Positions 1-64,000 of a DNA stretch of 64,000 nt are shown here, piece by piece. This DNA is from Octopus vulgaris (lineage: Eukaryota). The stretch covers positions 206,522,001 through 206,586,000 of the forward strand of contig OX597815.1 in the NCBI GenBank assembly GCA_951406725.2, given 5' to 3'. The notes below the pieces were generated by a model that saw only the letters and a program-made list of their open reading frames with translations, had not been told where the DNA came from and ran no database searches. Every line of letters starts with the position of its first letter. Within the stretch, counting starts at the first letter, position 1. Made by a program: the position numbers and the translations under genes.

Positions 1-106
1 TATATATATATACAAACGCGCGCGCGTGTGATTGTGTGTGTGTGTATATATATGTATGAATCGGATATTTATTATATGTGTGTGTGTGTGTATATGTATG
101 AACTGA

Positions 107-138
<32 letters not shown>

Positions 139-170
139 ATATGAACTATAAATATATATATGTATATATT

Positions 171-316
171 TGTATGTATGTATGTATGTATGTATGTATG
201 TATGTATGTATGTATGTATGTATGTATGTATCTATCCATCTATGTATTATGTGTGAATATGCATGTATATGTTATGTATGTATGTATGTATGTATGTATG
301 TATGTATGTATATATA
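171..316. repeat. (TATG)n microsatellite, representative of many (TATG)n, (TCTA)n, (TA)n and (CA)n tracts across the window
   Basis: Tandem tatg units are directly visible. Similar tracts lie at 489-575, 1238-1497, 4466-4738, 5083-5217, 9670-9960, 15575-16095 and 17365-17810. Confidence 0.95.
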
Positions 317-487
317 TGACCAGTCATCTTGCAATGCTTGTCCCTGAAACTCAGTATGGCGGCTGAGAGAGTGCCAGAAGTGTTGTACAAGGCTTCCATC
401 AGTTAAATCCAATGACGTACAGATGTCTCACCATCATTAATGCGAAACAGCTATCATCTAACAAGATGAGGCAATCATAGATGTATA

Positions 488-586
<99 letters not shown>

Positions 587-1314
587 GTGTGTGCGTGTGT
601 GTGCACATGTATACATACAAACACAGACTCACAAACGTATTTGTATATATGGTAACCACACATGTAAATGTGTATGTATGTACTTCTAAAAGCGTGCGTG
701 CGTGTGTGTTTGTGTGTGTATGAGTGCGCGTGTGTGCCAGATATAATATAACGGATAACATAAACGAGCAATCTAGAAAGCAATGTGAGAGAATTGAACA
801 CACATTGTTCATTTTTTTAGAGCGTAAATGAGGCAAAGTCTAAAGTTTCTCTGAGACCCTTGTCTGTATCGTTCAAAAGTTTGCTGATTGTAACGGAATT
901 TTCATCGACATACGGATGCACGTATGTATGTATGCATGTATGTATGCATGTATGTATGTATGTATGTTCGTATGTATGTATGTATGTATCTATGTATGTA
1001 TGTATGTATGTATATATGTAGGTATGTATGTCTCTTATTTTTTAGTTATCATAAATCAACCTCTGAGGAGGGGAGCCGGTTTCCAACAAAGGTACAAGGC
1101 TCTATCTTTGGGATGTAGTTAACACAGAGAAATTCACATTTGGAACTTGAGAAAAGTCTTGCATATTTTTACTGTTCCACTCAGATTGCTCTTGCAATGT
1201 ACGAATTAGCCGGTCCATTCCTTTCTGAAAATCCCGTGTATGTATGTATGTATGTATGTATGTATGTATGTATGTATGTATGTATGTATGTATGTATGTA
1301 TGTATGTATGTATG

Positions 1315-1374
<60 letters not shown>

Positions 1375-1387
1375 CTATCTATCTATC

Positions 1388-1498
<111 letters not shown>

Positions 1499-1733
1499 GA
1501 TATGTATGTAATCTATATCTATGCATAATACCTATATATATACAGACATTTATACACACACATATATGTAAGTATATATATATATGTGTGTGTGTGCGCG
1601 TTTGTGTGTGTGTATATATATATGTATGTATGTATATAATCTACGTATATATAGACTTTCTTTGTAAAATCCCATTCTTTCGGCAGCCGCATTACCGTGT
1701 CATAGAGTATGATTTCTTTTACATATGTACAAA

Positions 1734-2127
1734 TCTTTATATATAAAAGTGAGGTTGTGTGCTGTCTGTCTCCTACGATTTAGATTCCTAACTACTCCCA
1801 CATTTTGCGGTGCAGTTTAACCAAAACCAGGTATCTTATAGTCGTGATTCATATCGAGCCCTTTTGGGTATTAGCGCGCGTCTACGATGAGTCTACGGTT
1901 TAAAAAAAATTACCATCAATTTTTCCCATTTTTAATGCATTTTTGGCATATATAAGGGAAGTAACTCTCTAAAAATTTATTATTAAATCTCAGAACGTAA
2001 AAAGCTACAGTAACATCCCACCTTTGTGGTTAACCATATTGAGATGGCTATTATACCTTACATCTCTAAAAATGCTTATATAGTTATTTCCCTTACAAAC
2101 CCGAGCAACGCCGGGCGATACTGCTAG
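1734..2127 (+). mobile_element. Non-autonomous Helitron
   Basis: 5' TC preceded by A, 3' CTAG followed by T, subterminal hairpin cccgagcaacgccggg, no TSD. A second copy lies at 45816-46329. Confidence 0.8.
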
Positions 2128-2468
2128 TTCAGAATAAAAGTCGATTATATCGATTATAGCACTTTATTTTATTGAACACAATGGGATGAAAGGCAAAGTT
2201 GAGCTTAGCGAAATTTCGACTCAGAATGTAAAGAAACAGAATGGATAATGTAAGGCATTTTCTCCGCTGCTATAATGATTAGTTTAAGTAAACGCTTAAA
2301 ATACAACTTGATTTGAAGTCAGTTCATGTAACTTATGGAAGTAGTCACGTCCCAGACTTCGAGTTGAACAGCCAGGGTTGTGAGAGACTTAAAACAAAAA
2401 GTCGGATCTATTGATATTGCACCATTTCAGGCTCTTGATGTATCATCTTGAGTATCATCAGAAGCATA

Positions 2469-2779
2469 GTTGTGAGTGTTTATTAAGCGAAAACACATAG
2501 AAAGCTCCACGAGGCTCCGGCAGGGGATAGTGGTGATCCCTGCTGTACTCTTTCACTACAACTTTCTCTCACTCTTACTTCCTGTTTTTTCTTGTACCTG
2601 TATTTCAAGGGGCCGGCCTTGTTACTCTCTGTGTCACGCTGAATATCCCCGAGAACTACGTTAAGGGTGCACGTGTCTGTGGAGTGCTCAGACACTTACA
2701 CGTTAATTTCACGAGCAGGCTGTTCCGTTGATTCGGATCAACCGGAACCCTCATCGTCGTAACCGACGGAGTGCTTCCA
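2469..2779 (+). mobile_element. SINE family A (tail type 1), 5'-truncated
   Basis: Near-identical to 9018-9324 (gtttatt.agcgaaaacac...gacggagtgcttcca). Confidence 0.85.
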
Positions 2780-3238
2780 CTTCCAGTTGTAGTAACATGA
2801 TCCTTGTTAATGACGAGTAGCGATCTCTCGAAAACTAAGCACGTTTCATTGCAACGGTGAGCAGTACATTTCTGAAATCTAATCACCAGACTATGTGGCG
2901 TCAGTAAGATGCCAGTGTTTGAATCTAGAATGCTTCCTAAAGGTCTTCTGCTTGTTTATCTGCCGGAAAATGGTTTTGGTAAAGGGATGGTCGTATTCCG
3001 AACATAGAGAAAGACATTTAATGTCTTGCTATTAGTTTTCTCAACACTAAGGTCCACAATCATTCGCTCCCAGTTATTTTTACCCTCTCTTGCAACGTTC
3101 TCTACGAAGATGACTTTGTCTTACTTTGGAAATTTCAGACATTGATTACTAAAACTAGTCTTTGTCCTGACCTTGTCCCGACTAGTAACGTGACATAACG
3201 TGTTTCTACAAAGGAAATAGGAAATTGCATTAACTACG

Positions 3239-3406
3239 CTTCACTTTTAAACAACGATGGCTCTATAAGGAATACTCCGCGAAGAAAGTGTCCACTTTCA
3301 CTGTTCACTGTGATTCCGACTCAAAACTGGACACCGCTGGCTAATTTCTTCGAAATTTATTTTTTTCCACAATCCAGGTTCCTAAACCTGCATACACAAA
3401 TAGCAA
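3239..3406 (+). repeat. Dispersed repeat of about 165 bp; second copy at 6295-6463, upstream of a LINE relic
   Basis: cttcacttttaaacaacgatgg...cctaaacctgcatacacaaatagcaa occurs twice with scattered mismatches. Confidence 0.8.
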
Positions 3407-3775
3407 TACTGGTTGGTGTTATAACCATTTTTGGCAGTAGACTGTTCCTCACAGCAAAGTCCATGCCATGTTAATGAGGTTCGTTTCCGCAGTTGTTCGG
3501 ACTTCTAGAAGAAAGTACAACTTTCACCAACCTCATGAACAGAGTATATATTGAGAACATCAACATATACTCGGTAAGACCAGCCCGTGCTTAGCATGAG
3601 AGATGTTTGTGAAGTGGTCAGCTTGTTGAGTTACCGGCATAAAGCTGTGTCTTCATCGTACTCTATATAAAAAGGCGGATTGGTAGATTATTATTATTAT
3701 TATTATTATTATTATTTTAGTTTATGACTGCTTCCCACGAATTGATGTGAATTGACAATTTTTTAGTTACTTTCT

Positions 3776-4038
3776 TGTTGTGATGAGAGTTACGATGTCC
3801 CCTTGCGAGAGATAGACTGATCCGTGTAAAGTATAAATAGTAACGATCCGAGTAAGTTCAGAGTTCTGAGTCGAGTGAAGTTCGTGTTAGTTCGCAGTGA
3901 AGTCGGAAGGTGTCAGTTTGTTAGTTCACAAGGAATATTGATTGTTTGTTCATATAAAGATATTTGTTTGTTCGTTACATTGTTTTTACTGTTGTCTGGT
4001 TATCTTCTTTATTGTACATAACAAATTACGTTACAACA
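3776..4038 (+). mobile_element. Probable solo LTR
   Basis: Ends TGTTGTGATG...CGTTACAACA (TG..CA imperfect inverted ends), flanks tttct/cttct (5-bp TSD with one mismatch), internal TATA-like gtataaatag. Confidence 0.5.
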
Positions 4039-4737
4039 CTTCTCTAGGTTTTTCTCCACCCGGATGTACGCTGCAGCCCTAAATAGGGCTATTCAGTCAC
4101 ATACAAAGCATTTCCCACTTAATCGAAGCAACCAACGACGGTTGGTCTAGACCGCCGATCTATATCGCTAATGCGAATAGTTCTAACTCGAAGGATCTAG
4201 CATATTTAGAAATGTTCCAGTTCGCTAGATTCTTCATCACTGCTAAATTTTTTAGGAACTCAAGACCAAGGCACATACGCGATGAAGCTTTATAGTAGTA
4301 TTGAAGGTACATATTTACCATTAAACTGTCTTCGTCGTGAAAGAGATAAATTTACAAGAAATTCAGTTGCTTTCAGATATATAAGTGTGTATCAAGAGCC
4401 GGTTTCTAACCTAGATTCAAGGCTCCAACATTGGAATTTCAACATCAACAACAGGATATTATTGCATGTATGTATGTATGTATGTATGCATGTATGTATG
4501 TATGTATGTATGTATGTATGTATGTATGTATGTATGTATGTATGTATGTATGTATGTATGTGTGTGTGTATGTATGTATGTATGTATGTATGTATGTATG
4601 TGTGTGTGTATGTATGTATGTATGTATGTATGTATGTATGTATGTATGTATGTATGTATGCATGTATGTACGTATGTATGTTTGAATGTATGTATGTATG
4701 TATGTATGTATGTATGTATGTATGTATGTATGTATGT

Positions 4738-5082
4738 GTCAAGTCCTCGTTAAAGGCCTTTGATATGCAGGACACTGACTGGGAGAACAATGCCTGTCAT
4801 CGCCACAGATGGAGGAAGCAGGTTAAGGAGGGGATCGACACTTTTGAGAGAGCACGTATCCAGCATGAAGAACTTAAGTGAGCTGCGCGAAAGCGCACGG
4901 CTCGTATAGTGAATGGGGAAAGCTTGGTCTGCAATGTTTGCAGTCGTGTATGCTTGTCAAGAGCAGGGTTCATTAGCCACCAACGGAGCAGCAAATGCAA
5001 AATATAAGTTAGTTCTAGAGCGCACAATGTTCCTGAAGGTCAGCAATGGTCTTCCTTGGTCACGAGTGGACGGCCATCATAT
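4738..5082 (+). mobile_element. RTE-clade LINE 3' end relic
   Basis: Translates KSSLKAFDMQDTDWENNACHRHRWRKQVKEG...CNVCSRVCLSRAGFISHQR, resembling the C-terminal C2H2-type finger of RTE ORF2, with an in-frame stop. Flanked by (TATG)n. Confidence 0.75.
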
Positions 5083-6599
5083 CATGTATGTATGTAATGT
5101 ATGTATGTATGTATGTATGTATGTATGTATGTATGTATGTATGTATGTATGTATGTATGTATGTATGTATGTATGTATGTATGTATGTATGTATGTATGT
5201 ATGTATGCATGTATGTATATCTGCAGTCGGAAGCCGACATCCATTGTTTGTTTCTCTCTCACAAAGTGTGATCTCTTGGCTTTTAGCTTTGAATCCTATA
5301 CAAAGCAGCAAGGCATATGTTTGTGGGTGGCCTTTCACACGGTATATCTGAGGTGGTTTACTGCAGCTTCGAGATACTTTGTCGAGTTAGCCTGGAGCCG
5401 AAAAGCACCCAGTTACCTTATAAAGAGGCGGAGACGTGTGATAAGCGTTTCTTGCCATTACACAGTGGTTGTTTACTGACTCCAAAGACTCACACATTTG
5501 GCTACTTCGCGATTGTTTACTTAGTCTGTACAATGGCAGCAATCCGTGCTCGCTATCTGACGAGACGTGCAGGACGTGAAAACTGTATGTATGTATGTAT
5601 GTATGTATGTATGTATGTATGTATGTATGTATGTATGTATGTATGTATACATGTCATTGTTCAGTTATATTTCAAGAGCCAGTTTCTAACCTAGATTCGA
5701 GGCTCCTTCATTGGAATTTCAACATCAACAACAGGGTATTTTAGCATGCATGCATGTATGTGTGTATGTATGTATGTATGTATGTATGTATGTATGTATG
5801 TATGTATGTATGTATGTATGTATGTATGCATGTATGTATCTCTGCAGACTTGCATGCTTCGCTTTATATATTCTCATGCATATAGTTGCATATCTAGACA
5901 TGCTCATATATATTTAAATGATAAACTTCTGTGTATGTATATTGTATACGTGCATATAAAAATACACATACACACACGTGCGCGCACACACGCATGTATA
6001 TATAAATATGTACGCTACTCTCTATCAATCTATCTATCTATTCATCCTATATATATATAAATCTTACTTCGAGAAAAGGAAACGACGCGAGGGCTCTCAG
6101 TCATACAATAAGTTAATAAATAAAATATATGCATACATACATACATATATGTACGTACCTACATCTACATGTATACATACATGCATATATAAATATATAT
6201 ACGTGAGTACAGGACACCACAAGTAGACGTAGAACTCAACGAGAAACGAAAAACGTAATATATATATATATATATATATATATAGGTCTTCTTTTCTTCA
6301 CTTTTAAACAACGATGGTTCTATAACGAATATCCCGTGAAAGAAGTGTCCACTTTCGCTGTTCACTTTGATTCCGACTCAAAACTGGAGACCGTTGGCTA
6401 ATTTCCCCGAAATTTATTTTTTCCACACCACCAGGTTCCTAAACCTGCATACACAAATAGCAAGTGCAAAAAACCCCCATATTTCTGTGCGCCAAATGGC
6501 CACCCTAACAATATCACTTGTTTTACACTTAAACACTGTGCATGAAAGCTTAACCCCACACTCATCATAGTCTTCAATCTCTCACTTTCTCTCGGGGTA

Positions 6600-8250
6600 T
6601 ATAAGCTAATGTTTGGAAGTATATACTACAATATGCCCCATTCCAAAGAAAGGTAGCCACTTTTACCCAGTCACCAATCCTTCTTTTACATTTACATCTA
6701 ACGTCTGTAAAGTAATGGAGGCAGCTATTAAAAATGACGTTCTCCAATTCCCTGAAACTCTCTCTCCTTAGTGAACGTCAATACAGCTTCCATAGAACCA
6801 GTTCCATTGTAGCCCTACTTTCTTATCTCACTCATCAGTGGGATCTCGCTGTAGAGAAGTTCAGTGAAAGCAACTAGACATCAACAAAACCTTCGAACGC
6901 ATTCGGTATGAGAAGCTCCTATCAAAATCTTTCGCGCCTTTAGCTTCCATTCATCCCCTATCTCTTAGATCGTTAGCTTCTTACAAGTATGCATCATCAT
7001 GGCATTTGTTAACGGAGCCTTTTTTCTCACGACTCTCGATCAACAGGTGAGCTCCATGGTCGGGTTTGTTCCATATTTTCATCCATTGGCGTATCAATGG
7101 TCTACTTTCCGGCACATACAATAAAACACACTCGTCATTCTTCCCTAACCTTCTCCAACCATGCACCACCCACACGCTCCTTAGACACCACATGACAAGC
7201 CTACATTAATTCCATGAAGTGAAACCACGAGATCATCCTTCAGTGAGCAATACAAAATCTTGGTTCTTTAAAACAAGAAAATCCCTCCAAAATTCAAGAA
7301 CCATTCATGTCGAAAAAATGTCACCGCACCACATCTTCCTATAATGAGCGGCACTCAGAATCACACGGTCGCTCTAATTGCTGAGCCTCATTATATATTA
7401 TTATATCTCCTGGCGAAAGAAAATCTCTCTTTTACTCTTTTACTTGTTTCAGTCATTTGACTGTGGCCATGCTGGCGCACCGCCTTTAGTCGAGCAAATC
7501 GACCCCAGGACTCATTCTTTGTAAGCCTAGTACTTATTCTATCGGTCTGTTTTGCCGAACCGCATAGTTACGGGGACGTAAACACACCAGCATCGGTTGT
7601 CAAGCGATGTTGGGGGGACAAACACAGACACACAAACACACATACACACACACATATACATATATACGACGTACTTCTTTCAGTTTACGTGTACCAAATC
7701 CACTCACAAGGCATTGGTCGGCTCGAGGCTATAGTAGAAGACATGTGGCCTAGGTGCCACGCAGTGGGACTGAACCCGTAACTATGTGGGTGGTAAGCAA
7801 GCTACTTACCACACAGCCACTCCTACGCCTTAACATAACTAAACCTCCAACAGCTGTTGACTCTCTACAAGGCTTTAGTCAAGCCTATAATGAAACACTG
7901 CTCCCGTACTCTGGACCGGATCCAAAGAAGAGCCACCGGCTGGACTGCCATTAAATCACCAACGTATACGCTCAAGGCTCTGGTCCAGAGGCATGCTGTT
8001 TCCTTTTTCTATCATTTCTGTCACTACATTAATGGCTTCCGTTTCTCAGAGTTGTTTGGTCATGTTCTTTCTTCATCCAAGCGCTAACTGCTCCTTTATC
8101 TTTCCATAAGTTGTTACCCCCCATTCCGTATAACACTCCCAAACCCCGCACACTAACTGCTGTACCTAGTCTTTCCTCCCCAGAACATTAGCCAATTGGA
8201 ATATTCTTTCCTACTGGTGTTGATCTGCATGAATTTTAACATTAACAGCA
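6600..8250 (+). mobile_element. Decayed CR1/L2-like LINE reverse transcriptase region, interrupted by a SINE
   Basis: Frameshifted motifs PIPKKG, CKVMEAAI, ERQYSF, LLSYLTHQW, LDINKTFERI..EKLLSK, LLTLYKALVKPIMKHCS, LDRIQRRA. Confidence 0.7.
7425..7830 (-). mobile_element. SINE family B (tRNA-derived head, internal microsatellite, AAAGAGT-type tail)
   Basis: Reverse complement matches 28076-28499; A-box tggctgtgtggt and B-box-like ggttcagtccc. Confidence 0.85.
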
Positions 8251-8370
8251 TCAAGCTCACCGGTTTTAGAGGACCTACAAAAGTCATGAGAGCGTCCCCG
8301 TCCTCCAGACTCAGTAACACGTAAAACGGGTATGTGTGTATGTATGTATGTGTGTGTATGTATGTATGTA

Positions 8371-8428
<58 letters not shown>

Positions 8429-8963
8429 TGCCTTTTTTGTTTCGGTAAACAGACTGCGGCCATGCTGGGGCACTGCCTTGAAGGGTTTAGTCGACCTTAG
8501 TACTTATTTTTTCTGAGCCTGATACTTATTCTATCAGTATCTTTTGCCGAACTGCTAATTTACGGAGATTTTTCATCTTGCTTGTAAACTGAAATTTATA
8601 CTTCAAATATACAAACTTTTACGTATATAACTTGTTGAAAGAAATATTTAAATCCAAAACTAACGAACACTATTGGCATTATGATTCTAAGAAACTGAAT
8701 TTTTGGTTTCTCACTTTCCCATTGAAGTAGAATATATTTGTTTCTTGTGCTTCAATGCACAACAGTTTCTTTCCATCTGTCAGAACAGTTCTGTTGTCGC
8801 GAGAGGCAGCAAGTTTGCCATCTGTTTGTATTGAACCTCAGATGTCTATGGTTATTTGATTTTAAGGAATCGCAGAAAAAAACGCATCAACTGTTGCTTA
8901 TGTGGCTCCCACAGACTATTTCTTTGAGTGATTGCTGTCGGATATGTATTATATACTTTTGTG

Positions 8964-9324
8964 TGGAGGCGCAATGGCCCAGTGATTAGGATCGCGGTTT
9001 CGATTCCCAGACCGGGCGTTGTGAGTGTTTATTGAGCGAAAACACCTAAAGCTCCACGAGGCTCCGGCAGGGGATAGTGGTGATCCCTGCTGTACTCTTT
9101 CACCACAACTTTCTCTCACTCTTACTTCCTGTTTCTGTTGTACCTGTATTTCAAAGGGCCGGCCTTGTCACTCTCTGTGTCACGCTGAATATCCCCGAGA
9201 ACTACGTTAAGGGTACACGTGTCTGTGGAGTGCTCAGCCACTTACACGTTAATTTCACGAACAGGCTGTTCCGTTGATTCGAATCAACCGGAACCCTCGT
9301 CGTCGTAACCGACGGAGTGCTTCC
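8964..9324 (+). mobile_element. SINE family A (tRNA-derived, tail type 1) with 13-bp TSD
   Basis: Head ggaggcgcaatggcccagtg...ggtttcgattccc; TSD atatacttttgtg at 8951-8963 and 9325-9337. Confidence 0.9.
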
Positions 9325-10445
9325 ATATACTTTTGTGAAATGAGCTGAACTAACGTTAAACGTAACTCAATATTTCATTTCGAAGAATACCTACCGCCGA
9401 TAAAGAGTCAAGCGAGGACAAGAGACAATTGTGGCTTGCGAGCGGAAATATATTTGCAAGCAGGACGGAAACATCCGTTACTCTAGTATATTTAAGGAAA
9501 CTAAGTGAAGAGTGATAGTATTTTCTTAGTTCTAGATTGGTTGAACTAATTTAGATACACATCAGTTATTTATTCGAACCATGTAATCTTATCGAAGGAA
9601 AGTTATTCCGTTAACGTTTAGAGTAGGCTAAATACGAATTGGAGGAAATCATACATATATACATACTCACATACATACATTCATACATACATACATACAT
9701 ACATACATACATACATACATACATACATACATACATACATACGTACGTACATACGTACATACATACATACATACGTACGTACGTACATACATACATACAT
9801 ACATACACACATACATACATACATACATACATACATGCACACATACATACATACACACATACATACATTCATTCATACATACATACATACATACATACAT
9901 ACATACACACATACATACAAACATACATACATACATACATACACACATACATACATGCATGCATGTATGCATGTATATATACATACATAATGCTAATGGG
10001 CCGAAACTGTTGAATGACAGCTAATGATAGCTAATTGGGGTGTGTGCATCTATCTATCTATCTATCTATCTATCTAACTATCTATCTATCTATCTATCTA
10101 TCTATCTGTCTGTCTGTCTCTCTGTCTGTCTGTCTATTTGTCTGCCTGTGTGTCTGTCTGTTTCTCTGTCTGTCCGACAGTCTGTCTGCCTGTCTCTCTC
10201 ACTCTTTCTCTCTCTCAGTCTCTCTATACATATACATACATGCACACATTCATACACACACACATACACGCACTCTCACACACGCGTGCACACACACACA
10301 CACACATATATACACATACACATACATGTATGTAAATCCAACAATATCAACATCAAGCAGGGAATATGCATTCGCGAATTTAGGTTAGTTAAAATATATT
10401 TGTGACATAACTAACCTAAAGTTCATATATATATATATATATATA

Positions 10446-10815
10446 CGAGTAAAACGCGCCCGTCCAATGGGCGGTGCTGAGTTGTCAAACATTTAAACCA
10501 AATTTTCTCAAAACAACTTGTCCGACTGTCCCATATCCCCCCCTTTGAGAAACACTGATTTAACCTAAATTTGAGACACCAGCAGAAGAAGAAATAAAGA
10601 TAGGCTTTTTACTATTATAGAAAGAAGAACGATTTTATTTACTTTATCGATCGCATTCTCACCTGGAATCGAATTTTGTAATTTTTTCAAGACTTATACA
10701 TGCCCTGATACCATCGGTATCTACATATCAAATTTGAGCGCAATCGGCTGGAGGATGCCCGAGATCCTAGTAGACACACACACACAGACACAGACAGAAC
10801 TGATTTTATATAATA
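10446..10815 (-). mobile_element. Helitron-like non-autonomous element
   Basis: The minus strand starts in a TATATAAAA context and ends with hairpin cgcccattggacgggcg followed by CTCG-T (a CTRR-like variant). Sits in (TA)n. Confidence 0.55.
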
Positions 10816-10832
10816 TATATATATATATATTT

Positions 10833-11000
10833 ATAAGGCAAGGAATAAAGTGGAGAAGATAATTAATTGACAAACATCAGTTAGATCCATTTATTAATTA
10901 CAATCATATTAATAAATAAATAATAAATAAACAAAGAATAAATGTTTGTAAGCTGATGTTTGTTAATTAATTATCTTCTCCAATTTCTTCCTTGCCTTAT
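10833..11000. repeat. Fold-back (inverted repeat) insert adjacent to (TA)n
   Basis: ataaggcaagga...gagaagataattaa..aaacatcag pairs with ctgatgtttg.taattaattatcttctcc...ccttgccttat. Confidence 0.85.
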
Positions 11001-11134
11001 GAATTCTGGCTAAACTTTTGCTTACCTCCACACATGCCTATTATTCAATTCCACTATTGCCTTGCAAAAGTAAGCATTTGGATAAATATAGGTATACATC
11101 CAGTAGTATATTGGATATTCATTATCCCTTAGAT

Positions 11135-13988
11135 CAGGGGTCTCCAAAGTACGGCCCGCGGGCCGGATTCGGCCCGCCAAGGTTTTTAATCCGGCCCGCC
11201 GAGCTGTCCTCCAAAATTATAAAACAAATGTCGAAAAACAAGCCTTGCCGAAATCATACAAAAACAAATATACTTTACACCCCTTTTAATACGTTTGACA
11301 AATATAGTACAGCAAATAGACGCAAGACGACGCTAATTGATTTGCCATCAATTAATGTCTTTAAATTGCGCCGGCGAATTAAAAATTTATACACTAAACT
11401 TTAGTGTAAATATAGGTTCTTTTCCACTCCCCCCGTTTTAACTGACCCATCAGAACCACCATAAAATGAATTAACTTCGCTATGGAGCTACCTATCATTC
11501 ATCTTAGATAATAGGCGATTGTCAGTGAGATGGATGGTGCTGCTTACAATGAAGCAGAGATTCAATTTCTAGCTTTATTGATGTCGCAGAAAAGTCAACC
11601 TATTCCGTCAACTGTCGAGAGAGCAGATACGACAAGTATGACGTTAATAAAAGTCCCGTGCCTAGTATAATAAAAGAAGACAAATATCGATTTATCGATG
11701 TTACCTACATCTCACGAGCGATGAATAGAGAGGGTTGAGCCTGACGTTGTGTGGTGGTTTCTAATCCTGGTGCAGTCGCCAATCAGCGTGGAGTAAAGTT
11801 CGATGCGCATTCCGTCAGTCAGCACAGACTTGGCGTTTTCGTTGTGCACAAGTGTGAGTCATTTGTCGTCGTCGCTGCCGAAGTGAATGCACGTATCGAG
11901 TGACCTGTGAATATTGTTTTTACTTGTTTCGTCCTTTTACATATATCGTCGAGCAAAATCTGTCGACCCATGGTAAAAATGTTAGCTCAAGGAAGAAAAC
12001 GAAAAATCGACTCTGAGTGTAGAGTTTTTAAGGAACAATGGAACATAGACTATTTTGTCATAGAGTCAAACAACAAGGCACTATGCGTTATATGCACCGA
12101 CACAATTGCAGTACTTAAAGAGTACAACATTCGGAGACATTATGAAAAAAAGCATTCATCACAGTACTACCAATTCATTGGACAGCTACGTAAAGAGAAA
12201 TTTGACAAATTAAAGAAGAATTTATCATCAATGCAGTTTGTTTTCAAGAAGAAGGCTGTAGAAAAAGAGAGAGCAACAAGAGCAAGCTTCCATGTTGCTA
12301 ACCTTTTGGCGAAGAAAGGTAAGCCATTTACAGATGGTGAACTTATTAAAAAGTGCTTGAATGAGGTAGCTAAGGAAATGTGTCCAGAAAACGTAGATTT
12401 ATTTTCCGCAATTAGTCTTTCTGCGAACACTGTTGCTCGTAGGGTTGAACATATTGAAAGAAATATTAAATCACAGCTAAAAGACAAAGCCAGCAAGTTT
12501 GTATGCTTTTCTGTTGCACTTGATGAGTCAATTGATGTATCAGACACATCCCAATTGTTATTGTTCATCAGAGGAATAAATGCCAATTTTGAGATTACTG
12601 AGGAACTTGTATCTGTGCACAGCATGCATGGAACAACAACAGGCATAGATATTTTTAGAGAAGTGGAAAAGTCAGTGGCTGAGTATAATTTGGAATGGAA
12701 AAAACTAAAATGCATAACAACAGATGGTGGCAGAAATATGTGTGGAACCAAAAAGGGCTTAGTTGGGCAAATTAACAAAGTAATTGAGAATTCCGGTGGA
12801 TTGAAACCTTTGGTATTGCATTGTATTCTTCATCAGCAAGCACTGTGTGGAAAGCATCTTGATTTATCATCTGTATTAGATCCTGTGATTTCCACTGTTA
12901 ACTACATAAGATCTCATGGACTCAAACATCGCCAATTTCGTGATTTCTTGGAGGAAATGAATGCTGAGTTTCCAGACCTACCTTACTATACTTCAGTAAG
13001 ATGGCTTAGCTATGGAAAAATTCTGGCTAGATTTTTTGAGCTTCGAACTGAAATTGAAATATTTTTAAATGAGAAAAACCATTCACAGGTGTTGCTCAAA
13101 GACAGTGAATGGCTCTGGAAATTAGCATTTTCAGCCGATTTAACTATGCATCTCAATGATTTCAACCTACGGATACAAGGTGAAACTTCACTCATCTGTG
13201 ATTTGTACTCAAAGGTGAAAGCTTTTCGTAAGAAATTAATACTATTTGAAAGTCAGTTAACAAGAAGCTGCTTTACTCATTTTTCACGATGTGACAAATA
13301 TAGACAGGAAGCTGCCACTCCATTTCCAAACTTGTTTGCTCAAGATGTCATTTTAGCTTTGAAACAACAGTTTGAAGAACGTTTTTCTGATCTTGATGCA
13401 TGTTCTTCAAAACTAAGAAATTTTGAAAATCCATTTAACTCTGTTATTGGAGACTTACCTTCTGAGTTACAAATGGAAGTTATTGATTTGCAATCCAATG
13501 ACATCCTGAAGGACAAATATAAAGAGGGAAATTTGATTGAATTCTACAAATGCCTTCCATCCGACCAATTTCTTCATTTAAGGAGGTTTGCCTGTGAATT
13601 CATTTCAGTTTTTGGCACCACATATTTGTGTGAGAAGACTTTTTCAAAGATGAAATACACAAAATCCTGCTACAGATCACAATCGTCTGATGAACATTTA
13701 AATGCATTGCTTGTTATTGGAACCACTCATTTTGAACCTCAGTTGGACAAAATTTTGTCAGAAATGAAACAATTTCATGTTTCCCCTATTGATCAAAGTT
13801 AAAAAAAACATGTTAATTGTTACTGATATTATATACATTGTGATTATGTACTGAATAAATAACCATTTTTAATTATTAATTCACTATTTATTTATATTTT
13901 GGTAAAATAAATAATTTAGAACCTTGGCCCCCGTAGCTTTAAAAATTCAGCAATGTGGCCCTCCGCTGGAAAACTTTGGAGACCCCTG
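11135..13988 (+). mobile_element. Full-length hAT transposon (Buster/Charlie group), 2,854 bp
   Basis: Perfect 16-bp TIRs CAGGGGTCTCCAAAGT / ACTTTGGAGACCCCTG. Perfect 8-bp TSD ccttagat (11127-11134, 13989-13996) with central TA, typical of Buster elements. Subterminal GGCCC repeats at both ends. Confidence 0.97.
11970..13802 (+). CDS. hAT transposase, 610 aa from the first ATG (SPIN/OC1/GTF2IRD2-like)
   Basis: Uninterrupted ORF. NLS RKRK; BED finger CVIC...RRHYEKKH; catalytic D (ALDES), D (TTDGG) and E (LCEKTFS); CxxH (HCILH); VRWLS; C-terminal hATC dimerisation region. Confidence 0.95.
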   Translation: MVKMLAQGRKRKIDSECRVFKEQWNIDYFVIESNNKALCVICTDTIAVLKEYNIRRHYEKKHSSQYYQFIGQLRKEKFDKLKKNLSSMQFVFKKKAVEKERATRASFHVANLLAKKGKPFTDGELIKKCLNEVAKEMCPENVDLFSAISLSANTVARRVEHIERNIKSQLKDKASKFVCFSVALDESIDVSDTSQLLLFIRGINANFEITEELVSVHSMHGTTTGIDIFREVEKSVAEYNLEWKKLKCITTDGGRNMCGTKKGLVGQINKVIENSGGLKPLVLHCILHQQALCGKHLDLSSVLDPVISTVNYIRSHGLKHRQFRDFLEEMNAEFPDLPYYTSVRWLSYGKILARFFELRTEIEIFLNEKNHSQVLLKDSEWLWKLAFSADLTMHLNDFNLRIQGETSLICDLYSKVKAFRKKLILFESQLTRSCFTHFSRCDKYRQEAATPFPNLFAQDVILALKQQFEERFSDLDACSSKLRNFENPFNSVIGDLPSELQMEVIDLQSNDILKDKYKEGNLIEFYKCLPSDQFLHLRRFACEFISVFGTTYLCEKTFSKMKYTKSCYRSQSSDEHLNALLVIGTTHFEPQLDKILSEMKQFHVSPIDQS

Positions 13989-14013
13989 CCTTAGATGGTT
14001 GTCTAACCTCTAA

Positions 14014-14102
<89 letters not shown>

Positions 14103-14128
14103 GTGTGTGTGTGTGTGTGTCTATTTAT

Positions 14129-15471
14129 TGTTAGGAACTTAAAAACGATAAAAACCTTTTATCGGATAATGTTAAGTTAAACACAAGTAACCAGTTTTTC
14201 ATACTGCAATGTAAGGTTAGAATGAAGTCCATTGTCAAAATGGGGGAAGCTAGGTGTTAATAGCCAAACTGTGAAACTCTAACAAATTGGCTGGACCTTA
14301 GCAAACCTTCATTAGCAGAGATAATTGTACCCCAGTTTTTTGTGACTGTTTTTATTCTGTGAGACAAGGATTCCGGAAGCTATGATTGCTTGTTTTGTTA
14401 TTGCAGTTTGTGCTTGGTTCTAGGCATTTATAGAAACATATTATGCTCCAGGAATTCGCCAGAACTTTTTGATTGTCACTTTTAAAATAATTCTCTTAAG
14501 TTATGTTATGTTATAATATTTATGTGAATTTTGAAACCTGCATTTCTGGCAGGTTGTGTAGTAATTTTGCTAGTTATTTTCTGTTAAGATAAATGTTAAA
14601 ATTTATAGAAATAGCTAATGGGTGTATGAATTTAAATTTTTAATGTAGCCAATTTTTTGTACTAGACAACTGTAAATTTTGACTAACGGTTACTCAGCAT
14701 GCTTGTATGAAGCAGTTTTGTGTGAATTTAAAGCAACCTAGATTGTTTTGTTTGACTATTTTTTTTTTTTTACTATAATTATTGAGGTTGTCTGGCAGCC
14801 GTTTGTGCCATGAACTTTTAGTTTAAATGGTTGCTTTAACATTAGATTTATTTATGTTTAGGTTCAAGGTTCGAAATCCAAGGTTGAACACCGAATTTCC
14901 GAAGACAGATTTTATGACATTTTATGACATTCCGAGGTTCTAAATCCAAGGTTGAATACCGTATTTGTGAAAATAGATTTTATGACATTCCAAGGTTGAA
15001 CACCGAATTTGTGAAGGCAGATTTTATAACATTCCAAGGTTCGAAATCCAAGGTTGAACACCAAATTTATGAAGACAGATTTTAAGTCCAAGGTTTTAAG
15101 TCCAAGGTTTGAATTTGTGTCGCCAGATTTTATGAAATCCAAATTTCCGGAATACATATTTGTTTTGTAAACCAATTTTGGTGAAATCAAAATTTGTGAA
15201 TCCAAAGTTACGAATCCAAGTTTGTGAAATGAAGTTGAAGCCTGGTTTCTGAGTCCGAATTTCTGAACTATATATTTTACCTTTATAAATATTTTGACTG
15301 CACGTCTAGTGTAGCATTAATTTATTTATGTTCGCATATATTTTTTTGTATGTAGGCTGTTTTTCTATGCTGTCACTTAAATGTTAATAATATTTTACAA
15401 AACTTCATGGTGTGTTGTTGTTTTGCGTTGTTGGGTGATTAAATTCGGGTGATGGCCATCAGGTCGTAACA
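14129..15471. mobile_element. Probable solo LTR with internal minisatellite
   Basis: Ends TGTTAGGA...TCGTAACA. Internal tandem units (tccaaggttgaacaccgaattt..gaagacagattttatgaca) at about 14860-15200. No TSD seen. Confidence 0.45.
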
Positions 15472-15574
15472 CACATATATATGCGTGTGTGTATATATAT
15501 ATTATTTACTGAGTCGGCAGAAATGGCTAAGGGCCCACGGTTTGCGAAGGCTGTGAATGTATCGTGAGCGTTTG

Positions 15575-16110
<536 letters not shown>

Positions 16111-16400
16111 TGTCTATCTGTCTGCCTGCTTGCCTACCTGCCTGTCTGCTTGCATGTCTGTCTGATTGTCTGGCTGCCTTAATGACTCTCCCTGTGTATA
16201 TACTTATATAAGTGCACGTGTTTGTATTTATGCCTCTATGTATTTGCATATGTGAACGTGTGCACATACATGCGCATGAAAATAGTTTATGATTCCCTTG
16301 GGCATTACTTAAAATTTCATATATATGTAAAACTCACTTGTAATCCCCCCGCCCGCCCAAAATACTTAATGTATTAAGAGCTACTTCTTTTTCGATTTTT

Positions 16401-16563
16401 CAGGCGTGGTTGAGTGGTAAGAAACTTGCTTCCGAAGCACATAGTTCCAGGTCCAATCCCACTGCATGGCACCTTTGGCATGTGTCTTCTACTTTAATCT
16501 CGGGCAGACCAAAGCCTTGTGAGTGGATCTGGTTGACGGAAACTGAAAGAAGCCCGTTGTTTA

Positions 16564-16630
<67 letters not shown>

Positions 16631-16801
16631 AAAGAGTGGCTGTGTGGTAGGTAGCTTGCTTACCAACCACATGGTTCCGAGTTCAGCCCCACTGTATGGC
16701 ATTTTGGGCAAGTGTCTTCTGCTATAGCTCCGGACCGACCAAAGCCTTGTGAGTGGATTTGGTAGACGGAAACTGAAAGAAGCACGTATATACATATATA
16801 T

Positions 16802-16836
<35 letters not shown>

Positions 16837-17080
16837 TATGTGGGTGTGTGTGCGTGTGTATTTATGTGTCTGCGTTTGTCCTCCTCACCATCACTTGACA
16901 ACCGATGGTGGAGTGTCAACGTCCTCGTAATCTAGCGGTTCGACAAAAGAGAACCGATAAAATAACTACTAACCTTACAAAGAATAAATCCTGGGGTCGA
17001 TTTTTTTCGACTAAAGGCGATGCTCCAGCATGGCCGCAGTCTAATGGACTGCAAAAAGTTAAAAGAATCAAAGACTAAAA
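16401..17080 (+). mobile_element. Two SINE family B copies in tandem (partial 16401-16560; near-complete 16633-17080)
   Basis: Similarity to 28076-28499. Confidence 0.8.
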
Positions 17081-17364
17081 GAACAACCATAAAAATGTGG
17101 ACACTTCGTTTTTGGCATCAAGGTTGCCCAAACATTTGAAGCATATGTAGGACTTCTAGGTTTCGACGTGTGAATCCTTTCATCTTTGTTAAGTATAAAC
17201 TTCATTTTTTGTTCTCAACATTTTTGGTTTCTTTTCTCCTATTTTCTTTTATTATTTCAACTGAATACATTTTTATCATATTCATTTATTTATATAACTC
17301 TTCGCTAAAAACAATACATGCAGATGAATGTATATACACATATAAATGCATATGTAACTTCAAA

Positions 17365-17401
<37 letters not shown>

Positions 17402-17692
17402 CACGCATATATATATATTTACATACATGCATATATATATATTTACATACATGCATATATATATATTTACATACATGCATATATATATATTTACATACAT
17501 GCATATATATATTTACATACGTGCATATATATATATATATATTTACATACATGCATATATATATATTTACATACATGCATATATATATTTACATACATGC
17601 ATATATATATATATATATTTACATACATACATATATATACATATATATATATATATACATTCATATATATATACATACATATATATATATAC

Positions 17693-17723
<31 letters not shown>

Positions 17724-17761
17724 CTTGTATACATATATATATGTGTATATATATATGTATG

Positions 17762-17809
<48 letters not shown>

Positions 17810-18016
17810 CACACAAAAACACGCACATATTTCTAGCAATAGAAACAAACAACTACAAAAAGCCCCCCAAAAAACAACAACCAATCCCCACTGCAACGTG
17901 GGTAATATTTGTTTCTGTTGGATAGATTGTGGCCTGTCTATGTCTAGGCCAACAGATGTCAGGATGTGTCTCAACTTGCAAGTATTTTGTTTTATCCCGC
18001 CATTCCATCCTTGTTG

Positions 18017-18071
<55 letters not shown>

Positions 18072-18200
18072 CGTTTTACATTCTCTCTCTTTCCCATCGT
18101 ATTTCTTGTACTACACCCCCAACCACTCACTCGCTATCATTATCAAGTTTTTAATAAGTATATAAGTGATAATTGGAAAATGAGAAAAAAAAAAGGAAGA

Positions 18201-18274
<74 letters not shown>

Positions 18275-18314
18275 TAATAATAGTAATAATAATAATAATA
18301 GTAATAATAATAAT
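18201..18314. repeat. (AAT)n microsatellite
   Basis: Directly visible. Confidence 0.95.
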
Positions 18315-18486
18315 TCAGGATGAAGAATAAATTTGCTGCTGTTACAAACGAACATAGAGTTATGTCTGTATTAGATAGGAAAATGTTTGAACATCTTTGT
18401 ATCAGGGTGGAGTGATATCGCTGTATGACAGTAACAAAGAGAAAAACATCTATATTCATGTTTATGCATGTACATAGGTACGTATG

Positions 18487-18537
<51 letters not shown>

Positions 18538-18790
18538 CTCATGTATTAATGTATGCATAATATATTAGATATATGGTGAGTATGTATATATGTTTATCTA
18601 TATCATACTCAGACAAACATATATAAACACATAATATATATACATATGCACACACATACACATATATGTATATTTATATACTCATACATATATGCATACA
18701 TATATACATTCATAGAAACATAGATATATAGATATGTGTATACGCACATGCCATATGTTCATAACTGGCATGTACACATAAATATATAAA

Positions 18791-18829
<39 letters not shown>

Positions 18830-19112
18830 CACACACACATATATATATATATAATACATATATATAATATGTACATGCTTACATACTATATTTACACATG
18901 CACACATACACACACGCGCTCATAGACACATATATTTTACATACATATGTATACATATTGATGTATATATATATATGTATTGATGTATGTATACATTATA
19001 TGTATATATACATGCTTATGCACATATTTTCATGGAAAATTATACATACATACATACACAATCATGCACATGTATATAAATGCATATATAATATATATAT
19101 ATATATAAATGC

Positions 19113-19162
<50 letters not shown>

Positions 19163-19539
19163 GTGTGTGTGTGTGTGTATATGGAGTGAGTGAGAGACAG
19201 AGAGAGAAGGAGAATGGGAGAGAGAAAGGAGAGAGTTATAAAGAAGAAAAAACCCAAACAGAACAAACATGAAAAGAAAGAAAAAGAAAAAAATTAAAAG
19301 AAAAGTGAGATAAGGCGATGAAGAGAAGAAAATTTGATGGTGAAAGGGGTGGGAACAGCTTAAGACACGAAAGGGATGGGAACTAATGAAAAAAACAGTG
19401 GAAGGGGTGTGGTGTTATTAAAATAACATCGCTCTAAATTTGTGAGGATTTTTTTTTTAAAAAGACCATATTTTTGAGTTCCCCATGTCCCATGTGAAAT
19501 ACAGCAATATATGCCCCATTAAACGGAACTAAACTTTGC

Positions 19540-19572
<33 letters not shown>

Positions 19573-20113
19573 ACACATATACACACACATATACATATAT
19601 ACACACATGCACTCACAAGCAAACGCAGACATACTAACGCACATAATAAATACTCATACGTATAGACATTTATACATATACACATTTATACATATATGCA
19701 TACATATATACATACACACATACATATATCTATATATGTATCTCTTTCTCTCTTTCTCTCTCTCTCTCTATCTGTCTATATATATATATATCTTTATATA
19801 TATATATGAATGCCATGTGCACACATGCATACATCTATATTATAAATATATACATATGTACATACAGACACACATGAGCATACACACACACACGCACATA
19901 TATATTATACATATACACACACACATATATATATATATGTGTGTATGTATACTCACATTTACGTAGGCCTATGTAAATATACATAGATACATATACGTGT
20001 AAGTATACATATGTACGTGTACGTCAATATACTTGTGTGCATCTATCTGTCTATTTACATACATGTATGTATGTATGTACGTATGCATATATATATGTGT
20101 ATATATATATATG

Positions 20114-20237
<124 letters not shown>

Positions 20238-20294
20238 CACACATATACATACACCCACACATATACTTGTATGTGTATATAAAAGTAAAAAAAT

Positions 20295-20585
20295 ACTCCT
20301 TTTGGTCATGAATGACTATGGGATTGCACCGAAAATCTACGCCCCATCTCCGAGACACGTCCGAGCAAGGTTATTTATGAAAGACCAGAAGTCGCCCATG
20401 CATTCCAGCCTCATTTATATTATCCAAGAGAAAGGCAGTTGCCAATGCAGCTTCGCATCAGTGACGTTGCAACTTATTTTGACAGCTGAGTGAACTGGAA
20501 CAACATGAAATAAAGAATCTTGTTTAAGACCACATCACACAGCCCAGTCCGGGAACCGAACTCAATACCTCATGATTCTGAGCCT

Positions 20586-20674
<89 letters not shown>

Positions 20675-20967
20675 TGAGACCCCCTTCGGCCACGACTGAC
20701 CATGCGATTGCACCAAGAAAGTTACCCTCCCAGGCACAAGTCCGGGCAATGATGTTTATGGAAGACCAGCAGTCGCCCATGCATACAGGCCTCCCCTCTC
20801 CAAGGGAAAGGCAAAGGCCAATACAGCTTGGCACCTGTGACGTCGCAACTCATTTCTACAGCTGAGTGAACTGGAGCAACATGAAATAAAGTGTCTTGCT
20901 CAAGAACACAACACACAGCCTGGTCCGGGATTCGAACTCACAACCCCACGATCGTAAGCTCGACGCT
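20295..20967 (-). mobile_element. Two copies of a further tRNA-derived SINE (family D; 20295-20586 and 20675-20967)
   Basis: The two copies are mutually similar. Minus strand has B-box gagttcgaatccc followed by the core gttcttgagcaagacactt...ctccagttcactcagctg. Confidence 0.75.
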
Positions 20968-21460
20968 GATTCGTGCTCCTAAACACTGATTCGTGCTCCT
21001 TCACACACACACACACACATAAACACATTTCATTAAATATGTTACTTAGATTGTTATCTTATTTAAATACTGCCTTAATTGCGTATACCGGATCACCCAT
21101 GCCGGCTGTTCGCGACACCAATGTTTCAATCATTTTTTTGGGGTCCCAATATCAAAGAAGTTGAATTCTCGTCGGTGTATGTTGCTAGTTGAGAGTACGT
21201 GCCATTGAAAAGGCCAATAAAGGCCAAAAATGCATCAGGCGTTCTCACTAGCTGCTGCTGGGATTAATTTTCCTGTGTCTTTTTATTTATAATGTTTTTA
21301 ACAGAAAAGCCATAAAACACGTAACCTCAGGACAAATACTAAACAAACTGACCTATCGACTGTGTATATACATTATTTATGACACATAGACGTCTCTCTC
21401 TCTCTTTCATTTTATTTCTCTCTCTCTGTATGTATATATATATATAATTAATTTAAGCAG

Positions 21461-21500
<40 letters not shown>

Positions 21501-21588
21501 TCATACACACATATTTTCGGTTTAATAAGTGCTAGTATTCGGAGCTCTCGGTCCATGAGTGTTACTCTGTTACTTCAGCCAATTAGTA

Positions 21589-21629
<41 letters not shown>

Positions 21630-21783
21630 GTGGGCTAAAAGTCACGCTCAAACTAAGTTCAATATACTCCGGAATTGTCAAAGACAAACTTCAATTCTTC
21701 TAAAATTGAATAAAATAAATGAAATAATGATCGCACACAGTCTTGGACATCATAAACAAAATAAATAATAATAACATGATATA

Positions 21784-22627
21784 CAGGATGCGATGGATAA
21801 ATTGTCATTCTATATTTTCAAGTACGAGCATGCACATTGTTTGTTTTTGATTTTGTCGGCTACAAAGTATAGTAGGGTCAGTTAGGCACCGTCTATGAGA
21901 AAAACAGCACCATGACGCAATTCACTCTGATAGAAGTTTGGAAACGTGCTGTGCTTCTTGGCATTCGCGCGGAAGTTTCAATAAGAACATTTTAGAGTGT
22001 TTAGATGTTAATCTGAGGCGAGTGCAATCTGAGGACATGTACTGCGAGTGATAAAATTCAAACATCTAATCAGAATCAAGGTGTTTGGAGTGATCACTAG
22101 TGATGGTGAAGTTATGCCTCCATTCATCTTCCCACACGGCCTCACACTCAACAGGGAGGCCTACATCAAGTGCCTGGAGGACGTAGTGTTGCCCTGGGTC
22201 AAGAGAGTGGCTGCTGGAAGACCCTGTGTCTAGCAACAAGACTCTGTACCATATCACACAAGCAGGAGAACCCAGTGATGGCTGTCAGACAATTTCTGCA
22301 ACCACATCACCCCTAACATCTGGCCACCTAACTTCTCATCCCGCAATCCTCTTGATTATCATGTGTGGTGGGGCAGTTGAGTGAGAGACCAACAAAACTC
22401 GTTGTAACACCAAAGATGGATTGAAGGCAAGGATTATGGCAGCATTCACCAACTTAAACAAAAGAACCGTCCAGAAGAGTTGCAGGAGATTCCGAAGTCG
22501 TCTGGAGGTCTTGGTTAAAGCCAATGGCACTTTTATTGAATAAATTTACTCTTTAGTATTTCAAGATATTTATTTGTAATTTAGGTAAATATATATTTTA
22601 AAACGACAATATATTCACCGCACCCTA
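21784..22627 (+). mobile_element. Internally deleted Tc1/mariner-superfamily element (maT/DD37D-like)
   Basis: Degenerate TIRs caggatgcgatggataaattgtc / gacaatatattcaccgcacccta with TA flanks. Remnant VFGVITSDGEVMPPFIF...QQDS..YHTSRRTQ*WL...WPPN..PLDYHVW. Confidence 0.8.
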
Positions 22628-22773
22628 TAAATGAAATTGCAAATGTGTGTGTGTGTATATACGTTTTTATTGAAGTGTCGTTGAAAGCTCGAAATAGGAA
22701 GTAATAAACAGTCCGCTACTGAAGAGGAGTTAGACTTCTTTTGGTATTTTGTCCTGTATTTTGTTCTGTGTCG

Positions 22774-22823
<50 letters not shown>

Positions 22824-23341
22824 TTAAATACATACATATACCTTTTTTTATTAAATCTGCAAAATCATCGCAGAAACTGTTACTCAGAGTTTTACGTACT
22901 CGTTCGTCGAACAGTTGTGCATTTATGTGCTTGGCTGCGTGCACGTGTATATATATATATTAGAACAAACAAAAAACATACGAAAAATTACTCATGACCA
23001 GCTCGCTTAGAGAAAACTCTCGCGGTTTTCACACTTTAGACAGAATCGTTACTTCTGGTGGCGTCAACAACCATCGGATACGGTTGTCAGGGAATTGATA
23101 CAATAGATACAATACATTAGCACAAGAAAAATATACAGTTAGGTCTTTGTGACTAGGACAGACAAAACACGAGAACACGAAAAACTTGTATCGCTAAAAT
23201 TTAACATCTTGGACAGAAACAAATAAGACAACAGAGCAACGAATTTGGTACAAAATATAGGAAAGCGTATTTGCATGTATATGCATATATCTGAGAAAGA
23301 GAGAGATAAAGTGACAGGGAGAGAGGGAGATGGGAGAAATG

Positions 23342-23372
<31 letters not shown>

Positions 23373-24967
23373 TGTGTGTGTGATTGAGCGAGAGGGAGAT
23401 CATGCCTACGTAAACGTGTATAATTTTCTATATATGTTCGCAATAATGTAAATGTATGTATATAGAAAATAAATTCTATGATGATAATTTAATCACAATG
23501 TCAGTATGTGTGTATAACAACGCGGAAACATAATCATACATATCTAACGAAGCAGAGTACGCCATGTTGAAATTGTAAGTATCTGTGTGTTACGGATAAG
23601 TAGATTTCATCATTAGATCGAGCAAAAGATTTCTCGTAGATGACAGCAATTTAATTCAATTAGTGTAGTTACTGATCATATGCTTATTATCATGAGAAAA
23701 ATCTCTCTATATATATGTCTGTGTGAGTTACTGCAAACAAAAGGTCCTTCTATCTTCTACCACCCACTCAGTTAATTGTACCAGAATTAACTTTAAAGCT
23801 ATGCAATACACTTTTCTTTTTCTGAAAATCTTTTAAAAAGTTCTCGAGTTACGGAAAACTTTATCAACAAAGCGAATTTTGTTAGTAATGGAAAGAAAGA
23901 TTATGGTTATAAGACATTAGTTTATTATTGTAAATGACCTTTAGAGTAGAAATCCACATCAAATGAAGACCAAAATAGGTTAACAGACCCAAAAGGTTAG
24001 ACCCAAAAAGGTTAACATAAATACCAAATACGTAAAAAATAGCTTAAAATAATGTAAGAGAGAAAGAGAGAAAGAGAGAAAGAGAGAAAGAGAGAAAGAG
24101 TAAGTGTGAGTTTAGTTACAAAAATGGAAGTTTAGTTATTAAAATAAGAAAAGACAAAAACAGTGTAATTAAGCTGTTGAAATTCAAAACGAATGTTTAA
24201 ATATAGATTTTAAAATTCTAACAGACGATACATAGGCTCATAATGTAATTAAAGTTTGAGGTTAATGTATGCAAGCACAACGAAGCTGTTACATTTCTAT
24301 CCCGACTAGTAGACGTTTTCATTTCACAGAGATTTTAAAAATAAAATTAATCATCACGTATACTTAATTGAAGTGAACGGTTGAAACGATAGTGTATTGG
24401 ACTAAATGCTTTGCTGTATTTAATTTCAGCTCTTTATGTTCTGAATCAAAACTTCGCCTAACCGATACTGACTTTAAGCCCTTTGGCAGTCATTAAATAA
24501 GCACTCGGCAAGCAGTGGGATCACATAAATCAACAATACCATCTGAATATCTACGACCTTGGATTTAAGAAGATTATTTAATTTTTTAACTCAACATTGA
24601 TTTATTATAACACTAAAATAACAAAAGTTGCTGGTTCAAAATCACTCAGACATATTTTGAGTTCGCGCGTACTAATTTTTGAATGAATTATATATATGTA
24701 TGTATGTATATATGTATATATATACGTATATATATATATGTATGTATTTATATATGTATATATATATATGTATATATATATGTATATATATGTATGTATA
24801 TATATATATGTACATATATATAGGTATGTATATATGTTTATATATATACATATATATGTATATATATTTATGTATATATATATGTACATATATATATAGG
24901 TATGTATATATATATATATAGGTATGTATATATGTTTATATATATAAATTTATATATATATATAATA

Positions 24968-25243
24968 TAGATTCAGATGAATATGGTACTTAAGTTGACG
25001 CACCAAAATTTAGTACTGTATTATCCATACAATTTCAAAATAAGGTGATTAAAATCAAAATAAGTAACAAGGATATCCAGAGGTAATGCAGTACGATCGT
25101 TTCAAGCAACTCCATTTAATTGAATTCTTTGTCTTTATGCAACTGCATTTTAAATTGATGTAATGATTGCATTGTTCATTTAAATGGAGTTGCTTGAAAC
25201 GATCGTACTGCATTACCTCTGGATATCCTTGTTGCTTATTTTG

Positions 25244-25246
<3 letters not shown>
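24968..25246. repeat. Fold-back insert between (TA)n tracts; hairpin 25053-25246 with a degenerate hammerhead fold
   Basis: Arms of about 67 bp, nearly perfectly complementary. Confidence 0.85.
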
Positions 25247-25293
<47 letters not shown>

Positions 25294-25344
25294 GTGTGTG
25301 TGCGTATGTATGTATGTATGTATGTATGTATGTATGTATGTATG

Positions 25345-25376
<32 letters not shown>

Positions 25377-25506
25377 GAGCGTAAATAATTGTCGCAGAAA
25401 GTGGAAAATCCAATTCAGAGTTTTTCCTCTGAGAAAAGCAGACGGGAGTCACTTAAAAGAGAGAGAGGCAGCAGTGTTTTAGAGAATGTACTCTTTTTGC
25501 TGATTC

Positions 25507-25552
<46 letters not shown>

Positions 25553-25582
25553 CACACACGCGCGCACGCACACATACACACA

Positions 25583-25693
25583 CAAAATAAATACAAATGT
25601 CATTTAGAATTTACGACAGATGTTTCGGTAGAATTTTATTATTGTTTCTATCGAAACATCTGTCGTGAATTTTAAACATTTGTGTTTACTTTG
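25583..25693. repeat. Fold-back insert following (CA)n
   Basis: tagaatttacgacagatgtttcggtagaa pairs with ttctatcgaaacatctgtcgtgaatttta. Confidence 0.8.
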
Positions 25694-25857
25694 TATACCT
25701 ACACCATTCTAAGGACCAACCCCAGAGTTGGATCTTTGGTTTGAATTGGATTTGATACGTGTATATCGACAGTATCCTACGAAACAGCCGTAATCATATG
25801 GATGTCATGTGGTCCACCCAACGTTTTATGTTTTATGCATCTCTCTCTCTTTCTGTG

Positions 25858-25913
<56 letters not shown>

Positions 25914-26244
25914 CATATACGTATTACATCAACCCTAGTTCTTGACTTGTACGTTAAGTTTACGTCCACCGTGCCGCAATGGAACGATAAAAGGCACAGT
26001 TGACCTTAGTGGTATTTGAACGGAGTAGAATAATAGCTTTATTTTAACACACACACACACACACGCACACACACACATACAGAAACACTTTTACTAAACC
26101 TCTACGTACCAACTACCCCTAATTATTTCTGAGCTAACAGGATACGACTGGGTACTTGAATGTCATTTAGAATTTACGTGTATCTGAGTCACTCTTTTCC
26201 ACTGCATTATACCTAAATGGCAGCTCAGCGGTAGTTGGAATATC

Positions 26245-26480
26245 TATTTCTTTATTACCCACAAGGGGCTAAACACAGAGGGGACAAACAAGGACAGACA
26301 TAGGTATTAAGTCGATTACATCGACCCCAGTGCGTAACTGGTACTTAATTTATCGACCCCGAAAGGATGAAAGGCAAAGTCGACCTCGGCGGAATTTGAA
26401 CTCACAATGTAATGGCAGACGAAATACCGCTAAGCATTTCGCCCGGCGTTCTAACGTTTCTGCCAGCTCGCCGCCTTAGA
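26245..26480 (-). mobile_element. SINE family C (central domain resembles the Deu/Nin type) with 13-bp TSD
   Basis: Matches 63481-63685 in reverse; TSD tagttggaatatc at 26232-26244 and 26481-26493. Confidence 0.9.
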
Positions 26481-27610
26481 TAGTTGGAATATCATGAGAG
26501 GACAGTAGCTGAGTATGTCCATCATGGACAATGCTTTAGTCCCCTTCTCGTCATTCACCATATTATATTTTATAAGGAGTAAACACAGGAAGTTCCAGAT
26601 AGGATTTTCTTCATAGGGGAGAGTTAGAATCTAAAGAGGAGAAATACGTTCACACTTGACTGTAACTAAAAACATGTATTTTTTAAATTTAAATTCCAAC
26701 TTCAGCTGCAATAATTTAAAGCTTCCACTTCTGGCCTTGAACATTTTTAGGTACAATTAGTTTATATCATCCCTGCGCCGAGATTTCCATGCTAGTCCAC
26801 TATTGTCATATGCAATGTTTTTTACAGCTATAAAATTATTGAAGCAAAACTCAAAAAATATAAAAAAAACAAAGTTTTGAATTTTTTTTTTAAGAAAGTT
26901 CAAACTATAATAAAAAAGTAATTTTTATTAATTGACGGAGAGTGAGTTATATTAAAATGCTAATCGGCGCAATTAAATGAACTAGTTGAACAGCAATCGG
27001 TGAATTAAATGAACTAGTTTGGAAGCAGCACAGTAAATGTAAGTCGGTCAGTTTGAGGCAGAACAGGTCTGATCACGTTCACATTCTCGAGAAATACCTC
27101 GATCACACCACAAATGTTCTCGATTGATATGGTGTTGGACAAGTAAGTTTGCAATATTTCAAATGACTTTTTTTAAAATATAGTGGCTTGTTCCCTACTT
27201 TCAATCCCCAGAACGTCTCGTGGTCTCCCCACCGCTAATGAAAAAGCACTGCTATAAGATATCTTAAGTCAAAGGCAGTATTAAAACCGAGAGATAATAT
27301 TTATCTCCCCTTGGAGGTGGATTTTCTCTTAGAACAAACTATACTGTGATAGGTACCACGAGAGAAACTCTCTTGTTGGCTTTTGGTGCAAAATGCACGC
27401 TTGTTTATATCGGCAGCGGGGAGATAAATCCCCACCATCTCCACGCTGAAACCACTAGATCACGTAATTTCAACGTTCGATTGTCTTGTCAATGATGGGT
27501 GCTCATCCTGGATATGAATGGAATCATCATAGAAGATTAAGAGATGAACGTTTTTAGATAGGGATTGTTTTTAGATAGGACCAAGAAACAAATTGGAGCT
27601 GTGTGTGTGT

Positions 27611-27688
<78 letters not shown>

Positions 27689-28075
27689 ACGGGTTCTTTC
27701 GATTTCACAAAATTAGTTTTGAAATTTCTTTCTTCTCGGAAACGTAATTTCCGAAGATTTCTATGAGAAATTTAGAAAGAATATAAAGAACAGAGGAAAA
27801 CGTAATGGATGGGAGGGGATTTTAAATTTTGAAAAGCTGTTTTGGGGACATAATCTGTAGTCGAAAACATAGGGCTTCGAAGAAATCTTTAACATAAATA
27901 TATAAATGAAACTGGGTGGGGCGTGTTTTCGACACATCCGCTTTAAATTTCTTCCGTTAATTGCCGATAGACACCGTCATTATTTTGTTCTTGGATCTTA
28001 CTGTTTACTTTATGTATACATACATACATATACATGCGTATATGTGGGTGGTTGCATATAAATGTAGACATATTA

Positions 28076-28499
28076 GGCGCAGGAGTGGCTGTGTGGTAAG
28101 TAGCTTGCTAACCAACCACATGGTTCCGGGTTCAGTCCCACTGCGTGGCATCTTGGGCAAGTGTCTTCTGCTATAGCCCCGGGCCGACCAATGCCTTGTG
28201 AGTAGATTTGGTAGACGGAAACTGAAAGAAGCCTGTCGTATATATGTATATATATATGTATGTGTGTTTGTTTGTGTGTCTGTGTGTCTGTGTTTGTCCC
28301 CCTAGCATTGCTTGACAACCGATGCTGGTGTGTTTACGTCCCCGTTACTTAGCGGTTCGGCAAAAGGACCGATAGAATAAGTACTGGGCTTACAAGGAAT
28401 AAGTCCCGGGGTCGATTTGCTCGACTAAAAGGCGGTGCTCCAGCATGGCCGCAGTCAAATGACTGAAACAAGTAAAAGAGTAAGAGAGAGAGAAAAGAG
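28076..28499 (+). mobile_element. SINE family B, full length
   Basis: tRNA-like A/B boxes, internal TA/TG tract, tail gtaaaagagtaagagagag; many copies in the window. Confidence 0.9.
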
Positions 28500-28693
28500 T
28501 ATATGAATATGCATGCAGTGACTGAAGTTTCTGCTAGATGGCCGAAAGCTCAGTTATTGACACCCTCTTCTAAAACTTTAATAATCCTGTACACTACTTA
28601 AAGTATTGAGTGAACATTTCTATTAATTTCCAGTTCTCTTCGATATGATTATGTGTATGTATATATATATATATATTTACATATATGTTTATG

Positions 28694-28741
<48 letters not shown>

Positions 28742-28751
28742 CATATATATT

Positions 28752-28793
<42 letters not shown>

Positions 28794-28857
28794 CATACAT
28801 ATATATTTATGTATATATATATATTTATGTATATATATATATATATATATATATACT

Positions 28858-28984
28858 AGTAATTAAGGGTTTAGAACGAATTGCCTACCAACACACCGAA
28901 TTTAGAAATAGCAGTCAAAGAGATATAGCTATTTCTAAATTCGGTGTGTTGGTGAGGCAATTCGTTGCTAAACCCTTAATTACT
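28858..28984. repeat. Fold-back insert within (TA)n (whole insert about 28856-29090)
   Basis: Arms of about 55 bp: agtaattaagggtttag...gaatttagaaatagc / gctatttctaaattc...ctaaacccttaattact. Confidence 0.9.
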
Positions 28985-29090
28985 TAGTATTACTTAAATT
29001 TTCCTCGAATGGGGCTTTTACATGCCGAAATCTACTTGGTGTAATTGATAATTATTCCAAATTAATTAATTTCACCCTTTATTATTACTG

Positions 29091-29121
<31 letters not shown>

Positions 29122-29166
29122 CATGCATACATATGTATTTATGTATATATATCTGTATATACATGC

Positions 29167-29213
<47 letters not shown>

Positions 29214-29399
29214 CTTAGACCCCAACACAAATACGTATACATAGGTGCTACGGTATCCAATTCAAAGTCTGTTATCACACCACATCTCGTCATTCCGAAA
29301 AATAAACAGACGACATGCAACTTCACTGGCAGAACTCATATGGGGACTGAAAGAATGAAAATATAAATACGAAATAAAACGTTTTAAAAAAAAAAAAAT

Positions 29400-30090
29400 G
29401 CACACCCATGTAATTTCCTATCCAACAAACGTGACCTTTACCTCGCGGAATCGTTGATTATACTGCTGAGTAATGAGACCCTGGTAAACAAGCCTGATGA
29501 GAAAATTCCAAGGTATAACCACCGAGCCAAATATGCATTTTCAAGAGGGAAAAGTACTTTTTTGGTCAGTCCAGGCATGGATACGGTTGTAAAAGAAACA
29601 ATTGTAAATTGCTGGAAAAATTCAGGTCAACAAATACAGAATTCAATGAGTGAAGATTCGCTTGAAAAAACATCAGTTGAATTGAGTTTAGAAAATGGGG
29701 AATACGAGCTGCAATACGCATTTAAGAAACTCAAGAAATTAAAATATAACGCTGTTAGTTTCACAGAACTAAAAAATTTCGAAACTAGAGAAACAGAATG
29801 TTGCAATAATCCAGATAAAGCAAAATAAATTTTACAAGTCAAATGATAAATTCCAAATCTATAAATAATGATATGGAACAGGAGACAATTGACTAAGAAC
29901 AAGTTAATAACCTGATTTTCAAAAGTACTTTGAATTAATCAATGAACTTAAAATTCTCAGTTCAAAGGTTTGGTCTGTGAGTTTAAAGCACACATTTCCA
30001 ACAGAAAACGATATTCACAGCCTGCTTAACAGTAGAAAGAGACAAAAAAAGATTTTTGAATTTATGACACCTGCAAAGATGAATTGAGCA
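29400..30090 (+). mobile_element. pogo/Tigger-like transposase relic
   Basis: Remnant QAWIRL / KETIVNCWKNSG, resembling the pogo C-terminal motif. Confidence 0.5.
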
Positions 30091-31979
30091 TCAGAGATAA
30101 GAACACAAATCTTGAATTTAAATTCATACGTCGTTTGTTTTTACATCGTTTTCTTTTTTTTGATAATGTCAAAATAACCGACTTTTCTTTTAAAATGTTA
30201 TTAAAAAATCATAATTAAGGTAAATAAATACATGAAAACAACTTAAATTCATAACTTTTTCTCAAAAAAAAAAAGTTCGTTATGGGCAGATATTTATTAT
30301 TTAAGTATTTTTTTTTTATCTCATAAGTTTGTCCCACCGCACCAGCTTCAAAGAAGTTTACAGAATGAAGACTTATTGCAGCATGGATGATGATGATGAT
30401 GATTTCCTACTTCAGTATTAAACTTTGAGTCAGCTGCATGATCCGAGGTTTGAAACAGCAACAATTCTTTTTCATTTTTGCCTCAGTTTCATACAAGTCG
30501 TAAATAAAGAAATTTTAACAAATCTTCAGTCAATCTAAAACTTGGTAGATTGCAGTCACACTTCTCGAAAACACAGAATTTAATAGTAGAACCAGCTTAT
30601 TAGAATATTACACTGCATTCTCCTTTATGGTAAATTAATAGCAAGAAAATAGATGAATTACATAATTGTCTCAGGTTTATTCACGAAGGAAAGGGAAGTG
30701 AATATGTAATATAAATGTTTTTAAAATAAATACCAGATTCGATGTTTTCAACGAAAACATCATTAACTTATTAATGTCAACTAAAATGTCTCCAGTTTTT
30801 AAGTATATGGCACTTTGATACACTCTTCTGACATAGAAATAATAATAATGTCAGTGTCTTACAAATGAAAATAGTTTCTTTGCCTATCTTTAAAATGTCC
30901 AACTTCAGGGTTTGGTTATAACACATGTTATCTTCCATGCAGCTGGGCAGAAGTTGAAAAGATGCTATACTTATTTTGCTAGAATCTCAAGAACATATAA
31001 TTAAATCTTTCTGCTATTTTATATTTTGCAGGCAAAGTCAGTGACACATAATAGTCGAAAACACTGTACGGAAAGTTTTTAGCCATTTTTAACAACATCT
31101 GCAAAATATATATTTTGTACAAGGTTACTTACTTTTATTTGCAAAATAAGACATCAAAATAGAATGCGTCAACTTAACTGTGTAAAACAATGAACCAACG
31201 AATGTTACACTTTTGAAAACTCGTTTATTATTACAGTATTACTTTCTAACTAACCGAACAAGATATAAACTTATATTTTATCAATTTCAGTAATAGGACT
31301 GCGGCGATCCCCAGTACTTATTTTTAAAGTCTCGTACTTATTCTATTGGGGTCTTTTGCCGAACTGCTTAGTTAGGAGGGCATAAGCAAATCAACCCCGG
31401 TTGTCAAGTAGGGATGAAGAAACACACACACGCACACACACACGGTAGGTTTCCACACAGTCTCCGTGTATCAAATTCACTTACAAGCCGCCGGTTGCCT
31501 CTAATACAAAGTACTCGCCCCAAATTCCATGCAATAGGACAGAACCCTTACTCAAAACCACGTGGCTGCAAAGCAAGATCCTTAACCTGCAACAGAAGCA
31601 AAAATGCTAAATCTATCCTGTTTTTTTTTTATATATATTTGAATAACCTTCAATTATTTTATTCTGACCAGCTTAATTGTTAGCCCAGGGATCTTTTGAA
31701 GAAATTCTCACTATAATTTACTCTCGTAGAAAAGAAATTCACTTTATGGCAAATGAGAAATAAATGTTTTGTACCGATTTTTTCATTATTGAGTACATCC
31801 AAGAAATTTAAACAGTAGACTCAGCTGAATGAACAGAATGTTTTGCGATATGTAGGTATGACCATTTAGGACTCTGAAATAAAATTCTTCGAAGTGAGAA
31901 CCCTTTTGACCGATTCCAGTTATGCCCGAAAAGGGTTTGTTTATGTACGATTTTCATTTACATGTCAGCAAGCGGGGAA

Positions 31980-32310
31980 TTCCATATCGCCTACATGAAA
32001 TTTTATCTCACGAGAACACCAACAAAAGAATTCACCTTTGGAATTTATGAAGCAGCCACAGGAATCCTTGATTAAACAAAGTTTGCATCATCTCCTCCCG
32101 TTGAGGTGTGGTTCAGACCATTTCAGTAGTCTCCATGTAATCCTATATGGCGTCCACTCTTCTCTTAAATGCTATAAGTAATTGGCCAAAGACGTAACGT
32201 TGCGCCTCTCTGGGATCCTATACGGACTTGTGGTTATTTAGTCGTACCTTAAAGTGACCCACCGTTGCTCCAACATATTTCTTCCGTGTATGTGTCCTTA
32301 CGTTATTGAT
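31980..32310 (-). mobile_element. Penelope-like element GIY-YIG endonuclease C-terminal relic
   Basis: Minus strand reads KKYVGATVGHFKVRLNNHKS..YRIPERRNVTSLANYL, then YRITWRLLKWSEPHLNGRR*CKLCL. This matches the YIG-T..FK.R..NH / T.L..Y.W / W..L....Y....C.LC pattern of PLE endonucleases. Confidence 0.7.
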
Positions 32311-32557
32311 GGCGTTGTTGTTACAGCAGTAGCATTAATAGCGACAGTAACACAGACACACACTTATTTAAAACAGTTTATCATTTATGTGTGCGTGAGT
32401 GTATGTGTGTGTTGCTGTCGCTATCGGTGCTACTGCTGTAAAAACAACAGCATGAATAACGTAAGGACACATACACGGAAGAAATATGTTGTGGCAACGG
32501 AGAGTCACTTTAAGGTACGACTATATAACCACAAGAGCTCTTATAGGACCCCAAGAG
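32206..32557. repeat. Large fold-back (arms of about 150 bp) that includes PLE GIY-YIG coding sequence
   Basis: 32455-32557 is the reverse complement of 32206-32307; the inner arms also pair. Confidence 0.9.
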
Positions 32558-32954
32558 TATCTTGATTAACTGAAGTTTACATTGTCGTTAGGAGGCCCAT
32601 GTTAACACACGGAGGATTCGATCAAAATAAATACGTGTGTGTGTGTGTAATGAAGGAAAATGCAAAGAAATTTTGTTGGAAAAATATGAATTAAAATATT
32701 TACATAGTCGACTGGTTTCGTTTCTAGTAGTCATGACTTAGTAGTTAGTGATGATAATGATATAATTTCATGCTATCATAATGTTTTCATTCCATGTTAT
32801 TAAGAGAACTGGTATTGTGTAAATGAATCGGAAGGTAAATAAATTTTAGGGAAGGTAATCAATGATTGATATTATTATAAGCAGGGGAGGTAACTACCCT
32901 ATATTTGGAAAGTAAATTGATTATATGTACATTTAAAATATATATATATATTTA

Positions 32955-33605
32955 TGAATTGAAATGTGCCAAGAGAACCGATATCCAAACACTAAGAGAA
33001 GTATAACGAAATAGCACACCCAATTTAAAAATACCGCCCTATAAATCTACCAACAACTTCGAAGCAACAAGGTATATAAGACTGTTATTCAAAATTTACT
33101 TATACTCTCACACACAATCATTAAAAGTAAAAAGCAACCAAAATTACTAAATAGAATACTGACAGCTGTAACATTATACCTAACAACAATGGATCCAAGA
33201 ATTAAACAATGTAGGTGACCTAACTCTGGAATATGTCCCAACCTACTGGAAGGTTCGGAATTCTATTTCAAACAAGGACAAACATTCAAAATTAAAGCTG
33301 AGTTCACCTGTGCATTCGAAAACTTAATCTACGTCATTACTTATTCAGGATGTGGATACAACTGTATAGGACAAGCAAGAAGGTCTCTCAGACGGAGAGC
33401 AACGCTGCATAGAGAACAAATCGGTTTCCCAAGCCATAGACGCAACACTAAGTGAGCACTAGAGAGATGGGCGGGGTATCACCGATCAAACTTCAACATT
33501 TTCCTTATATACCAATGGAATGGAACAACTTATATACAACAACGGTTAAATCAAAGAACTACATTTATTAAAAAATATCAACTGCGCCTTAATATGAACA
33601 CATAA
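32955..33605 (+). mobile_element. Penelope-like element 3' ORF relic (Neptune-type Cys linker plus GIY-YIG)
   Basis: KKQPKLLNRILT...KQCR*PNSGICPNL...FTCAFENLIYVITYSGCGYNCIGQARRSLRRRATLHREQI. Begins right after (TA)n. Confidence 0.8.
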
Positions 33606-33962
33606 CCAATTTTGAACTTTGTAAGTATTTTAATTCATAAATATATATATCTTTTTAACCTCCGTATAATCAATTTACTTTCCAAAAATAGGGTACATAC
33701 GTAGCAAGTAAGCAAATATACTATGAACTCGCATGAAGCATGATATATTAATATCTTCAAGTGACAACTGCCGAATATTTTCGTCGGAAGGATAAGTAGC
33801 AGATGCGAATGCAAAAGTAGCAGGGCACATATTTAAGATAATACACAGGCATCAATAAAAAGACTGAGAAAGAGGGAAAATAATTATTAATGGAGAGATG
33901 AATACATGAAGTCAAGTGCAAAAATATGTTAGTAAAAAATGAGGAAGGGGTTTGATAGATAA

Positions 33963-34019
<57 letters not shown>

Positions 34020-34696
34020 ATGAGGAGTATAAAAGGAAGGGAAACAAGAACAAGAAAGAGAACGTAAAGAATGAAAGACAAGTGAAAAGATCATTGTATC
34101 ACTTTGAGAAGCACGACTATCAAGAACTGGTCGTAAAATTTGAGGAATGAAGGAGAGAAGGGAAAGATTAAAAGGAATCTATTAAAAAGAAAGAGCGAAT
34201 GCCAAATGAAATAACCCCTTGCTGTGTAAATGTGACAGTATAACGTTTTAGTGATCTGAGTCGGTATAAGAGTTTAGACGAGATAAGAATTAGAAAAATA
34301 TAGAAAATATATACAAACAATAAAATATAGATGTAAATGTTTAAGTGGAACTATAAAAATAGAAGAATAAAGCAATTGCGCAATTGAAAGCAGTACGAAT
34401 GACTAAATTCAAATTAAGGCAGGTCATAATTCTAACTTCGACAAGTAATTAAATATAAGCAGATAAATAGATAAGATCAAAGAATGTTAGAGCACAGCAC
34501 AAGCTAAAAGTTATCGAAGTCAACTGGAGCATGTCATGCATGGCAAAAGGAAAATGTTTTCAGAAATCTGTACCGGAAAAAGCTACGTCACACTGTTTAT
34601 TAAGATGAAGGTCCTGACCCTCTCGTAATATCTCAAAGGAAACAAATTGCATGCAATACAGTCACGCTGGTAAGATTTTTCCAGTCTTGATGACAA

Positions 34697-34736
<40 letters not shown>

Positions 34737-34817
34737 TTATTAGCCTTGAGATGATGCATATAATTTACCTGCGAAATAGAAGAATTATGCTTAATATTAG
34801 AGAACGAATGAACAAAG

Positions 34818-35022
34818 ATGGCGAGCGGGCAGAATCGTTACTGTACCGGAAAAATGCTTAGCGGTATTTCTTCCGACTTTACGTTCTGAGTTCAGGTGCT
34901 GGCGGGATCAATTTTGCCTTTCGTTCTTTCGGGGTCAATAAAATAAGTACCAGTTGATAAGAGGTCGTTGTAGTTCGAATTACTCCAAAATTGCTGGTCT
35001 TGTACCAAAATTTGAAACCAAT
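34818..35022 (+). mobile_element. SINE family C, diverged
   Basis: ggcgagc.ggcagaatcgtta...gcctttcgttctttcggggtcaataaaataagtaccag. Confidence 0.75.
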
Positions 35023-35529
35023 ATTAGAGAACGGACTAACATATACGTGTGTGTGTGTGTGAGGGGGTGGATAGGGGGCCGCGCACGCGCACACACACGA
35101 AACCATATTCGTTATTAGAAGTGCTATTACTTCAAAATAGCATTCTGTATATCTTAACGTCAAAATGTAGAATGCCAACCAACTGCAGTATTCGTCATGA
35201 GAGTATAGAAGACACAGAGGAAGCACAATAATGTTAATCTTTTCTGTTATTGCAATGTCTAGGGACTTCATCATGAATTTCTCAAGGCAACCATATTTTC
35301 TCTGCCCAAATTAAGGCCTACCCACAATATCGAATGATTTTGGAGAGCTAACTTATAACGTACAGGGACCTGTTCTCTTCTACCCGTTTGCCTTGAAGTT
35401 CTCAAACCAGAAAACCTTGTCATTTGTGCTACTAGCCTCGCGGAAACTACACTGAGTCTTTTCTCTTTCCTTGGGTGTTGTTGCCCAGCAAATTTCCCTC
35501 AATATTAAGGACACATGAGCAGGTGGCTT

Positions 35530-36140
35530 TCGTATCTGCCTCAGTTTTTTTCTCTCTGGAGGAATGTCAAGAAATTATCCTTGCCAACGAATCTCGTGGT
35601 TGTTCTTTGAAAAATGGATATTCTGTAAAATGTCAATTTACAGCTTCCAATTGTTGGTTGACAGAACTAATACAAATACCGTTTTTAATGTGGAATTTGA
35701 GCTTGAGACGTAAATGAGTTGGTGACAAACGTTTACCCCAAATATCATTTCTCTATTTCAATGATCCTGAATGGATCCAAGAAAGAGCTATTTTAGCCCC
35801 AATAAATGAAACGGTAGATAACATAAATCCACGTAGGCTTTCAAGTTTGCCGAATCTTAAAAATCTCACCATATCCGTTAATCTTTAAGAAAGACGGCTC
35901 CATAATTCTTCTTGGAATCTGTCTCTAGACTTTGCAACGGGACGCATCTGGTAACAAAAAATTGCTACTACACGTATTATAGGCAACGATTTTGACAAGT
36001 TGTGCCAAAGGTGAAGATACTTTCGTTCTAAGAATTCTTTTGAATTCCAACAGGTGTGTGTTTCGTATTCAAATGAAATGTTTTCAGTATACCGTTCAAC
36101 TGTAATAAGTATCAAATCAAAGAATAATAAAGTCTCCAAA
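35530..36140 (+). mobile_element. Helitron RepHel PIF1-like helicase relic
   Basis: Motifs LWRNVKKL, DPEWIQERAILAPINETVDNIN and CNGTHLV across frameshifts. Confidence 0.7.
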
Positions 36141-36349
36141 TGCTGGAATTCAAGAGGGCTCATTGCTTTTCCCAAATTTGTTTTAGTTCCTAGCTTCTGA
36201 CATAAAAGCCAAGAATATTGCATATTGCTCGCCCCCCCCCCCTTAAACACCGCCTTAAACAATGAGAAAACTTACTGATTCGAAAAGTATAGAGCAATTA
36301 CGAAAAGTATTTTCTTAAAAATATATTTTCTCAGAGAAAACGCATACTA

Positions 36350-37340
36350 TACTATTGACTTGGCAAGAAAGTAATTTCGGTTTCTTAGTGTGAACTTTAT
36401 TTTTTATTTTCATGCAAAGAATGACCTTTAATCAATTATATATTTTCCAATTTGTTCGACCATTCGTTATTTTCTGGCAACTTTATGATTCCATGCTCAT
36501 TGAACTTCTGGTCCTTATCAGCCAAAAACTGAAGCAGGTGCGATTTCAGGTCATCAATATTGACAGTTTTACCATTCAAAGAATTTTGCAAACTTCGAAA
36601 TAAATGGTAATCAAATGGAGCAAGGTCAGGGCTATATGTTCGATGTGACATCTCTTCCAAACCAAGCTCCAATAATTCTTTTATGAGTTAGCCAAGACGT
36701 ATGTGGTCTAGCGTTGTCACGGTGGAACAAGATTTCTTTACGATTTCCCAATTCTGGCCGTTTTTTTATTGCTTCCTCCAGTTTCATTAGTTGTTGACAC
36801 TAAACATCTGAATTGATCGTTTGGTTCCTTGGAAGCAGCTCAAAGTACGCAACACCATTGTAATCCCACCAAATTGACAGCATGGCCTTTTTTTTATGCA
36901 ATTCAGCATTCGATGTGGTTTGCGCTGATTCAGCAGGCTTGGGCCATGATCGTTTTCGAGTGATGTTATTTTTCCTCACAAGCGATTTAAAAAAAATAAA
37001 ACGGTCGATTTCATTGCGTTCGAGATGCTTATCGCAAATATTGATACGTTGTATTACGTGAATCTCTTTCAATTTATGTGGAGCCCAAATATCGAACTTC
37101 TTATTTCTTTAGTGCCCACAAGGGTCCAAATATGGAGCTTCCTAACGAGTTCAAGACATTTTAAGGGATTTTCAATTGTTGTGTGATACATTTAATCTCT
37201 CTACAATCTCTCGCACAGTTATGACAATCAGATTCAATTATTGCTTTGATTCAGTCATCAACTCCAGTGAAAAATCTCTAGAACGGAATTTTTAAAAACA
37301 TTTCTGACATTTCTCGAGCTAAAGAGGGAACCTCTACATG
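36350..37340 (-). mobile_element. Mariner (DD34D) transposase relic
   Basis: MLSIWWDYNGVAYFELLPRNQTINSDV, HRDNARPHT, YSPDLAPFDYHLFRSLQNSLNG. Confidence 0.85.
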
Positions 37341-38639
37341 AGTTTTCGATTGCTACATATAGTGAAATCTGTCACTGAAATTTCGCTAATTGATTGAGAA
37401 AAGTCGATATTTCAGATGGTTGTCAGCAGTTGAAACCACGAAGAATGAGAACTGCTAATGTACACAACTGGTTATACACATGAACACAATGGGCTTTGAA
37501 AATACGATTATTTAAATACTAAAGTGACCAAAAGACCAAAGTCTAAGATACACCCAACTCTATAGTTTACTCTTTAATGTGTAGATGTTTATTTTTGAAA
37601 GATTTACCGAATACACACACGCGTTATGTAACATGTACACTTAGGGAATGCGAGAGCTGAATGAAAGAGACAAATTAGTTGTCTCGAAAGAAGTTTTGTT
37701 TTAAAAAACAAAAAGAAACAATTGTTTTAAGGTATGTTTTGTTTTATGAGCTTTTCGAACAATCCGTTTGAAATGATTCTTAAAACGTTCGACAACGCCC
37801 CGAGAAGATGTGAGCGGATGTTGGGTGGGGCATTTTTCATTGTTTAATGTTTATATACATACATATATATATATATATATATGTATGTATGTCTAAAAAT
37901 AAGGAGAGAATGTAGATTCAATCTTCGACATTTTTATTTCTTCCATTTTTGTTTTACTCTAAGTGCTCCCCACCACAAAAGACATACTAAGCAACATATT
38001 TCTCTAAGTTTGTAAATCATTAGTAAATAAACACAAGTGTCAAATCTGTCTGTATACTCCGAGAGATATGGCTTCCGTCATACAAACAGTCTCAACTTTG
38101 AGAGTGTTCGGTGCATGAATTTTTAGTTTACTTGCTCTTGCAGTCTGATTATGGCAACAATTCTTTGACAATTCCTTTTTAACTGTTAATACTGTTCCTG
38201 TTAATGTTTTTGTGGCCTGTATTGCCTTTGTTTAGGAAATGTAGAATTTTGTTTTTACAAAAATGTTGTGGAGACTGCTTTGTATATTTGTCTACAGAAC
38301 TTCACATGTTACCATGTTATTGCCACTTTCAACTCGATTCTTTGTATTCAATAGAACAGTGGCATTCGTCATAACATGTATATTTAAAGAGTGAACTCTG
38401 ACTCACCCACCCAACTCTTAAAGAGAAAAGCAATTTGATCTGAAACAGACATCTTAGAATAATAATGGGTACGCCGCCAGAATTTTGTGTTGTAATCGTA
38501 TTCTTGGCTTTAGTTACTATATGAAGCTATGCGATTTCTGGATAGCGGCACCTAATCTTAAAAATGCAAATTGAGTCATACTTTTAAAATTATAATTCAC
38601 ATTTTTTAGCATGTATATTATTCCAATATATAAGTGGAT

Positions 38640-40830
38640 GGCTGCTCTCTGGCGGATGGCTTCTTAGCTTTGCACTGTGCGTCATAGTGTTCGTTTGGTG
38701 CTTTATGTTTTGTTGGATTGTTTTGTGGGAGTTGTGTGTTGAGGGTTGTTTTGTGCAGTTTTTGAGTATAACGCTATCATTGTTTGGTGGGCGTTACTGA
38801 CTAACGAAAAAATGAAGAGCTACGCGGCAGCAACGGGGAGTCAGGCTCCTGTCATCCCGAACATGCTGGAACAAAAGGAAATATGTTACGATTCAGAAAT
38901 GCTTCAGAAATTTAAGAAATATAAAGATATTGTAAAGAGAGAGGAGTCAAGCGTAAAGTTGGCCCCATCAGAGGAAGACTAGGAGAAGATAGAAAACAAA
39001 GTGATGGGGGTACAGATCTTTTTCAAAGAAAAATTAGAGATTTCAGAACTCGACGGAGGAGAAAGTGGAAGAATGCCTAAAAGATTTAAAAGAAAATATA
39101 ACGTTTTTCACAAGAGGAAAAGGATACGCTTCAGTGGCAGTCACATTTGTCTCAGAAGAGATGGCAAAAAACGCACCACTAAGGTAATAAGGGGAGAAAA
39201 CGGATACTTCAGCCCAACGGCCAGGTTAAACGAGCGACTAGGATTAGGTTGGGCGGGATCCCACCGAGAATCGAACCAGAGAAGATATTAGCGGCAATCT
39301 TCACCGCAAATGAGGAAGAAGATAACGAAAAAGCGAGGGTAATTATGATAAAGCAGACCCAACAAGTAAATTGTGGTGGTATGGTTTAGAGAAAATGTTT
39401 ATGACGAGTCAGAAACAATACCTGAAACATTGGAGCCGCTAAATGAAGACAAATTGGATGTAATGCTGGAGGAGAGACCTCCAAAGTGCTATGAGTGTGG
39501 TGAAAAGGGGCACATTAGAAGGTTCCCCAGAATAGTGATGGAAAATGAAGAGGTAGAAACGCAAGAAAGCGTGATGGAGGTGGAGAGGCAGACCTAGGAA
39601 GTGGAAGAGCAAACAGAGTTTGTGGAGGTTAAGTCGAGGAAGAGAGAAGAGTTCACCGCCAAAAATGGAACAGAAGAAATATAAAGTACATGAACAAGTG
39701 AGCCAACCAATAGCAAGTAGAAGCAGTACGTCCGTGGGATCATCGAGAAAAATTGATGCAAGTAGAACAACATCAAGCAAACATACAAGCTTACATGAAG
39801 GCGGCGAGCTGGCAGAAACGTTAGCACGCCAGGCGAAATGCTTAGTGGTAGTTCATCTGCCGCTACGTTCTGAGTTCAAATTCCGCCGAGGTTGACTTTG
39901 CCTTTCATCCTTTCAGGGTCGATCAAATAAGTACCTATTTCTTTATTACCCACAAGGGGCTAAACATAGAGGGGACAAACAAGGACAGATATGTATTAAG
40001 TCAATTACATCGACCCCAGTGCGTAACTGGTACTTAATTTATCGACCCCGAAAGGATGAAAGGTAAAGTCGACCTCGGCGGAATTTGAACTCACAGTGCG
40101 CTAATGTTTGTGCCAGCTCACCGTCGATTAAATAAGTACCAGTTACATATTGGGGTTGATGTAATCGACTTAATCCGTTTGCCTGTCCTTGTTTATCCCC
40201 TCTATGTTTAGCCCCTTGTGGGAAATAAAGAAATAAACATACAGGCTTACAATCACACAAGCATACTAGCTCTTAGACAACACAGTCACACGGACACAAA
40301 GAAACTTAGACAGACGCATGATAACAGTAAAAAAACCCAAAAAGAACAGACTTACAGACACAGGAAGTACATAGAAACAAATTTTTGATAGCATATCGGA
40401 CGACCCAAAAAATTGGAAAGGAGAATAAAGGAAATGAAAGATTGTTAGAGTGAACCTCTCGGAGGATTACGATAAGGAGATGAGATGTGTCCTGATGGAG
40501 AAAGAAAAGTACAGAATGCTGAAGGAGGCTTTCCCATCAGATATAGACGCACTGGGGCCCGAGGTAAATGTCGAACCCGGCGCTCCATTGGTGAACTATG
40601 AGGACATTAAAACCAACATAAATGGAAAGTGGAGAATAAGTTTAAAAGAACTGTTAAAGAATCTTGAAATAATTGAAATAACGTAACCTTCCTGGAGCGG
40701 GATCGGGTCGGCCGTTCCATCTTTATTTGTAAATTTAATTTTTCCATATGGTATGTGTCCTCGCATGTGTGTATTGTCCTGTCTATGTTTAGCCCCTTGC
40801 GGGTAATTAAAAATCAGCTCTCTGGCGGAT
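38640..40830 (+). mobile_element. Decayed retroelement ORF1/gag-like sequence with zinc knuckle, interrupted by SINEs
   Basis: Purine-rich broken ORFs beginning MKSYAAATG and containing PPKCYECGEKGHIRR (CX2CX4H knuckle). No RT motifs seen; boundaries approximate. Confidence 0.55.
39797..40234 (+). mobile_element. SINE family C with a second family C copy nested in antisense (about 39935-40122)
   Basis: Outer TSD aaacatacaagcttaca / aaacatacaggcttaca; inner TSD tcgatcaaataagtacc / tcgattaaataagtacc. Confidence 0.85.
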
Positions 40831-42817
40831 ACAAGAGTGCCGGGCGAAATGCCTTTCAGCATTTGGTTACATCGTGGGTATAAATTCTCTTGAGACTGAA
40901 CGTGCTTGTAAGCGCTCTAAATGTGAATGGTGATGAAATATTTATCACTAGTATTAGTTTCAATTCAATCGACCATCTACTCATGTAATGGCCTTTATGT
41001 TTAAAGGAGAGGTTTTGTAAATGTTCTTTTTGGTAATATATCAACTATGAAAAAAATGTTTGGAGATGTAACTATCTCCTTAGTATGACAACTACACTTT
41101 AAAACAAACTAATAACGGATTTTCATTGATGCAGACAAACAGACGAAAGCATGAAGTTTTTCTTGGTGCGACGCAAAAAAGAATCTAATGCTTAATCTGA
41201 TGTAGGATGAAACCTACTTTTGGTTTATCATTAAGTAGTCAGAGGACTGATGCAGACAAATTCTGTCAGAAGTTTCCAAATACAAATTCTCCGGGAAATT
41301 TGTTGCAACCCGTCTTGTATAGAAACATTAATTCAGAACCGAGCGAATCATAACCAATCCTGTATTTTCTTTTGCAATGGTTTTGCTCAGATGTGTAGCA
41401 TTCACTAACAGACAGTAGTATACACTACTTCAGGATTGCGAAGGCTACACCGAGCCAAGGTCCTGTATTTTTAGAGGAGATGAAACTGAATTAGCCATGT
41501 AAGTAAAATAGCTTACTGAAGTAAAGTGGCTTAATGTTAGACTCGAAATCGAATCTCGGTGATCGCGACTTCAGTTTTAAAAATGTAACAAACAGATCAC
41601 GTAAGTCTCCATCTTAGCTCATCTAATCAGTTTTCTTGGTTAAAACTGACAAAATCAAATTTTTTCTCCACTATTGCAAACAAACATTCTTTTACTCAAA
41701 CTTGAATATTCTCTTCTACATTACATCTTTGAACAATGTGTGTTTCAAACTTCAAAAATAAAAATTTATTTCAAAAATACAGATTTTGTGAAAATAATCT
41801 TAACCAACAAATATCCTCTGTATTTTACTTTGTGCAAAGATACACAAAGTCTTTCATCCCTGAAATTAATTATTCAAAAGTGAATTCTACTTTAGTTTAT
41901 AAAAGGCGAAAAAGCGACTAACTAATGCATTTGGTCAAATACATTTGAAATGGGGTTTCAGCTCAAATATTTCAAGTGTTTGAAATATCTGTACGTAAGT
42001 GTTGTGAACGAAGAGATATTGTTTGAATTTTCGCTTTCTAGATATCGATAACCTTCAAACATTTATAGGGGGAACTAGAAGCAAGCTGAGATTTGATGTT
42101 TTTAACTATAAAAGTATGAATAAATGACCTGTGTTTGTGTATGTATGTGTGTGTGTTTGTACACCTATGCATACATACACGTATGAACACGCAGTTAAAG
42201 CTTGGAATTATTCATGATGAAAATCAACCTATGCCAATAGGGATTTGGAGATTTTCTACATAACCCATATTTTCCCGTTAATCTCTGCAATGGATAGAAC
42301 TTTACTTCGTGATACGTAAACCTTGATCAAAGTGTAGTTTTACTGATAGACCGGCAACTAATAGCAAAATGTAACACTCTAAACCAATTGTCCAACAGTC
42401 TTGTAAAACAACTCAAAACATCTTCCCTCAGAAAACTAGTTTAGTATATAGTGTTGGTAGCTTTGTAACTACCAGGCTGGTACGAAAACTCGGTATTTTT
42501 CTAAAGAAAGAAAACCAACTAAGACACTTATGTAAACAAAACATTTATAACAAATTTTATATCTATATAAATATGGTCTATGCAATACCTTCAAGCAGAA
42601 TGTAGATATATAAAAATACAGTGATTTCTACTGTTTGTTTAGTTAAGGAAAAATCATTTTTTTCCTCTACAATATTTTTCAAGAAATAGATAAAATGGCA
42701 AACTAAAAGTCCAAATTTCAGAAAAATAAATATCAACTGAAGTACCTAATAGAGATTTTCTAGGAACTGTGTCTTTTTTTTTAAGAACAAATTCAAAGTA
42801 ACAAAGTTATGTATAAG

Positions 42818-43082
42818 TTAAGATTTATACCATTTACTTATGGTATCTAAATCAGGATAACGCCGTCGAAGACTCGAAATCAACCATCTAACTTTATTGA
42901 AACAGTCATTAAAAGCAGATGGACTGTAATGTTCATTTGGTAAGATGAATCCAGAAACTTCCTTCGAATTGGAAATGCTCTGTAGCCATAGGCATATGCT
43001 CAATAATGATGGTTTTATCTGTGACAATTGGTAATCTTGGAGAGAAAGTTCTAGTACCAAGCGGCATGTAGCTAAGGAATTT
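42818..43082 (-). CDS. CCNO: Cyclin O-like, coding exon 5 (last)
   Basis: Acceptor ttttcttttcAG, phase 2 matching exon 4. NSLATCRLVLELSLQDYQLSQIKPSLLSICL...WYKS*; ELSLxDY..PSLL resembles the Cyclin O second cyclin fold. Confidence 0.85.
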
Positions 43083-43434
43083 CTGAAAAGAAAAACAAAA
43101 GATAAATAGTGTATCTAAATTCTACTAAGTTCTCAATCAATGTGTTAGATAAGCAATAGGTAGTTTAGGTTTTATGCAAGGCTGCATTGTCAAGTCTATA
43201 AATTAAACGGTACGAAAACGAATAAACTAAACACAATACCGATAGTTTATTTTTCAAAGGTAATCGATGTAACGGAAAAACGAATAAACGTTCTATTCAA
43301 TGAGCGAATGGTTTAATCTAAACTAAATAACGTGGCTTCATTTTGTATTTTTGGTAACTAATGTTCGGTTAGATTATGTAGTTACAAAAAGGCACTGAAA
43401 AAACTAAAGAACCCACAAAAAAGCCCCTACTTAC

Positions 43435-43640
43435 TTTAAAGCTTCTATACAACTCAAATCAGCATTCCGAATACAAACATCAGCATAATATTCCAGAAAG
43501 TATAGTGAAGTTGGATGGGAAAGGTTAAAAGAAATAGCTTTCAAAATGAAGCGTTCAAATTTTTTCAATAATATGCGATAATTTTTCTTCACATTAATTT
43601 CCTCAAGTAGTTCATCGATACCTGGCGGGATTACTTCTTC
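43435..43640 (-). CDS. CCNO: Cyclin O-like, coding exon 4
   Basis: AG/GTAAGT boundaries; EEVIPPGIDELL...FERFILKAISFNLSHPTSLYFLEYY (cyclin box C-terminal helices). Confidence 0.9.
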
Positions 43641-44729
43641 CTAAAAGTAGATAGAGACAGACACACAATATATACATAACATGTACAGATCAAATTTCTC
43701 GGTTTTGCTGCAACGATATTTGCTATTTATTTATTAAAAAGCCGTTCTCAATTAGTCAAACTAACCTACTATTAAGGTTCAAAGATCTGCTGCTTTGAAA
43801 ATTGAAGTTTCCTTAAAGAAACCACATTTATCTAAAATATTTTATAGTAACTGTGAGAGTAAATCTAATATTAATCGTTATTGAAGCGTATCAATAAGCC
43901 ATGCGTATCAACAATACCATCGAAAATACATAAATTCACAATTACTGGTTTCTTAATACCAATAAACTTAATTTTAATTCTGAAACACATGTAAACAACT
44001 TAACTTACTATAGCATAGTATAGTGAGTTACATTTAGAATGCTATAAATTGTCTAAAATTGCAGTAACAAAATAACAGATGTTTTGGTTACATTATGAAA
44101 GTCATTACGCATGCACTTGTTTTAGAATGGTAAAACATAAAACAACAATTTTATACTGTTTATTCAATTTGTGTTGCGGTGTGAGAAATTACTGCATTTA
44201 ACTAAAACCACAAAAACGAGTCAGATTGGAATGTTCTATCCCAGAACTTCTCCCCACAAGAAAATACATATAAAATGTGTATCAGTTCATGAAATAAGCA
44301 TAATTCAATGAATAACGAGTTTTATCTAAGAATATAATACAACATTACTTAGAATATACATTTACGACATGGAGATAAAAGTATGCATGTTGCTGAAAAG
44401 TATACTATTTAATGCGATATTTCGTTGAGAATACCAGATTAGTTGTGAACTTTTCAATGAGGAGATCAGTGTAAATGAAGCAGTTTCATCGTATCTGGTT
44501 ATCAGTTGATTATTTTCTGTTTAGGAATTTGTAACCGACTGTTTTCATTTCGCTAAAGACTAACAAAATGTCTGCCACGAATACTTTTTAAATTGGTAGA
44601 AGCATTTGCTTAATCGAATAAAAGTTTGAAAAGATCCATCAGAACTTCAAGTGCTGAGCGAGACAGGATTGTCATGATATCGATCGTCGTTACTACTCAA
44701 ATCAACAAGTAGAAAATTAGAAGACTTAC

Positions 44730-44915
44730 GTATTTTGAAGCTATCAATAAAGATGCAAGTGCAAGCATCTGCAGACTTTCTGTATGTACGTCCACAAGAG
44801 AAAAAAAGCGGTCAATTATGTTGACAGTTTTGAAAAGAGTCTCTTGACACAAATAGAGTCTGTGGTGAACATCTGTGATCCATTTAACTAATGCAAGGCG
44901 CAGAACTTCATTCAT
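44730..44915 (-). CDS. CCNO: Cyclin O-like, coding exon 3 (cyclin box)
   Basis: ttttcccAG/GTAAGT, phase 0; MNEVLRLALVKWITDVHHRLYLCQETLFKTVNIIDRFF...LQMLALASLLIASKY. Confidence 0.92.
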
Positions 44916-45607
44916 CTGGGAAAAGTAGAAATTTGACAAAAACAACGAAGAAATAATGACGCAGGTTTCAACATATTTCAAATGTTTATTTTATTATTTA
45001 AATGACACAAAGAAAACAAATATCGAGAGAGACTATCAACAGCAGAGTGCATTTTATGTGTCTATCCATAAAGTATTAATGCAAAAAGTAGTTCTGACAA
45101 AATAAAAAATAACAATAATGCCACCAAAACCACTAACAAAGACTTGTAAACTTGATATCGATTTCATTGTGAAATCTCTGAGAGAAGGAAGACCGGTGAT
45201 TATGTCCACCTTTCAGAATCCCCGAGACTGATGTGATGAAGGGACAGAGTTATCCTCGGATAGGAGGTCGAATGAAGCTTGCAATAGTCTGTAGTCCGTT
45301 AAAAGAACGCCAAAAACTGATGATGTTATAGAAAACGACGTCTCTCCCACCTAAGAACATTCTGGCTGACTCCCACAGTTCCCATCCAACAAGTTCCGCG
45401 GTAAAGGATTTTGACGACCCGAACTTATAATAGAAGATACTTGGTTGAAATGAAACTCGGTGGGATCGAAACCGAATCCATATAATTGTGAAGTAAACAA
45501 ACATGATCATGCCAGTATCAATTACAACCTTAGTTTGAATTACAGCAGCTTCTTTAGCGACACTTCATATATCTCCGCACTAAAAGAGTATTATACTGAG
45601 TAACAAA

Positions 45608-46505
45608 CTCTTTTGCATTTTACTTGTTTCAGTCATTAAAATGCGGTCACGCCAGGGCACCACCTTGAAAACTTTTAGTCGAACGAATTGATCACAGTAC
45701 TTTTTTTGAAAGCCGAGTACTTCTATCAGTTTCTTTCGCCGAGCCGCTAAGTTACGGAGACGTAAACAAACCAACAGGTTGTCAAGCGTTGGTGGGAAGC
45801 AGACATGTAAACACATCTATATATATAAAACTCTAGTTGTGTGAGTGTCTGTCCCCTTCGATTTAGATTCCTAACTCCTCCCACATTTTGCGGTGCAGTT
45901 TAACCAAATTCGGGTATCTTATAGTCGTGATTAATATCGAGCCCGTCTGGCTATTAGCGCGCGTCTACGATGAGTCTACGATTTTAAAAATAATTTAACA
46001 TTTTTTATTCCATTTTAATGCATAATTTTTCGTGTGTCGATGGCGGCGGAGTTGGCGTCCACGCTCAAACACCTGCACCTGTGTTTGCTTCTCTCCCTTC
46101 TTCCCTCCCTCGTGAAGCTGTGGGGAAGGGAGTGTAAGAAAATCAACGTCGTAAAACGTTGTCAAGGAGACCAGCGTTCTTTTAGAACAACGACTTCATG
46201 GCTTGAAGACACCAAAACAGAAATGGCTAAGAAAGCCCGAATTGGCATCTATAAGGGAAGTAACTCTCTAAAAATGCTTATATAGTTATTTCCCTTACAA
46301 ACCCGAGCAACGCCGGGCGATACTGCTAGTTATATATAAACACACACGACGCGCTTTTTTCAGTTTCCGTCGACGAAATCCATTGACAAGGCTTTGGACG
46401 GCTCGAGGTTACAGTAGAAAACACTTGTCCAAAGTGCCACGCAGTATACTTAACCCGGAACCCTGTGGTTGGGAGGCAAGTTTCCTACCACGCAGCTAGG
46501 ACTGC
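45608..46505 (-). mobile_element. SINE family B split by a Helitron insertion
   Basis: SINE 3' part at 45608-45815 and 5' part at 46330-46505. Confidence 0.75.
45816..46329 (+). mobile_element. Non-autonomous Helitron
   Basis: A|TC...CTAG|T ends, hairpin cccgagcaacgccggg; same ends as 1734-2127 with a different middle. Confidence 0.82.
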
Positions 46506-46670
46506 ACATATCTGGAAAGCTTAATTTCTTTTTTTAATGTGAACCATCAGATTGTAAATAATGTTTATACTTACGATGGTGAGTGCAATGCACTAAGCTA
46601 CGCGCCTCTGTTGTATAAGTACACATCGTAGCTATATGTGTACACAATCTCAACAGTGTTGGATCAATCG

Positions 46671-46766
46671 GGTACTAGTAGCGTAGACTGGACCCGGTTT
46701 GCGCAAACGCGCAGACACGCGTCCACGCGTGTGCGCAAACCGGGTCCAGTCTACGCTACTAGTACC
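46671..46766. mobile_element. 96-bp MITE with perfect 35-bp TIRs and 9-bp TSD (Mutator-like)
   Basis: TIR ggtactagtagcgtagactggacccggtttgcgca; TSD gatcaatcg at 46662-46670 and 46767-46775. Confidence 0.88.
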
Positions 46767-47021
46767 GATCAATCGAAAGTAGTGGGGAAAGGTGACTATT
46801 GCTAAGTGACAATATACCGGATATCATACAAAATTATTATGGATTACTACAGAAGACTTACCAAGGAAGCATATGCGGATTTCAAGATTCTCATACTAAA
46901 GTGTACTTACCAAAATCAAAAACAGTAATTGTTTTATATTTTAAACGAATACCATTTTCTCATATTACTTCATATTTTTAAAAAACTACCATTCAATAAA
47001 TTATACAAACTTCACATTTTA

Positions 47022-47113
47022 TATCTCTGAAGAGCAGAAGTATTGTCTATAAATGTTTATCAATATAGGATTCCATTATAGAGACAATACTCTTGCGAAA
47101 CGATTGTAAGATG
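47022..47113 (+). ncRNA. Type I hammerhead ribozyme, canonical core
   Basis: Stem I tatct/agatg; CUGAAGA (47027-47033); long stem II gcagaagtattgtc/gacaatactcttgc; GAAA (47097-47100); mini stem III AC-gauu-GU; cleavage triplet GUA. Confidence 0.75.
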
Positions 47114-47338
47114 CTTTAAAAACTTAATTTTAAACTATTAAATTTTAAACTGTCATATTATTATTATATATTTATACTTATACATATTTACATATATTTA
47201 TATTTTTAATACAATAATTATTCTACTCATGTATATATCTCCCTGAAGAATTTTTGATATTTTCCTGATATTATTTCATTGATAGGCTTATAAGTAAAAG
47301 CTATTGAAAATACAGCGCTAGTGGTTAGAAGAAATTAC

Positions 47339-47710
47339 CTGAGTTTGATGTTGAAGGCAACGGATAGGTAGATGAACTTCTTCAATTGATAGTTTGTAAC
47401 AAAATGTATCGTCTCTGTACGTATCTATTTCACCGAGGTCAAAGTAAGTCTCTTGGGAACACAAACGCATCAGTCTTTTGGAACATCGAAGTGTTTTAGA
47501 TGGTTCAGTCTGTGTTTGACGCACAGGTGTAGCACATGGCTCAGGTTCTGAATAAACAGGTTTTGAAGCGAACTCTGAAATCAAGTTCGCATGGAAAATG
47601 TGAACGTTCTTATAATCAGGATAATGTCGGATTATTTTGCGATTTACATCAACTGAATTTTCTTTTGACTCACGAACAGTCGAAGGCGAGCGTGTGTTGC
47701 ATCTTTTACT
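47339..47710 (-). CDS. CCNO: Cyclin O-like, coding exon 2
   Basis: ttttcattttAG / GTAATT boundaries; 124 open codons, phase 0 at both ends, SKRCNTRSP...KENSVD...HLPIRCLQHQTQ. Confidence 0.8.
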
Positions 47711-47953
47711 CTAAAATGAAAAAAATATTCAAGAATTTAATTAAAATTGATTGATTGTCCTGCTTGTTAGACAAGAATTAGATTTACGCGTTTTGTAACT
47801 GTTTAAGTTATTAAAACGGTGATATTTTCTATACACAACACGTATTTCAAATAAAGTGCATTGTATTTTTGTTAAGACCACGCTGAACTTATTCGATCAT
47901 GAGTACTTATCCAAGTATCACTAAAAGAATTGTTCTTGAATAGATAATAACAG

Positions 47954-48196
47954 GGTACTACTTGAGAAAAGTGATCCCGGTGCGCGCACTCGCATATCCG
48001 CGCTGGCTAGTCGTGACTAGTCGAACCAACAACGACTACCTAGCAAAGTAAATAAAACACGGAATAAATAATTTTTTTTACACAAAGTAAATAAAACACA
48101 AAAACACAAAGTAAGGATCGACTAGTCACGACTAGCTATCGCGGAAGCGCGAGTACGCGAGTGCGCGCACCGGGACGACTCTTCTTAAGTAGTACC
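47954..48196. mobile_element. MITE with TIRs of about 70 bp, GGTACTA ends and a 9-bp near-TSD (Mutator-like)
   Basis: ggtactactt.agaa.agt..tcccggtgcgcgcactcgc...ctagtcgtgactagtcga is mirrored at the right end; flanks taataacag / caataacag. Confidence 0.82.
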
Positions 48197-48385
48197 CAAT
48201 AACAGTATTACTTTAGTTAAAGTAAATTTATTCAGCATAACTGTTTTTGAAAATGATTTAATTAAAAGATTATCCTGTTATAAATGAGTACAAACAGTTC
48301 AATAAGTAAATTAGTACACCAGAAACAAATTTAGTCGTTCATCGCGAATTTGGTATCAAACATTCTGAATTAAGGAAATACATTT

Positions 48386-48458
<73 letters not shown>

Positions 48459-48504
48459 AAATTCGGCAGCTATTTAGCAATGTATCACCAAAAGGGAAAA
48501 CTAT

Positions 48505-48790
48505 AATTGTCATTAAATATGACAAGGTGTTAGAACACCTGCAATGCTAGAAATAAGAGCTAAAGTGCCCTGATGCGTCAGTCAACGCACACAATTGTAG
48601 ACATACATACATACTGACAGCGACTGAAAACGTCGATAGTCCAGGATTATCACGACTGTCATTTTCGGCCGTCAGTATGTATGTATGTATGCATACAACT
48701 GTGTGCGTTGACTGCAGCATCAGAGCACTTTAGCTCTTATTTCTAGCAATGTAGGTGTTTTAACAGCTTCCTTCATACTTAATGACAATT
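48505..48790. repeat. Fold-back insert between (TA)n tracts (arms of about 120 bp) in cyclin intron 1
   Basis: aattgtcattaa...gctagaaataagagctaaagtgc...agtcaacgcacaca...catactgac is mirrored. Confidence 0.88.
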
Positions 48791-49001
48791 TTACATATAT
48801 ATATATATTTATATATATATAAAACAGAGAGAAAAGTGGGGCACAATGAATAAAATTTACAGCACTTCTGAGAAAATTTTTTCCCTCACAAATGTTCCCT
48901 TTCTTACAAAAACTATATCAGCTAAGCAAATCACCTCTAAATGCATTAACCCTATTTCAGAAAACTATCTCCGTTCTCAGCATATAAAAAGACAAATTTG
49001 A

Positions 49002-49399
49002 CTGGGGCAAAATAAGACAAGGGTAAATTTGCCTCTTCAGTTCTTCCAGAATTACATTTGAGAAAAGGTACATACACATCAATATCCAGCGGAGGTAAAT
49101 AATACGTTCACCACCCTAACCCCAAACACCGGGTGTGCGTATTCTTTACTCTCGCCTCAATATCCCTACTTAAACATTAAAAGTATCAGAAATGCAACAA
49201 TGCGTCTTAGTCAAATTGAAAGAGGATCATGGAAAAATGGCACTAGATATGAAATCAACGAAACTCGACTAAATCTAAAACCTCAACGAAAATATTCTTT
49301 ATAGTTTCATGATCTGTTGAAGTGGCTTTCTTCCTGATGCATTTAAGCACCATACAGTTAAAAAGAAATTGAAATTTGTCATTACTCATTTTGCCCCAG
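49002..49399. mobile_element. Possible MITE with 12-bp TIRs
   Basis: ctggggcaaaat ... attttgccccag; no clear TSD. Confidence 0.4.
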
Positions 49400-49955
49400 A
49401 TCGAAGAACTTTGTGAAAATTAAAAATGATCGAAGTAAATTGTGTGGAAAACAATTTAAAATCCAGAGGAAAGAATATGGGTTGTTAAATGTTAAAAACT
49501 ATCCATATATTTTATTAGTAACCTCAATTACAATCGGGTCGAAGAGAAATTTCTTGAAAAATTAAAAATACCTGTCACCTAACTATGTTTCGAACTCTCA
49601 ACAACTATGCTAACCAATTTGTATTCCCAAAGATGATGTAATACTTGCAATATGTAGTTTTAAACATGTAGGGAGAAAAACGAGAAATAAATTATTTTGG
49701 TCCAGTTACCAATTTCTCCCTCACATTATATATATAGCTGCTTGTAACCTTAAGTACATTGCGAGAAGAAAATTATAAATGAATTCTACCTTATATGCCA
49801 AAACTGTGAGGGTTTCTTCAAATAATATTTCCGATTTTCCCTCCTCAAAAAAATGTCAAATTTAATCGGTTACACATTTGTTGATGCACATCAAATCTTA
49901 TTGAAGAATAAACCCCAACCAAAAAAAAAAAAAATAAAAAGAAAAAATAATAAAC

Positions 49956-50107
49956 TGGCTGTGTGGTAAGTAGCTTGCTAACCAACCACATGGTTGCTGG
50001 TTCAGTCCCACTGCGTGGCATCTTGGACAAGTGTCTTCTGCTATAGCCCCGGGCCGACCAATGCCTTGTGAGTGGATTTGGTAGACGGAAACTAAAAGAA
50101 GCCTGTC

Positions 50108-50148
<41 letters not shown>

Positions 50149-50360
50149 TGTGCGTGTGTTTGTGTGTCAGTGTTTGTCCCCCCTAGCATTGCTTGACAAC
50201 CGATGCTGGTGTGTTTATGTCCCTGTTACTTAGCGGTTCGGCAAAAGAGACCGATAGAATAAGTACTGGGCTTACAAATAATAAGTCGCGGGGTCGATTT
50301 GCTCGACTAAAGGCGGTGCTCCAGCATGGCCGCAGTCAAATGACTGAAACAAGTAAAAAA
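49956..50360 (+). mobile_element. SINE family B
   Basis: Near-identical to 28086-28480. Confidence 0.9.
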
Positions 50361-50581
50361 AAAAATTTAAAAAAACGCATAAAAACCCACAAATATGGAA
50401 ATATCCACAAAATTACTTTAACTATCTATCATTAAATACAATTTCAATGTTTCCAATAACATGCTTGAAAGAAATACAATATAAATTAATTATTATATCT
50501 TAATCTAAAGAAATACAATATTGTCAAGAAGATAAATTATGTCCCTCAAACGCACAACAAATAAACGATATTGTAAAATAC

Positions 50582-50632
50582 CTGACAGGTCTCTTCTTCT
50601 GTTAATTTATCTCGCTTTCGTTTGTTGCCCAT
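50582..50632 (-). CDS. CCNO: Cyclin O-like, probable first coding exon
   Basis: ATG at 50632 with an in-frame upstream stop; MGNKRKRDKLTEEETCQ then GT donor (CAG|gtattt); phase 0 joins exon 2. Confidence 0.65.
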
Positions 50633-51481
50633 TAGTTTCTTGTTTTATTTCGAGCAAAACATAAAAATTAAGTTCCAAACAATTCTTTGTTGAAACATGC
50701 TCGCAAAAAAATCCCGTCATGCATTTTAAAAATCCGATAGATAGAATAAAATAAAGCAAAACAGCTGTTTCTTGATTAAATCTCCCGAATTAGACCGTAG
50801 AAAATTTTCAGCGTAACTGGACTAATACTTCGAACAGTCCATTATAACCAACGATCTTGACGTTTTCTCTTTGTACTTATTTATATATTGGAATAAACGA
50901 AATTTAAATTTTTGATATTTCATTGTTATGTTTTTGTGAAGCAGTGAGTGTTCGAATTTACCCTATTCTATTGTACTATAATAACTCTTCAAACGTTACT
51001 AAGTTCCAGTTATTATTTTATGAACATTTTTCATTGTATGAAAGACAAAGCCAATCTCAGTGGAGTTTGAACCCTGAACGTAAAGATCCGGATGTGTCAA
51101 TAAAATAATAATAGTTTCAAATTTTGGCGCAAAACCAGTAAAACTTGACTCCGAAAGGATGAAAGGAAGAGGCGAGCTCAGCATAATTCGAACTTTATTT
51201 GTTGATACATACAACGTATATGCTTTTGTACTCTAGGCACAAGGACCAAAATTTTTGGGGAGGGAGGGCCAATCAATTAGATCGACCCTAGTACGCAACT
51301 GGTACCTAATCTATCTACCCCGAAAAGCAAAGTCAACCTCAACGGAATTTGAACTCAGAACGTAAAAACAGACAAAATACCTATTTATTTATTTATTTAT
51401 TTATTTTCTACTACCAAGAGCTATTTTCCCATTTCAGCAATTCAAAAGAAATAGCTGTTATTTATTATACTAGTGTTGTAT

Positions 51482-52005
51482 GGCGGCGAGCTGGCAAAAT
51501 CGTTAGCACACCGAGCAAGATGCTTTGCAGCATTTCGTCCGTCTTTACGTGCTGAGTTCAAATTCCGCTGAGGTCAACTTTGCCTTTCATTCTTGCGGGG
51601 TCGATAAATTAGGTACCAGTGAAACGCTGGCCCCCTCCCTCAAAATTTCTGGCCTTGTGCTTTTAATAGAAAGGATTATTATGTTACTGAAGGCGGTGAG
51701 CTGGCAGAATCGTTAGCACGCCGGGCAAAATACTTAGTAACATTTCGTCCGACTTCACGTTCTGAGTTCAAATTCCGCCGAGGTCAACTTTGCCTTTCAT
51801 CTTTCGAGACCGATAAAATAAGTACCAATTGAGCACCGGGGTCGATGTAATCGATTAATACCCTCCCTCGAACTTGCTGGCCTTGTGCCAAAATTTGAAA
51901 CCATATTTTCCTATTGACTAAGGTGGCGAGCTGGCACAATCGTTACCACACCGGGTAAAATGCTTATCAACATTTCGCTCGTCCTTACGTTCAGAGTTCA
52001 AATTC
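51482..52005 (+). mobile_element. Tandem cluster of SINE family C copies
   Basis: Repeated heads ggcgagctggca.aatcgtta at about 51482, 51692 and 51921; antisense fragments just upstream. Confidence 0.8.
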
Positions 52006-52810
52006 AATACCACAGATTTGCTTGTCAGTTGTTTGACCTTAACCAGTTGAGCATGTCTCTTGGTAGCTGACGATATGTGCATCTCTGATAACGAGCAGAA
52101 GTAGTTGGGTGGGCATCATAGCCATGTGTTTTAGAGGAATTCTTTGGGGTTTGAATAACACACCTCTGGAAACATGGGAGTTTTGTTCAACATCCTTAAT
52201 CCTTATTCAGGGACCTTACGAGAAGAGTGGACTACCCGACCTGTAGAAAATTCTAACTGAGCTCTATCTGCAAGGTCATGGGCTGTTTATCTTGATATAA
52301 GATCACCATATGTGCACATATGGTTGTGATGCATGTGCTCGGTGTACCCTTGGGCTTCGTATATTTCACCCCAGTATCACTTTGATGGCATGCACTGCTC
52401 TCTCACTCAATAATTATAATTATCAAACAAGATAAAGGAATTTAAGCAATATTCTATCTTCTTAGGAAAGTCCAGACATTTGACAACTGAATTGACAACT
52501 GTATATATAAATAGATAAAGGACACCTCCATTACTTCTGACGAATTTCGCTACTTTTATAAATATATACCACCATACACTGTTAACTTTATTCCCCACCA
52601 CAACAAACACACACGCACACAAACATCATGTTTACAAAACCGAACCGACTTGTATACGAAGTATACGAAGTAGATAAAGTGTATTTATTTAATATATATT
52701 GATAAAACGCCTGGTTGATTTAAACCAGATACCCTTTTTGTGTTTATTTCCTTATTTTAAATTCCATTCATTTTCAACTTTCTAAATATGACTTATATCA
52801 CATTTTCTTT

Positions 52811-53014
52811 TTACTCTTTTACTTGTTTCAGTCATTTCACTGCGGCCATGCTGGAGCACCGCCTTTAGTCGAGCAACTCGACCCTGGGACTTATTCTTTG
52901 TAAGCCCAGTACTTATTCTATCGGTCTCTTTTGCCGAACCACTAAGTGATGGGGACGTAAACAAACCAGCATCGGTTGTCAAGCAATGCTAGGGGGACAA
53001 ACACACACACACAA

Positions 53015-53063
<49 letters not shown>

Positions 53064-53218
53064 TACGACAGGCTTCTTTCAGTTTCCGTCTACCAAATCC
53101 ACTCACAAGGTCCGGGGCTATAGCAGAAGACACTTGCCCAAGATGCCACGCAGTGGGACTGAACCCAGAACCATGTGGTTGGTTAGCAAGCTACTTACCA
53201 CACAGCCACTCCTGCGCC
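52811..53218 (-). mobile_element. SINE family B with 17-bp TSD
   Basis: TSD tatatcacattttcttt at 52794-52810 and 53219-53235. Confidence 0.92.
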
Positions 53219-54617
53219 TATATCACATTTTCTTTCCATCTTTGCCTTTCTTTCCTTCACCATGTCTCTCTCTCTTTTTTATGCTCTCTATACATTTCTT
53301 CTATTCGTATCTACTTGCATAACTGCAAATCTACGTAAAGAAATGGTGGTCGCAAAACATTTATATTTAATTAAATGCGCATTAAATAAATAGAACAAAA
53401 CAGGATCGTTTTATTTGACAAGTTGGAGGAACCGATCTAGGCTTGATATTTCAAAGATATACGCTATATAAACATGGTCGAATGTTATGAATTTTAATTT
53501 CTACTAAAGATTAGAAAAAGATGTACAGTCATACTATGGGTGCAACCATATATTTTGCTGAATCCGCCAGTTGAATTTCTGGACTTAATTTCCTCTTCGT
53601 GTTTATCGCGTTGACGCACCCTTGAGTCTCCTGCTGCCAAACAGAGAAATTTGGTTCTGCAGTTTTGTAAGCACGAACGGTCGTGAAGGTGTCAGCCAAA
53701 TTATATTTCAGTTTTGTTGATCTAGTCCAGTACTAGGAAACGGACTTCCTTTCGCGTAAGCAAGGAGCTAATGATTCGGATGCTGCATTCAAATATTTTT
53801 CTGCATTAAAGAACCCACATGACTTGCTGCTGTTGGAATGGGTCTTGTACTTTTCAGTTAACCTAAATCAGAAGTTGGAATACGCAAGTTTTTCTTTCGA
53901 AAGACATACAAACTCGACTAGTTTCATGATCATCGATATCTGTCTGTCTGTTATATTCATACTTTATACATGTATACATACGTACATATATACACACATA
54001 CATATACACAGTAAAATACTTTTAAATGTTACTGAGCGCGTCCAGTTTGTTGAACAAAAGTATTGTTCTCTCTTCTATTCTATTTCTTTGCGAATTACTT
54101 TTTAATAAGCTCAATGGCTATTTGTGTGACACCGGTGCCTGAATAGTCACTATGCATCATTGATAGAGGAATCGGCTGCTATGCATTGAAAAGCCAAACA
54201 AAGGGCGAAATCACGTAATCTCGCAGTTCCGGTGGGCGCAGCGGACTGTTATCGCCCGTCAGTGATATAAACACGAATGCTTTTATGTACCACAAATCCA
54301 TATGAGAGGTTCTCTCGTGGTTAACAACGTAGTATTTCGTGTTCTAACATAATATCCACTTTTAAGTGGTGATGTATATCATCTTTTGGTAATAATACTG
54401 CTGCTGTCGCTATTGGTTATTCTTTCCTAAGTAATACTTAACTTTGAAAACTTAACTTTTGCCTTAAATTGATTAATAATAGTTTGCCAAAGGATATAGC
54501 CATGGAGTATAACGACACCAAAGTTACGGCTAGATGTGATGATAAAGAAAACAACATTGAAGACTTGAATCTGATTGAATCTACAATCTTTGGCTAAATC
54601 GAAGATAAATACATCTT

Positions 54618-54960
54618 ATTACGGAGATGTACTTGCATAGCAAGTGACCTGATCTGAGATCGTGTGCTGGAACGAAAACAATTGCAGCGTGGAAGGTGTT
54701 TATAAGCCATTTTAGAAACACTCAAAAACCGTTAGATTCACTTCAACATTTAAATTTAATTTGTCAAAATATTTTCATCGCATTGAAACCGCGACCTGTT
54801 CACTGACAAAATTCCGTACTGCATCTCGGAATTTTGTCAGTGAACAGGTCGCGGTCTCAAAGCGACGAAAATATTTTGGCAAATTAAATTTAAATGTTTA
54901 AATGAATCTAGCGGTTTTGGTGTGTTTTTTAAATGGCTTATAAACACCTTCCACGCTGCA
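54618..54960. mobile_element. 343-bp insertion: 65-bp unique segment plus a 278-bp hairpin (134-bp arms), 10-bp TSD; Penelope pLTR-like
   Basis: TSD aatacatctt at 54608-54617 and 54961-54970; arms at 54683-54816 and 54827-54960. Confidence 0.88.
54833..54883 (+). ncRNA. Candidate minimal hammerhead ribozyme with G3-C8 core (mirror copy on the minus strand at 54760-54810)
   Basis: uuuguca-GUGAACA-g-GUCGC(ggucucaaa)GCGAC-GAAA-auau-UU-uggcaaa. Confidence 0.55.
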
Positions 54961-55611
54961 AATACATCTTCATTGTACGCATTATACACTATGTTCATCA
55001 TTATAAGGCATCCTCAAGGCAGCAAAGTGGCAGAATCGTAAACGTGCCGGACTAAATGCTTACCAGCATTTGTTCTTTCTAAGTTCAAATTCCGCCGAGG
55101 TCGACTTTACATTTTATCTCTTTCTGGAAAAGAGTATAATAGAGTAAGTACCAGTTGAACACTTGAGTCAATGTAATTGACTGAATCTCCCACTGCACAA
55201 TGTCAAGGCTTTCTCCTATAACAAACACACTTATAAGACACCTGCTATAATACTAAACTTCGAACTTTCAACTCCAGTGAATCTCATTGAAAATGAATGA
55301 TTATTTCAGCCCCACCGTGTATGAAAATTGTACAAGTAAACAATTGTAGAAAGGGTAGGCAGTTGGAGTCACAAAATGACACGGCTTGTGATTGATAATA
55401 ACATACTTCAGACCTTGTTTTGATTCAGAAATTAAATGTACTTGATATTCATAAACATTTCTGATAATAAAATGTTTGGCTGTTGCTCATTGATGGGAAC
55501 TGGCTGCGAATTGGAACACTTCTACTGCACAGAAGGCGTTGGTTTCCGAAGGAAGAACAAGTACACGCGCGCACGCACACACGCACACACGCAAGCACGC
55601 ACACACGCAAG

Positions 55612-55676
<65 letters not shown>

Positions 55677-55679
<3 letters not shown>

Positions 55680-56029
55680 ACCGTGATCACCGTGACCGAC
55701 CAGGCTATCAGATGTTGCTACACATCGCTGGTCACAATGCGTTTCGCATTGTTTTTAGCCTTCAAATGACGCCACCCCGCCGGAGCCTCGTGGAGCTTTA
55801 GGTTTTTTCGCTCAATAAACCTAAAGCTCCACGAGGCTCCGGCAGGGGATGGTTGTGAACCCTGCTGTACTCTTTCGGCACAACTTTCTCTCACTCTTTC
55901 TTCTGTAGGCCTGCTTGCTTAGCCAGCGGGGTGGCGTCATTTGAAGGCTAAAAATAATGCGAAGCGCATTATGACCAGCGATGTGTAGCAACATCTGATA
56001 GCCTGGTCGGTCACGGTGATCACGGTGAC
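55677..56029. mobile_element. SINE family A (tail type 2) rearranged into a fold-back inside (TA)n
   Basis: 55677-55780 is the reverse complement of the SINE 3' end (about 55926-56029); a second small inversion spans 55781-55841. Confidence 0.85.
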
Positions 56030-56079
56030 ATATATATATATGTGTGTGCGTGTGTGTGTAAAAAGTAAATATTGTTTCC

Positions 56080-56750
56080 TCTTTACACCAAGACTAACAG
56101 CATCGATGGTGACTGTATCTCAAAAGTTCCTGAATGGAAAAGTACTAGGAAGAGATTTGATTCTTTTATTCTTTTATTCTTTTAGGATACTGGTACAAGA
56201 AGCTAACCTTTTCCCAAAAGTAGCTTATTAACCTGTACCAGCAAGTTTCTGATGGGAATATAGGCATACCATACTGGTTAGCTATGGCAGAGACAAAACT
56301 GATCCCCAATAACTGAATCATCGACATTGCCTCCCAAACTCTACCCCTCGAAACCAAAAAGACAAAACAAAAACAAAACTACCGGTCAATTGTATGCCAG
56401 AACTTCATGTATAAAATATATATATCATGTTTAAATCTCTTCCTCCATGACCATTGTGAAAGTAACAACATCATTACTGCAGACGCGTAGCTGGGAAGAA
56501 GGGAGTTTGGGGTGTACTGATAAATTTCTGATAAAGAAAACTGTAATATCTGAAATGAAGCAGAATAAGAGGAACCTAGGTTCGAAGTGGCTGTACTATA
56601 AGAAAGCTTGTACTCTTCTCTTGGATGCTAGAAGCCTTTCGTTTTGCTAAAGTTCCAGAGAGCATAATCAAAACATTAGCTGGTCTGACCTCATCCTGGG
56701 CATCCAGCTTCAAGTTAAATACAAGGAGTGATTGTATTATCACTGATAAA
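56080..56750 (+). mobile_element. R4/Dong-like non-LTR retrotransposon RT relic
   Basis: NYRSIVCQNFMYKIYISCLNLFLHDHCESNNII...GCTDKFLIKKTVISEMKQNKRNLGSKWLYYKKA (NYRPI.C...YK / GC.DQL.I / W.DY.KA pattern). Confidence 0.7.
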
Positions 56751-57063
56751 CTACAGTATGCATCTACGTTTGTGTGCATTATTTATGCAAGTGTGCATGG
56801 GTATATATGTGTGTATATGCGTCTACAATAAACATGAATAGGTTGTAAAAATATAGTTTAAAAAAAATTAAAAGCAAAACAAAAGATACATGTAAATTCT
56901 ACTATGCACAATGTCTCATTGGTTCAGATCAAAGAAGGAGTCGCAGATAAGGGTAATGGCATCAAAATTCCATCATTCACTGAATGCTGATGTCAAGACT
57001 GTAAAAGACATTATGAAGGAGCACCAGCATAGTCAGAACCGATAGTGTTATGCGTAAAGTTAT

Positions 57064-57167
<104 letters not shown>

Positions 57168-58476
57168 GAAGCAAATATTCAGGCATTTTTTCCCTCCCTT
57201 CCTCTCTCCTTCCCTCCTCCTCCCTCCCTCTCGCCCTCTCTTCTCTTCAGCTCTCCCTCTCTTCCCTTCCTTCCCCTCTCCCCTTCCTCCCTCTCCACCC
57301 TTACTCCCTCTCTCCCCTTTATCCCTTTCTCCCAGCCCCTCTCTCTATGTAAGTATATAGTCGTTATTTGCGATAGAAGCAGCATTCGTTTAAAATAGTT
57401 GTCTGTTTATCATACACAAAATATGCATCATTGAGAGCCTAATTAACTGTGCTATTCGTCCAGAGATATCATCTCTTGATGAAGTATAATGTAATAAAGT
57501 ACAAAAAGATACCCGTAGCAGACGAAAATCATTCAGCTGCAGTGACGGTATTGCTAACTGTTAATTTCTGCCTCTTCGGACTTCATCAGTAGCTAGTATT
57601 CCGCCGCAGCCGCATGCTAAGACGAAATCTGCGGTTACTAATTTAGTAATAGATTGATTAAGAGATCACCAATATTGCAATTAGCAGTCAAGCTAAATAA
57701 AATTTCGTTTGAGAGTGGCGGAAGAAGTATTAGCTCAAAATAGCAATTTGTGTGTCATACTTAAAGCAGATATATCCTTTAAAGCCTAATTAACTGCAGT
57801 ATTTGTCCTGGGATATTATCTCTTATAGAAGTACAGTGTTAAAAAACAAAAATATCTACTAGTAGCAGACTAATGCTGTTTCTGTTACAGAGCGAATTTT
57901 TATTCGGCTTGCCGTCTAATTGCAAACTCGGAGATAATTCAGTCAGTTTTATTGTATCACTAAAGGCAAATTTTATCTTAGCATGCGGGTACCAGTAGAT
58001 ATTTGCCACTGGCAAAGCGCAAGGAGGCAGAAATGCAAATTTAGCAATACCACAAATGCCACTGGCCGATTTTCCTCTACTTCCGATATATTTTTGTGTA
58101 CGTCTATCTAGTACACGCTGTAAAATGGACAGCAAATGACCGGAGAAAACGTACGACTGTGAGATCCCTTTGTTTCCATTTTCTTCGGATTTTACCAATT
58201 TCTCTAGTGCCGGTGTCAGGAGAAAATGCACCCGGTCAACGCTGTAACGATGCAGGCGATCCGACTATAGAAATCAAGCTAAAATGACATGTACGAGAAT
58301 CAGCATACGAGAGCTGTACCTCCCATTATAAAAATTACACATTCTATGACATCTCTTCCAATCCATATGAGTAGGGAAAGCAGATGTACAAGTATGTAAA
58401 TGCATAGTTGTTAGTAAGCATATGTATACAAGTATATAAATGTATGCAAGTGTATATGTATGCAAGTATATAAACG

Positions 58477-58519
<43 letters not shown>

Positions 58520-58522
58520 ATA

Positions 58523-59449
58523 CAGGGTGTGTAACGTACTTGAGGGCGTATCTTTTTTGTGTCATTGCTGCATTTTTTTGCTAACTCTGTATAATCTTTG
58601 TTTCAGAAAATAATAATGGCAGACCTCCAGCTTACTCAAAAAATGAAGAGGCATGCTGTTATTGTGGTTATAAAGGTTGAGCATAGCGATTTAGAAATAT
58701 CTCGATTTTTTAAAAGTTGCCAGATCTTTCGTCTACAAAGTTTTTAAGGAGCTAGAGACTGAAGATGGACACGTATCACCAGTATCATAGCATAAAAAGC
58801 ATTCTAAACGCTCTTAAATCATTTGAACACCTGAATTTATCCAGCAAGTTCAACAGACCATTGATTACAATCCCAGAAAGTCCATGAGGTCAATTGCAAA
58901 AGATCTCCATGTTACAGAAGGAACAGTCAGAAATGTTGTCCACGAAGACATCAGATATAAGTCTTATATAATGAGGAAAGGTCATTTTGTTAGACAAAGC
59001 AAAAGAAAATCACTACATCAGATCTTAAGGGCTCTTAAACAAACTGAAAAATTCAACAGAAGATTTGATTTGGTTTTTCACAAATGATAAAAACTTCGGT
59101 TAAGATCTAAAAGTTAACAAAAGAAATGCCAGATGCTTATGTGCAAACCCTTCTGACGTTCTACGTGTTATACGTGCAAAATTTCCTGAAACTGTCATGG
59201 TTTTAGGGGTTGTCATCAATGAAGGACATGCAATGCTTCCTTACTTCTTTTCACAAGGCCTTAGAGTTAAATCTGCTGCCTACATTGCTACATTGAGGCC
59301 CTGGAAATAATTGGTAAGCCCTGGATAGACAGTGTATGCCATATGGAAGGTCATATGTTTTTCAGTAAGACTATGCACTATCACGCATGACTAGTAAAAC
59401 AGGAATGGATGGCTGAAAATTTTCATGATCACGTAACCCCTAACATTTT
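58523..59449 (+). mobile_element. maT/DD37D-like transposase relic, 3'-truncated
   Basis: TA-CAGGGTG start; KRHAVIV.., TPEFIQQVQQTIDYNPRKSMRSIAKDL.., FPETVMVLGVVINEGH.., WMAENFHDHVTPNI with stops. Confidence 0.8.
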
Positions 59450-59521
59450 GATGATAAGTGGATGATTGTCTTGCATATTGGATGTCTACTTAGTAGTAGA
59501 CATCATCCTTTATTATTATTG

Positions 59522-59559
<38 letters not shown>

Positions 59560-59772
59560 TTGAAATTTACAAAAAAAAAAAAACCCCAAAAAAACAAAAG
59601 ACGAAGACAGGTGTATAAACAACAAACAGGTGAATTAGTTTAACGCTCGGGAAGGTGAGAAAGTATTTTACGTTTCGAGCCTACGCTTTTCAACAGAAAG
59701 AAAGGCGAGAAAATAAACAGAGAGAGAGAGAATAAAAAGAAGCTTTTGTGACTAGCGGTCGATCATGGCGGC

Positions 59773-59805
<33 letters not shown>

Positions 59806-60027
59806 CACAGCTTTATTTTGAGATTGCTAGTGTTAACAATACTCGCAAAAAAATATAGACTGGAGTTTCACTTCTTAATTTGTACGGAGGCAACGCAAGC
59901 GGAAACTAGAGGAACATAATTAAGATCTACACTCGAAGATCAAATAGATACATATATTCATATTCATGTACGTGTGTGTGTATGTATGTGTATATATATA
60001 CTTATATAAATATATATATAGAGAGAG

Positions 60028-60240
60028 AGAGAGGACCTTTGACAGGACTCCTTTCATGCTAAAAAGGCTAGTTAAATCCAAACCACGAAAAAATAATTCT
60101 TAAGGTATGCTCTTAATGGCACTAGAGTGTTAATGGCACACTGGTGCCATTAACAGCGTACCTTAAGAATTATTTTCCGTGGCTTGGGTTTAACTGCCCT
60201 TTTTTAGCATCTAAGAAGTCCTGTCAAGGGTCTCCTCTCT
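60028..60240. repeat. Fold-back insert next to (TA)n(GA)n
   Basis: gacctttgacaggact...aataattcttaaggta.gct.ttaatggcac is mirrored by gtgccattaacagcgtaccttaagaattatt...agtcctgtcaagggtc. Confidence 0.85.
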
Positions 60241-60937
60241 GTGTATAAATCTTTATACATATGTAAAAATATGTAATGCCTTGTAAGCGAATCACTAATA
60301 AATTATTTTAATTTTTTACCCTCATTTACACAGTACACACACACACACACACACAGACATATAAATAGCATACATACATACATACATTTATACATACATA
60401 CATACATACATGCAAACATATTTATACGTATAAATACATATGTGTATAAATACATGAATATGTGTGTTTCTATTGAGCATCTGTGTGGAAATGTGTCTGT
60501 GTGTATACAGCATGCACGCACACACACACACATACATAGAAACACACACCATCAAGCACGCGTGCACAAACACATGCTCACACACACATACACAAGTACA
60601 CAAGTACACATACAGATTCAGGAATATTATACCACGTACAAAAATGGTAATGCCCTTTGTCATGAAATGTATTTTTCTGCTACGTAAAATTCTACAGACT
60701 ATACTTATTCTGGGAGTGCATATGTAGTCGAGAGGAAATACTTTGAGGTTTTACAATTTCCTATCTTCCTAAAGTGAGCAAAAATACACGAACCTTCCCA
60801 CACAAACATTTGAATAAACAGTTTCGCGTCAATTTCAGTCACAGAAGACATTGAACATGAATATACACGTGCATACACTTATACAGATGCAAACACACGC
60901 ACATAGATAGACATAGGCTCACAAAACTACTCATATG

Positions 60938-61033
<96 letters not shown>

Positions 61034-61036
<3 letters not shown>

Positions 61037-61340
61037 AGGCGTAATGGCCCAGTGGTTAAGGCAGCGGACTCGCGGTCGTAGGATCGCGGTTTCGATTCCC
61101 AGACCGGGCGTTGTAAGTGTTTATTGAGCGAAAACACCTAAAGCTCCACGAAGCTTCGGCAGGGGTTAGTGGCGATCCCTACTGTACTCCTTCGCCACAA
61201 CTTTCTCTCACTCTTTCTTCTGTTGGCCTGCTCGCTTAGCCAGCGGGGTGGCGTCGTTTGAAGGCTAAAACAACGTGAAGCACATTGTGACCAGCGATGT
61301 GTAGCAACATATGAAAGCCTGATCGGTCGCGGTGATCATG

Positions 61341-61345
<5 letters not shown>
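61034..61345 (+). mobile_element. SINE family A (tail type 2), full length, between (TG)n and (TA)n
   Basis: tRNA-like head ggaggcgtaatggcccagtggttaaggcagcggactcgcggtcgtaggatcgcggtttcgattccc. Confidence 0.88.
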
Positions 61346-61384
<39 letters not shown>

Positions 61385-61387
<3 letters not shown>

Positions 61388-61494
61388 AAATATGATAGTT
61401 TGACCCCCCAAAAACGGCTATTGCAAGCAAAAATAAATATTGAAAAAACGCATTTTGCCAAATTTGGACATACGACAGGTTAACATAATAGCAA

Positions 61495-61553
<59 letters not shown>

Positions 61554-62010
61554 AAGTATGGGTGTTTATTTCACAGGTGATCTAAACAATTAGGTACGCT
61601 AGGTAAGTGCTGTAACGGATTAACTAGGGCTCAAAGGTTATAGCCGAGACGATAGTTATGGATAGCCATTGCAGATTTCCGATGCAGCGGATAGATGATT
61701 GTTAAACAGGACAACAAACGTTAAGACAGGCCAAACATCTAAATTCATATACATTATTATTATTGGAAAAAATAAATAATGTATATCTTAACGATCGTTG
61801 TCCTCTTTAACAATGATATATACATATATATATATATAAGTATATATATATACACATACACACACACACATATATATATGCATATATCTATGTGTGTATA
61901 TATATATATATATATACACATATAGCCCTTTGAGCCCTAGTTAATCCGTTACAGCACTTACCTAGCGTACCTAATTGTTTAGATCACCTGTGAAATAAAC
62001 CCCCATACTT

Positions 62011-62054
<44 letters not shown>

Positions 62055-62164
62055 TTGCTATTATGTTAAACTGTCGTATGTCCAAATTTGGCAAAATGCG
62101 CTTTTTCAATATTTATTTTTTCTTGCAACAGCCGTTTATTTTGGGTCAAACTATCATATTTCCA
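61385..62164. repeat. Long inverted repeat (arms of about 250 bp, each with an internal (AT)n tract) enclosing a smaller hairpin (61698-61814)
   Basis: 61385-61643 is the reverse complement of 61921-62164. Confidence 0.9.
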
Positions 62165-62349
62165 GCTGCTTCAGATGTCAAGTGTTAACTGTGAAAGTGT
62201 AGTACAATCGTTTTGCTTTGGAATGGTAAAACTTAATACAAAGTTTTAAACTTACAACACTTTTTCATAATAACAAGGAATATATATACACACACATATG
62301 TATATATAGGTGCACTCATACGTTTATATCAATGTACGTATGAGTACAC

Positions 62350-62389
<40 letters not shown>

Positions 62390-62645
62390 ATAGTAATGCA
62401 ATACGAAAGTATTGCTTTCCAGTAAAAGATAGCCCGTAAGGGTAAAATTATACATATAAAAGTAAATAAATGGTACAACGAAGTACCGATATTTACTGGA
62501 AAATAGCGATCGTAATAAATACGACGCTATTGTATAGCTTCACTGCGTATGTACTAGTAAAGACGTGTGTGTGCAACAAACGTGAAAAAAAATTGTCTTA
62601 CCTCTAGGAAGAACATCTGAAAAATGAAAAACTTAGAAACGGATA

Positions 62646-62716
62646 ATGCAGTACCGGTTTCAGACTCTTCAAATACGTTTGACAACGTAGATTTGATTTG
62701 TCCTCATCAGCTGCAT
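62646..62716 (-). ncRNA. Type I minimal hammerhead ribozyme, canonical core
   Basis: Minus strand augcag-CUGAUGA-GGAC...ucaaau.uacguu(guca)aacguauuuga...GUCU-GAAA-CCGG-UA-cugcau; palindromic ACCGGU stem III; GUA site. Confidence 0.8.
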
Positions 62717-62743
62717 ATACCTCGACAAAATTTCATTTATTTA

Positions 62744-62811
<68 letters not shown>

Positions 62812-62813
62812 TA

Positions 62814-62871
<58 letters not shown>

Positions 62872-63005
62872 TATATATGCATATATATATATACATATAT
62901 ATAAGTATATATGTTATATATATATAAATATATATATATACATATTTACGCATAGTCCCTATAAAGATGTCGTACACACTACATACACACACACACACAC
63001 ACTAC

Positions 63006-63057
<52 letters not shown>

Positions 63058-63480
63058 CAGGGTCGCATTAAGACCCATAGAGACCTTAAGCACTTAAAAA
63101 ATGTTGCTGTCCTCTTTATATGTAATTCAAAATATTATCAATAAACCATAGAATAAATTTTTATTTTTCAAAATGATTCGAAACTCACAGGAAAGCGGAA
63201 AATGATATTTAATTTTGTACACTTCCACCCCATATTAGAAAAATTTTCTCCTCCTTTTCTTAATTACAAAGTTTTTGATCAGATCCTCACTTGTGACATT
63301 ATGAACACTTCGAAATTCTATTTCCGATCATATAAACCGCTTCGAATATTATTTTTGCAAGTTTAAAATGATTCCTTTTGTGCCGTAAACTATTTACGAT
63401 TTATGTGGTGCCTCCGCTCCCCATGATACCCTAAGGACGTGCTTATTTTGCTTAACGGTTAATCCATCGCATATATATGC

Positions 63481-63685
63481 GGCGAGCTGGTAGAAACGTT
63501 AGCACGCCGGGCGAAATGCGTAGCCGTATTTCGTCTGCCGTTACGTTCTGAGTTCAAATTCCGCCGAGGTCGACTTTGCCTTTCATCCTTTCGGAGTCGA
63601 TAAATTAAGTATCAGTTACGCACTGGGGTCGTAATTGACTTAATCCCTTTGTCTGTCCTTGTTTGTCCCCTCTGTGTTTAGCCCA
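63481..63685 (+). mobile_element. SINE family C
   Basis: ggcgagctggtagaaacgttagcacgccgggcg...gagttcaaattccgccgaggtcgactttgcctttcatcc. Confidence 0.88.
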
Positions 63686-63702
63686 TGAAATAGATATATA
63701 TT

Positions 63703-63766
<64 letters not shown>

Positions 63767-64000
63767 TCTGTCTGTGAATTAATACGTGTGTGTATGTGTA
63801 TGAATAATTGCTTCTGTTTTAATGAGACAATTAAACTAAACCATGTTCTGTGGTGAGTTAAGTATCCCTTGATTGTGTCAACGCAAGTTGCTCCGAAGTT
63901 TGCGAAAAATGTGAGGCTATCAGATAAATTTCGATAATTTCGGCTTCAATCCACTTAATCTTTGAATATTGGTTTCTTTTCTTCGAGTGCAGTTTTATAA

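What the first reader, a model, noticed from the sequence alone, without database searches (positions are those of the whole stretch)
54618..54960. TSD-flanked hairpin element carrying two opposed hammerhead folds with a swapped G3-C8 core
Seen in sequence: a 343-bp insert with a 10-bp TSD whose 134-bp arms each contain the same fold, on the + strand at 54833-54883 and the - strand at 54760-54810. The fold is a 7-bp stem I, GUGAACA, one extra G, a 5-bp stem II, GAAA, palindromic AAUAUU, then the stem I partner. Established knowledge: the hammerhead core is CUGANGA...GAAA; C3 and G8 form a tertiary Watson-Crick pair whose compensatory swap can retain activity; minimal type I hammerheads of Penelope-like elements use a palindromic stem III and are thought to act as dimers. 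Inference: GUGAACA is exactly the C3G/G8C double swap, so this may be a natural variant ribozyme that CUGANGA-based searches miss. Caveats: the UUU cleavage triplet is suboptimal, and a full-length transcript would fold into the long hairpin and sequester the motif.
Basis: partly seen in the sequence, partly recalled or inferred. Interest (0 to 1): 0.85.

Follow-up and report, generated by a model that had tools for sequence, protein, structure and literature searches.

The report
Swapped-core hammerhead in octopus retroelement
This hairpin is a short head-to-head copy of the front end of a very common Penelope-like retrotransposon, and each arm carries that element's small hammerhead RNA fold with two paired core letters swapped (G3-C8), a form that sister elements show to be under selection and that likely still cuts itself, though cutting is untested.

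Summary
The insert (54618-54959/60) is not a stand-alone hairpin element. It is a 5'-truncated, head-to-head insertion of the terminal repeat (pLTR) of a Penelope-like retrotransposon with thousands of copies (5,534 exact motif hits). The parent carries RT and GIY-YIG, and its ORF starts 92 nt behind the motif. The fold is the element's minimal type I hammerhead. Two sister families in the same genome carry it at the same place with C3-G8 and U3-A8. Across 13 related elements, positions 3 and 8 always form a Watson-Crick pair (8 C-G, 4 U-A, 1 G-C), so G3-C8 is a natural compensatory swap. A model built without this family ranks the two arms first in the window. Cleavage is untested, and 0 of 70 copy ends fall at the predicted cut. 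A read-through of this hairpin would not form the fold; it matters in the parent RNA. I found no natural G3-C8 hammerhead in the papers I could search, but the most relevant paper (Lunse 2017) was not held. The scan noted G3-C8 motifs beside Penelope-like RTs in two other genomes (unchecked notes).

The parts
54607..54617 (.). Left copy of the target-site duplication (11 bp, 9-11 allowing for microhomology)
   Evidence: 9-14 bp duplications in 11 of 14 head-to-head copies outside microsatellites
54618..54826 (-). Long arm: pLTR copy read on the - strand, from the common 5' start (54826) to the long 3' end (54618)
   Evidence: about 91% identical to the pLTRs of ORF-bearing copies L093, L127, L140; ends match the family's end clusters
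54618..54681 (-). Unpaired 64-bp 'tail' between the short and long 3' ends; part of the ORF start
   Evidence: 3' ends cluster at two sites about 60 nt apart; the tail concept is from PMC8557442 and PMC11167929
54618..54710 (-). First 31 codons of the parent ORF (ATG at 54710-54708)
   Evidence: in L140 the same sequence reads on into the ORF
54760..54810 (-). Hammerhead fold, - arm; G3 at 54803, C8 at 54798; closing pair of stem II is G-U
54817..54826 (.). Spacer = 5'-most 10 nt of the long arm; junction of the two arms at 54826/54827
   Evidence: the same junction recurs in other insertions of different subfamilies
54827..54959 (+). Short arm: 5'-truncated pLTR copy ending at the short 3' end; includes ATG at 54933-54935 and 9 codons
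54833..54883 (+). Hammerhead fold, + arm: stem I 54833-39/54877-83, core 54840-46 (G3 54840, C8 54845), extra G 54847, stem II 54848-52/54862-66, GAAA 54867-70, palindrome 54870-75, U17 54876
54960..54970 (.). Right copy of the target-site duplication

Best explanation
The insert is a dead, head-to-head pair of truncated pLTR copies of a Penelope-like retrotransposon, and the fold in each arm is that element's minimal type I hammerhead with a naturally swapped G3-C8 core pair that likely still supports slow self-cleavage in the parent RNA. Shown: the family, the parent ORF, the position of the motif in the 5' leader, and the covariation. Inferred: the element's GIY-YIG nuclease nicks both strands of an AT-rich target about 11 bp apart; RT starts inside the ORF start at two sites (short and long end), one per strand; both cDNAs run back over the uncut hammerhead and mostly stop about 15 nt upstream of stem I; the two cDNAs are joined head to head. 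Predicted: in the parent transcript the motif cuts after U17 only as a dimer through the AAUAUU palindrome or with help from the element's protein. In this genomic hairpin it would not fold.
For: Family: 5,534 exact hits of a 22-mer, 0 for the reversed control. Parent: L093, L127, L139-L141 are larger versions of the same inverted structure with an ORF bearing RT motifs (YVDD), a CX3CxxC linker and GIY-YIG PF01541 (E 1.8e-5 to 2.6e-5). L140 reads from the pLTR into the ORF. Architecture: 35 of 57 insertions are head-to-head, and 32 of those 35 have one long and one short end; four share flanks and may be one duplicated insertion. This matches the inverted copy plus one-sided tail of PLEs (PMC8557442, passages) and the two internal RT starts of the anole PLE (PMC11167929, parts 1-2 of 4). 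Covariation: sister family 2 has C3-G8 in 98 of 100 listed copies (3,638 hits), family 3 has U3-A8 in 90 of 100 (2,493 hits), and this family has the exact GUGAACA+G core in 5,534 of 6,792. A descriptor free at positions 3, 8 and 9 gave 9 hits in 47 metagenome loci, all on the sense strand behind the ORF and all Watson-Crick at 3-8; 1 hit in 3x shuffled sequence. In 13 motifs the 3-8 pair is 8 C-G, 4 U-A, 1 G-C (1.6e-4 by permutation, ignoring relatedness). On the protein tree the three host families form one clade (100/99) among mostly C-G relatives, and U-A appears in at least three places. Stems form with P 0.93-1.0 in the single-sense leader, except the outermost stem I pair at 0.70. The C3G/G8C double mutant partly restores cleavage in a PLE hammerhead (PMC11167929).
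Against: No cleavage data. 0 of 70 arms picked without regard to the motif start at the predicted cut (ref 134-140), so cut RNA left no fossil. G3-C8 is seen in one lineage only here. Sister family 2 has C instead of A9 in 95 of 100 copies and a non-palindromic stem III, which hints at relaxed catalysis in this clade. C8 reads G in 7 of 53 arms in one sample and 2 of 100 in another. The core is not clearly better kept than the downstream flank within the family. 38 of 47 metagenome loci gave no motif; most are too short, but several with flank show only degenerate forms. In the anole PLE, hammerhead mutants did not impair insertion in vitro. The best L140 ORF has a stop and a frameshift, and no single intact pLTR-ORF-pLTR copy of this family was found.
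Confidence: 0.62

Rival explanations
1. Same origin, but the motif is a catalytically dead or nearly dead hammerhead descendant, kept as a folded leader element (protein-binding, RT-stop or translation signal) or simply carried along.
For: No copy ends at the cut. C9 in family 2 and in L240. Low in vitro activity of minimal PLE hammerheads (PMC4209133, parts 1-2). Hammerhead dispensable for insertion in vitro (PMC11167929). G3-C8 rescue is only partial (PMC8495972, passage).
Against: The 3-8 pair is a tertiary contact of the active fold (established knowledge; PMC3088659 section 8) and is Watson-Crick in 13 of 13 motifs through three pair types. U4, G5, A6, G12, A13 and A14 are invariant.
Confidence: 0.33
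2. A MITE or foldback DNA transposon whose terminal inverted repeats happen to resemble a hammerhead.
For: Long inverted arms and a TSD.
Against: The left end has 64 unpaired bases. 22 of 57 copies are single-armed, inner ends vary, and the arms are the leader and first codons of an RT-GIY-YIG ORF.
Confidence: 0.02
3. A functional unit in which two opposed ribozymes act on sense and antisense transcripts (retrozyme- or viroid-like), or a small-RNA hairpin.
For: Two folds on opposite strands. Weak Rfam miRNA-precursor match (MIR6140, 76.7 bits against a cut-off of 140).
Against: Either strand folds into the long hairpin, with zero probability of stems I and II. The pairing of arms is the ordinary PLE insertion outcome, and the - arm has decayed.
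Confidence: 0.03

Closest known systems
Minimal type I hammerheads of Penelope-like elements (Cervera and de la Pena 2014, PMC4209133)
   Same: In the pLTR; extra nucleotide between 9 and 10.1; G10.1-C11.1; palindromic remnant of stem III; U17 common; opposite-strand pairs 100-700 bp apart already reported; U3-A8 covariant reported.
   Different: G3-C8 core: none of the 56 rows of their supplementary Fig. S3 has it. The extra nucleotide is G, where their consensus is H. Stem I is 7 bp, longer than their usual 4-5.
Poseidon element of Anolis carolinensis (PAc; Frangieh et al. 2024, PMC11167929)
   Same: Two internal RT start sites in the ORF start that define the tail; AT-rich target; hammerhead at the ORF start; no RNA ends seen at the cut.
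   Different: C3G/G8C was an engineered rescue there and is natural here. The motif lies about 92 nt upstream of the ATG rather than overlapping it. The tail is about 60-64 bp against the 30-40 bp usually quoted.
Neptune/Nematis-type EN+ PLEs (as described in Craig et al. 2021, PMC8557442)
   Same: RT then CX2-5CxxC linker then C-terminal GIY-YIG with C-C-H-H; (TA)n insertion bias; inverted 5'-truncated copies.
   Different: Clade not fixed by a tree with reference elements.
Natural hammerhead core variants (Perreault et al. 2011, PMC3088659, section 8)
   Same: 3-8 covariation in nature (U3-A8).
   Different: G3-C8 is not named in the section read.
Non-LTR retrozymes (bioRxiv 10.64898/2026.07.22.740005, part 1 of 5)
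   Same: Non-coding pLTR-derived units with type I hammerheads.
   Different: Retrozymes are head-to-tail tandems; this is dispersed and head-to-head.

Membership tests
EN+ Penelope-like element | Single ORF with RT and C-terminal GIY-YIG | tested here: met
   L127 1025-aa frame; GIY-YIG E 1.8e-5; RT motifs seen in the translation; homolog named RT-domain protein. Pfam RVT not hit; PDB RT hit weak, E 0.0013.
EN+ Penelope-like element | pLTR that spans the leader and ORF start and recurs behind the ORF | tested here: met
   L140 upstream copy reads into the ORF; L093, L127, L128 have it about 1 kb behind the ORF.
EN+ Penelope-like element | 5' truncation, inverted copy, tail at one end | tested here: met
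   35 of 57 head-to-head; 32 of 35 with one long and one short end.
Neptune/Nematis clade | CX2-5CxxC linker and (TA)n targets | tested here: met
   CQSNCAVC in the ORF; microsatellite flanks in many copies.
Neptune/Nematis clade | Placement on an RT tree with reference PLEs | not tested
   No reference PLE proteins were fetched.
Minimal type I hammerhead | Literal CUGANGA core | tested here: not met
   GUGAACA in 5,534 of 6,792 sites.
Minimal type I hammerhead | Watson-Crick pair between positions 3 and 8 | tested here: met
   G-C here; 13 of 13 motifs paired, three pair types.
Minimal type I hammerhead | UGA, A9, GAAA, G10.1-C11.1, extra nucleotide, NUH | tested here: met
   All present on the + arm; - arm has G-U at 10.1-11.1.
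Minimal type I hammerhead | Stems I and II with compensatory changes; palindromic stem III | tested here: met
   95.5% of cells paired, 0 of 500 shuffles as high, slid controls 31-45% (structure derived from these sequences, only the closing pair of stem II counted). Palindrome in 12 of 13 once family 3 is parsed with its 3-bp stem I (mis-parsed it by one base).
Minimal type I hammerhead | Site-specific self-cleavage, as dimer or protein-assisted | not testable with these tools
   Only contigs were available; copy ends show no pile-up at the cut.
MITE / foldback DNA transposon | Fixed terminal inverted repeats at both ends | tested here: not met
   64-bp unpaired end, single-arm copies, variable inner ends.
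Non-LTR retrozyme | Head-to-tail tandem units each with a hammerhead | tested here: not met
   This locus and the sampled copies are single or head-to-head.

The most novel reading that the evidence does not exclude
This is an active natural G3-C8 hammerhead, the first described, and one octopus retroelement clade has swapped the catalytic 3-8 pair among C-G, U-A and G-C. That gives a natural series for testing whether Penelope elements tune their ribozyme down so that most RNA stays uncut and serves as template.
Probability: 0.4. Interest if true: 0.62.

Novelty: new variant of a known kind. Interest (0 to 1): 0.45.

Why it matters
Hammerhead searches are built on CUGANGA, with U3-A8 as the known natural alternative. 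A G3-C8 family with thousands of copies means descriptors should allow any Watson-Crick 3-8 pair, and some PLEs scored as lacking a hammerhead may have one. Three sister families with three different pairs show selection on a tertiary contact, which argues that PLE hammerheads do something, an open question in the papers read. The copy ends add a testable point: most templates were uncut and stop about 15 nt upstream of the ribozyme.

Tried and rejected
Rfam found no hammerhead in the region, but it also found none in five loci with canonical minimal motifs, so the miss is uninformative. Sequencing runs: no RNA holder on record, only contigs; nothing on expression, splicing or cut ends. A spliced joint at the AG before the motif was not seen, which proves nothing with contigs. 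The idea of a cap-derived extra G at the 5' start is inconclusive: 11 of 15 in a biased sample, 3 of 11 in the unbiased one, and several G's come from the other arm. Two apparent starts at the cut site (L022, L059) are explained by the stem I inverted repeat itself. Dimer co-folding by MFE does not predict the intermolecular stem III; this is not a test of a tertiary fold. A search for other G3-C8 families (its gap caught only the 8-nt-loop subfamily) gave two candidates: one single-copy without stem I or nearby ORF, one probably chance. L270's descriptor hit (C-G, no extra base, non-palindromic) was left out of the alignment; L241 and L243 were added by eye. Literature searches: hammerhead + 'G3-C8' gave 1 paper, an engineered variant; 'G3C8' gave 0; C3G/G8C gave 2, both engineered; hammerhead + octopus + Penelope gave nothing relevant. 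Lunse et al. 2017 (about 150,000 PLE-linked variants, recalled) was not held, and supplements of Craig 2021 and Perreault 2011 were not read; any of these could hold a G3-C8 case. Look-ups of the scan by place and by sequence returned nothing.

Full report
Observation. The duplication is 11 bp with 2 ambiguous letters. The - arm motif has G-U at the base of stem II. The left 64 bp are unpaired.

Family. The genome is 2.8 Gb. A 22-mer from the motif has 5,534 exact hits and the reversed control none. The host is likely an octopus: a sister element's protein is 98% identical to a protein labelled Octopus vulgaris. Of 57 insertions (60 loci less 3 partner arms), 35 are head-to-head and 22 single. 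3' ends fall in two clusters about 60 nt apart, and 32 of the 35 head-to-head copies have one of each; four of these share flanks and may be one duplicated insertion. Outside microsatellites, 11 of 14 head-to-head copies have 9-14 bp duplications. Contigs from runs labelled organisms B and D also show the GUGAACA core.

Parent. Copies that extend upstream (422 hits) lead through about 1 kb of repeat-rich 3' sequence to an ORF. [quoted passage not shown] In L140 the same repeat reads straight into the ORF start, with the ATG 92 nt behind position 3. The window's long arm is therefore leader, hammerhead and 31 codons; the short arm is leader, hammerhead and 9 codons. L093 is the same inverted structure at 2.9 kb. 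This is the insertion pattern described for Penelope-like elements: an inverted 5'-truncated copy and a tail at one end (PMC8557442, passages). The tail has been traced to two internal RT start sites (PMC11167929, parts 1-2 of 4). Opposite-strand pairs of minimal hammerheads were already noted (PMC4209133, parts 1-2 of 4).

Is the fold a hammerhead homolog? Two sister families turned up by protein search. About 105-135 nt upstream of their ATGs they carry the same layout. Family 2 (57-59% identical over the segment searched) has C3-G8 in 98 of 100 listed copies, with C at position 9 in 95 (3,638 hits). Family 3 has U3-A8 in 90 of 100 (2,493 hits). This family has the exact core in 82 of 100, with no C3-G8 revertant among them. 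Among 47 metagenome loci of relatives, a descriptor free at 3, 8 and 9 hit 9, all on the sense strand behind the ORF and all Watson-Crick at 3-8; threefold shuffled sequence gave 1 hit. 38 gave none. Dropping L270 and adding L241 and L243 by eye gives 13 motifs: 8 C-G, 4 U-A, 1 G-C. Seven named pairs are 95.5% paired, and 0 of 500 shuffles reach that; these controls ignore relatedness and the structure came from the same sequences. On a tree of the C-terminal 315 aa (21 rows, best segment each) the host families are one clade, with this family sister to families 2 and 3, and U-A occurs in at least three places. G-C is most simply derived from C-G. A covariance model from 11 motifs without this family ranks the two arms first in the window.

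Against activity. Within the family, 53 distinct arms from 82 loci picked without the motif show 0.9-4.6% mismatch in the core, 4-9% in stems, 24% in loop II and 4-6% downstream. The fixed differences between subfamilies sit mostly in loop II, but the core is not clearly above neutral. C8 reads G in 7 of those 53. In 70 arms from 60 stretches picked by a downstream pattern (the first 63 insertions listed, less 3 places of long copies already held), 33 start within 76-83 of the reference, about 15 nt upstream of stem I. Five of these are alignment artefacts of the other arm, so 28-33. Six extend further upstream and none starts at 134-140, where a cut RNA would begin. Templates were thus uncut. 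The same was reported for the anole element, whose hammerhead cut only with protein and was dispensable for insertion in vitro. Whether the pile-up marks a start site, a splice acceptor or an RT stop is open; the sequence there fits both an initiator and a 3' splice site (inference; Penelope has an internal promoter and a leader intron, PMC2377424, passages).

Folding. In the single-sense leader, stems I and II form with probability 0.93-1.0, except the outermost stem I pair at 0.70. In a read-through of this hairpin they never form, on either strand. Any function belongs to the parent RNA, not to this locus.

Known and new. Minimal PLE hammerheads and the U3-A8 covariant are published (PMC4209133; PMC3088659 section 8). 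G3-C8 appears in the papers found only as an engineered, partial rescue. None of the 56 rows of the 2014 alignment has it. The searches are listed under Tried and rejected; Lunse 2017 could not be read, so the novelty is provisional. Two unchecked scan notes describe G3-C8 motifs beside Penelope-like RTs in other genomes; I had reached my reading before seeing them and did not test them.

Verdict. An ordinary kind of insertion carrying a real, probably undescribed core variant with good comparative support and no functional proof. New variant of a known kind; interest 0.45.

Noticed in passing
L129:7087-7130 (family 2) and L240:2492-2535: C instead of the conserved A9 in a whole young family (95 of 100 copies) and, separately, in a metagenome relative with U3-A8: another natural core variant.
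   Followed up: partly
L241:4968-5014: Related motif with U15.1-A16.1 in place of A-U and a palindromic stem III.
   Followed up: partly
L377 (G000:C1:12071835-12071869, - strand): Single-copy G3-C8 core with a perfect 5-bp stem II but no stem I and no ORF nearby; old relic or chance.
   Followed up: partly
window 54826; family reference positions 76-83: Sharp pile-up of 5' ends just upstream of the hammerhead, at a sequence that fits both an initiator and a 3' splice site; short copies may be run-off products from the 5' copy of the pLTR.
   Followed up: partly
window 54682-54961; L042, L052, L054: The two arms of one insertion often carry different subfamily variants, suggesting two RNA templates per insertion.
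   Followed up: partly
both 3' end clusters (window 54618 and 54959): In the parent both ends are followed by AATT, which could allow priming by microhomology on AT-rich targets.
   Followed up: no
L129:2642-6577, L130: Family 2 has many full 1310-1312 aa frames with a long Asn-rich insert and looks recently active.
   Followed up: partly
window 11904-13802 (+): 632-aa open frame that looks like a hAT/SPIN-type (GTF2IRD2-like) transposase (recalled resemblance, not searched).
   Followed up: no
window 55706-56000: Another nested inverted-repeat element (78-nt and 34-nt arms) 750 bp to the right.
   Followed up: no
window 7428-7830, 16634-17095, 28074-28490, 49956-50385, 52809-53220: At least five copies of a 400-450 bp dispersed repeat, SINE-like.
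   Followed up: no
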